DNA of 36,107 nucleotides from a virus. Made by a program: the position numbers and the translations under genes. The notes beneath the pieces are model-generated. The model saw only the letters and a program-made list of their open reading frames with translations, was not told where the DNA came from and did no database searches. Shown one piece after another: positions 1 through 36,107 of this stretch. The DNA is taken from IMG/VR virus record IMGVR_UViG_3300045988_117996; one strand, 5' to 3'. Numbering within the stretch: the first letter of the stretch is position 1; each line of letters starts with the position of its first letter.

Positions 1-119
1 AGGCGCGCAGGAGGGCCTTCTCGACCTGCTCGATGTTGTTCTGCCGTATCTCGATGCACTCGGCGGTATCCAGCTTCGCGGCGTTTACGATCTCCTCGGT
101 GATGAGGGTCCCGTGCCGC
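1..119. repeat. Terminal direct repeat copy 1 (119 bp, identical to 35989-36107)
   Basis: Base-by-base comparison of both window ends shows 119/119 identity. Typical of an assembly overlap of a circular or terminally redundant molecule. Confidence 0.95.
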
Positions 120-157
120 CCGTGGTCGCCGACGCCGCCGACGAGTCCGTAAGCCAT
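1..157 (-). CDS. HK97 gp10-family head-tail protein, 5' part (gene wraps the junction and continues at 35988..35723)
   Basis: ATG at 157 overlaps the stop of 157..378 (ATGA). Reads MAYGLVGGVGDHGRHGTLITEEIVNAAKLD... Joined length is 157+266=423 nt, 140 aa. Confidence 0.7.
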   Translation of the reverse strand, partial: MAYGLVGGVGDHGRHGTLITEEIVNAAKLDTAECIEIRQNNIEQVEKALLRA

Positions 158-378
158 CAGTCGAGCACCTCGCAGCCGTAGCCAACGCGGCCGTTGACGT
201 CCGCCTCGATGGCCTCGATGGCCTGCACCGGCACGCCCTCGCACCCGAGTGTGCAGCCGTCGTCGGGCTCGACCTCGTCGCCGCGCTGCGTGCAGATGTA
301 GGTGTCCGGGAACGTGAAGCCGAAACCCAGCTTTACGGCGCAGTCGCCGCAGTTCGCGCAAGTGAATAGCTCTTTCAT
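157..378 (-). CDS. Hypothetical Cys-rich small protein (73 aa)
   Basis: ORF track; CANCGDC plus further Cys. Lies downstream of terminator 430-453 and is translationally coupled to the next gene. Confidence 0.6.
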   Translation of the reverse strand: MKELFTCANCGDCAVKLGFGFTFPDTYICTQRGDEVEPDDGCTLGCEGVPVQAIEAIEADVNGRVGYGCEVLD

Positions 379-429
379 GCCTGCCCCAATCTCTCTGCGG
401 GAAGTGTCGCGGCACGGTCACGCGGCATG

Positions 430-453
430 AAAAAAGCCCCGCCGTGGCGGGGC
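430..453 (-). terminator. Rho-independent terminator after the toxin/immunity pair
   Basis: Stem gccccgc/gcggggc (436-453). On the minus strand it is followed by TTTTTT (plus A-run 430-435). Confidence 0.6.
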
Positions 454-463
454 CTGCTGTGAT

Positions 464-730
464 CTATTGGACTTTTACCTCGTGGGCCTTGTCCATCTCA
501 AGCTCGATAGCCGATGGACTCTCGCCTCTGAGGAAAAATGGAATCGGAAAGAAGTCAATCCTGCCCGTTTCCTTGTCGATGGCATAAGGAGTGTCGCCCG
601 GGGTCATCTTTCCATCGAAGCCGAAACCGACGAACCAATGATATTTGCCCTCGTATGCGCACACTGGGCCATAACCATCAACGGCCTCCTCTTCCAGAAT
701 CGGCTTTATAGCCTCTTCCAATGTGAGCAT
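464..730 (-). CDS. Putative immunity protein for the upstream MuF-toxin (88 aa)
   Basis: Starts 2 nt after the toxin stop with RBS AAGAGG. Small and acidic. Motif PYAIDKETGRI resembles YrhB/Imm35-type immunity proteins (from memory, not searched). Confidence 0.55.
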   Translation of the reverse strand: MLTLEEAIKPILEEEAVDGYGPVCAYEGKYHWFVGFGFDGKMTPGDTPYAIDKETGRIDFFPIPFFLRGESPSAIELEMDKAHEVKVQ

Positions 731-731
731 G

Positions 732-2471
732 TCAACCTCTTGTCGTCAGGCACTCGTCGATAAGATCGCCAAACTCGGCGTTGTCGACTCGCGCGAACTC
801 CGTCTCCTCGGCCTTGATTATACCAAAATACCAGCTCACGTCCTCATCGCCGCTCTGTGGGTCTATGAACTTGATAGCGTTTCCCGTCTTTTCCGCAACG
901 AAAACGTGTCGTCCGCTCTTGCCGCAAAGCGCCTGGTCCCAGGTAACGGAGACCTCGGCCCTCGCGTCCCCGTTTATCGCAAGGAGGAATGACATTATTT
1001 CTTTCTCCGGCTTATCGCCACCACGTTTCCAAGTGGCCCCCGGAAACACCTTTTTGTACGACTCGGCGCGCGCGAAGGGGTCATATGCCGATATTTTCCC
1101 CCACTTGTTCATCTTAACCGGCTTCGCAACGACGTCGAGCCCACGCCGTCTCGCCTCATACGCCGGAACGCACCTTTGGCAGTTGTACGAGTACCTGCCG
1201 TCTTTGTCCTTCTTTGTCTTAAAGTTCGGGTTGACCTTGGCAAGGTCGGAGCCCGCGGAATGCTCGCCCTTGATCTCCTTGAAAACGCGCCGACCGTTGA
1301 CAATGGGCGTCGAACCGGGCGCAAGCGCCGTGTCCAACACCTTCTGCTGGTCGCCGGCACTCATCTTGCGGAACGAGCCGGACGGTATGCCGTAGTCCTC
1401 GAGCTGCCGCGAGAGCCGCTTTCGCGCCTCGGTCTTGGACACGCCTGCCGCATCCAGCTTGCGCTTGGTTCCGGGCATTTCCATGAACTCGGAGATGGTG
1501 CGGTTCGCGGGCTTGGTGCCGTTGACGGCGGGCTTGCCCGCCTTCCATTCCTCGTAGGTCATGCCCTCGGGCAGGCGGCTGAACCGCTCGCCGTCGAGCA
1601 CGTCGAGTCCGTCACAGCACGCCACCAGCGTGCAGCGGCAGTTCGCCGTCTCGGCATACGGCGCCTCCGGGTCGCCGGGATAGCGGCACCCGTTGCTGAA
1701 CTTCTCGCCGACCTCGACCTTCTCGCGGTCAATCTTTCTGTGGCTCGATCGCGTGCGCAGGTCGAGCGTCGCCACCCATTCCTGCTGCACCTTGATACCG
1801 AGCCCCTTGGCCCTCTTGTAGCTGTCGACACGCCCGGCGTTCTCCGCCGCAGTCGTCGAGGTGCGCGCCAAACGCACCGCCGCCGCGCGGTTCGCCCCCG
1901 TCACGTTCTGCATGCGCTTGGCTATCTTTGGTATCGACTCGCCGAGCAGCACGCCCTGCGTGATCTGGTTGGCGATGAGCCGGCGGTTCCACGCCACGTC
2001 CTTGACGACGTTGACGGACGGCTTTGGCAGGTAGCTGTCGTGGTCGGTGAGCAGTCTCTGAACGGTCGAGGCGTCCTGCAGTGCGTAGGCCGTGTCAACG
2101 CCAACGGCGCTCTCGACCTGCCACGTGCCGTAGTTGTAGTTCTCGGCGTAGACCTCGGGCAGCCTGCCCTCGATGGCGGCGGCCGCGACGACGTTCGCGT
2201 GCGTCATTGCCTCGGCGCACTGCTTGAGCACGATTCGGTAGCGCCTGCCCGCCGCGATCTTCCCGCTTCGCCAAGACCTGTATTGCGCCTTGGTGATCTC
2301 GCCGGCCTCAAGCCGCTCGCGCATCTTCTCGTCGTCAGCCTCGAACTGCGCCAGATAGCGCTTGAGGTTGGCGTAGGCCGTCTTGCTCGCCTCGCCGTAC
2401 ACTCCCGCCACCTCGCGCTCGAACGCCCGAATCTCGGCGTCTGAGAACTCGTGAGCGCTATCCTTCGCCAT
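732..2471 (-). CDS. Minor head protein (Mu F / SPP1 gp7 domain) fused to a C-terminal papain-fold toxin-like domain
   Basis: MuF region: NRAAAVRLARTSTTAAENAGRVDSY...LDLRTRSSHR...ANCRCT. C-terminus: VNPNF..YSYNCQRCVPAYEARRRG...GRHVFVAE..IKFIDPQSG (Cys-His-Asp order). Start moved to ATG 2471 because GGAGG lies 6 nt upstream. Confidence 0.8.
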   Translation of the reverse strand: MAKDSAHEFSDAEIRAFEREVAGVYGEASKTAYANLKRYLAQFEADDEKMRERLEAGEITKAQYRSWRSGKIAAGRRYRIVLKQCAEAMTHANVVAAAAIEGRLPEVYAENYNYGTWQVESAVGVDTAYALQDASTVQRLLTDHDSYLPKPSVNVVKDVAWNRRLIANQITQGVLLGESIPKIAKRMQNVTGANRAAAVRLARTSTTAAENAGRVDSYKRAKGLGIKVQQEWVATLDLRTRSSHRKIDREKVEVGEKFSNGCRYPGDPEAPYAETANCRCTLVACCDGLDVLDGERFSRLPEGMTYEEWKAGKPAVNGTKPANRTISEFMEMPGTKRKLDAAGVSKTEARKRLSRQLEDYGIPSGSFRKMSAGDQQKVLDTALAPGSTPIVNGRRVFKEIKGEHSAGSDLAKVNPNFKTKKDKDGRYSYNCQRCVPAYEARRRGLDVVAKPVKMNKWGKISAYDPFARAESYKKVFPGATWKRGGDKPEKEIMSFLLAINGDARAEVSVTWDQALCGKSGRHVFVAEKTGNAIKFIDPQSGDEDVSWYFGIIKAEETEFARVDNAEFGDLIDECLTTRG

Positions 2472-2517
2472 GCGCCGCCTCCAATCGTCGGCACGCATGG
2501 TCGCCCGCGCATAACGG

Positions 2518-2545
2518 AAAAGGGCCCCGACCGAAGCCGGGGCCC
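2518..2545 (-). terminator. Rho-independent terminator closing the DGR/fibre cassette
   Basis: Stem gggccccg/cggggccc (2522-2545) with an 8-nt loop. Minus strand continues with TTTT (plus 2518-2521). Confidence 0.6.
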
Positions 2546-2549
2546 TTCC

Positions 2550-2660
2550 CTACTCGCCGTCTGCCTCTAGCATCTGGCGCACCTCGTCGCGCCAGCGCTC
2601 GGGAACGCTCTCGAGCGTGCGCTTGCCGCTTTTCACGGCGCGGTAGTAGATCTTCGCCAA
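2550..2660 (-). CDS. Small 36-aa protein resembling the short XkdX/CD1375-type peptides found after tail-fibre genes
   Basis: Not in the ORF track. TTG start 8 nt after GGAGG. Translates to LAKIYYRAVKSGKRTLESVPERWRDEVRQMLEADGE. Family assignment is from memory. Confidence 0.4.
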   Translation of the reverse strand: MAKIYYRAVKSGKRTLESVPERWRDEVRQMLEADGE

Positions 2661-2661
2661 G

Positions 2662-3003
2662 TTACTCACCTCCAACGATGTCGCCGAGCTCGAGAAGGGC
2701 CGCCTGCGAGTCGGCGACCTGCTGCTGGAGCGATGCGATCTGCTCCTCCATGCTCATGCCGTCCGCCTCGTGAGCCGCCCAGACGGTGTCAAAGTCAGCC
2801 TTTGTGCCCTCGACTGTCAGTTCGCCAGTCGGGTCGGTGAAGTGCAGCTCCTCGTAGGTGAACACCTTCACCTTGACGGAACCGCCCTCGCCGCCCTGCT
2901 CCTCGCGCTCGCCCTCGGCGATGCCGCGGCGCAGCCAGACGTCGGTCCCCGCAATCTCGACCGTCTCGGGCCTCTCGCCCGTTCGCTCCGACTTCACAAC
3001 CAT
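2662..3003 (-). CDS. Hypothetical acidic protein (113 aa), fibre-module associated
   Basis: Strong RBS AGGAGGAAAAAT before ATG 3003. C-terminal helix EEQIASLQQQVADSQAALLELGDIV. Confidence 0.7.
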   Translation of the reverse strand: MVVKSERTGERPETVEIAGTDVWLRRGIAEGEREEQGGEGGSVKVKVFTYEELHFTDPTGELTVEGTKADFDTVWAAHEADGMSMEEQIASLQQQVADSQAALLELGDIVGGE

Positions 3004-3013
3004 ATTTTTCCTC

Positions 3014-4045
3014 CTAACCCACGGCCCTCGCCGCGTTGAATATGCACCGCTTAGCGTTCATCTGGTGCTCCATGACGGCCGTTTTCAACCAGCCCCAGTA
3101 AGAGCACACGCGCCTCGCCAAGCGCTCGGTGCGCCTGCGCATGTAGCGCGCGAACGCGCGTCGCAGTCGTTTCCAGAGCCTCTTTCGCAAGTCGACCCGG
3201 CGCCCGCGAGCGCACCAGATGCGATAGCCCGCGAAGTCGATGGGCTCGGCGCCGTTGCGCCTCACCTTCCACGGCTTCAGTGACAATCCTAGCCGCCCCA
3301 AAACGCGCGCGGCGATGGCCGCGGCCTTCCTGAGCGAGCGCTTTGAGTTGCCGAGAAAATAGCCGTCGTCGGCGTACCACACCTGGCATCCCGCGAGCCT
3401 CACGCGCTTGCCGCGCCGCTCCTTCGCCGCCTCCTCGACCGCGTGGTACGCGAACGAGATCACGAACGCCGCCAACCGAAGCGACAGGTAGCTGCCGAGG
3501 ATAAGGACGCCGTTCATCGTCGACAGCAGCGAATGGAGCAGGTAGAGGACTTGGCTGTTCTTGACGTAGCGCGCCACCAGACCCTCCACTATCTCCGTCC
3601 GCATCGAGCCGTAGCAGTTGCGGATGTCGACGTGTACGTGGTAGGCGAAGCGGTGAACCTCGCGCCTGAGCTTGCGCATCCCCAGCGCCGCGCCCTTGCC
3701 CTTGACGCCGCTCGACACCTGCCAGAAGCCGACCTTGGCGGCAAGGAGCGGCTCGAGCGCCCCAACGCACAGGTAGTTGCACACCTGCCGCTTGATGCTC
3801 TCGACGCTTATCTCGCGCAGCTTGCCGCTGTTCGGGTCGTGTTTCAGATAGGTTCGGATGGGCTCGAACGCAAGCGTCTCGGTCGAGAGCTCTAGCCAGA
3901 TGCGGTCGACGAACGCCGTCTCGGTGCCGTATTCGTCGGCGACGCGCCAGCCGTTCTCCTTGCCGGAGTCGCTTTTCTTCCATCGGTGCAGGGCCTCGAC
4001 GACGCTTCTGCGCGTGAACTCGAGGCCCTTGCAGTAGGTTTTCAT
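3014..4045 (-). CDS. DGR reverse transcriptase (343 aa)
   Basis: RT motifs VDIRNCYGSM (A), LILGSYLSL (B/4), WYADDGYF (C), LGLSLKPWK, FAGYRIW. Lies 157 bp downstream of the TR. Confidence 0.9.
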   Translation of the reverse strand: MKTYCKGLEFTRRSVVEALHRWKKSDSGKENGWRVADEYGTETAFVDRIWLELSTETLAFEPIRTYLKHDPNSGKLREISVESIKRQVCNYLCVGALEPLLAAKVGFWQVSSGVKGKGAALGMRKLRREVHRFAYHVHVDIRNCYGSMRTEIVEGLVARYVKNSQVLYLLHSLLSTMNGVLILGSYLSLRLAAFVISFAYHAVEEAAKERRGKRVRLAGCQVWYADDGYFLGNSKRSLRKAAAIAARVLGRLGLSLKPWKVRRNGAEPIDFAGYRIWCARGRRVDLRKRLWKRLRRAFARYMRRRTERLARRVCSYWGWLKTAVMEHQMNAKRCIFNAARAVG

Positions 4046-4202
4046 AGATCAAAGCTCTTTCTGTCTGTCATACGAGCGTTCGCCTTGCGGCTACCAGCCC
4101 GTGAGCCTTGCGGACAAATTTCACTCAAAGGAGTCAGGCTGAGCCGCGTCCCGCCAGAAAGCGGCGGGCGCGGTAGACACGGTGCGAGTAGAGATTTATA
4201 GA
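4046..4202 (-). other. TR-RT spacer, candidate spacer (Sp) part of the DGR RNA, with a GC hairpin at 4144-4173
   Basis: No ORF. Hairpin ccgcg(t)cccgcc / ggcgggcgcgg with loop agaaagc. Also 9-bp direct repeat gccttgcgg at 4082 and 4105. Confidence 0.45.
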
Positions 4203-4315
4203 CAGAAAGCCGGGAGACGAAGTTCCAAGTGGCCCTACCGGACCTGTTCCTCGAGTTCGCGTAACGAAGACCGGCATTCGAGCCGTTCCTCAGGTTGCCG
4301 AGGAACTGAACCAGA
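4203..4315 (-). repeat. DGR template repeat (TR), 113 bp
   Basis: Gap-free alignment to 4416-4528. 16 of its 19 coding-strand adenines differ in the VR. Non-coding location. Confidence 0.9.
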
Positions 4316-4392
4316 AACCAGCGCCGCCCTCACCGTGAATCCCTGTTTGGGGTTAGGAGGGGGCCAGTCCCCTCTCAGGGCTACGCCCTGAT

Positions 4393-6018
4393 TCACCCCC
4401 GGCTACGGCCCGTAGCAGAAAGCCGGGAGACGAAGCTCCAAGCGGCCCCACCGGACCGGGCCAACGAGTCCGCGCAACGAAGACCGGCACCCGAGCCGAG
4501 CCCCAGGTAGCCGAGGAACCGAACCAGACGGATCGTGCCCTTGACTTTGCCGCCGGAGGTGTCGAAGTAGAAGTAGTCACCGACACCGGTCGTCGCCGAG
4601 CCGCCGAGCCCCTTTCCCAAGATGAGGCCGTTGACGAACTGGATGTCGAGCATGTAGCCATCTGCCGTCGGCATGCACGCCGCCGTCGGGGTCACCCCGT
4701 CCGCCACGGCGTTCTTCTTCTCATTGCGTGTGTCGGGGTTGACCGCGATGCCGAAACCCGTGCCGTCGGAAACGAAGAGCGTATCGCCCATGAACTCCCA
4801 CAGGCCCAGCCCCGTCTCGACGCCGCCGACCTTGAACGGATGCTTGCCGTCCTTCGCCACCTGGCCGTCGCCCACGAGGGCATCGGTGTTGCCCGTGCAC
4901 CACGGCGCACTCTGGAGCCATGTGTTCACGGTCGTGTCGAACGCCTTGGCGACGTCCATGAGAAGCGCCACGTTGCCGTCTGCGAGCGTCTCCTTGCCGC
5001 CGACGACCGCGCCGTCGAACACGTCGTACGCCGCCGCGGCGCCTCGGTCTGGGCACGTGGTGCCCGTGTCGGTGCCGTACATCATCGACGCACCCACGGG
5101 AATCTTCGCCGCCTGCTCGGCGGTGACGACCACGCGCGTGACGCCTGTCTCGGCGAGCGCGGGGTGGATCTGGATGTTGAAGTCCGTGCAACCCGGGAAG
5201 TCCACCTGGGAGGACTTGCAGAGCGTCTTGGTCAACTGGTGGAAGTTGATATACCACTGGTCATAGACGCTCATGCCCGAGTAGCCCGTGGTCGCGGTCT
5301 TGCAAAGGTCGACGAGCGAGTCGTGCGACGTCGTGCGGTTGGCGACCTTCGCGCCCGAGACGGAGCGCGGGCGCCCGTCGGCGTCGATGCTCATGGGATA
5401 CGTCGGCGTCAGCATGTACGGTCGCAGCGTGCCGTCCGGCAGCAACGCCTTGGGGTTCGGCTGCGAGCCGCTGAATCGGCTGTCGGACCACGAGACGAGC
5501 AGGTTGCCGTTCGTCAGCACCTCGACCGCCTGCCACACGACCGGCGCGATCTCGTAGACGTTGTTGCCGTGTCCGTTGTCCACGCGCGAGAAGCCGTAGT
5601 CGACGCCGTCGATGGCCTCGACCCACGGCACGCCGTCGGCGTCGGCACCGGCGTTGGCGGACACGTGGAACCACGGGCCGCCCTCGGCGTCGAACGGGTC
5701 GACAGCCGCGCTCGTCGCCGTCGCGGGCACGAACTCGGTGGAGGCCACGTGCTTCGCGGCAGCGCTCATGGGCTGGATGTCGGTGGGGCTGCCCGCCGGG
5801 ATGAGGAACGTGTACACCAGCCCCGTCTTGTGCTTGTCGACCATCGCGGCGACGGTCTCGTTCTTATAGCGCCCGGTCGAGGCGTCGCGCTCGAGCGTCT
5901 TCTGGTCGCCAAGGTTCTTCACCGCGCCGACAAGCGCCCACACCGCCTCGTCCGATGCCAGCGGGTCCGCGTACTCGAACCCCTCGGTTGCCTGCTCGGC
6001 TGTCTGCGTATCGGCCAT
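4393..6018 (-). CDS. DGR variable (target) protein, putative receptor-binding/fibre protein with a C-type-lectin-like variable C-terminus (541 aa)
   Basis: VR occupies the last ~38 codons (..LVRFLGYLGLGSGAGLRCADSLARSGGAAWSFVSRLS..). ATG 6018 abuts the stop of 6019..6924. Confidence 0.9.
   Translation of the reverse strand: MADTQTAEQATEGFEYADPLASDEAVWALVGAVKNLGDQKTLERDASTGRYKNETVAAMVDKHKTGLVYTFLIPAGSPTDIQPMSAAAKHVASTEFVPATATSAAVDPFDAEGGPWFHVSANAGADADGVPWVEAIDGVDYGFSRVDNGHGNNVYEIAPVVWQAVEVLTNGNLLVSWSDSRFSGSQPNPKALLPDGTLRPYMLTPTYPMSIDADGRPRSVSGAKVANRTTSHDSLVDLCKTATTGYSGMSVYDQWYINFHQLTKTLCKSSQVDFPGCTDFNIQIHPALAETGVTRVVVTAEQAAKIPVGASMMYGTDTGTTCPDRGAAAAYDVFDGAVVGGKETLADGNVALLMDVAKAFDTTVNTWLQSAPWCTGNTDALVGDGQVAKDGKHPFKVGGVETGLGLWEFMGDTLFVSDGTGFGIAVNPDTRNEKKNAVADGVTPTAACMPTADGYMLDIQFVNGLILGKGLGGSATTGVGDYFYFDTSGGKVKGTIRLVRFLGYLGLGSGAGLRCADSLARSGGAAWSFVSRLSATGRSRG
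4402..4416 (-). promoter_or_regulatory. Hairpin abutting the 3' end of the VR (6-bp stem, 3-nt loop), absent next to the TR
   Basis: gctacg ggc cgtagc on the coding strand. Its position matches the VR-flanking hairpin/cruciform element described for the Bordetella phage DGR. Confidence 0.4.
4416..4528 (-). repeat. DGR variable repeat (VR), 113 bp
   Basis: See TR. 17 mismatches, 16 at TR adenines. Lies inside the 3' end of ORF 4393..6018. Confidence 0.9.
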
Positions 6019-6924
6019 TTAGGCACCTACCTTTCGCATTTGGCAAATCTTGCCGTTTACCTTCTTGAGTCCCAGCGCTGTCACGGCAGCCGCCGAGTCG
6101 ATAATCGACTGGTAGTTCAGGGCTGCCGTCTTGGCGTCCTTGAGCGCCGCCTGCGCGTCGGCGAGGGCCTTGGTCGAGTCCTTCTCGCGCTTCTGCTCGG
6201 CGGTCTTGCGCCCCGTCTCCGCCTCCTTGCGCTCCGTCTCGGAGGTCTTGCGCTCGGACTCGGTCCGCTTGCGCTCGGACTCGGAGTCGGCGCGTCCTTT
6301 CTCAGCCGTTTCGACAGAAGTCTTGAGCTGCTTGAACTCGTTGTTGACCTTGTTCACGCCAGCCGCCGCGTCCGTCGCGGGCTTCTTGAGCTCCGCGATC
6401 TGCTCGGCGGTGAGGTCACTGTATCTCAGCGCGTCACCCTTCGGCACGCCGACGACCAGCACGTTGCCCTCCATCGTCGCCGTTGCCTCCGAGCCCGAGG
6501 CGAGCGTCGTGGCGCGTGCCCCCTTGACCTCGGCGGCGACAGCCATGTCGCGCGCGGCCTCCGCCGCCTTCTGCGCGGCCTTGGCCTCGTCTCGCGCCGT
6601 CTCTGCGTCCTTGATGGTGCGCTGGTCGCTCGGCTCGTAGATGTACTCGGCGGGCTTGGCTCGCCTCTTTACGTCCCAGAGCGCCTCGATGCGCGTGCGT
6701 CCGCCGTATGCCTCGTCCGTGATGTATGCCCATGCGTACACGCGCCCAGCCGCCTGGAGCAGCTCGTCGGGAATCTTCGCCTTGCTGTCGGCCACCTCGA
6801 CCGTGTAGCACGTCCCCGTGGTCGACTTGGCGAAATGCACCTGCTCGCAGCCGACAACCTCGACCTCGCGCCCGGTGTCCCACTGCCACAGCTCGCCGTC
6901 AAGCACCTGCAATGCCGCCATCAC
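6019..6924 (-). CDS. Fibre/baseplate-associated protein (301 aa): BppU_N-like N-terminus, coiled-coil with heptad repeats
   Basis: ATGA overlap with the portal stop. N-terminus ELWQWDTGREVEVVG..IPDELLQAAGRVYAWAYI resembles baseplate upper protein N-domains (from memory). Repeats ESERKRT/ESERKTS/ETERKEA. Confidence 0.6.
   Translation of the reverse strand: MMAALQVLDGELWQWDTGREVEVVGCEQVHFAKSTTGTCYTVEVADSKAKIPDELLQAAGRVYAWAYITDEAYGGRTRIEALWDVKRRAKPAEYIYEPSDQRTIKDAETARDEAKAAQKAAEAARDMAVAAEVKGARATTLASGSEATATMEGNVLVVGVPKGDALRYSDLTAEQIAELKKPATDAAAGVNKVNNEFKQLKTSVETAEKGRADSESERKRTESERKTSETERKEAETGRKTAEQKREKDSTKALADAQAALKDAKTAALNYQSIIDSAAAVTALGLKKVNGKICQMRKVGA
6205..6290 (-). repeat. 21-bp imperfect tandem repeat (about 4 copies) encoding the E-S/T-E-R-K heptads
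   Basis: Unit cttgcgc... recurs at 6205, 6226, 6247 and 6268. Confidence 0.7.
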
Positions 6925-8339
6925 TCATCACCTTCCTCGTCGTTGTCGTCGTCCTCGTCGCCCTCCTGGGCACCCTTCGCGTTAGCCGCCAGGGCGGGCG
7001 GCAGCGCTGCCATGCGCTCCTCCTGCTCCCGCTGCTTGCGCTCCAAAATCTTCGCCCTCTCGTCGGGCGTGATGTTCGGCAGCTTTCGTAGAATCGTCTC
7101 GTCGTCCAGATACTCGGCCTCCAGGCACACGGTCTCGACCTGCTCCTTGGTGTTGCTGATGCGAGTGCGCGTGAACACGGGCGTGTCCTCGATGCCCTGC
7201 AACGCAAGGATGTCCATGATACCCTCGCGGATGTGGCGCTCAAACTCGGAGGCCTCCTCGTCCATCGGCTGGTATGCCGCGTCGATATGGTCGTTGGTCG
7301 CCCCCGCCGCGATGGTGTGGACGTCCAGCGCGCCGAAGTCCTCGTAGATGTCGGCCTTGATCTGCGCCAGCGTCTCCTTGCGGCCCTCGACGGGCACATC
7401 CTGCGTGTACGGCGTCACGGACTGCCCCTGCTCGGCGTCGACCTCGGCCACGTGCGTCAGCTTGAGCTTCGCCCGCCACAGGTCGAGGTCCCTGTCGTCC
7501 ATGCCGCCGGCTCCGTTGATGAGCCAGTAGATCTGCGCGCAGTCGCGCGTGTCGTTCACCAGGCCGCTCTTGATCAGGTCGTAGGCGTCGATGCTCTCGC
7601 GCATGCCGACGAGCGTGCTCTGGTGCGCGTCGCTGCCCCAGACCGCCACGATGGGCAGGCGGGAGTAGTTCTCCGCATCGACGGCCAGCTTCATCCCGTC
7701 CGCCGGTATCTCCCGATACGTAACCTTGTAGGCGCGCTTGGCATCGGCCACCTCGAAGTCGAAGCCGCTGCCGCCCGACACCATCTCCGTGTAGCCGTCC
7801 TGCTCGTAGAGGGTCGCGTGCCACGGGTGGTCGGAGTCGAGCCGCCAGAACCTCACGCCGGCGTATAGCGCCCCCGAGTACTCGTCCCACACCGGGCAGA
7901 ACTCATCGGCGGTGAACACGTCGATGTGGTCGAGGTTCCAAAACGGAAATGACACACCGTGGATGAGCGCCTTGAGCCCCATCTCCATGACATCGTCGTC
8001 GAAGCGGTCGCCAAGCCCCTCCTTGGTCGTGTCCTTGCCGCCCGCCGAGACGTCCACGAAGCTCACGCCCTTACCAAGCGAGTACGTGCAGCGCTGGACG
8101 TTTAGGCGCTTGAACAGGTTACTCGCCAGCCTCAGCTTCGAGGCTGTGAAGTCCTCGGCCTCGGCACCGGAGCACGAGTAGATCTTCTGCACGAAACGGT
8201 TGATCGTGACATTGTGCTGGCGGTAGTACTCGTTCGCGGTGACGGCGTTGCGGTACATCTCGCTCGACATGTGCCGCTCGATGGCATCTGCCGCGAATGC
8301 CGTCGCCGACGCCGCCGCCTTGAGGTCGCCATCGGTCAC
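6921..8339 (-). CDS. Portal protein (SPP1 gp6-like), 472 aa
   Basis: Follows TerL. The long ORF 6921..8861 overlaps TerL, so the start is moved to GTG 8339 (AAAGG 7 nt upstream). Acidic C-terminal tail. Confidence 0.8.
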   Translation of the reverse strand: MTDGDLKAAASATAFAADAIERHMSSEMYRNAVTANEYYRQHNVTINRFVQKIYSCSGAEAEDFTASKLRLASNLFKRLNVQRCTYSLGKGVSFVDVSAGGKDTTKEGLGDRFDDDVMEMGLKALIHGVSFPFWNLDHIDVFTADEFCPVWDEYSGALYAGVRFWRLDSDHPWHATLYEQDGYTEMVSGGSGFDFEVADAKRAYKVTYREIPADGMKLAVDAENYSRLPIVAVWGSDAHQSTLVGMRESIDAYDLIKSGLVNDTRDCAQIYWLINGAGGMDDRDLDLWRAKLKLTHVAEVDAEQGQSVTPYTQDVPVEGRKETLAQIKADIYEDFGALDVHTIAAGATNDHIDAAYQPMDEEASEFERHIREGIMDILALQGIEDTPVFTRTRISNTKEQVETVCLEAEYLDDETILRKLPNITPDERAKILERKQREQEERMAALPPALAANAKGAQEGDEDDDNDEEGDE

Positions 8340-8362
8340 CAAAGGACCTTTAGACAAAGCCG

Positions 8363-9559
8363 CTACCTCCCTCCAAAGAATGGGTTTACCTGCTCTTTCG
8401 CAGGCTTGTACATGCGCATGGTCGCCACGCCGTAACGGAGCGCGTCGCAGCTGTGGTCCTCGACCTTGACGGGCCTGTCGCCATCCGCCTTGGCGTCCCA
8501 GCAGTAGCCGCCGAGCTCGCCTATCAGCCCCGCGCAGGCGTCGGAGATGCGCACCGTGCCGTTGCCCAGGCACACCCCCGTCTCTCGTATGCCGTCCGCG
8601 ACGTCGTTGCGCCCCTTCTTGGTCTTGAACCCGGCCTGCCGCATCGCGGCGATGAAGCTCGTGGCGCTCGGGTCGATGATGAACGTGGGCGGCTTGCCCA
8701 GCCCGCGCACGAAGTCGGCCATGTCGGCCACGTAGTCGGCGTCCGTCTTCTGGTGCCCCGTGTCGCGGCCCGAGTAGCGGTACTCGTCCACCGCGTGCCA
8801 CACCTCGCCGTCGTACGCCCACAGCAGCGCCGCGAAGGCATTCTGCGTGCCGTAGTCGCACGACACGACATATTTGACGGCGCGGCCGTCATAGCGGCTC
8901 TCGAGCGCCTTCTCCCACTCGGGGTAGACCAGGCCCTCGGCCAGCGTCCACTTGCCCAAGATGTAGCGGTCGTAGTACACGCCGCTGCCGTAGTCCTTGA
9001 TGAGGGCTTCGATGACATCCGGTGCCAGCGCACCGTCCCAGATCGTGTAGTCCTGCCTGTAGATGTCGCTGTCGCCGTCGAGGAACCGCTTGAACCAGTG
9101 GTTCGGGCTGTCGGGGTTACAGGTACCGTCGAAGCAGCTGTGCTCGCAGCGCAGGCGGCTCTTGAGCATCTGGAACACGTCTTCGCTCCACGTGGCGACC
9201 TCATCGCCGTAGACCCACTCGAACGTGGCGCCCTGAATCTTGGATACGCTTGTCTTCTTATCCGCCCCGAGGCAGTAGACCTTGCGCCCGAAAATCTGGG
9301 CCGTGTTGTCCCGCCCGATCTGGCTGACGACGTCTTCGCTGTAGAGCGAGCGCATCGGCTCGAGGATGTTGCGCTCGAGCGTCGAGCGGGTGTTCCCGAT
9401 CATCACCGCCAGCCCCTCGCCCCTCATGGCGAGAAGCCTCTGCGGTATGGTCACGGCTATGTCGACGTAGCTCTTGCCCGAGCCCGTCGCCCCGCACTTC
9501 ACGTTGTAGCGGTGCGTGCAGTTGGCGAGGTACTCGCGCTGCATCCTCGTGAGCGGCAT
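8363..9559 (-). CDS. terL: Terminase large subunit (PBSX/Terminase_3-like)
   Basis: Walker A GATGSGKS and a nuclease-domain C-terminus. Sits between terS and portal. Confidence 0.95.
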   Translation of the reverse strand: MPLTRMQREYLANCTHRYNVKCGATGSGKSYVDIAVTIPQRLLAMRGEGLAVMIGNTRSTLERNILEPMRSLYSEDVVSQIGRDNTAQIFGRKVYCLGADKKTSVSKIQGATFEWVYGDEVATWSEDVFQMLKSRLRCEHSCFDGTCNPDSPNHWFKRFLDGDSDIYRQDYTIWDGALAPDVIEALIKDYGSGVYYDRYILGKWTLAEGLVYPEWEKALESRYDGRAVKYVVSCDYGTQNAFAALLWAYDGEVWHAVDEYRYSGRDTGHQKTDADYVADMADFVRGLGKPPTFIIDPSATSFIAAMRQAGFKTKKGRNDVADGIRETGVCLGNGTVRISDACAGLIGELGGYCWDAKADGDRPVKVEDHSCDALRYGVATMRMYKPAKEQVNPFFGGR

Positions 9560-9562
9560 CGG

Positions 9563-9988
9563 CTACTCGTCCCCGCCGATTGAGGACGGCACGGACAGCA
9601 CCAGCTCCTTGGCGGCCTTGAGCACCGCCGTGTCGGTGGTATCCATGATGCGCTGCGCCTTGGCGTACTCCTGCGGGTACTTGCGCTCCAAAAGCCACGC
9701 CGCCGCCTGCCAGCTGTCGCCGCTCGCGTCCATGATGCGGCCCACGAGCGTCGCCTTGCGCTCGACCTCGGCCTTTTTTAGAACGTGACACAGTTGACGC
9801 TGATTGTCTGTTCTGGGGTGGTTGATCCAGCGGCTGTATGTCTCGCGTGCGACCCCGAGATACGCGGCGATGTCCCTGTCGGTCATTCCGGCACGGCACA
9901 GGCGGACGGCATCCTCGATGCCCTCCTTGGTCAGTTTTTCACGCCCTTTTCCCGCCACAAAATCACATTTCCGCTGGTAGATAGCCAT
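9563..9988 (-). CDS. terS: Terminase small subunit (HTH type)
   Basis: HTH DRDIAAYLGVARETYSRWI and motif WQAAAWLLERKYPQEY. Immediately upstream of terL. ATG 9988 preferred over the TTG at 10030. Confidence 0.7.
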   Translation of the reverse strand: MAIYQRKCDFVAGKGREKLTKEGIEDAVRLCRAGMTDRDIAAYLGVARETYSRWINHPRTDNQRQLCHVLKKAEVERKATLVGRIMDASGDSWQAAAWLLERKYPQEYAKAQRIMDTTDTAVLKAAKELVLSVPSSIGGDE

Positions 9989-10074
9989 ATGGAAACGCGA
10001 ACGTTCCCACCTTTTTACGCACGTGGACAAGCGCGTGCGTTTGCCAACGAGCGTAAAAAGGGGGTAACGTTTAA

Positions 10075-10100
10075 AGAAAAGGCCCCGGGAAACCGGGGCC
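10075..10100 (-). terminator. Rho-independent terminator between the late-regulator gene and terS
   Basis: Stem ggccccgg/ccggggcc with loop gaaa (10081-10100). Minus strand continues TTTTCTTT. Confidence 0.6.
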
Positions 10101-10152
10101 TTTCGGCTACTCGACCTTAGTCGACTTGATTCTGATCACCTCGGCCAGCCTC

Positions 10153-10581
10153 TCAAACGTCTCCGTCCAGCTTCTGCCGTCTGTGCGCGGCCTGTCGTAT
10201 GCGGTTGCTCTCCGCCTCTTCCTCGAGCCGCCTCTTCCGCTCCGCCAGATAGCACCCCTTGCAAAGCCTCCACTTCTTCGCCTGCGCCGACGTGTCGAAC
10301 ACGGGCCGCGCGTCGCACACGATGCACAGCCCATCCGTTCCGGTCGAAAAGCGCCCGTACCGCTGACGCGCGTGCCTCACGGCGCTCGGCGTAACCCTCA
10401 GCTCCGCCGCGATCTCCGCCGCCGTCCGCTCCGGGTGCGCCTGCATCCGCCTTATCATCTCGTCCGTCCACAGGACGTAAGAGGAGCGCCCCTTCCGGAG
10501 CGCCCACTCGTCCCTCAACGGATGTGCTGACTTTGTGGATGGGCCTTTTGGCCCATCTCCTACAGGTGGCCTACACGCCAT
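10153..10581 (-). CDS. Putative late-gene regulator: GcrA-like HTH plus zinc ribbon
   Basis: WTDEMIRRMQAHPERTAAEIAAELRVTPSAVRHARQRYG resembles the GcrA N-domain. CIVCD...CKGC. It is the last gene before terS. Start uncertain (ATG 10581 chosen, AGGGGG 7 nt upstream). Confidence 0.5.
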   Translation of the reverse strand: MACRPPVGDGPKGPSTKSAHPLRDEWALRKGRSSYVLWTDEMIRRMQAHPERTAAEIAAELRVTPSAVRHARQRYGRFSTGTDGLCIVCDARPVFDTSAQAKKWRLCKGCYLAERKRRLEEEAESNRIRQAAHRRQKLDGDV

Positions 10582-10641
10582 TCGCATACCCCCTAAAGCT
10601 CGCCCGCCACGGCAGAACCTTATCAAGCGCCGGAGACCAAC

Positions 10642-10878
10642 TCACCGAGGACGCTCGATGTTCTCGCTCGGGCGGTCAATGAGGTCGGCAAGTCTTTGCC
10701 ACGCATCGGTCCCGCAGCTGTCCAGCCCGCAAAGTGCATCGTAGTGGCCGAAAAGCATCGTGCTCACTTTCATGCACCGGTTGCAATCGAGCTCCAATTT
10801 TCGATGCTCGGCAAAGTATAGGCACTTGCCTGAGCGCAGGAACTCGACAGCCTCGCGGCGCTCTTCGTCACTAATCAT
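10642..10878 (-). CDS. Hypothetical small Cys-containing protein (78 aa) with an ADLIDRP motif
   Basis: Internal ATG 10878 overlaps the upstream stop. Shares the ADLIDRP motif with 10871..11212. Confidence 0.55.
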   Translation of the reverse strand: MISDEERREAVEFLRSGKCLYFAEHRKLELDCNRCMKVSTMLFGHYDALCGLDSCGTDAWQRLADLIDRPSENIERPR

Positions 10879-11212
10879 CGACAATCGCCGCCCCGCACTT
10901 AGGACAATGGTTCCACCGCATGTCGCCAATTGAGTAGCCGCAGACCTCGCAACACGGAGTCTCCCTGCCGTACTTAGTCTTGAACTTGCCGTGGCGCGTG
11001 GTGGTCGGACGGTCGATTAGGTCGGCAATGCCGAGCGCCTCGCAGGCATCAATGGCCTTCTCGCTGTCATACACTCGACGGTCTAGCAGTTCCGAAAGCA
11101 CGTCATCGGCATCGACAAAGGAACCGACCGTGCCAGGTATCCCATACTCCCTAGCGCTGATCATATCTCGAAAGTTCTTGGCCCTCTCGTGGCGCTCCTT
11201 ATCGGTAATCAT
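10871..11212 (-). CDS. Hypothetical protein with C-terminal zinc ribbon (113 aa)
   Basis: ATGA coupling to the lar stop at 11212, RBS AGAGGA. CCEVCG...CPKCG. Confidence 0.6.
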   Translation of the reverse strand: MITDKERHERAKNFRDMISAREYGIPGTVGSFVDADDVLSELLDRRVYDSEKAIDACEALGIADLIDRPTTTRHGKFKTKYGRETPCCEVCGYSIGDMRWNHCPKCGAAIVDD

Positions 11213-11424
11213 TGCGTCCTCTTGTTCCATGCTTCACGCGCCTTGTCCCATCTGCACTCATCCGGCTCGACCTCGTTCCCGGTGATAACCGGGCCGGACG
11301 CATTACACTTTTGGCAGTAGACGAAGTGCGCGTAGTTGTCGGCATTTGCTTCCCAGCTGTAGAGATTCGAGAGAACCCTTTTACTGCCGCAGAACGGACA
11401 GGGTTTCAACTTGAGCTTATCCAT
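11209..11424 (-). CDS. lar: Lar-family restriction alleviation protein
   Basis: LKPCPFCGS...YCQKCNASGP...AREAWNKR matches the Lar family pattern. RBS GGAGGGATA. Confidence 0.75.
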   Translation of the reverse strand: MDKLKLKPCPFCGSKRVLSNLYSWEANADNYAHFVYCQKCNASGPVITGNEVEPDECRWDKAREAWNKRTQ

Positions 11425-11614
11425 TATCCCTCCAGTATTTTTTAAACACCTTGTCAGGCTTAACGAGAGCCAACTCGCATGCCTTGACGTATCTCAAATC
11501 GCCAGATTCGAGAACGATTAACGTACGATCGCTAGGTACGCTAAGCATCAGGGCCTTGAGCCTTGGTTTGTAGCCATCCCTGACGTACCAGCATGGAATC
11601 GGAAAGCCGCCCAT
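11417..11614 (-). CDS. Hypothetical protein (65 aa), paralogue of 11614..11871
   Basis: GGFP and (I/V)VLESGD motifs shared with the upstream gene. TGATG coupling. Confidence 0.6.
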   Translation of the reverse strand: MGGFPIPCWYVRDGYKPRLKALMLSVPSDRTLIVLESGDLRYVKACELALVKPDKVFKKYWRDNG

Positions 11615-11871
11615 CAATCATCGCCACCTATCCATGCGTACTGACTGAATATGTTTTCAGGCGCGTCGATGGTCACGGTTTCAGCGTTTACGGTAACAAC
11701 GTCGCCCGATTCGAGCAGCACGACCGCGACCGGGTACGCGATTTGCCCGGCGGGAAACCCTCCGATTAGGGGCGATGCGTCGTGTGTCCATGCTTTTTGG
11801 TAGAAGCCGACAAGCAGCGCTTTCGTCTTTTCCCCGGGCATCTCGGAAATGAAACAGGGTGTCATGTTCAT
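11614..11871 (-). CDS. Hypothetical protein (85 aa), paralogue of 11417..11614
   Basis: ORF track. Motif KALLVGF...IGGFPAG...VVLLESGDVVTV. Confidence 0.6.
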   Translation of the reverse strand: MNMTPCFISEMPGEKTKALLVGFYQKAWTHDASPLIGGFPAGQIAYPVAVVLLESGDVVTVNAETVTIDAPENIFSQYAWIGGDD

Positions 11872-12059
11872 CAGCCCTCACCCCTTAGATCACGTCCGCA
11901 GAACGGGCAGAAATTGATCGTGATGCTGTCAATCATCAACTCGCCGGTCGCAATGAAGTAATCTCCGCGGTCATTGTTCTCGATGCGCATCGTGTAGTCA
12001 TTGTCCTGGTTGAAGTTGATTCTTCGTTTGCCGCAGTAAGCACAATCGCCCATATTCAC
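11871..12059 (-). CDS. Zinc-ribbon small protein (62 aa)
   Basis: CAYCG ... CPFCG. GTGA/ATGA coupling on both sides. Confidence 0.6.
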   Translation of the reverse strand: MNMGDCAYCGKRRINFNQDNDYTMRIENNDRGDYFIATGELMIDSITINFCPFCGRDLRGEG

Positions 12060-12340
12060 TCACTTCCCAACTCACGCTGGTTGTTAATCAGACCGACCTC
12101 GCACGCGACGCACGTTTCTTGATTGCGGAACTTATCCTCATAACGCTCTGGCACAGGAATTGCGTCGATGATTGCATTTATCAGCATGTCTGCGCAGCGC
12201 TCGCAATAATCGCCTTTAGCCCACCACTCGTAGTAAATGTCGCCATTGCAGCGGACGGTAACGCTTGCTTCTGCCCTGTCGTCAATCTCTGCACCGCAGC
12301 AGTCACACGTGTAGGCCTCTACCGTCTTTTGACGCTTCAT
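12056..12340 (-). CDS. Cys-rich small protein (94 aa)
   Basis: CDCCG, CERC and CVAC motifs. ATGA coupling. Confidence 0.6.
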   Translation of the reverse strand: MKRQKTVEAYTCDCCGAEIDDRAEASVTVRCNGDIYYEWWAKGDYCERCADMLINAIIDAIPVPERYEDKFRNQETCVACEVGLINNQRELGSE

Positions 12341-12744
12341 CAGTCCTCACCCCTCAGCTTGCGGATACGGTCTGCAATGTCGCGCATGGCAATTCGAGCG
12401 CAGCCGTCCTCGCCACCTGGGCACGATACACAGCCATCTTCATCTTTGTCTCTGTGGAAGTAGGCGCAAGCCTCGTAATACCGCGCGTCACCTGCCTCGC
12501 CCAAGTCTTCAAGCAGCTTCTCCCAGCTGTCGGGCGGGGTGAGGTACATGAGCTCGGGGTCGAGCCTTGTAAACTTATCGGTGAGCGCTCGCCACTGACC
12601 TGCCATGCTGTTGCTCAGGTCGAAGTCGGTGACGTATATCCAGCCAGTGATGTTGTAGGCATTACTGTTGCCGCCGAACAGCACCACGGTATCAAGTGGA
12701 ATCTCTCGACCTTCGGCATCCTTGGGCAATTCGACGCTCATCAC
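12340..12744 (-). CDS. Hypothetical protein (134 aa)
   Basis: ORF track; operon context; start GTG 12744 or ATG 12741. Confidence 0.6.
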   Translation of the reverse strand: MMSVELPKDAEGREIPLDTVVLFGGNSNAYNITGWIYVTDFDLSNSMAGQWRALTDKFTRLDPELMYLTPPDSWEKLLEDLGEAGDARYYEACAYFHRDKDEDGCVSCPGGEDGCARIAMRDIADRIRKLRGED

Positions 12745-13043
12745 TCAACCTCCTCGTAGTCGCGGCACTCGCCACACTCGTCCTCGCAGTACAGCAGGTT
12801 CTCCATGAGCCACGCCACGGCCCACTTCGCCAGCCGCCATAAGCCCTCCTTGCGCTCCGGCGCCTCGGCGTCGAAGACGCGCTCGAACTCGAGGTGGCAG
12901 TAGCCGTAGTCGACGTGGATGTCGCTACTGCAGAAATGCCTGCAGTTCCCGCACATCCTAGGCTCACGGGTGCCGCCGTAGCAGCGCTCTATCGTGGCGT
13001 CGGTCACCCCTATCGGGTAGCCGCCGACCCTCGAGTCACTCAT
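12741..13043 (-). CDS. Cys-rich hypothetical protein (100 aa)
   Basis: CGNCRHFC ... CEDECGEC. Confidence 0.6.
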   Translation of the reverse strand: MSDSRVGGYPIGVTDATIERCYGGTREPRMCGNCRHFCSSDIHVDYGYCHLEFERVFDAEAPERKEGLWRLAKWAVAWLMENLLYCEDECGECRDYEEVE

Positions 13044-13347
13044 CGCAGTCCGCCCCCCCTACGCTCTCGTCGAGCAGGTCGATGGCATCCACGACGGTCG
13101 CCTCGATGCTCGTCAGCTGGCGGCGCAGGTTCTGCACGAGATTCGCATCGGCGACCTCCGCCCTTCCCGCCTCGTAGGCGCGCTCGATCATGTCGGTCAC
13201 CGCGACCTGCATCGCCGTGTCGTTGTAGCCGCGCCTGACGCGGTACTTCCCCAGATAGGCGTGTGCCCTGTCCTGCGGCCTGCACTCGCGGTCGAAATGG
13301 AATACCTCGACCGCGTCGGCCTTGATCTGCTCCAAAGTCTCCATCAC
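13036..13347 (-). CDS. Hypothetical protein (103 aa)
   Basis: ORF track; operon context. Confidence 0.55.
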   Translation of the reverse strand: MMETLEQIKADAVEVFHFDRECRPQDRAHAYLGKYRVRRGYNDTAMQVAVTDMIERAYEAGRAEVADANLVQNLRRQLTSIEATVVDAIDLLDESVGGADCDE

Positions 13348-13646
13348 AGACGTCCCCTCTCTCGGTTCCTCTCGTTGCAGCGCTCGATTGCCGCGTCAAC
13401 GTCCTCCTGCGTGAACCCCTCGGCGTCGAGCAGGCTGACGACCGCCTGGACCACGTCCATGCACTCGTCGATAAGGTTCTGGCGGTACTCCCTGCGCGCC
13501 GTCATGATCGGGCTGAGGCGCATGTCGTCGCAATCCTGCCAAGCGCCGTATACCTCGGCCGCCTCCTCGAGCGGCTTGAGCGCCTGCACCTTGGGTGCGT
13601 CCGGCTCATCGAGCGCCCCGAACTCGAACTTGTAACCGTCCCGCAT
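13344..13646 (-). CDS. MazG-like nucleotide pyrophosphohydrolase (100 aa), tentative
   Basis: KPLEEAAEV...LIDECMDVVQAVVSLL resembles the EExxE / DExxD helices of small phage MazG proteins. ATGA start at 13646. Confidence 0.45.
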   Translation of the reverse strand: MRDGYKFEFGALDEPDAPKVQALKPLEEAAEVYGAWQDCDDMRLSPIMTARREYRQNLIDECMDVVQAVVSLLDAEGFTQEDVDAAIERCNERNRERGRL

Positions 13647-13879
13647 CAGATGCGCCTCACCTGTGCCAGCGCCGCGCGCATGGCGTTGACCTCTCGGCCC
13701 GACTCGCTCCTCGTTCCGAGGTACACGTCCACGGGCCGCTTGCTCTCGTTCCTGTGCGCCACGTTCTCGCACCAGCCGCAGCAGTACCGCTGGCGGGCGC
13801 CCCTCGCGCGGAACCGCCTGCCGCACTGACGGCACACGAGCACGTTGCCCCCTCGCATGTCCCGCGACTCAGCCCTCAT
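13646..13879 (-). CDS. Zinc-finger small protein (77 aa)
   Basis: CRQCG ... CCGWC. Confidence 0.55.
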   Translation of the reverse strand: MRAESRDMRGGNVLVCRQCGRRFRARGARQRYCCGWCENVAHRNESKRPVDVYLGTRSESGREVNAMRAALAQVRRI

Positions 13880-14111
13880 GTCGCGCCTCCCAGTAGTTGC
13901 ACCTCGCGAGCCCCTGCGTGGTGTGCACGAAGTCGGGGCAACGCATGCACGTGTACCGTTTGCGGCTCTCGCCGGACGCCGTCATGACCGCCTCGCTCAC
14001 GACGCAGAACCCGCACGTCTCGCAGCGGGCACTGCGCGGCCCGTCGTCGTAGATGCTCGCGGACCCCTTCGGTCTGCCCATGTTCTCGTTCCTCTCGTCG
14101 TCCAAGCTCAT
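13869..14111 (-). CDS. Zinc-finger small protein (80 aa)
   Basis: ATGA start at 14111. CETCGFC ... CMRC. Confidence 0.55.
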   Translation of the reverse strand: MSLDDERNENMGRPKGSASIYDDGPRSARCETCGFCVVSEAVMTASGESRKRYTCMRCPDFVHTTQGLARCNYWEARHEG

Positions 14112-14980
14112 GACGCCCTCCTCTCGCATGCGGCCCTCGCATCCAGCAGACGCCGCGCGTCCTGGTACGCCTTGAGCGCCACCGGGTCGGCGGTCGTCCC
14201 CCTCGGGGCCTTCACCTTCGCCGGGTCGATGCCCGGATATTCCTCGCGCCACCTGCGCTCGAGCTCCGCCCTCGTCTGCTCGGGCGTCCTCGTCGGCTTG
14301 AACGTGGCAGCCTCGACCTCCGAGGCGGTGGGCTTGCCCCTCGCCCGGTCGTCGGCGTCGATGCGCTTCTGGCGCCTGGACCAGTCGAGCGCGAGGGCGC
14401 CCCAGTTGCTCACCGGCTGGCCGTTGCCCTTGACCCATCCCTGAGACTCGAAGTAGGCCCAGAAGGCGTCCGGGTCGCCGCTCAGGCAGTTGGCGCCGAA
14501 GTAACCGCGGGCCTCATCGAGGGTCGGCGGCTCGAACTCGGGCGGCGCGGCGGGGGCATCGCCCCCATCACAGGACAGCTCAGCACAATCCAGTTCAGGA
14601 CAGTTCAGGACAGGACAGGTTAGGTTAGGGTTTTCACTTTCGGAAACCTGCGTTTCGGGTTTGTCGGAAACTGGTTTCCCGTTTGAAAAACATAGGTTTT
14701 CACTTTCGGAAACCTGCGTTTCGGGTTTGTCGGAAACTGGTTTCTTGCGCGGGCGGCCGCCCTTGCCGCCCCTGCCGCGCGCGTCCTTGGAGTTGTCGAT
14801 GGCGTTCTTCATCGCCTTGAAAACGCGGCGGAGGTGCTTCGGGAGGTCGGCCTCCACGCCGTGCAGCCCGTACATCATGATCGCGTCGGCGAGCATCGCG
14901 CGGTCGCGCAGGTCCTCGGGGTCGCTCGCGTCGAAGTCGTCGTAGACCTCGGCGAAGCTGTCGAACACGGTAAAGGCCAT
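14108..14980 (-). CDS. Putative replication initiator/replisome organizer with internal repeats (290 aa)
   Basis: Position after ssb. Basic linker GRGGKGGRPRKK. Duplicated KPVSDKPETQVSESEN. C-terminus FWAYFESQGWVKGNGQPVSNWGALALDWSRRQ is typical of phage replisome-organizer/DnaD-like proteins (from memory). Confidence 0.5.
   Translation of the reverse strand: MAFTVFDSFAEVYDDFDASDPEDLRDRAMLADAIMMYGLHGVEADLPKHLRRVFKAMKNAIDNSKDARGRGGKGGRPRKKPVSDKPETQVSESENLCFSNGKPVSDKPETQVSESENPNLTCPVLNCPELDCAELSCDGGDAPAAPPEFEPPTLDEARGYFGANCLSGDPDAFWAYFESQGWVKGNGQPVSNWGALALDWSRRQKRIDADDRARGKPTASEVEAATFKPTRTPEQTRAELERRWREEYPGIDPAKVKAPRGTTADPVALKAYQDARRLLDARAACERRAS
14629..14744. repeat. Two perfect 50-bp direct repeats (14629-14678, 14695-14744; period 66 bp), flanked by micro-repeats at 14591-14630
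   Basis: ggttttcactttcggaaacctgcgtttcgggtttgtcggaaactggtttc occurs twice. cagttcagga x2 and ttagg x2 lie just upstream. Confidence 0.9.
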
Positions 14981-15090
14981 CAGAACCACCCCCATAGAAG
15001 TGAAGAGAAGAACAGGAAACCCGCGGAGAAGGAGGCGGCGAACAGGGCCGCCTCCCAGTGGTCGCGGATGATGTCGGGTACGTGCCTCAT
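14980..15090 (-). CDS. Small hydrophobic protein (36 aa), translationally coupled on both sides
   Basis: Not in the ORF track. TAATG start at 15090, TGATG stop/start at 14980. Translates to MRHVPDIIRDHWEAALFAASFSAGFLFFSSLLWGWF. Confidence 0.35.
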   Translation of the reverse strand: MRHVPDIIRDHWEAALFAASFSAGFLFFSSLLWGWF

Positions 15091-15566
15091 TAGAACGGCA
15101 CGTCCTCGTCGTAGAACTCGGACTGCGGGACCGCGGCGTAGGCCTGCTGGGCGCTCAACTGCGGCGCGGCCTGCGCCTGTGGCTGCATGGGCACCGTGTT
15201 CGCGAGGCTCTGCTGCGGCTGGGCCTGCGTCTGCCCCTCACGGCGCACCATGACCTCGATCTCGTCGACGATAACCTCGAGCTTGCTGCGCTTCTGGCCG
15301 TCGCGCTCCCAAGAGCTGTAGCGCAGCTTGCCCTCGATCGCGACCTTCATCCCCTTGGCGAGGAAACGGCCAACGGCCTCGGCGCGGTTGCCGAACATCG
15401 TGCAGTCGACGAAGTTGGGGTAGTCCTCCCACTCGCCGGTCTGCGCGTTGCGGCGGCGGTCGTTTACCGCAACACCGAAGGACAGGACCTGCGTCCCGCC
15501 CGCCGTGGCGCGCAGCTCCGGGTCGCGGGTCAGGTTGCCGCTGATGTTCACTCGGTTGATGCTCAC
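15090..15566 (-). CDS. ssb: Single-stranded DNA-binding protein
   Basis: OB-fold N-terminus VNISGNLTRDPELR..., Q-rich linker, acidic tip DEDVPF. GTGA start at 15566. Confidence 0.9.
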   Translation of the reverse strand: MSINRVNISGNLTRDPELRATAGGTQVLSFGVAVNDRRRNAQTGEWEDYPNFVDCTMFGNRAEAVGRFLAKGMKVAIEGKLRYSSWERDGQKRSKLEVIVDEIEVMVRREGQTQAQPQQSLANTVPMQPQAQAAPQLSAQQAYAAVPQSEFYDEDVPF

Positions 15567-15904
15567 TGCCCGTCCTCCCTCGCGGTCATGCAGCCCTTGA
15601 TGGCATCGACGAGGCGCGGCCCCTGCATGTAGCCAAGGCCGCTCACGCGGCGGCCGTCGCGGATATGGCACGCCTCGACGATCTTCTGCGCCGTGACCGG
15701 GCCGATGCCCGGGAACGAGCGGGCGAACTCCTCGACCTTGAGCCCCTGCGCGATGGGCGCCTCGATGGCGGCGTCGGGCGGGATGTTCCCCGCCTTGCAC
15801 GCCGCCTTGAACGCGGCGCGCTCGCGGCGCGTGTGGATGGCCCTCGCCATCGCCTCCTTGCGCTGCTCCGGCGTTCGGGTCGGCGGCAGGTTCTTCTTCT
15901 CCAT
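15563..15904 (-). CDS. Actinobacterial-type integration host factor (mIHF-like)
   Basis: TPEQRKEAMARAIHTRRERAAFK...FPGIGPVTAQKIVE...RRVSGLG parallels mycobacterial mIHF (LTDEQRAAALEKAAAARRARAELK...LPKVGKVKAQEIM...RRLRGLG). Confidence 0.65.
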   Translation of the reverse strand: MEKKNLPPTRTPEQRKEAMARAIHTRRERAAFKAACKAGNIPPDAAIEAPIAQGLKVEEFARSFPGIGPVTAQKIVEACHIRDGRRVSGLGYMQGPRLVDAIKGCMTAREDGQ

Positions 15905-15907
15905 GTC

Positions 15908-16906
15908 CTACATCCTCTCGACGTATCCGTGAATGTCGTTCTCGACCATGACGGCCCTCACGCGGCGCAGCTCGTCTGCCGTGGCGCACTCGATGACCAC
16001 GCGGTAGCCCCTCTGCGGTGCCGGGGCCGCATCCTCGGCCGCATCCGGCTCGGGGCGCGACGGGACCACCCGCACGCACCTCGGCACGCCCAAGGGCGGC
16101 TCAGGCTCGGGCTGCTCGTCGGGCAGCGACTCGGGGTCGAGCGGCAGCGGCTCGGGCTCCGGCTCGGGCTCCGGCTCGGGCTCCGGCGCTGTCGCCTGCT
16201 CGTAGGTCGCCGCGAGCGCGGCGGCCTTGGCGACCTCCTCGCGGTGCGCGGCGACCGCAGCCGCCACCTCGCCCGAGTCCGCCGGCAGGGTCCTCGCCCA
16301 CCACGCGACGGCCCACGCCTTCTCGGACTCGTCCGCGTAGTCGAGGCCGCTGACGAACTTGAACTGGTGCAGCAGCTCGCCCACGCGGCACTCGATGATG
16401 TTCTTGGCCTTGACCTCGCCGAAGCTCGCGTTGAGCCACTTGTCGTCGGCGATGCGCTCGTATGGCACCAGCGGCCCCATCTCGCCCGCAAGGTCGTAGT
16501 AGTGGCCCTTGAGCGCGGCGAGGCGGCGGGCCCTGCACTCGCCGTCGTATCGGTCGATTTCGGCCTTGTACTCATCGGAGAGCTTGTCGATTGGCGCCGT
16601 GATCTCGCCTATGGTCTCGTCGAACGTCTTTAGCAGGTCTCTGTACTTCTTCTTCGCGGCCTTGCGCTGCGCCTCGATGGGCTTCTTCACGTCGTTGACC
16701 GCCGCGCGGTACTTCTTCGCCGCCTTGAAGTCCTCGTCATTCTCGATGCGCTTGACGTCCACGTAGTCCGCCAGCTTCTCGTCCACGTTCTTCTTGAGCT
16801 TCGCCAGCTTGTCCTCGAGCGTGTCGTCGATGGCGAGAGACGCCACCAGCGTGTCGAAGTCTTCCTCGAGCGGCACGGCCTCGACCGCCAAAACCTCGCC
16901 TGCCAT
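15908..16906 (-). CDS. DUF1351-like recombination-module protein with a PE-repeat linker (332 aa)
   Basis: Coiled-coil, K-rich N-half typical of the gene that accompanies phage RecT/Erf. Family assignment tentative. Confidence 0.5.
   Translation of the reverse strand: MAGEVLAVEAVPLEEDFDTLVASLAIDDTLEDKLAKLKKNVDEKLADYVDVKRIENDEDFKAAKKYRAAVNDVKKPIEAQRKAAKKKYRDLLKTFDETIGEITAPIDKLSDEYKAEIDRYDGECRARRLAALKGHYYDLAGEMGPLVPYERIADDKWLNASFGEVKAKNIIECRVGELLHQFKFVSGLDYADESEKAWAVAWWARTLPADSGEVAAAVAAHREEVAKAAALAATYEQATAPEPEPEPEPEPEPLPLDPESLPDEQPEPEPPLGVPRCVRVVPSRPEPDAAEDAAPAPQRGYRVVIECATADELRRVRAVMVENDIHGYVERM
16149..16184 (-). repeat. 12-bp perfect tandem repeat x3 (ggctcgggctcc) encoding (PE)n
   Basis: Read directly at 16149-16160, 16161-16172 and 16173-16184. 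Confidence 0.9.
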
Positions 16907-17805
16907 CAGAAGCCTCCCAGAAGGTCGTCGTCGGTCGCGTACTCGGCGGGCGCGGGCTCATAGGCGGGCGCGGGCTCCGGCTCGGGGGCGGCGGGCTCGG
17001 GCCGCGTGGCGCGGGCCGCGATCTCCTCCTCCATCCAAGAGGCCGCGCGGCGCGCCTGCATGAGCGTCATGTCGTGCATGGAGCCCGACGTGCAGCCCAC
17101 GGCGGCGCAGATGGCCGCCATGGCCCCGGCGCTGTCGAGCCCGGTCGCCGCCATAAACGGCTTGAACAGGTCGCGCACGGGCTGCAGGTCGGCCACGGGC
17201 TCGACGCTCTCGGCCTCGACGGCCTGAGTGCCGGCGCGCATGTCGCGTTCGACCTTCTGGTCCATCTCCTCGCCCGTGTACATCCCGCCGAACTCGTCGG
17301 GGTAGGCCAGGCGCCACGCGCCGGCCTTGGCGCACTTCTCGATCATGACGCCCGGCATCTTCGCCCAGTTGCTCTTGCCGGTGCTGTAGTCGCTAAGCGC
17401 CAGCTCCACGTAGGCCGGCTCCTTGCCGTCCTTGAACTGCACCTCGGCCCAGCCGCCGAGCAACTGCTCGCCAACCTGCTTGTAGACGGCGCTGCCGCGC
17501 TTCTTGACGATCTGCCCCTCGCGCATCACCACGACGCCGCTCTTGATGCCGCCGTAGCTCTCCTGACGGTTGGCGCGGCGGTTGAACACCTGATAGCTAG
17601 TGATGATGCTCGCCGGGGCGTCCCTGTACTTCACCAGGTAGACCTCCTTGGTGAAGGGGTTCAGGTGCTGGCGGTTGCACAGCTCGATGCACAGCGCCAG
17701 TTCGCTTTCGGTCGCGTTCGGGCACAGGCGCTCGCGGATGTCCTGCGAGGTGAACTTGACGGGCATGCCCGCATCGTCCTTGAACTCGATGACCTCGTTA
17801 CTCAT
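16906..17805 (-). CDS. recT: RecT/Bet-family single-strand annealing protein
   Basis: ELALCIELCNRQHLNPFTKEVYLVKY...KSNWAKMPGVMIEKCAKAGAWRLAYP. Confidence 0.85.
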   Translation of the reverse strand: MSNEVIEFKDDAGMPVKFTSQDIRERLCPNATESELALCIELCNRQHLNPFTKEVYLVKYRDAPASIITSYQVFNRRANRQESYGGIKSGVVVMREGQIVKKRGSAVYKQVGEQLLGGWAEVQFKDGKEPAYVELALSDYSTGKSNWAKMPGVMIEKCAKAGAWRLAYPDEFGGMYTGEEMDQKVERDMRAGTQAVEAESVEPVADLQPVRDLFKPFMAATGLDSAGAMAAICAAVGCTSGSMHDMTLMQARRAASWMEEEIAARATRPEPAAPEPEPAPAYEPAPAEYATDDDLLGGF

Positions 17806-18094
17806 CGACGCTCACCTCGCATCCGTAGAGCTTGGAGATCGTGGCGACGGCGCCGTTCTCGGCGTAGATGTCCTCGCACTTCTTGCCGTACGCGATGATG
17901 ACCGCCAGGAAGTCGCGGTCGAACTCGATGGGCTCCTCGTCCATCAGCGCGGGCGCGACCGCCATGCCGTAGGCGACTCCGCGGAGCACCGCGGGGTCGA
18001 CGTCGCGCTCGAGCGCCTCGGCGTTGAGCTCCGTGTTGATGAGGACGTTGCCCACGGCCTGCCTCATGAGCTCCTTGAATGCCTTTCGCTTCAT
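17798..18094 (-). CDS. Hypothetical protein (98 aa)
   Basis: RBS GGAGGAAATGTAA before ATG 18094. Confidence 0.6.
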   Translation of the reverse strand: MKRKAFKELMRQAVGNVLINTELNAEALERDVDPAVLRGVAYGMAVAPALMDEEPIEFDRDFLAVIIAYGKKCEDIYAENGAVATISKLYGCEVSVDE

Positions 18095-18553
18095 TTACAT
18101 TTCCTCCGTTTCGTCCCTGCGCCCGGACCACCCGGGCGCAATGGTTATGTCCATGCGCTCGGCCTGCCAACGCACCCTGGGGTGCTTTACCACGTGCAGG
18201 TCGACCACTTGCGCGTCGTCGGCCCAGACGAGCCCGTTGAGCGCGTCCATGACCAGCTTGCCCTCGTTGTCCCCGTCCGGCTTGTAGGTGTCCGGCTCCG
18301 AGCGCACGCGCTTGGGCCGGCTCTCCGGCAGCGGACGGTAGGCGTCGACGTTGAGAATCACCGGCTCGTGCGGGCCGAAGGGCATGGGCTGGATGCCAGC
18401 CTCGGCCATCGCCTCCGCACACGCCGCCGCGATGGCCCGCTCGGCCCTCAGCGTCTCGGTCGGCGTGTACATCCGTGCGTGCCCGCGGTCGAGCCTGTGG
18501 CGCTGCTTGCCCGCCGCGAACATGACGGTGAACGCGAATCGCCCGCCGCTCAC
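18095..18553 (-). CDS. rusA: RusA-family Holliday junction resolvase
   Basis: YKPDGDNEGKLVMDALNGLVWADDAQVVDLHVVK. GTG start at 18553 overlaps the stop of a 12-codon leader ORF. Confidence 0.8.
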   Translation of the reverse strand: MSGGRFAFTVMFAAGKQRHRLDRGHARMYTPTETLRAERAIAAACAEAMAEAGIQPMPFGPHEPVILNVDAYRPLPESRPKRVRSEPDTYKPDGDNEGKLVMDALNGLVWADDAQVVDLHVVKHPRVRWQAERMDITIAPGWSGRRDETEEM

Positions 18554-18588
18554 AGTACCGACCCCTTCTTGCAGTTCATGATCTTCAT
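18550..18588 (-). CDS. 12-codon leader mini-ORF (MKIMNCKKGSVL) coupled to rusA
   Basis: Strong RBS TAGGAGGAACG before ATG 18588. Its TGA overlaps the rusA GTG (GTGA). Confidence 0.3.
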   Translation of the reverse strand: MKIMNCKKGSVL

Positions 18589-18596
18589 CGTTCCTC

Positions 18597-18755
18597 CTAG
18601 TAGTACATCCCGCTCGGCGCGGTGCCCTCGATGGCACCGGCGGCGGCGATGAGGCCGATGAAGATCACGAGGCTCAGGACGCTGCGGGTGCGCTCGGGCA
18701 GCGAGTGCCACCAGTCGGACACCCGGTCGCTAAGCTGCAAAAGAATCACTCCCAT
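18597..18755 (-). CDS. Small membrane protein (52 aa)
   Basis: Not in the ORF track. Translates to MGVILLQLSDRVSDWWHSLPERTRSVLSLVIFIGLIAAAGAIEGTAPSGMYY. Fills the gap between the Xis-like gene and rusA. Confidence 0.4.
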   Translation of the reverse strand: MGVILLQLSDRVSDWWHSLPERTRSVLSLVIFIGLIAAAGAIEGTAPSGMYY

Positions 18756-18984
18756 GCGTTCCCTCCTCGATCCACTCGTCGACCCACTCGGGGCGCACCA
18801 TGCGCCCCACCTTGCGCCCCTCGGGCAGCTGCGAGCGCAGGCGGCCCGCCTTGCACTCGATGCGCAGCGTGTTGTAGGGCACCCCCGTCACCCTCGACGC
18901 CTCGCGCAGCGTGTACATCAGCTTGTGCCTGATGCCAAGCTCGTCGGCCATCTGCTGGAACGTTTTGGCTCTGCTAGAATCCAT
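18730..18984 (-). CDS. Excisionase-family/MerR-like HTH DNA-binding protein (84 aa)
   Basis: LREASRVTGVPYNTLRIECKAGRL...RMVRPEWVDEWI. RBS AAAGGAGG. Confidence 0.6.
   Translation of the reverse strand: MDSSRAKTFQQMADELGIRHKLMYTLREASRVTGVPYNTLRIECKAGRLRSQLPEGRKVGRMVRPEWVDEWIEEGTHGSDSFAA
18972..18980 (+). promoter_or_regulatory. Extended -10 promoter-like element (TGcTAGAAT) on the plus strand
   Basis: tgctagaat at 18972-18980, a rare AT-rich hexamer in GC-rich coding sequence, 27 nt upstream of a plus-strand terminator. Confidence 0.3.
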
Positions 18985-18986
18985 GA

Positions 18987-19046
18987 GTGACCTCCTTTCA
19001 GGTCAGGGAGCCGTCCCAGCCTTCCACACTGGGCGGCTCCTTTTTT
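18987..19046 (+). ncRNA. Candidate ~60-nt cis-antisense sRNA covering the SD of the Xis-like gene
   Basis: Bounded by the extended -10 (18972-18980) and the terminator at 19007-19046. Contains cctcc, complementary to the GGAGG RBS. Confidence 0.3.
19007..19046 (+). terminator. Plus-strand rho-independent terminator in a minus-strand operon
   Basis: Stem ggagccg(t)ccca / tgggcggctcc, 11-nt loop, followed by TTTTTT (19041-19046). Confidence 0.6.
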
Positions 19047-19052
19047 GTCTTT

Positions 19053-19203
19053 CCGGGGCCTCGCCCCCGGCACGGCACCGGTAGGGAACGTCCCCGCGGA
19101 TGGTTATGGAGAGCCGCGGGGCAACGGTGCCGCCCCGGGGATGGGGCCCGCGGGTATTGCCTGAGCGGCAATACCCGCGTTAACGCGTTACACACGCGTT
19201 AGG
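19053..19203. promoter_or_regulatory. Highly structured intergenic region with GC hairpins and 3x CGCGTTA repeats
   Basis: Hairpin at 19053-19070. Nested hairpin 19073-19132 (cggcaccg..ccccgcgg..ccgcgggg..cggtgccg). Perfect 13-bp stem at 19149-19179. cgcgtta at 19176, 19184 and 19195, including the palindrome taacgcgtta. Confidence 0.5.
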
Positions 19204-19266
19204 CTTCGGGCCATGATTCGTAGACAGCAGACATATCGCCCGAAGCACGTCCGACCAGCGGGCCCC

Positions 19267-19479
19267 CTACTCGTGCGGCTCGTCGACTGGGTCGAGCGGC
19301 ACCCTCGCATCAGCGCCGCGATCGTCCTCGCCGGGTTCATCAACGACGCCTGCGACCTGCTTGGGCGCGTCGTTGATCTCGCGATGTTTCTCATGAAGCT
19401 CGCGGGTGTGCTCTAGCACGAACGCGACCGCGAGAATGTCGAGGAAGACCCGGACGGCCGCATGGATAAGGTTCAACAT
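19267..19479 (-). CDS. Small hydrophobic-N-terminus protein (70 aa) downstream of the SPFH gene
   Basis: ATG 19479 lies 12 nt after the SPFH stop, with AGGGG upstream. A plus-strand ORF (19213..19416) competes with it. Confidence 0.4.
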   Translation of the reverse strand: MLNLIHAAVRVFLDILAVAFVLEHTRELHEKHREINDAPKQVAGVVDEPGEDDRGADARVPLDPVDEPHE

Positions 19480-19490
19480 CGCCGCCGCCC

Positions 19491-20462
19491 CTACTTCGTG
19501 CCCACGATCGGCTGGGAGCCCTCGGGCACGACGACGAGGTTGCCGTCCTTGCCGATGCTCTTGAGCGCGTCTATGTAGTGCTGCTGGATGACCTGGTCGT
19601 TGAGCGAGTTCGCGAGGACCGCGTTCGCGTCCGCCTCGCCCTGGGCCTCGATCTTCTTGGTCTCGGCCTGGACCTTGGCCGTCTCCTGCTCGTTCTGGGC
19701 CTTCTGCTTGGCGACCTCGGCCGCCTGCGCCTCGCTGTAGCTCTTGGTGATGTTCTTCGGGTAGCGGACGTCCTGCACGCTCACCTGCTCGACCGTGAGG
19801 CCTATGCCCTTCCACTTCTTGGTTAGGGCCTTCTGGACGGCCTTGGTGAACTGTGAGCGGTCGGTGAGCATCGTCACCGTGTCGAATCCGCCCGAGACCT
19901 CGCGGGTGACGGCGCGGACGTCGTTGGAGATGTACTTCTCCACGAAGCTCTCCTGCGTGCCGTACTCGCTATAGAGCGTGAGCGCGGCGTCGGGGTTGAG
20001 CGAGTAGTTGACCTGGATGTCGATGTTGGCGCTGGCGCCCGACTTGTCGTTGATGGAGACCTGCTTGCCCTCGTAGGAGCCGCCGTCCACCTCGTAGTCG
20101 GTGTCCCCGTAGAAGTTGATGAGGTTGTTGCGGACGTCGTAGGTCACGACGTCCTGCCAGGGGGCCTTGGCGTGGAAACCGGCCTCGGAGGTCGAGCCGG
20201 CGAGCGAGCCGCCGAGGTTGCGGATGACGCAGACCTCGCCGGTGTCCTGCGTGTAGAGGCAGGCGGTGGCGGCGATGACGGCACCTGCCAGGATGAGGGG
20301 CAGGGCGCACGCGGGCGAGACGATGCGGGCCTCGTACTTGTTGCCCCAATGGTCTGCGGGCCCGGCGGCCTTCTCGCGCTCGGCCTCGTTATACCGCTTG
20401 ATGGCGACGGCGGCGGCCACGCCGCCGAGTCCCAGACCAGCTCCGATAATCAGTTGAATCAT
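19491..20462 (-). CDS. SPFH/band-7 (prohibitin/HflKC-like) membrane protein (323 aa)
   Basis: Two N-terminal hydrophobic segments. SPFH core VIRNLGG...GLTVEQVSVQDVRYP. Coiled-coil AQAAEVAKQKAQNEQETAKVQAE. RBS AAGGAG. Confidence 0.8.
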   Translation of the reverse strand: MIQLIIGAGLGLGGVAAAVAIKRYNEAEREKAAGPADHWGNKYEARIVSPACALPLILAGAVIAATACLYTQDTGEVCVIRNLGGSLAGSTSEAGFHAKAPWQDVVTYDVRNNLINFYGDTDYEVDGGSYEGKQVSINDKSGASANIDIQVNYSLNPDAALTLYSEYGTQESFVEKYISNDVRAVTREVSGGFDTVTMLTDRSQFTKAVQKALTKKWKGIGLTVEQVSVQDVRYPKNITKSYSEAQAAEVAKQKAQNEQETAKVQAETKKIEAQGEADANAVLANSLNDQVIQQHYIDALKSIGKDGNLVVVPEGSQPIVGTK

Positions 20463-20560
20463 TTCCTACTCCTTTTCGTTTGGTCAAATCTAATTACGGT
20501 CCGTCCCGACGTAGGAGCCGTCTACAAGCTCGAAGTCGTAGCGGACCCGCTTACCCATCG

Positions 20561-20890
20561 CTACTCACGCTCCTTCAGCTGATACATGACCCACTCGCCC
20601 GCAGCGAGGCCGACCTCAACCGGCTGGATGCCGGGGTCGATGGCGTCGGCGGTGTTCATGCACACCGTGCGCTGGACGTAGGCCATGACCGCCTCGCCGC
20701 GCAGCAGCCCGTCCAGGCGCCCGCGGGCGTCGAGGAACGACTCGAAGGCCTCGCGGTGCCAGCCGTCGCCGGCGTCACACCAGCAGACGATGGCCTCGAT
20801 GCCCGAGAAGCCGCTCGGGCACTCGATCTCGAAGGACTTCCCGCGCGCCTCGTACCTGATGTTCTCGCGGCGCATCTTCACGTCTCCCAT
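20561..20890 (-). CDS. Hypothetical protein (109 aa)
   Basis: RBS AGGGGAGGG before ATG 20890. Confidence 0.6.
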   Translation of the reverse strand: MGDVKMRRENIRYEARGKSFEIECPSGFSGIEAIVCWCDAGDGWHREAFESFLDARGRLDGLLRGEAVMAYVQRTVCMNTADAIDPGIQPVEVGLAAGEWVMYQLKERE

Positions 20891-20901
20891 GTCGCCCTCC
20901 C

Positions 20902-21012
20902 CTACAGCTCGAAGTCGGAAAAGTCGCGGGCCTCGGCGGGCTCGGCCTCGACCGTGATGGCCTCGGGGATGTTCCAGCCGCCCAGCTCGATGTCGATGTA
21001 GTTCTCGTTCAT
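20902..21012 (-). CDS. Small acidic protein (36 aa)
   Basis: Not in the ORF track. RBS GGAGAG 5 nt before ATG 21012. Translates to MNENYIDIELGGWNIPEAITVEAEPAEARDFSDFEL. Confidence 0.4.
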   Translation of the reverse strand: MNENYIDIELGGWNIPEAITVEAEPAEARDFSDFEL

Positions 21013-21042
21013 GGTTCTCTCCGTTTCGTTTGTGACTTTAGT

Positions 21043-21240
21043 TTAATCCAAATCGTTGGCCAAAAAAATAGAATCTCGCGAGACGCCCAAGAAGCGGCAG
21101 GCCGCGTCGAATGCGTCGGTAGGCATTCGGTTCGTCTCCTCGTACCGCTGATAGGTGGGGTAGGTGACGCCCATCGCCTCGGCTACGGCGCCCTTTTTGA
21201 CGCCTTTGCGCTCTCGGACCTCTCTCAACGTTTCTGTCAT
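21043..21240 (-). CDS. Cro-like XRE-family HTH regulator (65 aa)
   Basis: HTH KKGAVAEAMGVTYPTYQRYE. Divergent from the CI-like gene. RBS AAAGGAGG. Confidence 0.8.
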   Translation of the reverse strand: MTETLREVRERKGVKKGAVAEAMGVTYPTYQRYEETNRMPTDAFDAACRFLGVSRDSIFLANDLD

Positions 21241-21348
21241 CCCGTCCTCCTTTCGCTGTAATCATATTATAACACATTCAAGATAATTCAAACTACTTTT
21301 ATTAATAAAATTAGAGGGAAATTGTAACTTACCTAAAGGGGTGAAAAG
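21241..21348. promoter_or_regulatory. AT-rich divergent promoter/operator region of the genetic switch
   Basis: 108 bp between the divergent HTH genes. Minus-strand extended -10 TGTTATAAT (21266-21274). 14-bp palindrome ttttattaataaaa (21297-21310). attcaa x2. Confidence 0.65.
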
Positions 21349-21969
21349 ATGAACCTCGGGAAGAAGATTCGCGCACACCGCGACGAGCTGGGCCTCACGC
21401 AGGCAGAGTTGGCGGACAAGCTCGGTCTTACCTACTCGTCGGTAAGTCAGTGGGAAAGCGGCCGCGCCACGCCGAGGACGCCTATCCTTCGTCAGCTCGC
21501 CGACCTCTTCGACACCACTGTAGCCGACCTCATGGGAGAGGACGCCACCGAGGCCGCCATCAGCGGCACCTCGCGCATGGTCCCCCTGCTGGGCTTCGCG
21601 CACATGGGCGAGCCGTGCGACGAGGGCAACCTCGCCGACGAGGTCGAGGTCCCCGCCTCCATCGCCGACGCGCACCCGCGCGGCTTCATGGTCCACGCGC
21701 AGGGCGGCTGCATGGACAACCGTTTCCCCCACGACGCCCTGCTGCTGGTCGACCCCGACATGGAGCCGGTCAACGGCCAGCCGGTGTTCGCCGAGACGTC
21801 CGACTACGGCGCCGTGGTGCGCAACTACACCCGGGGCCGCTCCACGGTCATGCTCACGGCGGACAGCCACAGCGGCGAGTACGACGACATCCTCGCCGGG
21901 CCGGGCGACGAGCCCGTGGTCTGCAAGGGCCGCGTCGTCTGGTACATGGGCGAGCGGGACGAGAGGTAG
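21349..21969 (+). CDS. CI/LexA-like repressor (XRE HTH + S24-like domain with substituted catalytic residues)
   Basis: HTH LGLTQAELADKLGLTYSSVSQWE. S24-like region QGGCMDNRFPHDALLLVDP...GAVVRNY...GRVVW. Confidence 0.85.
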   Translation: MNLGKKIRAHRDELGLTQAELADKLGLTYSSVSQWESGRATPRTPILRQLADLFDTTVADLMGEDATEAAISGTSRMVPLLGFAHMGEPCDEGNLADEVEVPASIADAHPRGFMVHAQGGCMDNRFPHDALLLVDPDMEPVNGQPVFAETSDYGAVVRNYTRGRSTVMLTADSHSGEYDDILAGPGDEPVVCKGRVVWYMGERDER

Positions 21970-22026
21970 AGACATTGGGGCCGGCCGGGCCCCTGCCAAC
22001 CAGACTGGAAGAACGGAGGAGCGCGG

Positions 22027-22911
22027 ATGGCTCCGAAAGAGGCAATCGAGAAGATCAGCGCACTCGGTATAGAGATCGGGGTCGCGTCGACCGGCAGCGG
22101 GGACGACTACATCTCGCTCACGGACATAGCAAGGTACAAGAGCGATGAGCCGAAGATGGTGGTGCAGAACTGGATGAGGAACAGGAACACCATCGAGTTC
22201 CTCGGTGTTTGGGAGTCGCTCCACAACCCCGACTTTAAAGGCATCGAATTCGATGCCTTTAGGGAAGAGGCCGGGCTCAACTCCTTCACCCTGACGCCAA
22301 CGAAGTGGATTTCGAGGACAAACGCCATCGGCATAAGGACCAAGAGGGGGAGGTATGCGAGCGGCACGTTCGCCCACAAGGACATCGCATTCGAGTTCGC
22401 CTCGTGGATTTCCCCGGAATTCAAGCTCTACGTCATCAAAGACTACCAGCGTCTGAAGAACGACGAGAACAGCAGGATCTCCGGCGAGTGGAACGAGAAG
22501 AGGCTCTTCTCGAAGATCAACTACCGCATACACACCGACGCCGTAAAGGAGAACCTGCTGAAGCCGAGCATGAGCCGGCAGGTCGAGGGCTACACCTACG
22601 CAAACGAGGCGGACGTCCTCAACGTTGCCCTGTTCGGGATGACGGCAAAGCAGTGGCGGGAGTCGCACGAAGGCGCGACAGGCAACATCAGAGACGAGGC
22701 GAGCCTGCACCAGCTGCTCGTCCTCGCGAACCTCGAAAGCATGAACGCCGAGCTGATCAAGAGGGGAATCGACCGCAGACAGAGGGCGGCATACTTACGA
22801 GAGATGGCTATCAGCCAGCTCTCGACCCTCGAGGGCAGCCCCGTGATAGCGAAGATAGAAGCCGACGATGGAATAGCGGGCGAACTGCCAGAAGACGGGA
22901 CGGAGTCATAG
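22027..22911 (+). CDS. KilA-N domain protein (294 aa)
   Basis: YISLTDIARYK...NWMRNRNTIEFLGVWE...GTFAHKDIAFEFASWISPEFKLYVIKDYQRL. RBS GGAGGAG. Confidence 0.8.
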   Translation: MAPKEAIEKISALGIEIGVASTGSGDDYISLTDIARYKSDEPKMVVQNWMRNRNTIEFLGVWESLHNPDFKGIEFDAFREEAGLNSFTLTPTKWISRTNAIGIRTKRGRYASGTFAHKDIAFEFASWISPEFKLYVIKDYQRLKNDENSRISGEWNEKRLFSKINYRIHTDAVKENLLKPSMSRQVEGYTYANEADVLNVALFGMTAKQWRESHEGATGNIRDEASLHQLLVLANLESMNAELIKRGIDRRQRAAYLREMAISQLSTLEGSPVIAKIEADDGIAGELPEDGTES

Positions 22912-22993
22912 CCCGACGCCGTTCCCTGCACCGCGAACGTGAGGGTCGGCAAGAGCGACATTCCATGCGTCTACATCTAGGGAGGTGATGCCC

Positions 22994-23137
22994 ATGAAAG
23001 CAAAAAATCTCGGGACCATAGGCCGATGCCGAGGTCCCGAGACTAAGGAGACGGCCCCTGCACTTTGGAACGTGAGACGGGGCCGGAGTCAGAACCGGGC
23101 GAAACGGAGAATAAGCCCGCGATCTGAACGGATCTGA
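22994..23137 (+). CDS. Possible small arginine-rich ORF (47 aa)
   Basis: GGGAGGTGA RBS 5 nt upstream. Translates to MKAKNLGTIGRCRGPETKETAPALWNVRRGRSQNRAKRRISPRSERI. Low complexity, may be non-coding. Confidence 0.25.
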   Translation: MKAKNLGTIGRCRGPETKETAPALWNVRRGRSQNRAKRRISPRSERI

Positions 23138-23278
23138 TTATATGACAAAGTACTGAGACAGTTTGCCGCAGCTCGCTATTGATGCTGACCATCAGGCAAA
23201 ACTCGCTGACGGTACCGCGACACGCTGACCGCGCTTGGGGTTTTGCGCCCACTTGGGATATTCGAGGGATACGAGAAA

Positions 23279-23312
23279 GGGGCCGTGGCGCCGAACCGCC
23301 ACGGCCCCTTTT
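23279..23312. terminator. Bidirectional rho-independent terminator between the lysogeny and lysis operons
   Basis: 12-bp stem ggggccgtggcg / cgccacggcccc, preceded by gaaa and followed by tttt. Confidence 0.75.
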
Positions 23313-23316
23313 GCTG

Positions 23317-23418
23317 TTATCGCCCGCGGTCGCTCCCGCCCCAGATCAGGGCGAGCGCGACAACCGTGACGAAGCTGCCCAAAATCGCGCCGAGCGCCGC
23401 GCCCATGACGAAAGCCAT
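23317..23418 (-). CDS. Small membrane protein (33 aa) at the end of the lysis cassette
   Basis: TAATG coupling to the endolysin stop. Translates to MAFVMGAALGAILGSFVTVVALALIWGGSDRGR. Confidence 0.45.
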   Translation of the reverse strand: MAFVMGAALGAILGSFVTVVALALIWGGSDRGR

Positions 23419-24491
23419 TACCACGGCACCCCGTCGGTGACGCAGACCTGCAGACGGTCGAGCGGCTCGCCGTAGATGCCCGCGTAGTCGTCGCCGCCGT
23501 AGGTCGTGCCGTCGTCGCACACCGTGTCGAGCCAGCCCGCGCGCGCAGTGGTCTGGGAGCGGTACCACGCCTGCTTGTACTCCTCGCCGTCGGGCGTCAC
23601 ATAGTACATGCGTACGCCGTCGATGGTGTGGCCGACGATGCCCGCACAGCCGTTTACGGTGTCGTTGCGGTCGCCCTTGGCGACCCAGTCGAGCCAGCCG
23701 TCCTCGACGGTGTGGACCTGATACTTGAGCGTGCCGCGATCGACTCGGGCGCAGAGCAGGTCATGGGCCTTGCACGGGTAGCCCGCAAAGCCGTTATCGC
23801 CAGCGCCGAAGTCCGTCACCTCGTCCAGCCAGCCGCCGCCCTTGAGGTGCAGCGAGTAGTGGACGGGGACGAGGGCGCCAGTGGAGCGCGGGAAACCGCC
23901 CGGCGCGCCCTGCGAGGCCGAGGGCGTCGCGGGCGTGGACGGGGGTGTCACGGTCGGCGCGGACGGCTGCGTGCCTCCCACCATCGCGTCGTACCACTCG
24001 ACGGCGCGCTGCATGTAGTGGTCGCGCTGCGAGCCAGCCAGCTCGCCGGGGCAGGCCGTGGACGACCAGTGCTTGTGCGGGAACACGTTCACCATCCATG
24101 CCGGGCGGCCCAGCCCGTAGTACAGGCACAGCGCCGCCACGAGGTGCGCACCGCTCTCGATGGCGGCCTCGTGCACGGTCCACGGGCCGCGGGCGCTGTT
24201 GGCGTGCTCGATGGAGATCGTGGTGTCGTTGCCGCCGCCCGTGCCGATGCCGTCGCCGCAAGCGTAGGCGCGGTCGGTGTCGTTGACGTGCTGCACGATG
24301 TAGCCGTTGCGGTCGACCGAGTAGTGGGCAGAGCAGCCGTTGGCGGCCCAGATGCTGTTGCACTGGGCCGCATTGAGGTCACCCGCCATGTGGTGGATCG
24401 TGACGCCCTTGATGCCGAAGGGTCGTCCCGCCGAGAAGTTGCAGCCGAGGAGCTTGTACTCGTCCGGTTGGACGTTCGCGAAATCTGCCAT
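23418..24491 (-). CDS. Endolysin: N-acetylmuramoyl-L-alanine amidase (Amidase_2/PGRP) plus three C-terminal GW-type wall-binding repeats
   Basis: GVTIHHMAGD...SAHYSVD...ISIEHAN...HKHWSSTACPG. P/T-rich linker. Repeats GGGWLDEV.., EDGWLDWV.., RAGWLDTV... Start at ATG 24491. Confidence 0.85.
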   Translation of the reverse strand: MADFANVQPDEYKLLGCNFSAGRPFGIKGVTIHHMAGDLNAAQCNSIWAANGCSAHYSVDRNGYIVQHVNDTDRAYACGDGIGTGGGNDTTISIEHANSARGPWTVHEAAIESGAHLVAALCLYYGLGRPAWMVNVFPHKHWSSTACPGELAGSQRDHYMQRAVEWYDAMVGGTQPSAPTVTPPSTPATPSASQGAPGGFPRSTGALVPVHYSLHLKGGGWLDEVTDFGAGDNGFAGYPCKAHDLLCARVDRGTLKYQVHTVEDGWLDWVAKGDRNDTVNGCAGIVGHTIDGVRMYYVTPDGEEYKQAWYRSQTTARAGWLDTVCDDGTTYGGDDYAGIYGEPLDRLQVCVTDGVPW

Positions 24492-24492
24492 G

Positions 24493-24798
24493 TTAGTCCT
24501 CCTTGATGTCGCCGAGCGCGAGCAGCGCGTCGAGCCATTTGTCCGTGATGCCGACGGATTTGAAGGCGGCATAGGCCATCTGCACGCCGCCAACACACGA
24601 GAAGATGGACGTCACCAACGCCGAGGGGTCGGTGGGCACGCCTCCCGCCATGGCCGTGAGGGCGCCGCACCCCGCCGAGACGGCGATGGCCGTCCAGCGG
24701 GCGACGCTACCCGTCATGGCCTTGGTCTTGATGGCCTGCACGATGTACGGCACGACCAGCACCGTGCACACCGTGAGCCCTGCCTGAATCTCAGTCAT
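24493..24798 (-). CDS. Holin (101 aa, about 3 hydrophobic segments)
   Basis: Directly upstream of the endolysin. MTEIQAGLTVCTVLVVPYIVQAIK.. RBS AGGAG. Confidence 0.7.
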   Translation of the reverse strand: MTEIQAGLTVCTVLVVPYIVQAIKTKAMTGSVARWTAIAVSAGCGALTAMAGGVPTDPSALVTSIFSCVGGVQMAYAAFKSVGITDKWLDALLALGDIKED

Positions 24799-24808
24799 TT
24801 GATTGCTC

Positions 24809-25222
24809 CTATCTGTTTGTCTCCTTGTTGTACATGAGGTCGACGCGGTCGTAGATGTGGTCGACCTTATCGGCCATCCCCTGGCTGCGCGCCTGGCTGT
24901 GGACCAGATCGGCGTGCAACACGTCATTTGACGCGACGACCGACTCCATGAGGGTCTTCATCCCCTCAATCAAGGTGTTGCTGCGCTCCATCTGCGCCGC
25001 GATGCGCCCCTCCATCTGCGAGCGTTCCCGGTCTCGCTGCGCGCGCTCGTCCACCTCGGCCTGCTTTCGCGCTTCGCGCTTGAGGTCGAGCTCGCCCTTC
25101 CGTTGGTTTTGTCGCTTGTACTCGTCCAAAAATTGCCTACCAAAGTAAGCGGCGATGATCACTAGCGCCGCGCCACCGAGCCATCCCGGCCCATAGGGCG
25201 CGAACAGCTTTAGTACCTCCAT
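24809..25222 (-). CDS. Membrane-anchored coiled-coil protein (137 aa)
   Basis: Start ATG 25222 (RBS GGGAGG). N-terminal TM GWLGGAALVIIAAYF followed by a charged coiled-coil. Confidence 0.6.
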   Translation of the reverse strand: MEVLKLFAPYGPGWLGGAALVIIAAYFGRQFLDEYKRQNQRKGELDLKREARKQAEVDERAQRDRERSQMEGRIAAQMERSNTLIEGMKTLMESVVASNDVLHADLVHSQARSQGMADKVDHIYDRVDLMYNKETNR

Positions 25223-25239
25223 CCGGCCTCCCTTCCGTT

Positions 25240-25277
25240 CTGCAGTGTGGCGGGGCCCATTCCCCGCCACACTGCAG
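25240..25277. promoter_or_regulatory. Perfect 16-bp inverted repeat (6-nt loop) between the tail and lysis modules
   Basis: ctgcagtgtggcgggg cccatt ccccgccacactgcag. No U-tract on either strand. Confidence 0.6.
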
Positions 25278-25299
25278 GTTCGGGCCACCGTAACGCGGC

Positions 25300-25557
25300 C
25301 TACCGCGCCGCCATCGTGCCGACGCACACGGCCAGCGGGCCCTGCGACAGGATCACGGCGCGGTCGGTGATGATGCACCCCGTGCAGGAGCGCACCATCG
25401 GGACCGTCACCACCGCGCCGTGCAGCATCACGTCGAGCGCCGTGTCGTGGACGCCCACGACCGTGCCGAACTCCATCGTCAGGTGCTTTCCGCCCGACGG
25501 CATCGCCGCCGCCAGGCGCGCCGCGGCGCCCTTGATCTCGACCGCCGAATCGTTCAT
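25300..25557 (-). CDS. Hypothetical tail-associated protein (85 aa)
   Basis: ATGA coupling to the Tal stop. MNDSAVEIKGAAARL... Confidence 0.55.
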   Translation of the reverse strand: MNDSAVEIKGAAARLAAAMPSGGKHLTMEFGTVVGVHDTALDVMLHGAVVTVPMVRSCTGCIITDRAVILSQGPLAVCVGTMAAR

Positions 25558-27119
25558 CGCTCGTACCTCCTCGCCGTGTGCTTTATGACGCAGCCGGCGT
25601 CGAGCGTCAGCGTCTGCTTCTGGATTGCCAGCTTGCCGACAACCCCGCCGGTCCTGTAGTTCATCGCCACCGCCATGCACGGCTCGACGGGCTTGTAGAC
25701 GCTCCTGAACTCGTCCGTGCGCGTCACGGCGCGCTCGGTGGCGAGCAGCTCCGCCGCCTTGCGGTCCGCCGCCGCCTGCATGGCGTCCTGGGGCCAAGGC
25801 GTGGCGTTGCCTCCCTCCTCGACCTTGTCGGCGACGAAGATGGCCTCGCCGCCGTCGATGTAGCAGTAGCCCCAGCTGACCTTGCTGTGGTTCTCCGTGG
25901 CGTGGTAGGTGTAGCTGACCTTCTGCCACTCGCCAGTCATGGTGAACCCCTTGGTCACCGGGCCAAGCGCCCTCTCCTGATCCCAGAAAGACTGTATGAT
26001 GCCCGTCGCGCCCTTAGCGCCCTTGACCCACACGCTCTGCGTGTAGTCCGTATCCTTCTTGACGCTCGGCCCCTCGTCCTGGCAGAAGCCGACGCGCCCA
26101 CCGCTCGAGACGGCCTTGATGCCGAAGAGCACGCCCGCCTGCGGCGAGTCGGGGACGTAGACGGTCTGGATGCTGCCGTGAGTGTCGCTCTGCCTGAAGC
26201 TCTTGTCGGCCTTCTTGCCAGTGCCGATGAGGGCGTTGGCGGCGCCCTCGACAAGGTTGGCGTCCTCGGTATCCACACCCGGCAGGCTGTCGTAGCTGTA
26301 GCTCTTGGCGATTCGACGACCGACCGAGACGGTCGAGAGGTCTGAATCGGGCGAGTCGTCCACCGCCGTGCCACGCACCGATGCGTCCTGCGTGCTGAAG
26401 TCCACGTGCACGACGTTGCAGACCTCGGCTCGGTTGGTCGATTCGGTCATGTCCGACATGAAGCGCGCGTCCCTGCCCTCGGTGAACTCAGCCGAGATGG
26501 GCATGTCGGCAGGCTCGACGTAGCGCCTGAAGAGCACGTTGCCCATGCGGTCGGTCGAGGCCGAGCGGAACCCCGCCGCCTCGAGGAGCAGGTTCACGGC
26601 GTCCAGCTTGGTCTTGGCGTCGTTGTTCTTGCCCACGCCGAACACCCAGTTGCTGCCCAACAGGAGGCTGCTGCTGTCGGCGTAGACGGTGAGGCCGACC
26701 GACTCGGCTATCTTGACGGCCTCCTCCACCGCATTGCTGTCCTGCGCGATCACGTAGGGGCCGTCGAAGTCGTCGTCCTTGAGCAGCTTCAGGAGGCCGT
26801 AGGCGTCGATCTGGCCCTCGCGGTAGGCGCCGTCGATGTCCACCGAGTCCACCTGCGGCATGAATGTTCCGAGGCACTCGCGCCTCTTACTGCCGTCCGT
26901 GAAGGTGGCGTTGAGGTACACACGCAGAAAGTCGTTGCCAACGTCGAACTTGTCGGCGAAGTCCAGGGATGCAGTCTCATAGAGCGCCGTGTTCGCATTG
27001 CGCTCGATGGAGCCGCCGTTCTCGATGTCGCGAACGAAGTCGAGCTCGAGCCCCGTCTCGCGCGAGACGCGCACGAAGTCGTAGGAGGCGTCGAACGGCC
27101 TTATCCAGCTATCAGCCAT
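25554..27119 (-). CDS. Tail-associated protein (Tal-like) with a C-terminal carbohydrate-binding-like domain (521 aa)
   Basis: Position after Dit. N-terminal half typical of the siphovirus Tal/prophage tail endopeptidase fold (from memory). Confidence 0.65.
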   Translation of the reverse strand: MADSWIRPFDASYDFVRVSRETGLELDFVRDIENGGSIERNANTALYETASLDFADKFDVGNDFLRVYLNATFTDGSKRRECLGTFMPQVDSVDIDGAYREGQIDAYGLLKLLKDDDFDGPYVIAQDSNAVEEAVKIAESVGLTVYADSSSLLLGSNWVFGVGKNNDAKTKLDAVNLLLEAAGFRSASTDRMGNVLFRRYVEPADMPISAEFTEGRDARFMSDMTESTNRAEVCNVVHVDFSTQDASVRGTAVDDSPDSDLSTVSVGRRIAKSYSYDSLPGVDTEDANLVEGAANALIGTGKKADKSFRQSDTHGSIQTVYVPDSPQAGVLFGIKAVSSGGRVGFCQDEGPSVKKDTDYTQSVWVKGAKGATGIIQSFWDQERALGPVTKGFTMTGEWQKVSYTYHATENHSKVSWGYCYIDGGEAIFVADKVEEGGNATPWPQDAMQAAADRKAAELLATERAVTRTDEFRSVYKPVEPCMAVAMNYRTGGVVGKLAIQKQTLTLDAGCVIKHTARRYER

Positions 27120-29298
27120 TGGCGGGCTCCTCCCACGTCTCCCACGTCGGGTCGCACGAGGCCACCCACGCGCCGTCGGAACGCTTCACGCTGCAACTCA
27201 GGCGGGCGCGGAACCGCTCGCCGTGGAGGTCGCGCACCCAGAAGCGCCCCGCCATGTTCATGACCTCGAGGAATGACTTGTAGTCCTCCTCGTCGAGCAG
27301 CAGGAAGTCCATGCTGTCCTTGACGTCCCTCTCGTTGATGCCGTACGAGACGGGCAGTCCCTCCCCGCCGTCGGCAAAGTGCAGCATCTTGTATCCGTGC
27401 GTCACCGTACGGCTCGAGCCCTTCTTGAGGTAGCGTCCGAGCCACGACTTCTCCGCGCCGGCTCCCCAGTTGAAAGCTACCGCGCGGCTCGCCACGGCCG
27501 TCTTGACCCTCGTCGCCGCGCTCACGCCCGTCGCCGCGTACGCGACGGCAACGTACTCAAACTCGCTGTTGAGCGGCGGCAGCGGGTCGCTCGCGCCCTC
27601 GCCCGCCGCGAGGTGCGAGCCGAGCTGCAGGGTCGAGCCGTCGGGAAGGACGCGCGACACGGTGAAGTAGGAAGTGTCGGGCGTGTCCTCGCTCTCCGGT
27701 GCGCCGGGGAATACGGCAAGCTGGCAGCCGAGCCTATCGTCGACGAACACGTTGAGCGACGGCTTGGCCGGCGGCGCCCAGTCGGTCTGGAAAACTCTCG
27801 AGGCGGCGACCGACAGCGACGATCCGGCTGTGACCGTGAGCACGACCCTGTAGACCGTGCGGTTGACGAAGGCGTGCTGCGCATAGCCCAGGCGGAAGGA
27901 GCGCGCGTCCTTGTCCACAGTCCCGCTCCACAGGAGGTTGCCCCTGATGTCGCACAGAGCCAGATGCTGTCGGCTGACGCCCGTCTCGTCGGCCACCTTC
28001 CACGTGAAGGCATGCGGCACCGCGCGCAGGGTCGCCCCGTCCGCAGCCGGATCGGTGAAGAATGCCTGGGGCGCGTCCGCCACGGTATATGCCGCCGCGC
28101 TCGACCATGCGCCCCAGTCCTCGTCGAGGCCCTTTGTGCGCACGCGCACGGTGTAGAGGCCCTTGGTGCCGGTCGGCAGCTTCAGGCTCGTACCCGGGCC
28201 ATCGACCGTCGTGGTGGTGGGACCCGTCGGCGTCGTGACCTGCACCTCGGCTGAGGTCTGCGCCGAGCCGTCCGGATGGTTGGGCACCCATTCGAGCGTC
28301 GCGGTCGAACCTGTGGCGTAAGCCGCCCTGACGCCCCTGATGGACGGTGCGAGCGGCGGGCATATTGTCGTGACCTCGTTTGACTCGGTCCACGGTCCCT
28401 TGAGGCCGCTCTTGACCGCGCGGGCGCGGTAGCGCACCGTACCCGCCGGCGCCTCCTCGTCCTCCCATGAGGCGTTCACGTCCGCATCGACCCACGTCTT
28501 TCCGTCGTCGGTCGTGAGCTGGAACTCCCAGCTGTCGACGAAGGTCGGCGCGTCGTGTCCCTTGAGCACGACCTTCGCCGCCTCCGCCTTGACGGCCTCG
28601 AGCATGCCGAGCGCCGTCGGCGTGGTGTAGATCGCCGGTGCGCTCACGCCGTAGTCCGACGTGCCGCCGGGGCCCGTCGCCTTGGCTGAGAAGATGTACA
28701 TGCAGCCCGGCTCGAGGCCGTTGTAGGTGTGGCTCGTGGTATCCCAACTGACGGTGCCGACGTCGGTGAACTTCCCCGGGCCGTTCTTCACCACGCCGAC
28801 GGTCACGGTCGACCAGGGGTAGTCGCCGTTCATGCCCGTGTAGTCGACGTCCCAGCTGACCTTCGCGCTGGTGTCGCTCAGGCGCTCCGCCCTGATGTTC
28901 TTCGGCGTGTGCGGCGTGTGGTAGGCGCGGCACGGGACCGTGACGGTGTTGGAGGCGTTCGACGTTCCGTTGCCGAAGCCGCCCGTGACGTTAATCTGGC
29001 CCGTGAAGGTGTGGTTGTAGGCGTCGCCGTTGCCGCGCGCGAGCACGACGTCGCGCGACGTGCACTGCACCCACACCCAGCCGGAGTTGTTCGTCGAGTA
29101 GACTGAGCCGTTCCACGAGCCGCCCGCCGACGAGCTGCCGTTTGCGTAGCAGTCGATGGCGTAGCGCGTGCCGTAGCCGTGCGTGACGCGGTAGGTCACG
29201 GTGGTGTCCGTGCGCCCGACCTCAGCAACGTCCACGTACGCGCACCAGCAGTACTTTCTATAGCCACTGCCGCCTTGAACCAAGTTTCCCTGCGCCAT
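27112..29298 (-). CDS. Distal tail protein (Dit-like C-terminus) with an FN3-repeat-rich extension (728 aa)
   Basis: Start ATG 29298, right after the TMP stop. FN3-like modules (NIRAERLSDTSAKVSWD.., ATLEWVPN..YTVRVRTKG). C-terminal tail-component-like region. Confidence 0.65.
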   Translation of the reverse strand: MAQGNLVQGGSGYRKYCWCAYVDVAEVGRTDTTVTYRVTHGYGTRYAIDCYANGSSSAGGSWNGSVYSTNNSGWVWVQCTSRDVVLARGNGDAYNHTFTGQINVTGGFGNGTSNASNTVTVPCRAYHTPHTPKNIRAERLSDTSAKVSWDVDYTGMNGDYPWSTVTVGVVKNGPGKFTDVGTVSWDTTSHTYNGLEPGCMYIFSAKATGPGGTSDYGVSAPAIYTTPTALGMLEAVKAEAAKVVLKGHDAPTFVDSWEFQLTTDDGKTWVDADVNASWEDEEAPAGTVRYRARAVKSGLKGPWTESNEVTTICPPLAPSIRGVRAAYATGSTATLEWVPNHPDGSAQTSAEVQVTTPTGPTTTTVDGPGTSLKLPTGTKGLYTVRVRTKGLDEDWGAWSSAAAYTVADAPQAFFTDPAADGATLRAVPHAFTWKVADETGVSRQHLALCDIRGNLLWSGTVDKDARSFRLGYAQHAFVNRTVYRVVLTVTAGSSLSVAASRVFQTDWAPPAKPSLNVFVDDRLGCQLAVFPGAPESEDTPDTSYFTVSRVLPDGSTLQLGSHLAAGEGASDPLPPLNSEFEYVAVAYAATGVSAATRVKTAVASRAVAFNWGAGAEKSWLGRYLKKGSSRTVTHGYKMLHFADGGEGLPVSYGINERDVKDSMDFLLLDEEDYKSFLEVMNMAGRFWVRDLHGERFRARLSCSVKRSDGAWVASCDPTWETWEEPANG

Positions 29299-29299
29299 G

Positions 29300-31723
29300 C
29301 TACGCGACCCCCATCGCCATGCTCTGCTCCACCGCCGCGACGAAGTTCCTGAAGGCGGAGGCCACGCGCCCGTCGACGCCCAGCAGGTCGCTGTCGAGGT
29401 AGAGGTTGTAAACGTTGCCGCCGCCCGCGACGCCGCTGGTGCCGTAGGCGGTCGATCCATATGCTGCGCCGCCGGTAACGCTCACACCGAACACGGCGGC
29501 CTTCTCGACGTTGCGCACCGCCGACCTCATGGACTTAACCGGCTCGTCCGCCGTGTCGTCGATGCCGAGGGCCGCGCCCTCCATGACGTAGCCGAAAATC
29601 TTGCGGAACACGCGCGACGGCGAGTGGATACCCAGCAGGTTCTTGGCCGCGTCGATGGCGCCGCCCACCACGCCGGTAATCTTGCTCACGACCACGCCCG
29701 CCGCGCCGCTGATTCCGTTTGCGATGCCCTGCACGATCTGCGAGCCGATGGACACCACGCGGCCCGGGATGGAGGACAGGGCGCCCATGATGGAACTGCC
29801 GATGCTCGAGGCCGCCGAGGTCACGAAGCCGACCGCGCCGCGGATGGCGGAGCCCAGGCTGCTGATTCCGTTGCGGCCGATGCTCGCCAGGGTGGACGGC
29901 AGGTTCTGGATTGCGCCGCGGATAGCGGACACGATGTTGGTGCCGCACGTGCTGACGAAGCCGGCCATGCCGGTGATACCGTTGCCCAGGAACGTGATGG
30001 CGTTCCTGCCTAGGCTCGGCCAGTCGAGCGCCGACCAAGCCGAAACGAAAGCCGAGAAGATGGCCGGGATGTTGGCGATGAGCGTCGGTATCGCCTGCAC
30101 GATGCCAAGCGCCAGCGTCACGATTGCCTGGATGCCGGCACCGAGCAGCGTCGGCGCGTTGTCGTTGATGGCGCTGGCGAGATTCTGCACTATGACCGGC
30201 GCCTGCTCGATGATGGTCGGCAGGCTGTCGGCGATTCCCTGCGCCAAGCCGATCAGCAGGTTCGCCGCGCCATCGGTCAGGACGCCCGCGTTCTCGGCTA
30301 TCGACTCGGAGAGACCGGTGAGAATCTGGAGGCCGCTCTCCGTGATGGAGGGCAGGTTCTCGCTCAGGTAGCCGCCAAAGGAGGTCATGAGCGAGGACGC
30401 CGTCTCGGAGAGGAACGACAGCCCCATCTCGACTCCCTCGGCGAGCCGGGGAACGACCTCGCCGCCCACGTCGGCGAAGCCCTCGGCGATGCCGGGCAGC
30501 GATGAGGCGATGTTCTCCTGCAGCGTGGAAAGGTCGCCCTCGAGCAGCGTCAGGCCGTAGACCATGGCGAGGTGCAAAGACTCGAGCGGATTGTCACCAA
30601 CCGACCAGATCTCGCGCAGGCCCTTGAAGCGCTCGCCGATCTCGTCCACGCCGTCCGACACGGCGGAGAGGATGTCGCCCATGGGCCCGGGCACGGCCTC
30701 CGCCGCGCTGTCGAGCGCCTGCGTGAAGATGCTGACGAACGCCTGACCAAGCACGGGCCCGACCGACGTGACAAGGCTCGGCAGCTGCGACAGCGCCGTG
30801 CCGACGATGGTCGCAACGCGCGGGATGACGTTCGAGGCCGCCGTCTCGACCGACTGTACCAGCTCCTCGGTGAGCTTGCCCATGTCGGCGTCGTCCTTGC
30901 CCAGCTCCGTCATCCAGTTCTCCCAGGCGGCCTTCGCCATGTTGCAGGAGCCCTCGATGGTCGTCGCGGCCTCGCGCGAGGTCGTGCCGGCGATCTGCAT
31001 CTGCTCCTGCATCGTGTGGATGGCGAGCACGATGTTGTCGAAGGACAGGCTCGACTCGTCCACGGCGGAGTTGACGGCGTGCGCGTCCTTGACGAGGCGC
31101 TGCATCTCCTCCTTGGTTCCGCCATACCCCAGCTTGAGGTTGTCGAGCATCGTGTAGTTCTGCTTGGCGAAACCTTGGTACGCGTTCTGGAGGTCCTCCA
31201 TCGCCGTGCCGAAGGTGTTCGCGTTGTCGCTCATGTCGACCATGGCCGTGTTGGCGTACTCGGCCGCCTTGACCGTGTCGCCCCCGAGCGATTTGACAAG
31301 CGAGGCCGAGAAGCCTGTGACCTGCTCCATGTACCGGTTGGCGCTCAGGCCGGCCGTTATGTAGGCGCGGTCGGCGTTTGCCAGCACCGTCGTCTGGGCC
31401 TGCTCGAGCTGCTCCCACTTACCGGAGCACTGCTCGACGGTCTGTCCCGTAAGCGCGGCGTACTCGTCGAGCGACTTGCCCATGTTGCCGAAAATCTTCT
31501 GGATGCCGCCGACGTTCTGCTCGTATGAGGCGTATGCGCTCATGCTCATGCCCGTGATGGCGGCGACGCCCGCCCCCACGGCGGCGACGCCAACGCCTAT
31601 CGCCTTGGCGGCGGTCGCGCCGGCCTTGCCGAGCGTGCCCACGACCTTCGAGGCCACGCCCTCGACCTTGCCACTGGCCTCGTCCTTGAGGCCGACCTTA
31701 ATCATCAGGTCGAGAAGGTTCAC
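29300..31723 (-). CDS. Tape measure protein (807 aa)
   Basis: Size and position after G/GT. Helical, Gly/Ala-rich repeats. Confidence 0.85.
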   Translation of the reverse strand: MNLLDLMIKVGLKDEASGKVEGVASKVVGTLGKAGATAAKAIGVGVAAVGAGVAAITGMSMSAYASYEQNVGGIQKIFGNMGKSLDEYAALTGQTVEQCSGKWEQLEQAQTTVLANADRAYITAGLSANRYMEQVTGFSASLVKSLGGDTVKAAEYANTAMVDMSDNANTFGTAMEDLQNAYQGFAKQNYTMLDNLKLGYGGTKEEMQRLVKDAHAVNSAVDESSLSFDNIVLAIHTMQEQMQIAGTTSREAATTIEGSCNMAKAAWENWMTELGKDDADMGKLTEELVQSVETAASNVIPRVATIVGTALSQLPSLVTSVGPVLGQAFVSIFTQALDSAAEAVPGPMGDILSAVSDGVDEIGERFKGLREIWSVGDNPLESLHLAMVYGLTLLEGDLSTLQENIASSLPGIAEGFADVGGEVVPRLAEGVEMGLSFLSETASSLMTSFGGYLSENLPSITESGLQILTGLSESIAENAGVLTDGAANLLIGLAQGIADSLPTIIEQAPVIVQNLASAINDNAPTLLGAGIQAIVTLALGIVQAIPTLIANIPAIFSAFVSAWSALDWPSLGRNAITFLGNGITGMAGFVSTCGTNIVSAIRGAIQNLPSTLASIGRNGISSLGSAIRGAVGFVTSAASSIGSSIMGALSSIPGRVVSIGSQIVQGIANGISGAAGVVVSKITGVVGGAIDAAKNLLGIHSPSRVFRKIFGYVMEGAALGIDDTADEPVKSMRSAVRNVEKAAVFGVSVTGGAAYGSTAYGTSGVAGGGNVYNLYLDSDLLGVDGRVASAFRNFVAAVEQSMAMGVA

Positions 31724-32445
31724 CTAGACCACCTTCAATCCCATCCGCTCGATGATGTCTGCGGCGATCTCGTCGCCGCCGCGCGTGTCCTCCGCCTCGG
31801 ACCCATTGCCCGCACCGCCGTTGACGATGCTCAGGAAGGGTTCCTTGAGCCACTTCCCCTGCGCCATGAGGCGCACCGACTCGCTCAGGTACACGCGGAA
31901 CGCCTCCCGCTCGTCCCGCTCGCGCCACCGCGCGACCATGTACCTAGAGAAAGGGCGAGCACGCCGTGGCCCGACGTACTCGCCCAGACAGAGCCATATG
32001 TGAGATGGGTCCTCGGCGGCTATCCAAAAAAAGGAGCCAGGACGTCCTTGATGCCGTCGATACCGTCGATGGCATCCTTGATGTCGTTCACCCACTTCTT
32101 GACGGTGAAGTCGGCCTTGTACTCCTCGAGCGTCTGGCCGTCGAGCGCGGCGAGCAGCTTGTAGCTGATCTCGCCACCCTGGCGCAGCACGTCGGGCAGA
32201 AGCCCCACTACCATGTCCACGGCGAGGCTGTTGACCTCGGCGGTGGCGGCTGCCTTCGCGGCCTCGGGGTCGCCCTTGGCCTTGGCGGTCGCCTTGGCCT
32301 TGGCCTTGGCGGAGTTAGAGCGGAACTTGGCGTAGGCGGCCTTGGCCTTCGCGCCGAGTTCGCCGTTCATGACGTCCTCGGCAACGTCCGCCAGCAGGCA
32401 CATGGCGTTCTGGAACTCGTCGGCGTTAAGGTTCTCCAGCTTCAT
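31724..32445 (-). CDS. Tail assembly chaperone GT fusion (programmed -1 frameshift at T7, plus 32026-32032)
   Basis: G frame ..CCT TTT TTT GGA TAG. The -1 frame continues FFWIAAEDPSHIW... to 31724. Confidence 0.7.
32020..32445 (-). CDS. Tail assembly chaperone G (141 aa)
   Basis: Between the major tail protein and TMP. Ends in the slippery heptamer. Confidence 0.8.
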   Translation of the reverse strand: MKLENLNADEFQNAMCLLADVAEDVMNGELGAKAKAAYAKFRSNSAKAKAKATAKAKGDPEAAKAAATAEVNSLAVDMVVGLLPDVLRQGGEISYKLLAALDGQTLEEYKADFTVKKWVNDIKDAIDGIDGIKDVLAPFFG

Positions 32446-32447
32446 GG

Positions 32448-33017
32448 TTAGGCTCCAATCTCCTGTTTGATATACAGCTCGTAGGGCACGATCTCGGGGT
32501 TCTTGATTGAGTAGTGGCCCGTGAACTCGAATGCGAACTGGCCCTTGGCCTTGTTCTGCGTCGTGATTTGCAGACCGCCCGTGTTGAGCGCGTTGATGAG
32601 GCGGATGGCGATATAGCCGTTGCCGTTCTCGCCCGAGTAATCGCCGATGAGCCAGATGTCGGCGAAGTCCTCCTCCGAGAGCGCGGAGCGCGGGACGATC
32701 TTCCCCTCGGTCTCGTCGGCTGCGGCTGCGAGCTTCTTGCCGAGCGCGGTGTTCAGCGTCACGAAGGTGCCGCTCAGCTTGGCCTCGATGCTGTCGATGC
32801 GCTTCAGCTCCATCGTGTTGGCGGGGCAGTTGTCGATGTCCTCGCCGTAGTCGATGAAGCTGGGCGTGGCGGCGAAGCTGGTTCCGCCGCTCGTCGCGCC
32901 CATCAGCTCGGACTCCGCGACCTCGGCGTTCTTGGTGTTGAAATTCGTGGCGAGCAGGCCCGCGTTGATGACGATCTCCTTGAACGTGTTCTCGGGGATG
33001 CGCGTGAACTTAGACAT
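32448..33017 (-). CDS. Major tail protein (189 aa)
   Basis: Position and size. RBS TAGGAGGTCAT. Confidence 0.75.
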   Translation of the reverse strand: MSKFTRIPENTFKEIVINAGLLATNFNTKNAEVAESELMGATSGGTSFAATPSFIDYGEDIDNCPANTMELKRIDSIEAKLSGTFVTLNTALGKKLAAAADETEGKIVPRSALSEEDFADIWLIGDYSGENGNGYIAIRLINALNTGGLQITTQNKAKGQFAFEFTGHYSIKNPEIVPYELYIKQEIGA

Positions 33018-33025
33018 ATGACCTC

Positions 33026-33394
33026 CTAGTAGCTGGTCATGTACTCAATGGTCAGGTTGATGATTCGGCGCTTCACGGCGTTGTCCTCGTCGGCCATGGC
33101 GTTGCAGAACGGATCGCCCTGCATCACCCACATGCCGCCGCCCTCGCACGGCAGCAGCACGCCGGAGAGCCCGAGCGCTCGGGCGACCTCCTCGGCCTTG
33201 GCGTTGGGCGCGGCCTCGGACGAGGTCCGGTACCAGAGGTTCACCTCGGAGTTGCACTGCGTGCCGAACGACGCGGTCGGCAGGTCGTAGGTGATGTATG
33301 GCATCTTCGCCTTGCGCGGCACCGCCGAGTCGCGATACACGGGAAGGCCGAAGCCCTCGAGCCACGCCTGCAGCGCAGCCGCCTTAGTCGCCAT
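33026..33394 (-). CDS. Tail completion/terminator-like protein (122 aa)
   Basis: Position before the major tail protein. Start ATG 33394. Confidence 0.55.
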   Translation of the reverse strand: MATKAAALQAWLEGFGLPVYRDSAVPRKAKMPYITYDLPTASFGTQCNSEVNLWYRTSSEAAPNAKAEEVARALGLSGVLLPCEGGGMWVMQGDPFCNAMADEDNAVKRRIINLTIEYMTSY

Positions 33395-33737
33395 CCGGCA
33401 CCTCCCACTCCTCCGCGCTGCACTGGCCGAAGCCAAACGCCGCGCAGCGCGGCGCGGCCCCGTCGTCCGCGTTCGACGTGCAGCGGAATACCTGCCCGTC
33501 GAACGCGCGCTGGAAGAGGTCGCCGTACCGCAGCGGCTCGTCGGTGGTCACGGTGTAGACGTTCCTCACGCCGTCGTGCTCCGCGATGCGCGAGGCCGTC
33601 GAGCTGTCGCGCACGATCGCCGCCGTGAAGCCGTCGCCGACGGCGAGGGCGGTCTTGAAGCCGCCCTCACCATCGGGCTCGGTCTTTGCGACGAGCCTCG
33701 CGCAAGCCACCGCCATGCGCTCGTACAGGCGGCTCAC
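33384..33737 (-). CDS. Head closure/head-tail adaptor-like protein (117 aa)
   Basis: GTGA coupling at 33737 (alternative ATG at 33716). Assigned by position. Confidence 0.5.
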   Translation of the reverse strand: MSRLYERMAVACARLVAKTEPDGEGGFKTALAVGDGFTAAIVRDSSTASRIAEHDGVRNVYTVTTDEPLRYGDLFQRAFDGQVFRCTSNADDGAAPRCAAFGFGQCSAEEWEVPDGD

Positions 33738-34150
33738 AGCTTTCTCCAAGGGTCGAGACGCGCCTTGAACTGCTGTCGCCACGTGATGGGCGAGCCGTCG
33801 CCGCCGACGCGCGTGTAGCTGTAGCCGCCGAAGCTCTCGGATGCGTACGGGCTGTCCAGCTCCTTGGCGTGCTCGGTCTGCCACGCTGCGATCTCGTCAG
33901 CGAGGTCGACCACGGCCTGCGGGATGGCAAGCGCCCAGACGGTGCCAACGAACTCCTCGTCCGTGAGCCCGTTGTAGGGCCACGCGTGCAGCCCGTCGTT
34001 GAAGGTCGAGCCCGTGATGCGGACGTACTGGCCCTCCTTGAGGCCGAGGGCCGCGGGCGGCACGAGACGGCCGTCCTCGATACGGACGCGCCCCGTGCGC
34101 TTGTCGGCGACGAACCAGTTGCGCAGCGACAGAAGCACCTGCTCGAGCAT
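33734..34150 (-). CDS. Head-tail connector (gp6-like) protein (138 aa)
   Basis: First gene after the major capsid gene. Confidence 0.6.
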   Translation of the reverse strand: MLEQVLLSLRNWFVADKRTGRVRIEDGRLVPPAALGLKEGQYVRITGSTFNDGLHAWPYNGLTDEEFVGTVWALAIPQAVVDLADEIAAWQTEHAKELDSPYASESFGGYSYTRVGGDGSPITWRQQFKARLDPWRKL

Positions 34151-34158
34151 CTCTGCGC

Positions 34159-35040
34159 CTATCGCTTATCGGTGATGACGGCGGCGAGCTCGGGGCTGAG
34201 GGTCTTGACGCCGCAGAGCATGTCGATGGAGACGGTGTCGGTCTTGGTCTTCTGGTCGTAGCCCTGCACGACGCGCAGGCCGAAGCCGTCGTAGGAGGTG
34301 GAGAAGGCCTTGGGCGCGCCGAGCGGCATCTCGAGCTGGCGGGTCACAAGCGCGAAGGCGTTCTTGTGGAACGCGATGGACGGCGTGTAGATGGCCGTCT
34401 CTACCGTGGTCTTCTGCACGTTCTGGTCGCAGTAGAAGTCGAGGCCGTACTTGCGGCCAAGCGATGCCTCCTTGAGGGCGGTGCCGTTGTCGCCGACGGC
34501 GGAGGCATTGGTGAACGCCTCGGTGTTGAGCAGGTCGGCCTCGGCCTGGGAGCCGTAGACGAAGCGGCGCTCCGTGGAGGGCGCCTTGGCGTCCACGAGG
34601 AACTTGCGGGCGGCGATGATGTCCGCCACGGCGATGGCGCCCTTGGTGTGGTCGACGCGGTTCGTGACGTCCTTCTCGAGCGCGAGCAGGTAGCCGTCGA
34701 TCTTGTCGGCGAAGGCCTGCATCGCGGGGACGAGGAACTGCGCGGAGAAGTCGACGATGCCCATCGTCAGCTCCTTGGACGTGACGGCGAACGTCACGTC
34801 GAGCAGCTTGTCCATCTTGACGGGAACCTTGTCCTCCGTGGCGTCCTGCACCTCGACCTCGGTGGTGAACTCCTTGGCCTCGAAGGTGGCGGGCTTGCGG
34901 ACGGTGATGGTGTCGCCCACTCCCGCGACGAACTCGGAGGAGTAGTCGCGGTGGACGAGGTTGGCCATGACGGCGTTGGTGCGCAGAACGTCCAGCGCCT
35001 CGTTGGCGATGATGTTGGGTGTAAGGATGGTGTTCGACAT
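34159..35040 (-). CDS. Major capsid protein (P22-coat-like family, 293 aa)
   Basis: MSNTILTPNIIANEALDVLRTNAVMANLVHRDYSSEF..GDTITVRKP. Follows the scaffold gene. Confidence 0.85.
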   Translation of the reverse strand: MSNTILTPNIIANEALDVLRTNAVMANLVHRDYSSEFVAGVGDTITVRKPATFEAKEFTTEVEVQDATEDKVPVKMDKLLDVTFAVTSKELTMGIVDFSAQFLVPAMQAFADKIDGYLLALEKDVTNRVDHTKGAIAVADIIAARKFLVDAKAPSTERRFVYGSQAEADLLNTEAFTNASAVGDNGTALKEASLGRKYGLDFYCDQNVQKTTVETAIYTPSIAFHKNAFALVTRQLEMPLGAPKAFSTSYDGFGLRVVQGYDQKTKTDTVSIDMLCGVKTLSPELAAVITDKR

Positions 35041-35049
35041 AGAAACCCC

Positions 35050-35613
35050 TTAGCCTCTCTGCTCCGCCTTGTACTTCATGTACTCGGCGGTGCTCATTTC
35101 GTTGATGTCCTTGCCGCCCTCGCCCTTGGGGGCGTGGGCCACGTCGGCGCCCTTGACGGTTGTGGTTGCGATGAAGTCGGCCCAGTCGGCCTTGATGCCC
35201 TCGGTGAGCTTGTCCGCGCCCTCGATAGCGCCGTCCTTGACGGTCACGTTCTCGAGGTCGGAGACCTTGAGAACGGTCTCGATGCGCTTGGGGTCGACGC
35301 CCGCCGACTTGAGCAGCTCTCGGTACAGGCCGCGCTTCTCGGCTGCGGCCTTCTCGCCCTCGACCTTGGCCTTGAAGTCGTCGAGCTCCTTGCACTTGGC
35401 CTTGTACTTTTCCTCGTACTCGCCCGCGCCCTCGCCCTTGGCCTTGAGCGCGTCCAGCTCCTTCTTGTAGCCGTCCGCCTTGCCCGCGGCCTCCTTGAGC
35501 TCGTCGCGCTGCGCCTTGAGCGCGTCCACGCTCTCGGCGTGCTCCTCGATGATCTGGTCGATCTTCTCGTCCTCGATGCCCATTGCCTTGAGCATCTTTC
35601 GCGTGAGTGCCAA
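35050..35613 (-). CDS. Scaffolding protein (GP20-like)
   Basis: MLKAMGIEDEKIDQIIEEH..., charged coiled-coil. Start TTG 35613 (GGGAG 6 nt upstream) or ATG 35595. Confidence 0.75.
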   Translation of the reverse strand: MALTRKMLKAMGIEDEKIDQIIEEHAESVDALKAQRDELKEAAGKADGYKKELDALKAKGEGAGEYEEKYKAKCKELDDFKAKVEGEKAAAEKRGLYRELLKSAGVDPKRIETVLKVSDLENVTVKDGAIEGADKLTEGIKADWADFIATTTVKGADVAHAPKGEGGKDINEMSTAEYMKYKAEQRG

Positions 35614-35722
35614 CAGAATCTCCCTTGCTTCGGAATGGGCGGGTCCCAGCCTGTTGCCTCGGCAGGGCCCGCGCCGCAATACCTCGCGGCAAGGGTGAGT
35701 ATCCAGGCGGAGTAACGCGGCC

Positions 35723-36107
35723 CTACGCGCCACCCCTCAGGTGCTTCTCGAGAATCGCCCGGTACGTGTCGCCGTGACCCGTTGCCGCCTTGCGCAGGAA
35801 GTGCTTGCCCTTCATGCGGGAAGTTCCCTCCTCGACGTACGGCGCATACTCGACATTTGTACCGATGAAGCAGTCGTAGCCTTTGAGGAGGTGCGTGACA
35901 GAGTTGCGCAACCTGCCCGTGTCGACCGGGCACGTCGCCTTGGCGTAGCCCTCCGCGACGAGGCCTATCTCCTCTAGGCCCGTTTTATAGGCGCGCAGGA
36001 GGGCCTTCTCGACCTGCTCGATGTTGTTCTGCCGTATCTCGATGCACTCGGCGGTATCCAGCTTCGCGGCGTTTACGATCTCCTCGGTGATGAGGGTCCC
36101 GTGCCGC
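35723..36107 (-). CDS. HK97 gp10-family protein, 3' part (5' end continues at 157..1 through the junction)
   Basis: ..AKATCPVDTGRLRNSVTHLL..IGTNVEYAPYVEEGTSRM.. matches the gp10 family signature. Confidence 0.75.
   Translation of the reverse strand, partial: RHGTLITEEIVNAAKLDTAECIEIRQNNIEQVEKALLRAYKTGLEEIGLVAEGYAKATCPVDTGRLRNSVTHLLKGYDCFIGTNVEYAPYVEEGTSRMKGKHFLRKAATGHGDTYRAILEKHLRGGA
35989..36107. repeat. Terminal direct repeat copy 2 (identical to 1-119)
   Basis: 119/119 identity by direct comparison. Confidence 0.95.

Follow-up and report, generated by a model that had tools for sequence, protein, structure and literature searches.

The CdiA-CT/CdiI and Rhs-CT/RhsI systems are organised around a conserved pre-toxin junction, beyond which toxin and immunity gene are swapped as a unit, and they leave displaced orphan immunity genes accompanied by remnants of the toxin 3' end. 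MuF polymorphic toxins of temperate phages were described by Jamet et al. 2017 (PMC5576092). The MuF toxin types that have been tested are Apk2 and Bxa only; both proved toxic, and in both cases an immunity protein encoded next to the toxin counteracted it (PMC12226406, PMC11699363). The fusion of MuF with a Tox-PL1 domain in prophages was explicitly described by Zhang, Aravind et al. 2012 (PMC3482391), who also defined the NC-H-DxQ signature of Tox-PL1 and linked Imm35 specifically to this domain. Alexei et al. 2024 (PMC11699363) reported MuF-'glutamine deaminase' homologues of Bxa in Bacteroidales, where a small ORF is always adjacent and AlphaFold 3 puts its product on the active site. Because MuF-Tox-PL1 fusions were thus described in 2012 and 2024, the locus presented here is not a new kind and adds to a known one; our literature search found no experimentally tested Tox-PL1-type MuF protein.

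We analyzed a viral sequence of 36,107 nucleotides (IMG/VR record IMGVR_UViG_3300045988_117996), hereafter the window, whose relevant features are collected in Table 1. The locus is probably one MuF polymorphic toxin-immunity allele, located among the head-morphogenesis genes of a temperate siphophage of Collinsella. As in the loci of Jamet et al., a MuF protein encoded in the head/packaging module of a probable prophage of a human gut bacterium bears a variable C-terminal toxin domain and is directly followed by an ORF of less than 150 aa. The host is here Collinsella (Actinomycetota), whereas theirs were Firmicutes, and the toxin domain is Tox-PL1, for which no PF15644, papain or deamidase entry was found in the main text of Jamet 2017 or in the searched part of its supplements.

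Table 1. Features of the MuF-Tox-PL1 locus (positions in the window).
Feature	Position	Strand	Description and evidence
Terminator-like hairpin with U6	428..455	-	Terminator scan; right cassette boundary, conserved in all cassette types
Swappable toxin-immunity cassette, low-GC island	460..1313	-	blastn against sibling phages; GC
88-aa acidic Imm35-like candidate immunity protein	464..730	-	Adjacency, hhalign, pN/pS, AF2
MuF-Tox-PL1 fusion gene (likely start)	732..2471	-	579 aa; Pfam Phage_Mu_F and Gln_amidase
Tox-PL1/Gln_amidase domain, predicted papain fold	738..1289	-	Residues ~404-587; Pfam, conservation, AF2, Foldseek
Conserved linker ending in QQKVLD(T/S)AL	1317..1508	-	Left recombination junction, common to all cassette types
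MuF/minor head protein region	1509..2462	-	Residues ~13-330; Pfam PF04233, tblastn, PHROG
Strong hairpin, UUCG loop, UUUUCC tail	2517..2550	-	Lies between the DGR accessory ORFs and the MuF gene

The genes are arranged in the order terminase, portal, 300-aa ORF, DGR target, reverse transcriptase (RT), 113-aa ORF and MuF, with scaffold and coat following later, in a head module that is SPP1-like or P22-coat-like and has a separate scaffold. In contrast with usual MuF loci, in which MuF directly follows the portal gene, as it does in two relatives (L013 and L017), a 4.4-kb DGR block intervenes here. The element lies inside Collinsella contigs of 100-315 kb, one of them an isolate genome, and has also been assembled as a circle. 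In the index of the assembly collection, 1,472 blocks contain the exact 88-aa protein, and 33 near-identical loci (≥92% identity), nearly all labelled Collinsella, were found among species-representative genomes.

In the ORF list, the fusion gene is an open frame of 588 aa (732..2498, minus strand), and residue numbers are counted from 2498. The ATG at 2471 is the likely start, since it is preceded at 6 nt by GGAGG and gene callers report the 579-aa product in six metagenome contigs. An earlier note on this DNA had recognised a Mu F/SPP1 gp7 domain at the N-terminus, and a Pfam search bore this out with a Phage_Mu_F (PF04233) match to residues 175-291 (1626-1976; E 5.6e-17) that scores 62.9 bits (cut-off 29.6). 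By tblastn, residues 13-~330 align with 'minor head/capsid' proteins in 402 phage records, and PHROG head-morphogenesis families match this region. A sequence search of the PDB with the full fusion protein returned nothing significant.

The earlier note had also proposed a Tox-PL1-like papain fold for the C-terminal domain, with Cys, His and Asp candidates, and had called for Pfam searches of this domain and of the 88-aa protein. The first search retrieved Gln_amidase (PF15644), which covers residues 439-550 and scores 42.5 bits (cut-off 24.1; E 1.6e-10). The codons it had named are exactly those of Cys440 (1179-1181), His531 (906-908) and Asp546 (861-863), and these residues, together with N439, P547 and Q548, are 99-100% conserved across 151 diverged representatives and invariant in 101 full-length relatives. 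The Tox-PL1 signature is present as Asn439-Cys440, His531 and Asp546-Pro-Gln548. The AlphaFold (AF2) model of the domain (pLDDT 95.2, pTM 0.91) predicts a papain-like fold, with Salmonella SpvD as best Foldseek match (5lq7/5lq6, E 5.6e-4, probability 1.00) and mostly papain-like or transglutaminase-like structures below it (phytochelatin synthase, vasohibin, Josephin-type, staphopain). SpvD is a hydrolase of the papain-like Cys-His-Asp type, as predicted here, and is injected into another cell, as the MuF-Tox-PL1 protein would be; it is, however, a T3SS effector with eukaryotic target cells, and the resemblance (identity 11-13%, TM ~0.46) says nothing on substrate. The Bacteroidales proteins of Alexei et al. 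carry the same Pfam toxin family on MuF. 'Glutamine deamidase' is a Pfam label only, and the predicted enzyme could be a peptidase or a deamidase.

An exhaustive search for the Tox-PL1 domain yielded 1,281 representatives at E<=1e-3, compared with only 11 matches in a word-indexed homologue search. MuF-type N-termini were found in 62 of 101 relatives (29 Phage_Mu_F, 25 Phage_min_cap2 and 8 VG15), and a few of the 101 are joined to WXG100/EspC, eCIS or ADP-ribosyltransferase domains. In 151 of 154 relatives, no more than 15 aa separate the end of Tox-PL1 from the C-terminus. MuF-Tox-PL1 fusions are also encoded by Arthrobacter phages.

The acidic 88-aa ORF reported in the earlier note was recovered as described: its ATG lies 2 nt downstream of the final base of the toxin stop codon, and its product has a pI of 4.48 (17 acidic and 8 basic residues), complementary to the pI of 8.95 of its partner. 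An AGAGG lies within the last codons of the toxin, ahead of the ORF, and the gene is predicted to be translationally coupled to the toxin gene. With a pN/pS of 0.084 across 19 alleles, the ORF is a real gene under purifying selection. The AF2 model (pLDDT 93.9) is a small alpha+beta domain; the fold was left unassigned because Foldseek comparison with the PDB gave faint PepSY/BLIP-like resemblances only and nothing under E 0.68.

Neither the 88-aa ORF nor the 73-aa ORF has a Pfam or PHROG match. The Pfam search advocated for the 88-aa protein thus came back empty, with nothing at E<=1 and no Imm35 (PF15567) even at E<=10, and Imm35 was equally absent for five of its relatives at E<=10 and for 39 aligned family proteins at E<=1, in searches where the control, E. 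coli YrhB, scored 4e-23. Neither YrhB nor the family profile gave a significant match when searched against PDB sequences. In contrast, hhalign comparison of the 39-sequence family profile with the single Imm35 sequence YrhB gave 93.8% (E 1.7e-7) over 60 columns, which begin at Met1 and take in the K-x-[ST]-G motif, and the profile matched gp5 of Arthrobacter phage Martha, annotated 'immunity protein', at 80.5%. The 88-aa protein therefore appears to be a remote relative of the Imm35 of Zhang et al., related at the profile level only, in an unannotated, diverged branch that occurs beside phage MuF-Tox-PL1 genes and is missed by the Pfam model. The small ORF of the Bacteroides phage jmh47_hp was considered as a member of the same immunity family and rejected, as it is convergent and without Imm35-like motifs; immunity families therefore differ between lineages.

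The association of this family with Tox-PL1 extends beyond the present locus. At nearly all of 46 diverged loci, an ORF of 72-105 aa starts only a few nt from the toxin stop and in many cases overlaps it by 4 nt. A jackhmmer search from the 88-aa protein recovered 28 of these downstream ORFs (E<1e-3, Z=1e6) and none of ~2,500 other small ORFs, bar the second-downstream ORF in one locus (L067). Homologues directly follow Tox-PL1 in MuF1, MuF2, remnant and orphan contexts. Furthermore, toxin identity varies together with immunity identity (Spearman 0.24-0.30, Mantel p 0.001) but not with N-terminus identity (0.06). An ORF without Pfam, PHROG or PDB match might be taken for an unrelated small phage gene, or for no gene at all, placed there by coincidence. 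This reading is effectively refuted by the comparative data: the ORF is under purifying selection and confidently modelled, its homologues occur only beside Tox-PL1 domains, whichever the carrier, it is swapped along with the toxin domain, and it shows remote Imm35 homology.

Comparison with sibling phages delimits the variable part of the locus. By blastn, DNA homology to siblings stops at ~1313 (1307-1333) and restarts at 453-459, at the terminator, so that the Tox-PL1 domain and the 88-aa gene constitute one swappable module. Protein identity to sibling alleles, ~90-100% before this point, drops to ~20% past residue ~390. GC content is 54.6% in the cassette and 66% in the flanks, and GC3 is 72% for the toxin, 60% for the immunity gene and 88% for the MuF N-terminus. 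Sorting 68 loci with the QQKVLDxAL motif gave 8 C-terminal types, and the N-termini of these phages, in which at least eight types follow the motif, are 88-98% identical; each cassette type has its own ORF of 59-88 aa at or overlapping the stop codon. Siblings whose MuF N-termini are 91-98% identical account for at least eight different cassettes. Pfam gave no match for seven alternative C-termini, nor for three of the small ORFs that go with them. Some cassettes bear peptidase-like motifs (HEFGH; HNHPxSGxPSxxD), and the putative peptidase nature of these C-termini is read from the motifs only.

Orphan immunity copies persist after toxin replacement. Type-D phages retain the 88-aa ORF together with ~30 nt of the toxin 3' end, a chromosomal orphan immunity gene adjoins a 38-aa toxin fragment (L019/L020), and two further loci (L054 and L122) combine a frameshifted toxin with an intact immunity gene. 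The pre-toxin junction (here QQKVLDxAL), the swapping of the pair as a unit and the orphans are all as in CdiA-CT/CdiI and Rhs-CT/RhsI, with the difference that a phage capsid protein here takes the place of a secretion-system substrate as the carrier. The alternative C-termini at one junction substantiate the earlier assignment to the MuF polymorphic-toxin class, and its view of the 88-aa protein as an immunity candidate is strengthened by adjacency across unrelated carriers, co-replacement with the toxin, orphan retention, purifying selection and remote Imm35 homology.

[quoted passage not shown] Zhang et al. 2012 (PMC3482391) suggested a processing role for MuF-linked Tox-PL1, the homologue is labelled a 'head/capsid maturation protease' both in the best PHROG (phrog_595) and in GenBank entries for Arthrobacter phages, and the peptidase-like motifs of sibling cassettes could mean non-orthologous replacement of a needed protease. 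However, phages whose flanking head genes are 95-97% identical have unrelated C-termini or a frameshifted Tox-PL1, and the domain is therefore dispensable for building that capsid. The head type with its separate scaffold, the separate protease (gp7) encoded by Martha, the foreign GC of the cassette, the occurrence of Tox-PL1 on WXG100/eCIS-type carriers and the persistence of toxin-less orphan immunity-like genes, one of them in a non-phage chromosomal context, likewise argue against this explanation. We consider it unlikely, and the 'head maturation protease' labels of MuF-Tox-PL1 genes in databases are probably wrong.

The terminators that the earlier note had placed on both sides of the locus were found, as a hairpin and U-tract at each. 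The downstream hairpin (434-455) has a dG of -18.2 kcal/mol (z -3.2) and is followed by U6, and the upstream hairpin (~2517-2550) has a dG of -29.9 kcal/mol (z -4.46). Positions 1-4500 hold 4 terminator-like sites against a shuffle expectation of 3.8; as there is no excess, what supports the framing is the quality of the two hairpins and the location of the downstream one at the cassette boundary. The terminator/promoter scan of the locus revealed no recognisable promoter of the immunity gene's own, which makes its expression in lysogens uncertain.

Two coupled genes, a toxin and a small acidic partner, with hairpin terminators on either side would also suit a type II toxin-antitoxin or abortive-infection module of the prophage that just happens to lie beside head genes. 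Nevertheless, the toxin forms a single polypeptide with a virion protein encoded in the late head operon, the toxin gene comes first, no promoter was detected, and the confident alpha+beta model of the 88-aa protein has no significant match and no hint of a DNA-binding domain. Furthermore, C-terminal polymorphism at a fixed junction is a hallmark of polymorphic toxins and not of toxin-antitoxin loci, making this explanation highly improbable.

Under the reading of the locus as a MuF polymorphic toxin-immunity allele, the carrier would comprise the MuF region (residues ~13-330) and the conserved linker (331-394). By analogy with SPP1 gp7, the MuF region would bind the portal, and for this reason a few copies may be packaged in the capsid and exit together with the DNA. 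The cargo would be the C-terminal ~190 aa, a predicted Tox-PL1 cysteine hydrolase with a Cys440-His531-Asp546 triad, and the coupled Imm35-like protein would bind this domain and block it in the producing cell. Sibling phages would exchange the Tox-PL1 and 88-aa cassette for other effector-immunity pairs between the QQKVLDxAL linker and the terminator. The system could serve as a weapon against non-immune cells or as an effector on the infected cell.

Several points count against this reading. Injection of a lethal toxin into the phage's own new host is paradoxical, MuF-Tox-PL1 occurs in the Arthrobacter phages as well, and no integrase was found among the 20 window ORFs scanned with Pfam and PHROGs. 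Conceivably, and in our view somewhat doubtfully, the C-terminal domains are instead rotating injected peptidase or deamidase effectors, possibly including the HEFGH and JAB types, that act on a recipient protein such as a defence or superinfection-exclusion factor or that serve kin discrimination among lysogens; the small ORFs would then be producer-cell inhibitors and the orphans would provide cross-immunity among Collinsella prophages in competition with one another.

Among Collinsella of the human gut, this probable prophage is very common, and a Pfam-invisible branch of Imm35 appears to accompany phage Tox-PL1 domains. The cassette is almost the only difference between sibling phages, which would thus form a natural isogenic series for the study of capsid-delivered effectors, in which the protection that orphan immunity genes may afford against sibling phages can be probed.

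All genes of the toxin region are encoded on the minus strand, and their layout reproduces the one described in the earlier note: a MuF (gp7-like) head protein with a papain-like toxin domain, followed 2 nt after its stop by an acidic 88-aa immunity candidate. The MuF-toxin open frame contains a second ATG at 2471, and this is its likely translation start, because it is preceded by GGAGG at a spacing of 6 nt and because the gene, as called independently on each of six metagenome contigs, encodes 579 aa. Both proposed domains score above their Pfam cut-offs, and residues 13-~330 match 'minor head/capsid' proteins in PHROGs and in tblastn searches of GenBank phages. The AGAGG preceding the 88-aa ORF sits within the final toxin codons, and the predicted pI values are 4.48 for the 88-aa protein and 8.95 for the toxin domain. 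The pair is bracketed by two strong hairpins with U-tracts, where terminators had been proposed, and terminator-like sites are no more numerous in the region than expected from shuffling. Just past the downstream hairpin, the conserved flank common to all cassette types carries a 73-aa Cys-rich ORF (CANCGDC...C...C) for which family searches of Pfam and PHROGs gave no match.

Coordinates and supporting values of features in the window
Feature	Position	Strand	Detail
MuF-toxin ORF	732..2498	-	588 aa open frame
Phage_Mu_F	residues 175-291 (from 2498)		Pfam, 62.9 bits (cut-off 29.6)
Gln_amidase 'Papain fold toxin 1' (PF15644)	residues 439-550 (from 2498)		Pfam, 42.5 bits (cut-off 24.1)
88-aa ORF	464..730	-	start codon 2 nt past toxin stop
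Downstream hairpin + U-tract	434-455		-18.2 kcal/mol, z -3.2
Upstream hairpin + U-tract	about 2517-2550		-29.9 kcal/mol, z -4.5
73-aa Cys-rich ORF	157-378	-	
Diversity-generating retroelement (DGR)	3014-6018	-	between portal and MuF genes
DGR RT	3014-4045	-	YADD motif; RVT_1 at 8.7e-6
DGR TR	4203-4315	-	113 nt, 85% identical to VR
DGR VR	4416-4528	-	3' end of target ORF
DGR target ORF	4393-6018	-	541 aa
Band_7/SPFH-domain protein	19491-20462	-	early/accessory region
KilA-N protein	22027-22911	+	early/accessory region

Searched exhaustively with HMMER, 1.84 billion representatives yielded 1,281 relatives of the toxin domain (E<=1e-3). In an alignment of 151 relatives, each representing a separate 50%-identity cluster, N439, C440, H531, D546, P547 and Q548, and likewise N423-P424, R570 and D572, are 99-100% conserved, and this conservation was also confirmed in 101 full-length proteins. 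The Cys, His and Asp among them are those whose codons had been placed, exactly, in the earlier note, and the conserved residues constitute the NC-H-DxQ signature by which Tox-PL1 was defined (Zhang et al. 2012, PMC3482391). The AlphaFold2 model of the domain is confident (pLDDT 95.2, pTM 0.91); its top PDB neighbour is SpvD, a cysteine hydrolase from Salmonella (E 5.6e-4, probability 1.00, TM 0.46), followed by further papain-like or transglutaminase-like enzymes. Together, the conserved signature and these neighbours support the predicted papain-like fold and catalytic triad, whereas the 'glutamine deamidase' chemistry also suggested is a database label only. Among 101 extended relatives, the N-terminal domains were Phage_Mu_F (29/101), Phage_min_cap2 (MuF2; 25/101) and VG15 (8/101), with single relatives carrying WXG100/EspC, eCIS-core, ADP-ribosyltransferase or crAss-cargo domains, and the toxin domain ends at most 15 residues from the C-terminus in 151 of 154 relatives. 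Given these carriers and this placement, the great majority of this Tox-PL1 branch consists of C-terminal extensions to phage proteins of the MuF type.

Pfam, which matched the toxin domain, gave no match for the 88-aa protein, nor did PHROG or PDB sequence searches. The ORF is nonetheless a real gene, since pN/pS across its 19 alleles is 0.084, below the values for the toxin domain (0.16) and the MuF N-terminus (0.18); a coincidental ORF fits the data poorly. For its product, AlphaFold2 confidently predicts a small alpha+beta domain (pLDDT 93.9), and the search of solved structures gave no significant neighbour. Homologues, down to 28-40% identity, always lie directly 3' of a Tox-PL1 domain, often overlapping the toxin stop codon by 4 nt, in backgrounds including MuF2 phages (Thermophilibacter and relatives; loci L013 and L017) and a truncated MuF2-toxin remnant adjoining mraZ/ftsI (L007, L015), which is followed by a 92-aa protein (P0210) named by NCBI from Synergistes jonesii. 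At L019/L020 (positions 4738-5279), only a 38-aa Tox-PL1 fragment precedes an intact 92-aa homologue, whose neighbours are chromosomal rather than phage genes (a PG_binding_1 gene, a transposase, CutC and a two-component system); this homologue appears to be an orphaned immunity gene that does not belong to a prophage.

Species-representative genomes supplied 46 diverged Tox-PL1 loci, in nearly all of which an ORF of 72-105 aa comes after the toxin gene, and these ORFs have in common the ordered pattern M-I-T-L-E-x-A, W-[IVF]-F, P-G-x-x-P-h-x-h-x-K-x-[TS]-G, P. Iterated jackhmmer from the 88-aa query (E<1e-3, Z=1e6) recovered 28 of the downstream ORFs and, out of some 2,500 further small ORFs at the same loci, only one second-downstream ORF. 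The alignment of a 39-sequence profile with E. coli YrhB, a bona fide Imm35 (Pfam 4e-23), begins at Met1 and extends past the K-x-S-G motif's last residue (hhalign probability 93.8%, E 1.7e-7), and Imm35 is the immunity family specific to Tox-PL1 according to Zhang et al. (PMC3482391). The family profile also matched (80.5%) gp5 of Arthrobacter phage Martha, a gene that already bears the annotation 'immunity protein' and overlaps gp4, which encodes MuF-Tox-PL1. Across loci, identity in the toxin domain correlates with identity in the downstream ORF (Spearman 0.24-0.30, Mantel p 0.001) but not with identity in the N-terminus (0.06).

An IMG/VR search using the MuF N-terminus alone as query identified 61 loci. 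Phages that match the window at 88-98% identity over the N-terminal 330 residues differ in their C-termini. Divergence begins after the common motif QQKVLD(T/S)AL, past which the types are Tox-PL1 (8), HNHPxSGxPSxxD (JAB-like; 17), two HEFGH types (10 and 4) and four rarer types. DNA homology to the window ends at 1307-1333 and restarts at 453-459, the terminator hairpin; the exchanged block (460-1313) corresponds precisely to the Tox-PL1 domain together with the 88-aa gene, and forms a GC trough (54.6% versus 66% in the flanks; GC3 72% and 60% versus 88%). Each alternative cassette comes with a small ORF of its own (59-88 aa), located at the stop codon or overlapping it. In phages with the 673-aa HEFGH type (e.g., L111, L119, L129, L130, L136 and L138), homology restarts already at 761, so that they retain, past the new cassette, an intact 88-aa ORF along with the final 30 nt or so of the Tox-PL1 gene; in L054 and L122, the toxin is frameshifted and the immunity gene intact. 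Polymorphic toxin loci, the class to which the earlier note had assigned this one, are defined by just such behaviours: a fixed junction, joint toxin-immunity exchange and orphan immunity genes that have been displaced. Together with adjacency to Tox-PL1, low pN/pS and remote Imm35 likeness, joint exchange and orphan copies also uphold the immunity candidate.

The alternative MuF C-terminal domains replacing 460-1313 number at least seven (147-333 aa; L103, L110, L111, L134, L135, L139, L148), have no Pfam match and in several cases contain a zincin-like (HEFGH) or JAB/MPN-like (HNHPxSGxPSxxD) motif. Among their small ORFs, those that accompany the HEFGH types (59-64 aa) have an ERFG[FY]xP motif in common, and these domains and small ORFs are candidate undescribed toxin-immunity families.

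The best reading of the locus is that MuF-Tox-PL1 would be a virion-targeted effector, kept inactive in the producing cell by its cognate inhibitor. SPP1 gp7 is a precedent for the MuF region as a packaging handle, and by analogy the MuF part would act as one here. Packaging, delivery, toxicity and inhibition are predictions, supported by experiments on the other MuF toxins Apk2 and Bxa (PMC12226406, PMC11699363). The main rival, in which the domain is a protease for morphogenesis or processing and its partner a timing inhibitor, follows a processing role proposed by Zhang et al. (PMC3482391), is implied by database annotations and gains some colour from the peptidase-like motifs of the alternative cassettes, but is weakened by near-identical phages that dispense with the Tox-PL1 domain, by orphan immunity genes, by the foreign GC of the cassette and by phage Martha, which encodes a separate protease. 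In Martha (NC_041932, 3274-5276), gp4 is labelled 'head maturation protease' and gp7 is likewise annotated as a protease; the label, also borne by most of 29 matching Arthrobacter phage records and by phrog_595, is probably an annotation error that spread. A toxin-antitoxin or abortive-infection module fits poorly.

The window's ends are identical (1-119 and 35989-36107; 119 bp), indicating a 35,988-bp phage genome assembled as a circle, and a gp10-like gene crosses the junction. The same element is embedded in Collinsella contigs of 100-315 kb, an isolate genome among them, and is integrated in many Collinsella genomes; no integrase was found in the 20 window ORFs scanned. Gene order is small terminase, large terminase, SPP1-type portal, 300-aa ORF, DGR, MuF-toxin, immunity, 73-aa ORF, gp10-like ORF, scaffold and P22-type coat, leading to tape measure and then amidase. 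As read from the alignment, every TR/VR mismatch except one lies at a coding-strand adenine of the TR, and the C-terminus of the DGR target matches PHROG 'tail protein'; a DGR with a tail-like target within a head/packaging module is unusual. Band_7/SPFH-domain and KilA-N proteins are encoded in the early/accessory region.

A MuF-Tox-PL1 prophage fusion has been on record since 2012 (PMC3482391), MuF toxins as a family since 2017 (PMC5576092), and Bacteroidales genes for MuF-'glutamine deaminase', which always have a small ORF next to them, since 2024 (PMC11699363). In the Mu-like Bacteroides phage jmh47_hp (1571-3292), the ORF after MuF-Tox-PL1 (89-99 aa) is convergent, on the opposite strand, and lacks the Imm35-like motifs of the 88-aa family; it may therefore represent a different immunity solution for the same toxin family. 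Compared with these systems, the window locus is a further member, in Collinsella. An immunity protein from an Imm35 branch that Pfam misses, cassette boundaries and at least eight alleles mappable inside a single phage lineage, and a DGR separating portal from MuF gene appear to be new details, and leave the category of the locus unaltered. The locus is thus an ordinary yet clean example of a known system, with its biochemistry predicted.

Follow-up and report, generated by a model that had tools for sequence, protein, structure and literature searches.

The 36,107-nt stretch of viral DNA analysed here (the window) very probably encodes a functional diversity-generating retroelement (DGR) that works without Avd and would fall in Architecture A (Wu et al. 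2018); its carrier is a temperate siphophage of Collinsella. DGRs as a kind are well known; the present member is new and very well supported, and has a compact form without the usual Avd helper. The DGR interpretation, made originally from the letters of the window, is upheld by mismatches restricted to the adenines of the template, by a reverse transcriptase (RT) whose only relative of solved structure is the Bordetella DGR enzyme (bRT) and by the 83 different variable regions found in 86 related prophages. The features of the locus are collected in Table 1.

Table 1. Features of the DGR locus, with positions in the window
Feature	Position	Strand	Evidence and remarks
p113, 113-aa acidic ORF, pI 4.28	2662..3003	-	Starts 10 nt past RT stop; AGGAGG ribosome-binding site overlaps stop
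Reverse transcriptase, 343 aa, YADD catalytic motif, LGSYLSL	3014..4045	-	Profile, PDB and sequence-family matches; ORF intact
TR-RT spacer RNA	4046..4202	-	Low nucleotide diversity, covariation
Spacer: helix C 3' strand	4060..4066	-	Covariation
Spacer: hairpin	4072..4102	-	Covariation
Spacer: hairpin	4123..4135	-	Covariation
Spacer: GC stem-loop	4144..4173	-	Covariation
Spacer: helix U 3' strand	4178..4184	-	Covariation
Helix C 5' strand (UCUGUCU), spans TR 3' end	4200..4206	-	Covariation
TR (template region)	4203..4315	-	Repeat finder, alignment; modal TR identical in 38/86 loci
GGGAU motif and helix U 5' strand (CACGGUG), just upstream of TR	4331..4345	-	Covariation; motif conserved
Two GC-rich hairpins just past target stop: TCAGGGC-GTA-GCCCTGA, then GAGGGG-ACTG-GCCCCCTC	4357..4391	-	Compensatory changes
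DGR target gene, 541 aa, VR at C-terminus	4393..6018	-	PHROG matches, AF2 model, PDB fold match
VR (variable region)	4416..4528	-	Target residues ~498-534 of 541; 83 distinct versions in 86 loci
Adenine-free VR 3' end, CTTCGTCTCCCGGC + TTTCTG	4416..4435	-	IMH-like boundary of information transfer
p301, 301-aa coiled-coil ORF directly upstream of target	6019..6924	-	Position, repeats; likely fibre stalk/anchor

Mismatches between TR and VR are confined to template adenines

A repeat finder returned TR and VR as a lone 113-nt direct repeat, gapless, with an offset of 213 and 85% identity, as the original prediction had described it. The computed alignment reproduced the 17 mismatches counted earlier, 16 of them on template adenines. 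Read on the coding (minus) strand, the VR substitutes 16 of the 19 TR adenines (10 A>G, 3 A>T and 3 A>C) and leaves three unchanged, while 93 of the 94 non-adenine positions are the same in both copies, the lone exception being a G>T change (plus-strand C4250 versus A4463). At least 16 of 17 mismatches would fall on 19 adenines by chance with a hypergeometric P of 1.4e-15, and the spread of mismatches over all template bases that had been named as evidence against a DGR is absent. The translations given earlier for the TR (LVQFLGNLRNGSNAGLRYANSRNRSGRATWNFVSRLS) and the VR (LVRFLGYLGLGSGAGLRCADSLARSGGAAWSFVSRLS) are exact, as is the figure of 12 residues recoded between them, and the VR indeed lies at the 3' end of the 541-aa ORF, with residue 498 as its first full codon. 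The TR adenines occupy first (11) and second (8) but never third (0) codon positions (n = 19), and no stop codon is reachable by substitution at them. No additional VR-like copy was found within the window.

Such a pair could in principle also have arisen by ordinary duplication, the copies then diverging through point mutation, recombination or selection with no part played by reverse transcription, but nothing speaks for this except the presence of the direct repeat. We consider it very nearly impossible: it is effectively refuted because the mismatches are adenine-restricted (P ~1e-15 in the window), and the restriction recurs wherever a lineage has an identified TR/VR pair with mismatches. 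Furthermore, non-adenine changes in the TR are mirrored in the VR, as described below, and an RT gene always adjoins the repeats.

Variation among related prophages

As a proxy for read mapping we compared 86 near-identical Collinsella prophage copies (assemblies, not reads), in which the RTs are 96–99% identical and the flanks have a nucleotide diversity of ~0.03. These loci hold 83 distinct VRs, whose variation is confined to adenine-templated positions. All three conditions named earlier as refuting a DGR, checked by alignment, RT relationships and this comparison, came out in its favour. Nucleotide diversity is 0.638 at the 19 adenine-templated VR sites and 0.021 at the other VR sites, 0.033 in the remainder of the target gene, 0.028 in the RT, 0.008 in the TR-RT spacer and 0.006 in the VR-TR spacer, where conservation within the region peaks. 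Pooled over the 83 distinct VRs, A>T (578) is the commonest change, followed by A>G (510) and A>C (121), with the adenine kept in 435 cases; these 1,209 adenine substitutions compare with 32 non-adenine mismatches in ~7,700 positions, and none of the 83 VR translations contains a stop codon. The predominance of A>T agrees with the preference of bRT for misincorporating dATP (PMC7826257).

The transfer from TR to VR is directional, with a defined 3' boundary (IMH versus IMH*). Non-adenine TR polymorphisms at positions 40, 43, 85 and 88 are found in the VR with identical counts, and for 76 and 79 the counts nearly agree. Position 93 is the last variable position of the VR across the 86 loci, and at positions 108–109 the VR reads TT in 86/86 loci while the TR reads AA in 83/86. 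The TR of the window has TT at these positions, like its VR, so that the usual boundary difference is absent here and sets in only past position 113.

The missing AA at the 3' end of the window TR, together with 10 of 128 related loci in which VR and TR are fused by a 213-bp deletion, would fit a fossil, that is, a once-active DGR in which the VR differences are frozen relics. We regard such decay as highly improbable here, as 83 different VRs exist despite the close identity of the RTs and the low diversity of the flanks, the RT ORF is intact and conserved, and conservation in the region is strongest in the non-coding spacers with their RNA elements, which are more constrained than coding sequence. 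To judge from the differences between assemblies, diversification is probably still going on within one population; VR/TR assemblies that are collapsed or chimeric are compatible with mixed populations.

The reverse transcriptase

The RT ORF begins 157 nt past the TR on the same strand, as originally described. Its only relative in the PDB is bRT (8ub7 series, E 5.6e-7, nearly full-length alignment), and the grouping with retron or group II intron RTs that would have argued for another kind of element was not seen. The protein also matches phrog_1423 (4e-32), and tblastn with the window RT finds the DGR-carrying Lactobacillus phage LBR48, Faecalibacterium phage FP_Epona and crAss-like cr56_1, whose phage-borne RTs are 24–27% identical to it; the RT family comprises >100 clusters. 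Two features of the RT speak against the DGR reading, a Pfam RVT_1 score of 26 bits, under the gathering threshold of 29.6, and the last residue of its signature motif. A group II intron RT (48.5 bits against a cut-off of 300) and a retron or defence RT (≤33 bits, far under the cut-offs) were considered and rejected.

The signature motif of DGR RTs, [I/V/L]GxxxSQ (PMC7826257), is fitted by the first six positions of the window's LGSYLSL, with the terminal Q replaced by L, so that motif 4 ends differently from that of the BPP-1 enzyme. The Q is found in the distant RT relatives P0115–P0117 and P0119, and is not required for function, because the bRT mutant Q187P retains adenine mutagenesis (PMC7826257). 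From these matches the adjacent RT appears to belong to the DGR clade.

The whole locus resembles the DGR of BPP-1 (mtd-avd-TR-brt), where target with VR, TR and RT likewise follow each other on the same strand, only adenines are mutagenised and A>T is the commonest change, the VR forms the C-terminal C-type-lectin-type tip (putative in our case) of a tail-fibre protein, and an adenine-free VR 3' end bounds the transfer. The two RTs are of about equal size, bRT being the only structure-solved relative. In contrast to BPP-1, the window has no avd and its VR-TR gap is only ~100 nt.

RNA elements around the TR

Two long-range helices are supported by covariation. Helix U pairs the segment just upstream of the TR with 4178–4184 in the spacer (6/7 pairs with compensatory changes, 99% of cells paired), and helix C pairs the strand spanning the TR 3' end with AGACAGA at 4060–4066 (3/7 pairs compensatory, 94% of cells paired), in 17 sequences each. 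When the partner columns were slid, 33–41% of cells were paired, and 0/500 shuffles reached the observed values. The BPP-1 RNA also has a duplex between the upstream-of-TR segment and the spacer and a second one with the TR 3' end, namely the cPRT Stop duplex and a TR 3' end:spacer duplex that ends at the priming adenosine (Handa et al., bioRxiv 10.1101/2023.10.23.563531). In helix C, the strand that spans the TR 3' end is a candidate for the template side of the template:primer duplex. The terminal nucleotide of the helix C 3' strand is A in 16/17 sequences, and by analogy with Bordetella Sp A56 this conserved terminal adenosine would serve for priming, although the purine run of the 3' strand may partly represent the RT ribosome-binding site and not a priming element.

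The arrangement of the helices differs between the two systems. In BPP-1 the primer strand (Sp 47–56) lies 5' of the stop strand (Sp 59–70) (Handa et al., bioRxiv 10.1101/2023.10.23.563531) and the duplexes are therefore nested, whereas in the window the upstream-pairing strand (4178–4184) lies 5' of the TR-end-pairing strand (4060–4066) and therefore the helices cross. Both hairpins past the target stop are retained with compensatory changes, as read from the alignment, in the groups of 72% and 48% RT identity, and are candidate target-recognition or terminator elements.

Absence of Avd and the possible roles of p113

None of the small window ORFs tested has a family match, the avd accessions PF05635 and TIGR02436 (a basic four-helix-bundle protein) included, and the VR-TR gap measures only ~100 nt; avd was likewise not found in any of the relatives examined, and no HRDC or MutS-like gene was matched among the window ORFs tested. 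As none of these genes was found, the biochemically characterised Bordetella mechanism, which needs Avd, cannot be transferred directly. The same TR-RT core without any of these genes is seen in Avd-less Architecture A1 / Lineage 3 (PMC5758913).

The RT is followed by p113. A homologue sits immediately downstream of the RT in 11 of 13 lineage representatives (none in L131 and L132) and, by profile search, in 4/4 remote family members sampled, where its start overlaps the RT stop. The p113 family is small: at 50% identity it comprises 80 clusters in a set of 1.84 billion representatives. The p113 model consists of a beta-sheet and helices, unlike the four-helix bundle of Avd, and its fold matches neither Avd nor any nucleic-acid-binding protein; among predicted folds, those nearest to it belong to small uncharacterised proteins from siphophages of the gut. 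Longer homologues match a tail-fibre PHROG (2e-9), with DUF4376 and CBM_5_12 under threshold.

With the DGR active as described, p113 could well be a fibre-assembly or fibre-associated structural protein, the RT needing only its own RNA and host factors, a view that we consider evenly balanced between right and wrong. To the same degree we credit its corollary that p113 is an ordinary small gene following the tail-fibre gene, with TR and RT inserted in between. In relatives the gene has fibre genes on one side and the holin and endolysin genes on the other; the siphophage folds and the tail-fibre and carbohydrate-binding hints in longer homologues point the same way, and ~29% of DGRs lack a recognised accessory gene (PMC5758913). 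However, in the sampled loci no member of the p113 family occurred apart from a DGR RT, and the overlap with the RT in several lineages suggests coupled expression.

The alternative, with the DGR equally active, is that p113 is a lineage-specific accessory factor that replaces the function of Avd, for example in RNA positioning or cDNA integration. We put this forward tentatively and think it rather unlikely. Its adjacency to the RT in nearly all representatives and remote members, its relocation with the cassette to a new genome position in the window phage and the small size of the family all argue for such a role, as does its likeness to CH1, a small acidic protein (pI 4.7) restricted to Avd-less DGRs (PMC5758913). 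The two cassette-associated ORFs are likened by description, CH1 of Architecture E having 160–169 aa and occurring in Bacteroides and relatives (PMC5758913), while p113 belongs to Coriobacteriia phages. On the other hand, an acidic protein is unlikely to bind RNA, the fold has no match to Avd or to a nucleic-acid-binding protein, longer homologues hit a tail-fibre PHROG, no homologue is seen in L131 and L132, and co-inheritance is explained equally well by a partnership with the fibre.

Target protein and genome setting

Among PHROGs the target hits phrog_17147 (7e-44) as well as the C-terminal part of phrog_5302, a tail protein family. Its AF2 model (pLDDT 79.6, pTM 0.84) is weak across the VR, with pLDDT <50 at residues 505–509 and 524–541. 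Comparison with C-type-lectin-fold DGR targets, such as Mtd and TvpA, had been proposed, and the best match of the model among 350,542 PDB chains is indeed another of them, TaqVP of Thermus aquaticus (5vf4; E 6e-4, probability 0.99), with low TM-scores (0.31 and 0.42) and a sequence identity of 11–14%. The variable residues lie in the C-terminal part in both proteins; unlike TaqVP, the target has a large N-terminal region (residues ~45–400) in which no family was recognised. Given the low TM-score and the weakness of the model over the VR, we place the VR at the C-terminus of a C-type-lectin-type target with only moderate confidence. Homologues of the target are tail-fibre proteins, some of which carry fused N-terminal BppU_N baseplate or collagen-like domains; these fusions, the TaqVP match and the tail-fibre neighbourhood in relatives bear out the original assignment to a phage surface protein.

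Gram-positive siphophages are known to use a two-gene receptor-binding module, formed by a BppU anchor and a distal receptor-binding protein, as in lactococcal phage TP901-1. The window is similar in that a separate upstream protein, p301, precedes the distal target, and in relatives a BppU_N protein is found immediately upstream of the target or fused to it. In contrast to that module, p301 has no Pfam, NCBIfam or PHROG match, BppU_N included, and the window's module is encoded outside the tail module, between portal and minor-head genes. The p301 ORF carries heptad-phased repeats of 21 nt, its slot is held in relatives by tail-fibre-like or BppU_N proteins, and its N-terminal part is retained (76%) in relatives with a different distal protein in the same slot. 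Therefore p301 is likely the fibre stalk or anchor protein of the module.

The cassette measures ~3.4 kb. In the window it is inserted between the portal and minor-head genes, and in relatives it is found at the end of the tail module, between tail-fibre and lysis genes; in this family a fibre module with its DGR has thus moved from one genome position to another as a unit. The compact layout and adenine-restricted mismatches (≤3 non-adenine per pair) extend to relatives with RT identity down to 27% (L050). A clear TR/VR pair was not found in L048 (37% RT identity), and the TR/VR stretch found in L128 has 0 mismatches. In the INPHARED phage collection there was no DNA-level resemblance beyond 172 nt.

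Proposed mechanism and significance

We propose that a minus-strand RNA running from ~4345 to 4046 (probable extent), with the upstream segment, TR and spacer, is made and, as covariation shows, folds into the two long-range helices and local hairpins. The 343-aa RT would copy the TR into cDNA and place random nucleotides opposite adenines, as the substitution pattern indicates. As the pattern across the 86 loci shows, this cDNA replaces the homologous VR, with which the gene for the 541-aa target ends at its 3' side, and the transfer stops in the adenine-free VR 3' end. Thirteen codons are recoded, the adenine-containing ones being listed as seven AAY, four AGG and CAG, TAC and ACT, for a calculated yield of up to ~6e10 protein variants and 0 stop codons. 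The varied surface is probably the C-type-lectin-like tip at the C-terminus of a receptor-binding fibre protein, to judge from the fold match and the architecture of homologues, and, by its family, it would likely serve to track changes of the host surface.

It is conceivable, though in our opinion doubtful, that the cassette stands for a DGR lineage independent of Avd, equipped with reverse-transcription machinery of its own, and that, independently, the varied fibre is displayed from the head/neck and not from the baseplate. If so, the 'stop' and template:primer duplexes would cross in a pseudoknot-like manner, as opposed to the nested Bordetella form, and p113, translationally coupled to the RT, would take part of the role of Avd. 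Display from the head/neck is suggested by the non-BppU anchor and by the location of the module between portal and minor-head genes.

To our knowledge, prokaryotes have no natural system for the targeted hypermutation of proteins other than DGRs, and we know of DGR biochemistry only from the Avd-dependent Bordetella element; DGRs are now being engineered for directed evolution. Collinsella is an actinobacterium and a common genus of the human gut. Its prophage family described here provides a compact Avd-less cassette (~3.4 kb) with >80 natural VR variants, a covariation-backed RNA model in which candidate elements for priming and stop are defined, and a single conserved gene as candidate partner, and with all these in hand the mechanism of an Avd-less DGR becomes directly testable.

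A diversity-generating retroelement with adenine-restricted variation

The single 113-nt direct repeat detected by a repeat finder (offset 213, 85% identity) carries its differences almost entirely at adenines of the template region (TR), read on the minus, coding strand. Sixteen of the 19 TR adenines are changed in the variable region (VR; 10 A>G, 3 A>T and 3 A>C) and three are unchanged, while 93 of the 94 non-adenine positions are the same, the lone exception being a G>T; the probability that at least 16 of 17 mismatches land on the 19 adenines is 1.4e-15. The window holds no third TR/VR copy. TR adenines are confined to codon positions 1 and 2, none of their possible substitutions yields a stop codon, and the calculated theoretical repertoire is ~6e10 proteins. 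The TR and VR translations with 12 recoded residues, the 541-aa and 343-aa ORFs and the 157-nt gap given in the original prediction were all reproduced exactly on recomputation (positions are collected in the table).

Positions of the features discussed
Feature	Position	Strand	Remark
Identical ends	1-119, 35989-36107		119 nt each
Minor head protein	732-2498	minus	exchanged C-terminal part ~732-1320
p113	2662-3003	minus	113-aa ORF; start 10 nt past the RT stop codon, after an AGGAGG site
RT	3014-4045	minus	343 aa
Helix C	4200-4206 (UCUGUCU, TR 3' end) with 4060-4066 (AGACAGA)	minus	supported by covariation
Helix U	4331-4337 (CACGGUG, just upstream of TR) with 4178-4184 (CACCGUG, in spacer)	minus	found independently by RNAalifold
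TR	4203-4315	minus	3' end at 4203-4208
Hairpin	4402-4416		GCTACGG-G-CCGTAGC, 3' of VR
VR	4416-4528	minus
Target	4393-6018	minus	541 aa
p301	6019-6924	minus	ORF upstream of target
Repeats within p301 gene	6180-6263		three 42-nt direct copies at 21-nt spacing
Longest portal ORF	6921-8861	minus	GTG at 8861
Terminase large-subunit ORF	8363-9559	minus

Variation in the population was assessed by comparing assemblies, in 86 loci (the window included) with both TR and VR. The VR-TR offset in the 85 fetched loci is 213 in 81, as in the window, 212 in three and 215 in one. There are 83 distinct VRs among the 86 loci, and one identical TR is common to 38. Pooled over the distinct VRs, the base at TR adenines is T in 578 cases, G in 510, A in 435 and C in 121, and all non-adenine template bases together show 32 mismatches in ~7,700 positions. 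A>T is thus the commonest change, in agreement with the preference of bRT, the reverse transcriptase (RT) of the Bordetella phage BPP-1 element, for misincorporating dATP (PMC7826257). The G>T of the window is seen in no other of the 86 VRs and is therefore an ordinary point difference. Aligned without gaps, 73 full cassettes show a nucleotide diversity of 0.638 at adenine-templated VR sites vs 0.021 at the remaining VR sites, 0.033 in the target gene outside the VR and 0.028 in the RT. Non-adenine polymorphisms of the TR are mirrored in the VR, with identical counts at positions 40, 43, 85 and 88 and near-identical counts at 76 and 79, so information flows from TR to VR. Given the adenine restriction and the diversity of VRs, the prediction of a diversity-generating retroelement (DGR) stands, and the element is a genuine one that, as judged from sequence comparison, is almost certainly active.

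Variable VR sites end at position 93 in the 86 loci, and at positions 108-109 the TR has AA in 83 of the 86 and the VR has TT in all, which places the end of transfer within the adenine-free CTTCGTCTCCCGGC, an IMH-like boundary. The TR of the window has the VR-like ending GGCTTTCTG, in place of the GGCAATCTG found in 83 of 86 loci; the window and two other loci, with TT in the TR, lack the usual 3'-boundary difference. TR copies of the related loci have a nucleotide diversity of 0.124 at adenines vs 0.020 at non-adenines, and VR-like substitutions are present in some assembled TRs, reflecting either chimeric assemblies or occasional VR-to-TR conversion. Separately, 213 bp are missing in 10 of 128 related loci (L001, L002, L012, L015, L016, L017, L029, L095, L097 and L105), where sequence upstream of the VR is joined to sequence downstream of the TR via a single chimeric VR/TR copy with 0-17 adenine changes, so that the target ORF runs on into the RT start. 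Either the assemblies collapsed across a heterogeneous VR or the two repeats truly recombined.

A compact layout without Avd

Neither Avd, the usual DGR helper protein, nor HRDC or MutS-like proteins were found with Pfam and NCBIfam among the cassette ORFs or with Pfam among ten other small ORFs of the window. The VR-TR gap is only ~100 nt here, and the compact layout persists in relatives down to 27% RT identity (L050), with VR-TR offsets of 203-304 nt, TR-RT gaps of ~150-205 nt and adenine-restricted mismatches with 0-3 non-adenine differences per pair. One locus with 37% RT identity (L048) has no clear TR/VR pair, and in another (L128) the TR/VR stretch is identical. In the survey of Wu et al. 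(PMC5758913) avd is present in 74% of DGRs, Architecture A, with no accessory gene, accounts for 75 of 372, and Lineage 3 is without avd. The Avd-less architecture is therefore already known.

Nowhere in the cassette is variation lower than in the VR-TR and TR-RT spacers, where nucleotide diversity is 0.006 and 0.008, respectively. An alignment of 13, then 17 lineage representatives revealed two helices. Helix U shows compensatory changes in six of seven pairs, with 99% of cells paired, and helix C in three of seven, with 94% paired. Over the whole structure 94-97% of cells pair vs 32-42% when partner columns are slid by 1-3, the observed values were reached by none of 500 shuffles, and the structure also fits four lineages outside its derivation set. 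The model covers lineages other than the 27%-identity RT group (L049-L053, L128 and L132), whose spacer is not convincingly alignable. The hairpin 3' of the VR was rejected as a Bordetella-like cruciform: it is unconserved in the group with 72% identical RTs and overlaps coding sequence.

[quoted passage not shown] Helices U and C are plausible counterparts of the cPRT Stop and template:primer duplexes, respectively. However, here the stop-like strand comes first, ~110 nt ahead of the primer-like one, and therefore the two helices cross, forming either a pseudoknot or alternative folds. By analogy, helix C would be the priming duplex, with cDNA synthesis expected to begin beside TR position ~109. 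Its terminal adenosine, at 4060, is conserved in 16 of 17 sequences and sits just ahead of the RT ribosome-binding site; conservation of this helix could partly serve RT translation instead.

The reverse transcriptase

The RT scores 26 bits against Pfam RVT_1, slightly below the 29.6-bit threshold, and matches PHROG 1423 (reverse transcriptase) at 4e-32. The PDB contains a single relative, the Bordetella DGR RT, with an alignment spanning residues 19-318; tblastn detects RTs from phages that carry DGRs at 24-28% identity, and scores against group II intron, retron and defence RT models fall far under their cut-offs. Motif 4 reads LGSYLSL. Where the signature [I/V/L]GxxxSQ ends in Q, this RT has L, as do RTs across the Coriobacteriia clade, and SQ is retained in more distant relatives. 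The corresponding Q187 of bRT contacts the incoming dNTP (Handa et al.), and adenine mutagenesis persists in bRT Q187P (PMC7826257), a result with which the natural Q>L change is consistent.

A conserved small acidic protein follows the RT

The small p113 protein (pI 4.28) has no family match in Pfam, NCBIfam or PHROG. Of 13 lineage representatives with differing flanking phage genes, 11 encode a homologue directly downstream of the RT, and a profile search of 1.84 billion representatives found only 80 clusters. Four remote members picked from the profile list all overlap the 3' end of an ORF of ~320-370 aa, which matches Pfam RVT_1 in three cases (the fourth has no Pfam record), with a ~520-540-aa protein encoded upstream of it, and the adenine test identifies all four as DGR loci. 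p113 resembles, by description, CH1, which is likewise small and acidic and was reported solely from DGRs that lack Avd (PMC5758913). In the p113 model (pLDDT 80) a sheet of four strands is joined by three helices, and an Avd-like helical bundle was accordingly rejected. Fold searches gave no significant match in PDB or BFVD, only weak ones to uncharacterised gut-phage proteins, while longer homologues match a tail-fibre PHROG, with DUF4376 and CBM_5_12 below threshold. On this evidence we rank a fibre-associated partner, to which we give an even chance, above an RT accessory factor, a role that we consider less likely than not.

The target is predicted to be a receptor-binding fibre protein

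The target has no Pfam or NCBIfam match; its PHROG matches are to 17147, of unknown function, and to the C-terminal portion of 5302, a tail-protein family. The AlphaFold model from a 44-sequence alignment (pLDDT 79.6, pTM 0.84) is of low confidence only at the N-terminus and in the hypervariable VR, and its best match among 350,542 PDB chains is the DGR variable protein TaqVP (PDB 5vf4; E 6e-4, probability 0.99), with low TM-scores. Some homologues are longer (585-925 aa), with BppU_N or collagen-repeat domains at the N-terminus. Where the RT of a relative is 72% or 48% identical, the cassette stands after Tal or tail-fibre genes and before holin and endolysin, and in other relatives a BppU_N protein is encoded directly upstream of the target. 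From this fold match, homologue architecture and gene context, the target is predicted to be the distal, receptor-binding part of a fibre. Neither p301 nor the target profile found any sequence match in the PDB. Unlike the protein upstream of the target in relatives, p301 is without a BppU_N domain in Pfam. The repeats within its gene encode a heptad-periodic, charged (E/R/K/T-rich) coiled-coil segment.

The cassette occupies a cargo slot in a Collinsella prophage

The window comprises the whole genome of a temperate siphophage; its identical ends indicate that the assembly is circularly closed at ~35,988 bp. Encoded on the minus strand are terminase, portal, the cassette, an SPP1-gp7/MuF-like minor head protein, scaffold, major head protein, tape measure, tail proteins, endolysin and repressors. 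About 100 fetched loci, nearly all from Collinsella MAGs or isolates (including the complete chromosome NZ_AP031421 and C. aerofaciens TM115-146), encode an RT of at least 96% identity, so the host is Collinsella and the element a widespread prophage. The best match in a DNA search of INPHARED (50,697 phage records) is only 172 nt, and no described Collinsella DGR was found in the literature.

In six relatives with minor head proteins 81-96% identical (L168, L171, L172, L174, L179 and L180) portal and gp7 are adjacent, as in SPP1, and in L170 and L183 the same slot holds a p301 homologue (76% identical), with an unrelated protein of 420 aa and an acidic ORF of 73 aa after it. The 4.4-kb unit of the window (p301, target, TR, RT and p113) is therefore cargo in a variable slot, at the junction between the portal end (near 6921) and the minor head start (2498). 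The DGR-varied fibre may be displayed either from the head or neck or from the baseplate.

The neighbouring genes show two further features. The ~392-aa N-terminal part of the minor head protein is conserved at 95-97% among relatives, and the ~200-aa C-terminal part is swapped between near-identical phages, with matches spanning residues 1-392, 1-422 or 1-588; an HEFGH metalloprotease-like motif is present in the 673-aa relative of L170, and a further relative shows a weak Gln_amidase match. This C-terminus looks like a MuF-type polymorphic effector domain. The longest portal ORF overlaps the terminase large-subunit ORF by ~500 nt, and gene calls in relatives and the PHROG match (residues 191-643) suggest that the true portal start is further downstream.

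Part of this picture is already known: the Avd-less layout has been described before, and targeting a phage fibre is usual among DGRs (Roux et al. 2021). The additions are modest but concrete, namely the conservation of p113, helices that covary and are ordered differently, Q replaced by L in the RT signature and the relocation of the module, and together they make Avd-independent retrohoming testable.

Follow-up and report, generated by a model that had tools for sequence, protein, structure and literature searches.

The window, that is, the whole stretch of DNA that was analysed (about 36 kb), is a complete circular Collinsella prophage genome: its ends share a 119-bp overlap, and it therefore represents the whole phage genome. 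On the minus strand it carries a DGR composed of a target gene with a VR, a TR and a reverse transcriptase (RT) gene, with a gene for a 301-aa protein upstream of the target and two small genes, p113 and p41, downstream of the RT (Table 1). The DGR carrier is a temperate Collinsella (Coriobacteriaceae) phage that is widespread, and its RT, intact and with a YADD motif 5, keeps 96−99% identity over about 60 different Collinsella species-level genomes with the prophage.

Table 1. Features of the DGR and its neighbours in the window
Feature	Position	Strand	Basis or remark
p41, XkdX-like small protein	2550..2675	-	phrog_1382, tblastn
p113, acidic, starts 10 nt past RT stop	2662..3003	-	ORF, family HMM
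DGR reverse transcriptase, 343 aa	3014..4045	-	phrog_1423, bRT 8ub7 matches
TR-RT spacer RNA, 157 bp	4046..4202	-	15-lineage alignment, RNAalifold consensus
RT-18-like segment	4057..4134	-	RF03021 match below family threshold
TR, 19 adenines	4203..4315	-	direct repeat with VR
VR-TR intergenic gap, 100 bp	4316..4415	-	two hairpins and 5′ strands of P1 and P2
Two adjacent hairpins 3′ of target stop	4357..4391	-	folding; candidate target-recognition hairpin and/or terminator
DGR target gene, 541 aa	4393..6018	-	ORF; C-terminal VR
VR	4416..4528	-	direct repeat with TR
301-aa protein upstream of target, coiled-coil/repeat region	6019..6924	-	ORF, tandem repeats

The product of the target gene matches phrog_17147, and its C-terminus matches the tail-protein family phrog_5302; the VR spans about the last 45 codons of the ORF. 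The best PDB match of its AF2 model (pLDDT 89.1) is the DGR variable protein TaqVP (5vf4; E = 5.5e−5, probability 1.00), with Mtd (1yu4) as a weak further match, and its homologues from other phages occur as fusions with BppU_N or collagen repeats. As modelled, the target is a tail receptor-binding-type variable protein with a C-type-lectin fold. The 301-aa protein encoded upstream, described earlier as a coiled coil, does have a repeat region rich in Lys, Glu and Ala, in which 21-nt tandem units occupy 6180-6263. In a related locus (L001) the gene at the same position has a weak match to BppU_N, a domain that some target homologues carry at their N-terminus. Judging from sequence, this protein is a probable adaptor attaching the variable protein to the virion.

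A repeat search revealed a single 113-nt direct repeat, the TR and the VR, with 85% identity between the copies. On the minus strand the two differ by 17 mismatches; 16 of these affect TR adenines, of which there are 19, and the remaining one is a G>T change adjoining an A. The 75 near-identical prophages (RTs 96−99% identical) have 73 distinct VRs, a natural diversity in which mutation and selection are combined and some of which, the loci being metagenome-assembled, may include assembly noise; noise as the source is disfavoured because the changes are restricted to adenines. Over the 75 loci, TR adenine sites are altered in 954 of 1345 cases (70.9%), as against 31 of 6530 (0.47%) for non-adenine sites. 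Differences between TR and VR thus lie nearly all on TR adenines, as is characteristic of DGRs, and the natural VR/TR pattern shows that this DGR is active in nature. The TR of the window is near the 75-locus consensus, with few variable TR positions, mostly adenines. Its 3′ end reads GCTTTCTG, as in the VR, and GCAATCTG in 72 of the 75 relatives; these relatives have two fixed differences between TR and VR at that end (AA versus TT), the window none. In nine related loci the separate TR has been lost.

The RT gives an RVT_1 match of 26 bits, below the curated cut-off, and matches phrog_1423 with E = 4e−32. The sole PDB sequence match is bRT (8ub7; E = 5.6e−7), to which the RT is 22% identical. 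It belongs to the DGR clade and adjoins the TR, with 157 bp between the upstream TR and the RT start. Eggerthellaceae RTs are present among its distant homologues. The preliminary description had pointed out Leu in place of Gln in motif 4 (LILGSYLSL), with the proviso that the motif might have been misplaced. An alignment to bRT upheld the substitution: I181-G-S-L-T-S-Q187 of bRT aligns with L-G-S-Y-L-S-L of the window, and motif 4 is therefore placed correctly. Relative to the DGR signature [I/L/V]GxxxSQ, [L]GxxxS is kept and the final Gln is changed to Leu. A census of 99 RT homologues counted SL in 82 and SQ in 6, the basal relatives keeping SQ, and SL is maintained in an RT clade within which identity falls to about 40%. 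The SQ of motif 4 is typical but not obligatory, because about 10% of DGR RTs have other residues in its place (Schillinger 2012, PMC3521204); in bRT, the Q187P substitution left the adenine misincorporation frequency intact (Handa 2021, PMC7826257). SL is a fixed trait of the clade, compatible with adenine mutagenesis.

Both intergenic gaps have the lengths initially reported, 100 bp between VR and TR and 157 bp between TR and RT, and neither holds an ORF of its own: the start-codon ORFs touching them, of 47 and 53 aa in coding orientation and 69−71 aa in the reverse one, invariably run into the TR or the RT start. A 95-codon stop-free stretch at 4045-4329 has no Pfam match. Across 17 lineages of the RT clade the VR-TR gap measures 92−246 bp, with a median of 100, and is too short for an avd gene in all 17. 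It contains two hairpins on the minus strand, TCAGGGC-GTA-GCCCTGA (4375-4391), located just past the target stop TGA (4393-4395), and GAGGGG-ACTGGC-CCCCTC (4357-4374). Both post-stop hairpins are found in all lineages with differing stems (e.g. CATGGC/GCCATG, TGACGC/GCGTCA and CGGCCGC/GCGGCCG), the covariation being judged by eye.

The 157-bp TR-RT spacer is of normal size, the corresponding structured spacer of BPP-1 measuring 144 bp, and it is structured together with part of the VR-TR gap. Starting from the TR, the spacer is made up of an unstructured linker (4185-4202), the 3′ strand of helix P2 (4178-4184), the P3 hairpin (4144-4173), the 3′ strand of helix P1 (4135-4138) and the P4 hairpin (4123-4134). 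Next come a conserved GAAAU (4118-4122) and the P5 stem-loop (4072-4102), and the last conserved element ahead of the RT start is CAGARAG (4057-4063). The 5′ strands of P1 (4342-4345) and P2 (4331-4337) lie on the other side of the TR, in the VR-TR gap. In the RNAalifold consensus of 15 lineages 97.6% of cells are paired and 18 of the 28 pairs show compensatory changes; none of 500 shuffles matched the observed value, and slid controls were about 36% paired. P1 and P2 (11 bp together) are backed by compensatory changes and form a duplex flanking the TR. The TR sits within an RNA structure backed by covariation. By analogy, P1/P2 and P4-GAAAU may correspond to the BPP-1 RNA element. There is no stem-loop of the Avd-binding type directly 3′ of the TR in these lineages, in which the post-TR segment, 14−40 nt in length, is unconserved and has folding energies of 0 to −7.7 kcal/mol; the linker of the window folds at 0.0 kcal/mol, compared with −17.4 for the Avd-binding stem-loop Sp1-36 of BPP-1. 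The lack of this element is read here within the framework of Handa et al. 2024 (bioRxiv 10.1101/2023.10.23.563531).

The half of the spacer nearer to the RT resembles a known RNA family, Rfam RT-18 (RF03021), which it matches with 29.5 bits, below the gathering score of 41.3 (E = 0.0025 on 331 nt, model positions 1−84 in full). RT-18 is a motif that occurs upstream of reverse transcriptase genes and reportedly comes from the 2017 motif survey of Weinberg and colleagues. The matching segment covers P4, GAAAU, an outer helix and P5, and UAGUAG and CGAAA elements are common to both. What the two share is a hairpin, an A-rich strand, a UAGUAG/CGAAA stem-loop and a purine-rich stretch before the RT, whereas RT-18 has neither the TR-flanking duplex P1/P2 nor P3. 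In six related loci searched whole, no RT-18 match was obtained at E ≤ 0.1.

The lack of an Avd ORF, likewise noted beforehand, held up in profile searches. Stop-to-stop ORFs of at least 70 aa in six frames were compared with Pfam and NCBIfam, with BPP-1 Avd as a control, which was recovered with E-values of 7e−36 and 6e−31. No Avd was found in the complete phage genome: PF22296 (bAvd) matched the BPP-1 control only, among all plus-strand matches and the best 25 minus-strand families, and NF033474 of NCBIfam likewise matched only the control among the best 25 minus-strand families listed. PF05635 did not appear among the families listed, weak minus-strand matches to PF05635/TIGR02436 (E above about 1e−4, overlapping non-gene frames) lying partly outside that list. 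Even at E ≤ 10, none of twenty real small genes matched an Avd family; the called genes of the examined relatives carry no Avd annotation from Pfam, and HRDC, MSL, CH1 or avd-type Pfam families are missing from the cassette. Avd is thus absent as far as sequence profiles go, with one small protein, p113, also checked by structure. About a quarter of DGRs were already known to be without Avd.

The genes p113 and p41 follow the RT. The former starts behind a strong GGAGG site, and its product is acidic, as had been stated (pI 4.3, compared with about 9.5 for Avd). It has no Pfam, PDB or PHROG assignment and no similarity to XkdW. An AF2 model (pLDDT 77.7) predicts a four-stranded β-sheet followed by a long C-terminal helix, for which Foldseek gave no match below E = 0.7. 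We therefore rejected p113 as an Avd: it is built on a β-sheet and not on a four-helix bundle, is acidic and has no Foldseek, Pfam or PDB similarity. The p113-family HMM matches 172 of the 176 sequences searched, and the family has about 70 representatives at E ≤ 1e−3 among 1.8 billion proteins. An acidic family of about 110 aa, found directly after the RT, often overlapping it, in every informative related locus with an RT, is what is new here. As for p41, it matches phrog_1382 (E = 4e−8), and tblastn retrieved gp27 of Brevibacillus phage Emery and small ORFs of FP_Brigit, at tail-fibre/lysis junctions. In Emery, a small ORF separates the tail fibre from gp27, holin and lysin come next, and there is no RT. 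The window p41 has no Pfam match at E ≤ 10, and the equivalent ORF of a related locus (L173) has a weak match to PF09693 (Phage_XkdX). The arrangement is reminiscent of the PBSX-type xkdV-xkdW-xkdX trio, in that a fibre gene, an ORF of about 100 aa, an ORF of about 40 aa and lysis genes succeed one another (L001, L173, Emery) and p41 is XkdX-like. It differs in that p113 lacks similarity to XkdW and that an inserted TR-RT unit separates the fibre gene from the two small ORFs.

Comparison with described DGRs places the locus more precisely. Like BPP-1 (mtd-VR, avd, TR, brt), it has a tail target with a C-terminal VR of the CLec type, adenine-specific changes and a TR followed by a structured spacer of about 150 nt and an RT of comparable length (328 aa in BPP-1, 343 aa here). 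Unlike BPP-1, it has a 100-bp gap in place of the 387-bp avd gene between VR and TR, no post-TR Avd-binding stem-loop, SL instead of SQ in motif 4 and YADD instead of YMDD in motif 5. The avd gene of the canonical Architecture B, encoding a basic four-helix bundle of about 110−130 aa, is missing from the cassette. According to Wu et al. 2018 (PMC5758913), avd is present in 74% of 372 DGRs, and Architecture A (TR-RT, no accessory gene) is a common class for which Avd-independent retrohoming has been proposed. The order target-VR, TR, RT and the lack of avd, HRDC, MSL and CH1 agree with Architecture A1 of the same study; the differences are the conserved non-Avd ORF p113 after the RT and the SL motif 4 of the RT clade, and membership in A1 fits unless p113 is an unrecognised accessory gene. 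Closer in host range, the Eggerthella lenta prophage DGRs (ert/mtd) also reside in prophages of Coriobacteriia; their VR is located 3′-terminally in a structural gene, and the TR immediately precedes the RT. For one of them, DSM2243phi4, VR change has been observed experimentally (Buttimer et al. 2022, PMC8778435), and the same authors mention a "possible equivalent of avd" between mtd and TR, by position alone. Whereas that interval was proposed to be avd-like, the corresponding one here (92−246 bp) holds RNA and hairpin elements and no gene. The preliminary description had called the DGR minimal and atypical. A minimal cassette it is, consisting of target-VR, TR and RT, but calling it atypical goes too far, given Architecture A, a conserved gap of about 100 bp and known SQ variants.

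We consider it likely that the locus is a functional DGR of the TR-RT type without an accessory gene (Architecture A1), in which no Avd is involved. It would work as follows. In a transcript spanning the flank upstream of the TR, the TR and the 157-nt spacer, the flank pairs with the spacer through P1/P2, as covariation shows, thereby enclosing the TR, and the RT-18-like P3-P5 region would probably serve as a platform for RT binding. The 343-aa RT, with motif 4 of the form [IL]GSxxSL in place of [ILV]GxxxSQ, would copy the TR into cDNA and misincorporate opposite adenines; adenine-specific change is seen in the VR/TR pattern, and its attribution to the RT follows from what is expected of the family. 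The cDNA would then replace the VR at the 3′ end of the gene for the C-type-lectin-fold tail protein, presumably directed there by the 3′ end that both repeats share and by the conserved post-stop hairpins. With no Avd homologue in the phage and no post-TR stem-loop in the RNA, the RT would act on its RNA either unaided or together with a factor not related to Avd.

The motif-4 Leu and the missing Avd might also be taken as signs of lost function in a decaying or inactive DGR. The sub-threshold RVT_1 score, the nine related loci without a separate TR and the VR-like 3′ end of the window TR would fit, but this explanation is hardly credible in view of the 73 distinct VRs in 75 prophages with changes restricted to TR adenines, of an intact RT conserved across about 60 host species, of SL retained in a deeply diverged clade and of RNA helices upheld by compensatory changes. 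Alternatively, an Avd (or HRDC/MSL-type) factor might act in trans, supplied by the Collinsella chromosome or by a phage protein too divergent for sequence search. Our genome-wide search relied on sequence profiles, and Avd sequences are poorly conserved (PMC5758913). Such a factor is nevertheless very unlikely: profile searches by Wu et al. 2018 in genomes of avd-less DGRs did not find a remote avd (PMC5758913), several phage backbones that are unrelated to one another carry the same cassette and no other neighbour is conserved, and the RNA has no Avd-binding stem-loop at the canonical position. Moreover, with the prophage in about 60 Collinsella species-level genomes, a host factor would have to be universal.

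The other candidate is encoded next to the RT. p113 could be a dedicated, non-Avd accessory protein that binds the very basic RT, by itself or complexed with RNA, and on which cDNA synthesis or retrohoming depends. Its adjacency to the RT extends over RT lineages 29−36% identical to that of the window and over different phage backbones, and it is a small family with no known domain and a strong GGAGG site near the RT stop. However, the target family is just as constant across these loci, which makes linkage of p113 to the RT inseparable from its linkage to the target, and in the single exception (L060) the RT is absent while target, p113 and p41 are kept. Furthermore, its partner p41 is XkdX-like and follows tail-fibre genes in DGR-free phages; the C-terminal helix of p113 has been exchanged together with p41 as a unit between two loci (L040/L041) whose RTs and targets stay 96−97% identical; in another locus (L174) the p113 domain is fused to DUF4376; and an acidic protein is unlike the nucleic-acid-binding Avd. 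Because it travels with an XkdX-like tail-module gene, p113 is more likely a tail-fibre-module protein than an RT cofactor, and a role as accessory factor appears unlikely. Accordingly, the earlier suggestion that the system is Avd-independent or uses a non-homologous factor stands as regards the lack of an Avd homologue, while p113, set aside there although linked to this RT clade throughout, is a doubtful choice for the factor itself.

The DGR described here, a working element with no Avd homologue in its phage, is a clean and well-supported case of its kind and not a new type of system. Should p113, against our expectation, prove to be an accessory factor, it would functionally replace Avd in a whole clade of DGRs from Coriobacteriia and related gut phages and define a new accessory-gene architecture, with a different mode of assembly of the RT-RNA complex.

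By its defining features, namely adenine-specific differences between the template repeat (TR) and the variable repeat (VR), a reverse transcriptase (RT) of the DGR clade adjoining the TR, a C-terminal CLec VR and a structured spacer with a TR-flanking duplex, the locus is a diversity-generating retroelement (DGR). Three features of canonical BPP-1-type systems are nevertheless missing in the window: a gene for Avd, the usual DGR accessory protein, the stem-loop that binds Avd and the Gln at the end of RT motif 4. The locus fits Architecture A1, the TR-RT class without an accessory gene (Wu et al. 2018, PMC5758913). According to the same study, avd accompanies only 74% of 372 DGRs, no remote avd is found in avd-less genomes, and Avd-independent retrohoming has been proposed.

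Features of the DGR cassette and its surroundings, with the RNA helices of the TR flank and the TR-RT spacer
Feature	Position	Strand	Remark
Portal	6921-8861	minus	first in order around the cassette
Repeat/coiled-coil protein, 301 aa	6019-6924	minus	after portal
Target protein, 541 aa	4393-6018	minus	after 301-aa gene
VR, 113-nt repeat	4416-4528	minus	within 3' end of target gene
TR, second repeat copy	4203-4315	minus	100 bp past VR
Reverse transcriptase, 343 aa	3014-4045	minus	157 bp past TR
p113 ORF, 113 aa	2662-3003	minus	after RT
p41 ORF, 41 aa	2550-2675	minus	after p113
MuF-type minor head protein	732-2498	minus	after p41
P1	4342-4345 with 4135-4138	minus	joins TR-upstream flank to spacer, encloses TR
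P2	4331-4337 with 4178-4184	minus	joins TR-upstream flank to spacer, encloses TR
P3 hairpin, variable length	4144-4173	minus	RNA alignment, 15 lineages
P4, then conserved GAAAU	4123-4134	minus	RNA alignment, 15 lineages
P5, then conserved CAGARAG and RT start	4072-4102	minus	RNA alignment, 15 lineages

TR and VR of the window differ at 17 of 113 positions, and 16 of the mismatches coincide with TR adenines, of which there are 19 in total. Among 75 related loci with an RT at least 95% identical to that of the window and with the 113-nt repeat pair kept at the same spacing, 73 distinct VRs were found. The VR was changed at 954 of 1345 TR-adenine sites (to G in 460, T in 385 and C in 109 cases) and at 31 of 6530 non-adenine sites. 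Such confinement of VR changes to adenines points to ongoing adenine-specific mutagenic retrohoming, and the comparison of related sequences thus indicates that the element is active in nature. The same diversity rules out reading the absence of Avd, or the motif-4 Leu, as the sign of a dead element.

The 3' end of the TR (window 4203-4210) reads GCAATCTG in 72 of the 75 relatives, whereas every VR ends with GCTTTCTG; this fixed AA/TT difference probably represents the IMH*/IMH distinction. The VR-type TT is present in the TR of the window and of two other loci. Most of the differences among the 31 TR variants of the relatives are at adenines, pointing to occasional self-homing or VR-to-TR conversion. 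In nine near-identical relatives (L009, L021, L035, L038, L039, L041, L134, L136 and L144) the VR/TR pair, corresponding to window 4203-4528, is missing. Three of them (L009, L035 and L041) have one hybrid repeat at the TR position, combining VR-like substitutions with the TR-type 3' end. About 213 bp are absent, and in L009 the target ORF could be traced through to the RT start. Either VR and TR have undergone homologous recombination, with destruction of the DGR, or the repeat has been collapsed in the assemblies.

Motif 4 of the RT had been correctly read in the preliminary description as lacking the SQ hallmark: I181-G-S-L-T-S-Q187 of the BPP-1 RT (bRT) aligns over L-G-S-Y-L-S-L of the window. 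A protein search collected 119 RT homologues, and 98 of them, 330-420 aa in length, were used together with the window RT for a motif census. In these 99 sequences the last two residues of motif 4 are SL in 82, SM, CL, AL or SC in 10 and SQ in six, the remaining row being frameshifted. Since SQ is confined to the most distant members (29-41% identity), the Gln-to-Leu change is a fixed property of a large clade rather than a lesion. About 90% of DGR RTs have SQ, the published exceptions being SP, SH, NQ, PA, AQ and VQ (PMC3521204); SL is not on that list, but represents the same kind of variation. In bRT, the Q187P substitution left the frequency of adenine misincorporation unchanged, while I181 and R74 did matter (PMC7826257); the window RT has a hydrophobic Leu where bRT has I181. 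The window RT scores below the gathering threshold of Pfam RVT_1 (26.0 vs 29.6 bits), many cluster representatives have no Pfam annotation, and a near-identical public copy is labelled "MatK/TrnK amino terminal region". The clade would be easily missed in domain-based DGR screens.

The preliminary description had also reported short gaps devoid of genes and no Avd-like neighbour. The VR-TR and TR-RT intervals are indeed exactly 100 and 157 bp long, and the only start-codon ORFs touching them, all of which extend into the TR or the start of the RT, encode 47-71 aa. VR and TR are no more than 92-246 bp apart in 17 distinct lineages of the RT clade. The six-frame Avd profile search that had been proposed as a check was run on 272 stop-to-stop segments of at least 70 codons each, with BPP-1 Avd as the positive control, and no Avd family appeared among the matches listed. 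The control matched PF22296 (bAvd-like) at E=7e-36, a family that had no match in any of the window segments. The 23 Pfam families matched on the plus strand, which make up the complete list, include no Avd family, and neither do the best 25 listed for the minus strand. In the NCBIfam scan of the minus strand, NF033474 matched only the BPP-1 Avd control among the matches listed. Twenty real small genes scanned singly at E<=10 yielded no Avd or four-helix-bundle family, and no Avd Pfam family was recorded for any called gene on the related contigs examined. By sequence criteria, then, the phage is without Avd.

Other candidates for an Avd role were rejected. The mIHF-like basic 113-aa protein (15563-15904; H2TH_5/actino_IHF) is encoded in the replication/recombination module and is unlinked to the cassette in relatives. 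Two TR-overlapping ORFs of 53 aa (4235-4396) and 47 aa (4134-4277) might be taken for a positional "avd", but they are too short and the region is accounted for by conserved RNA helices. A "possible avd equivalent" was suggested, by position alone, for an E. lenta prophage DGR (PMC8778435); it has no counterpart in the RT clade of the window. A protein with the Avd fold may still exist, either as a very divergent homolog or encoded by the host; the structure of the RNA bears on this alternative.

For 15 lineages, an alignment was made that begins 60 nt ahead of the TR and extends to the RT start. Five helices, P1-P5, were supported both by RNAalifold and by an explicit pair count: 97.6% of cells are paired and 18 of 28 pairs show compensatory changes, e.g. 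in the P1/P2 duplex, where CACGGTG/CACCGTG in the window corresponds to CGCGGCG/CGCCGCG in other lineages. None of 500 shuffles attained any of the observed measures, and shifted controls were about 36% paired. Functional roles of the helices can be proposed by analogy. Cryo-EM of the BPP-1 system revealed three RNA elements, including an Avd-binding stem-loop with which the spacer begins and an RT-binding stem-loop (bioRxiv 10.1101/2023.10.23.563531). The two elements other than the Avd-binding stem-loop have plausible counterparts in the window RNA. In contrast, the linker directly after the TR is short, unconserved and unstructured (0.0 kcal/mol in the window, compared to -17.4 for BPP-1 Sp1-36). 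That the Avd-binding element is missing lends separate support to genuine Avd independence. RT-18, an Rfam motif catalogued upstream of RT genes, aligned over its full length to the 3' half of the spacer, although below threshold (29.5 vs 41.3 bits). The resemblance was seen only with short inputs; six related loci searched at full length had no Rfam match at E<=0.1.

The p113 ORF starts 10 nt past the RT stop, and its product is acidic, as had been noted earlier, with a pI of 4.3. Homologs of p113 and of the XkdX-like p41 are present downstream of the RT in all lineages first inspected, and the RT is immediately upstream in 86 of 87 viral-contig loci found via p113. A p113-family HMM matches 172 of 176 stored sequences, including an uncalled ORF in L175; three of the four without a match are phage records used as controls, and the fourth is a locus cut off at its RT end. 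With about 70 representatives among 1.8 billion proteins, the family is small. In a distant lineage (L174, 1484-2164), a p113-type N-terminal domain together with DUF4376 forms a 226-aa protein directly after the RT. Identification of p113 as Avd or XkdW was rejected: scanning of 48 family members revealed no Pfam relative, and nothing significant was obtained by sequence search of the PDB, by Foldseek against the PDB or by tblastn against 50,697 phage records. The structural model of p113 has a four-stranded sheet and a long C-terminal helix, with no four-helix bundle, and p113 is certainly not an Avd.

Could p113 be a different, RT-dedicated accessory factor? Its tight linkage to the RT does not separate this role from one in the tail fibre, because RT and target family are equally invariant in these loci. 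Several observations argue that p113 is part of the tail-fibre module rather than an RT cofactor. The L060 contig has no TR or RT, but its target homolog (37% identical) is directly followed by p113 and p41 homologs. Small ORFs that match the neighbouring p41 follow tail-fibre genes in two phages, the RT-less Brevibacillus phage Emery and Faecalibacterium phage FP_Brigit, and the p41 equivalent in L173 gives a weak match to the XkdX family PF09693. Furthermore, L040 and L041 (6300-6560; window 2550-2800) have a recombination breakpoint at about codon 68 of p113. Both the C-terminal helix of this protein and the complete p41 have been swapped for another allele, and identity returns precisely at the common ...DADGE stop, but RT and target are still 96-97% identical. 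This joint swap ties p113 to p41, and the helix and p41 appear to co-vary as one interaction unit. Taking also the acidity of p113 into account, we consider a function as RT cofactor unlikely, though worth keeping in mind.

The AF2 model of the target (pLDDT 89.1) has as its best PDB matches the three chains of the DGR variable protein from Thermus aquaticus (E=5.5e-5, probability 1.00), with Mtd lower in the list. Elsewhere, target homologs are fused to BppU_N baseplate domains or collagen repeats. Together with the location of the cassette in the tail module of relatives, these data identify the target as a tail receptor-binding-type CLec protein, like those of classical phage DGRs. In every lineage, the target stop codon is followed by two hairpins with differing stem sequences. 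The RT-less L060 (3440-3560) retains GGGGTGAA-hairpin-GAGGGG...CCCC at this place. As this contig is only 5,957 bp long, either RT and TR lie elsewhere on that phage or the post-stop hairpins are mainly a terminator rather than a DGR recognition signal. The gene of the 301-aa protein contains 21-nt tandem units (6180-6263) encoding E/R/K/T/S-rich heptad-like repeats (ERKRTESERKTSETERKEAETGRK), likely a coiled-coil stalk of variable length.

Nearly all genes of the window are on the minus strand, and its first 119 bases (1-119) are identical to the last 119 (35989-36107), so that the assembly is circular and complete, at about 35,988 bp. About 60 Collinsella species-level genomes, cultured strains among them, have an RT gene 96-99% identical to that of the window within their chromosomes or MAGs, so the phage is a widespread Collinsella prophage. 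Here the receptor-binding module and DGR (2550-6924) are inside the head-morphogenesis block, with the portal on one side and MuF on the other. Related cassettes in L001 and L173 are instead at the end of the tail module, just ahead of holin and lysin. The cassette, made up of the putative adaptor, target, TR-RT, p113 and p41, therefore travels as one piece from one phage backbone to another. Fusions of MuF with toxins are of a known type, and the MuF-like protein has a C-terminal papain-fold glutamine deamidase toxin domain (PF15644, E=1.6e-10). The following 88-aa acidic ORF (464-730), without a family match, could encode an immunity protein. Phage recombination genes (about 14100-18640) include a RecT/Bet-type single-strand annealing protein, SSB and RusA, and the actinobacterial-IHF-like protein is encoded in the same region. 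In engineered DGR systems, cDNA is integrated by a Collinsella RecT (bioRxiv 10.64898/2026.07.21.739853), and it is conceivable that the phage's own RecT acts in retrohoming.

The preliminary description called the DGR minimal and atypical. Its coordinates and statements all hold, but an Avd-less DGR with a variant SQ is within the described diversity, so that it was a correct observation of a known and, in kind, ordinary element. Coriobacteriia prophage DGRs, including an experimental demonstration of VR change, have already been published (PMC8778435); the conserved p113 is the one feature beyond the literature searched. What the present analysis adds is the clade-wide SL motif, a covariation-supported RNA without an Avd site, strong evidence of natural activity and the conserved p113 candidate. 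The mechanism of Avd-less DGRs has been a question since 2018, and our literature search found no reconstituted Avd-less system. The element is a favourable test case, being compact (an RNA region of about 1.5 kb plus a 343-aa RT) and active in nature, with an RNA structure defined by covariation and a single clear candidate for a partner protein. An RT working alone would make it the smallest known DGR engine, of importance to DGR-based directed-evolution tools, as these now need both bRT and Avd. Although unsurprising to a DGR specialist, the element offers a well-defined system for how Avd-less DGRs work.
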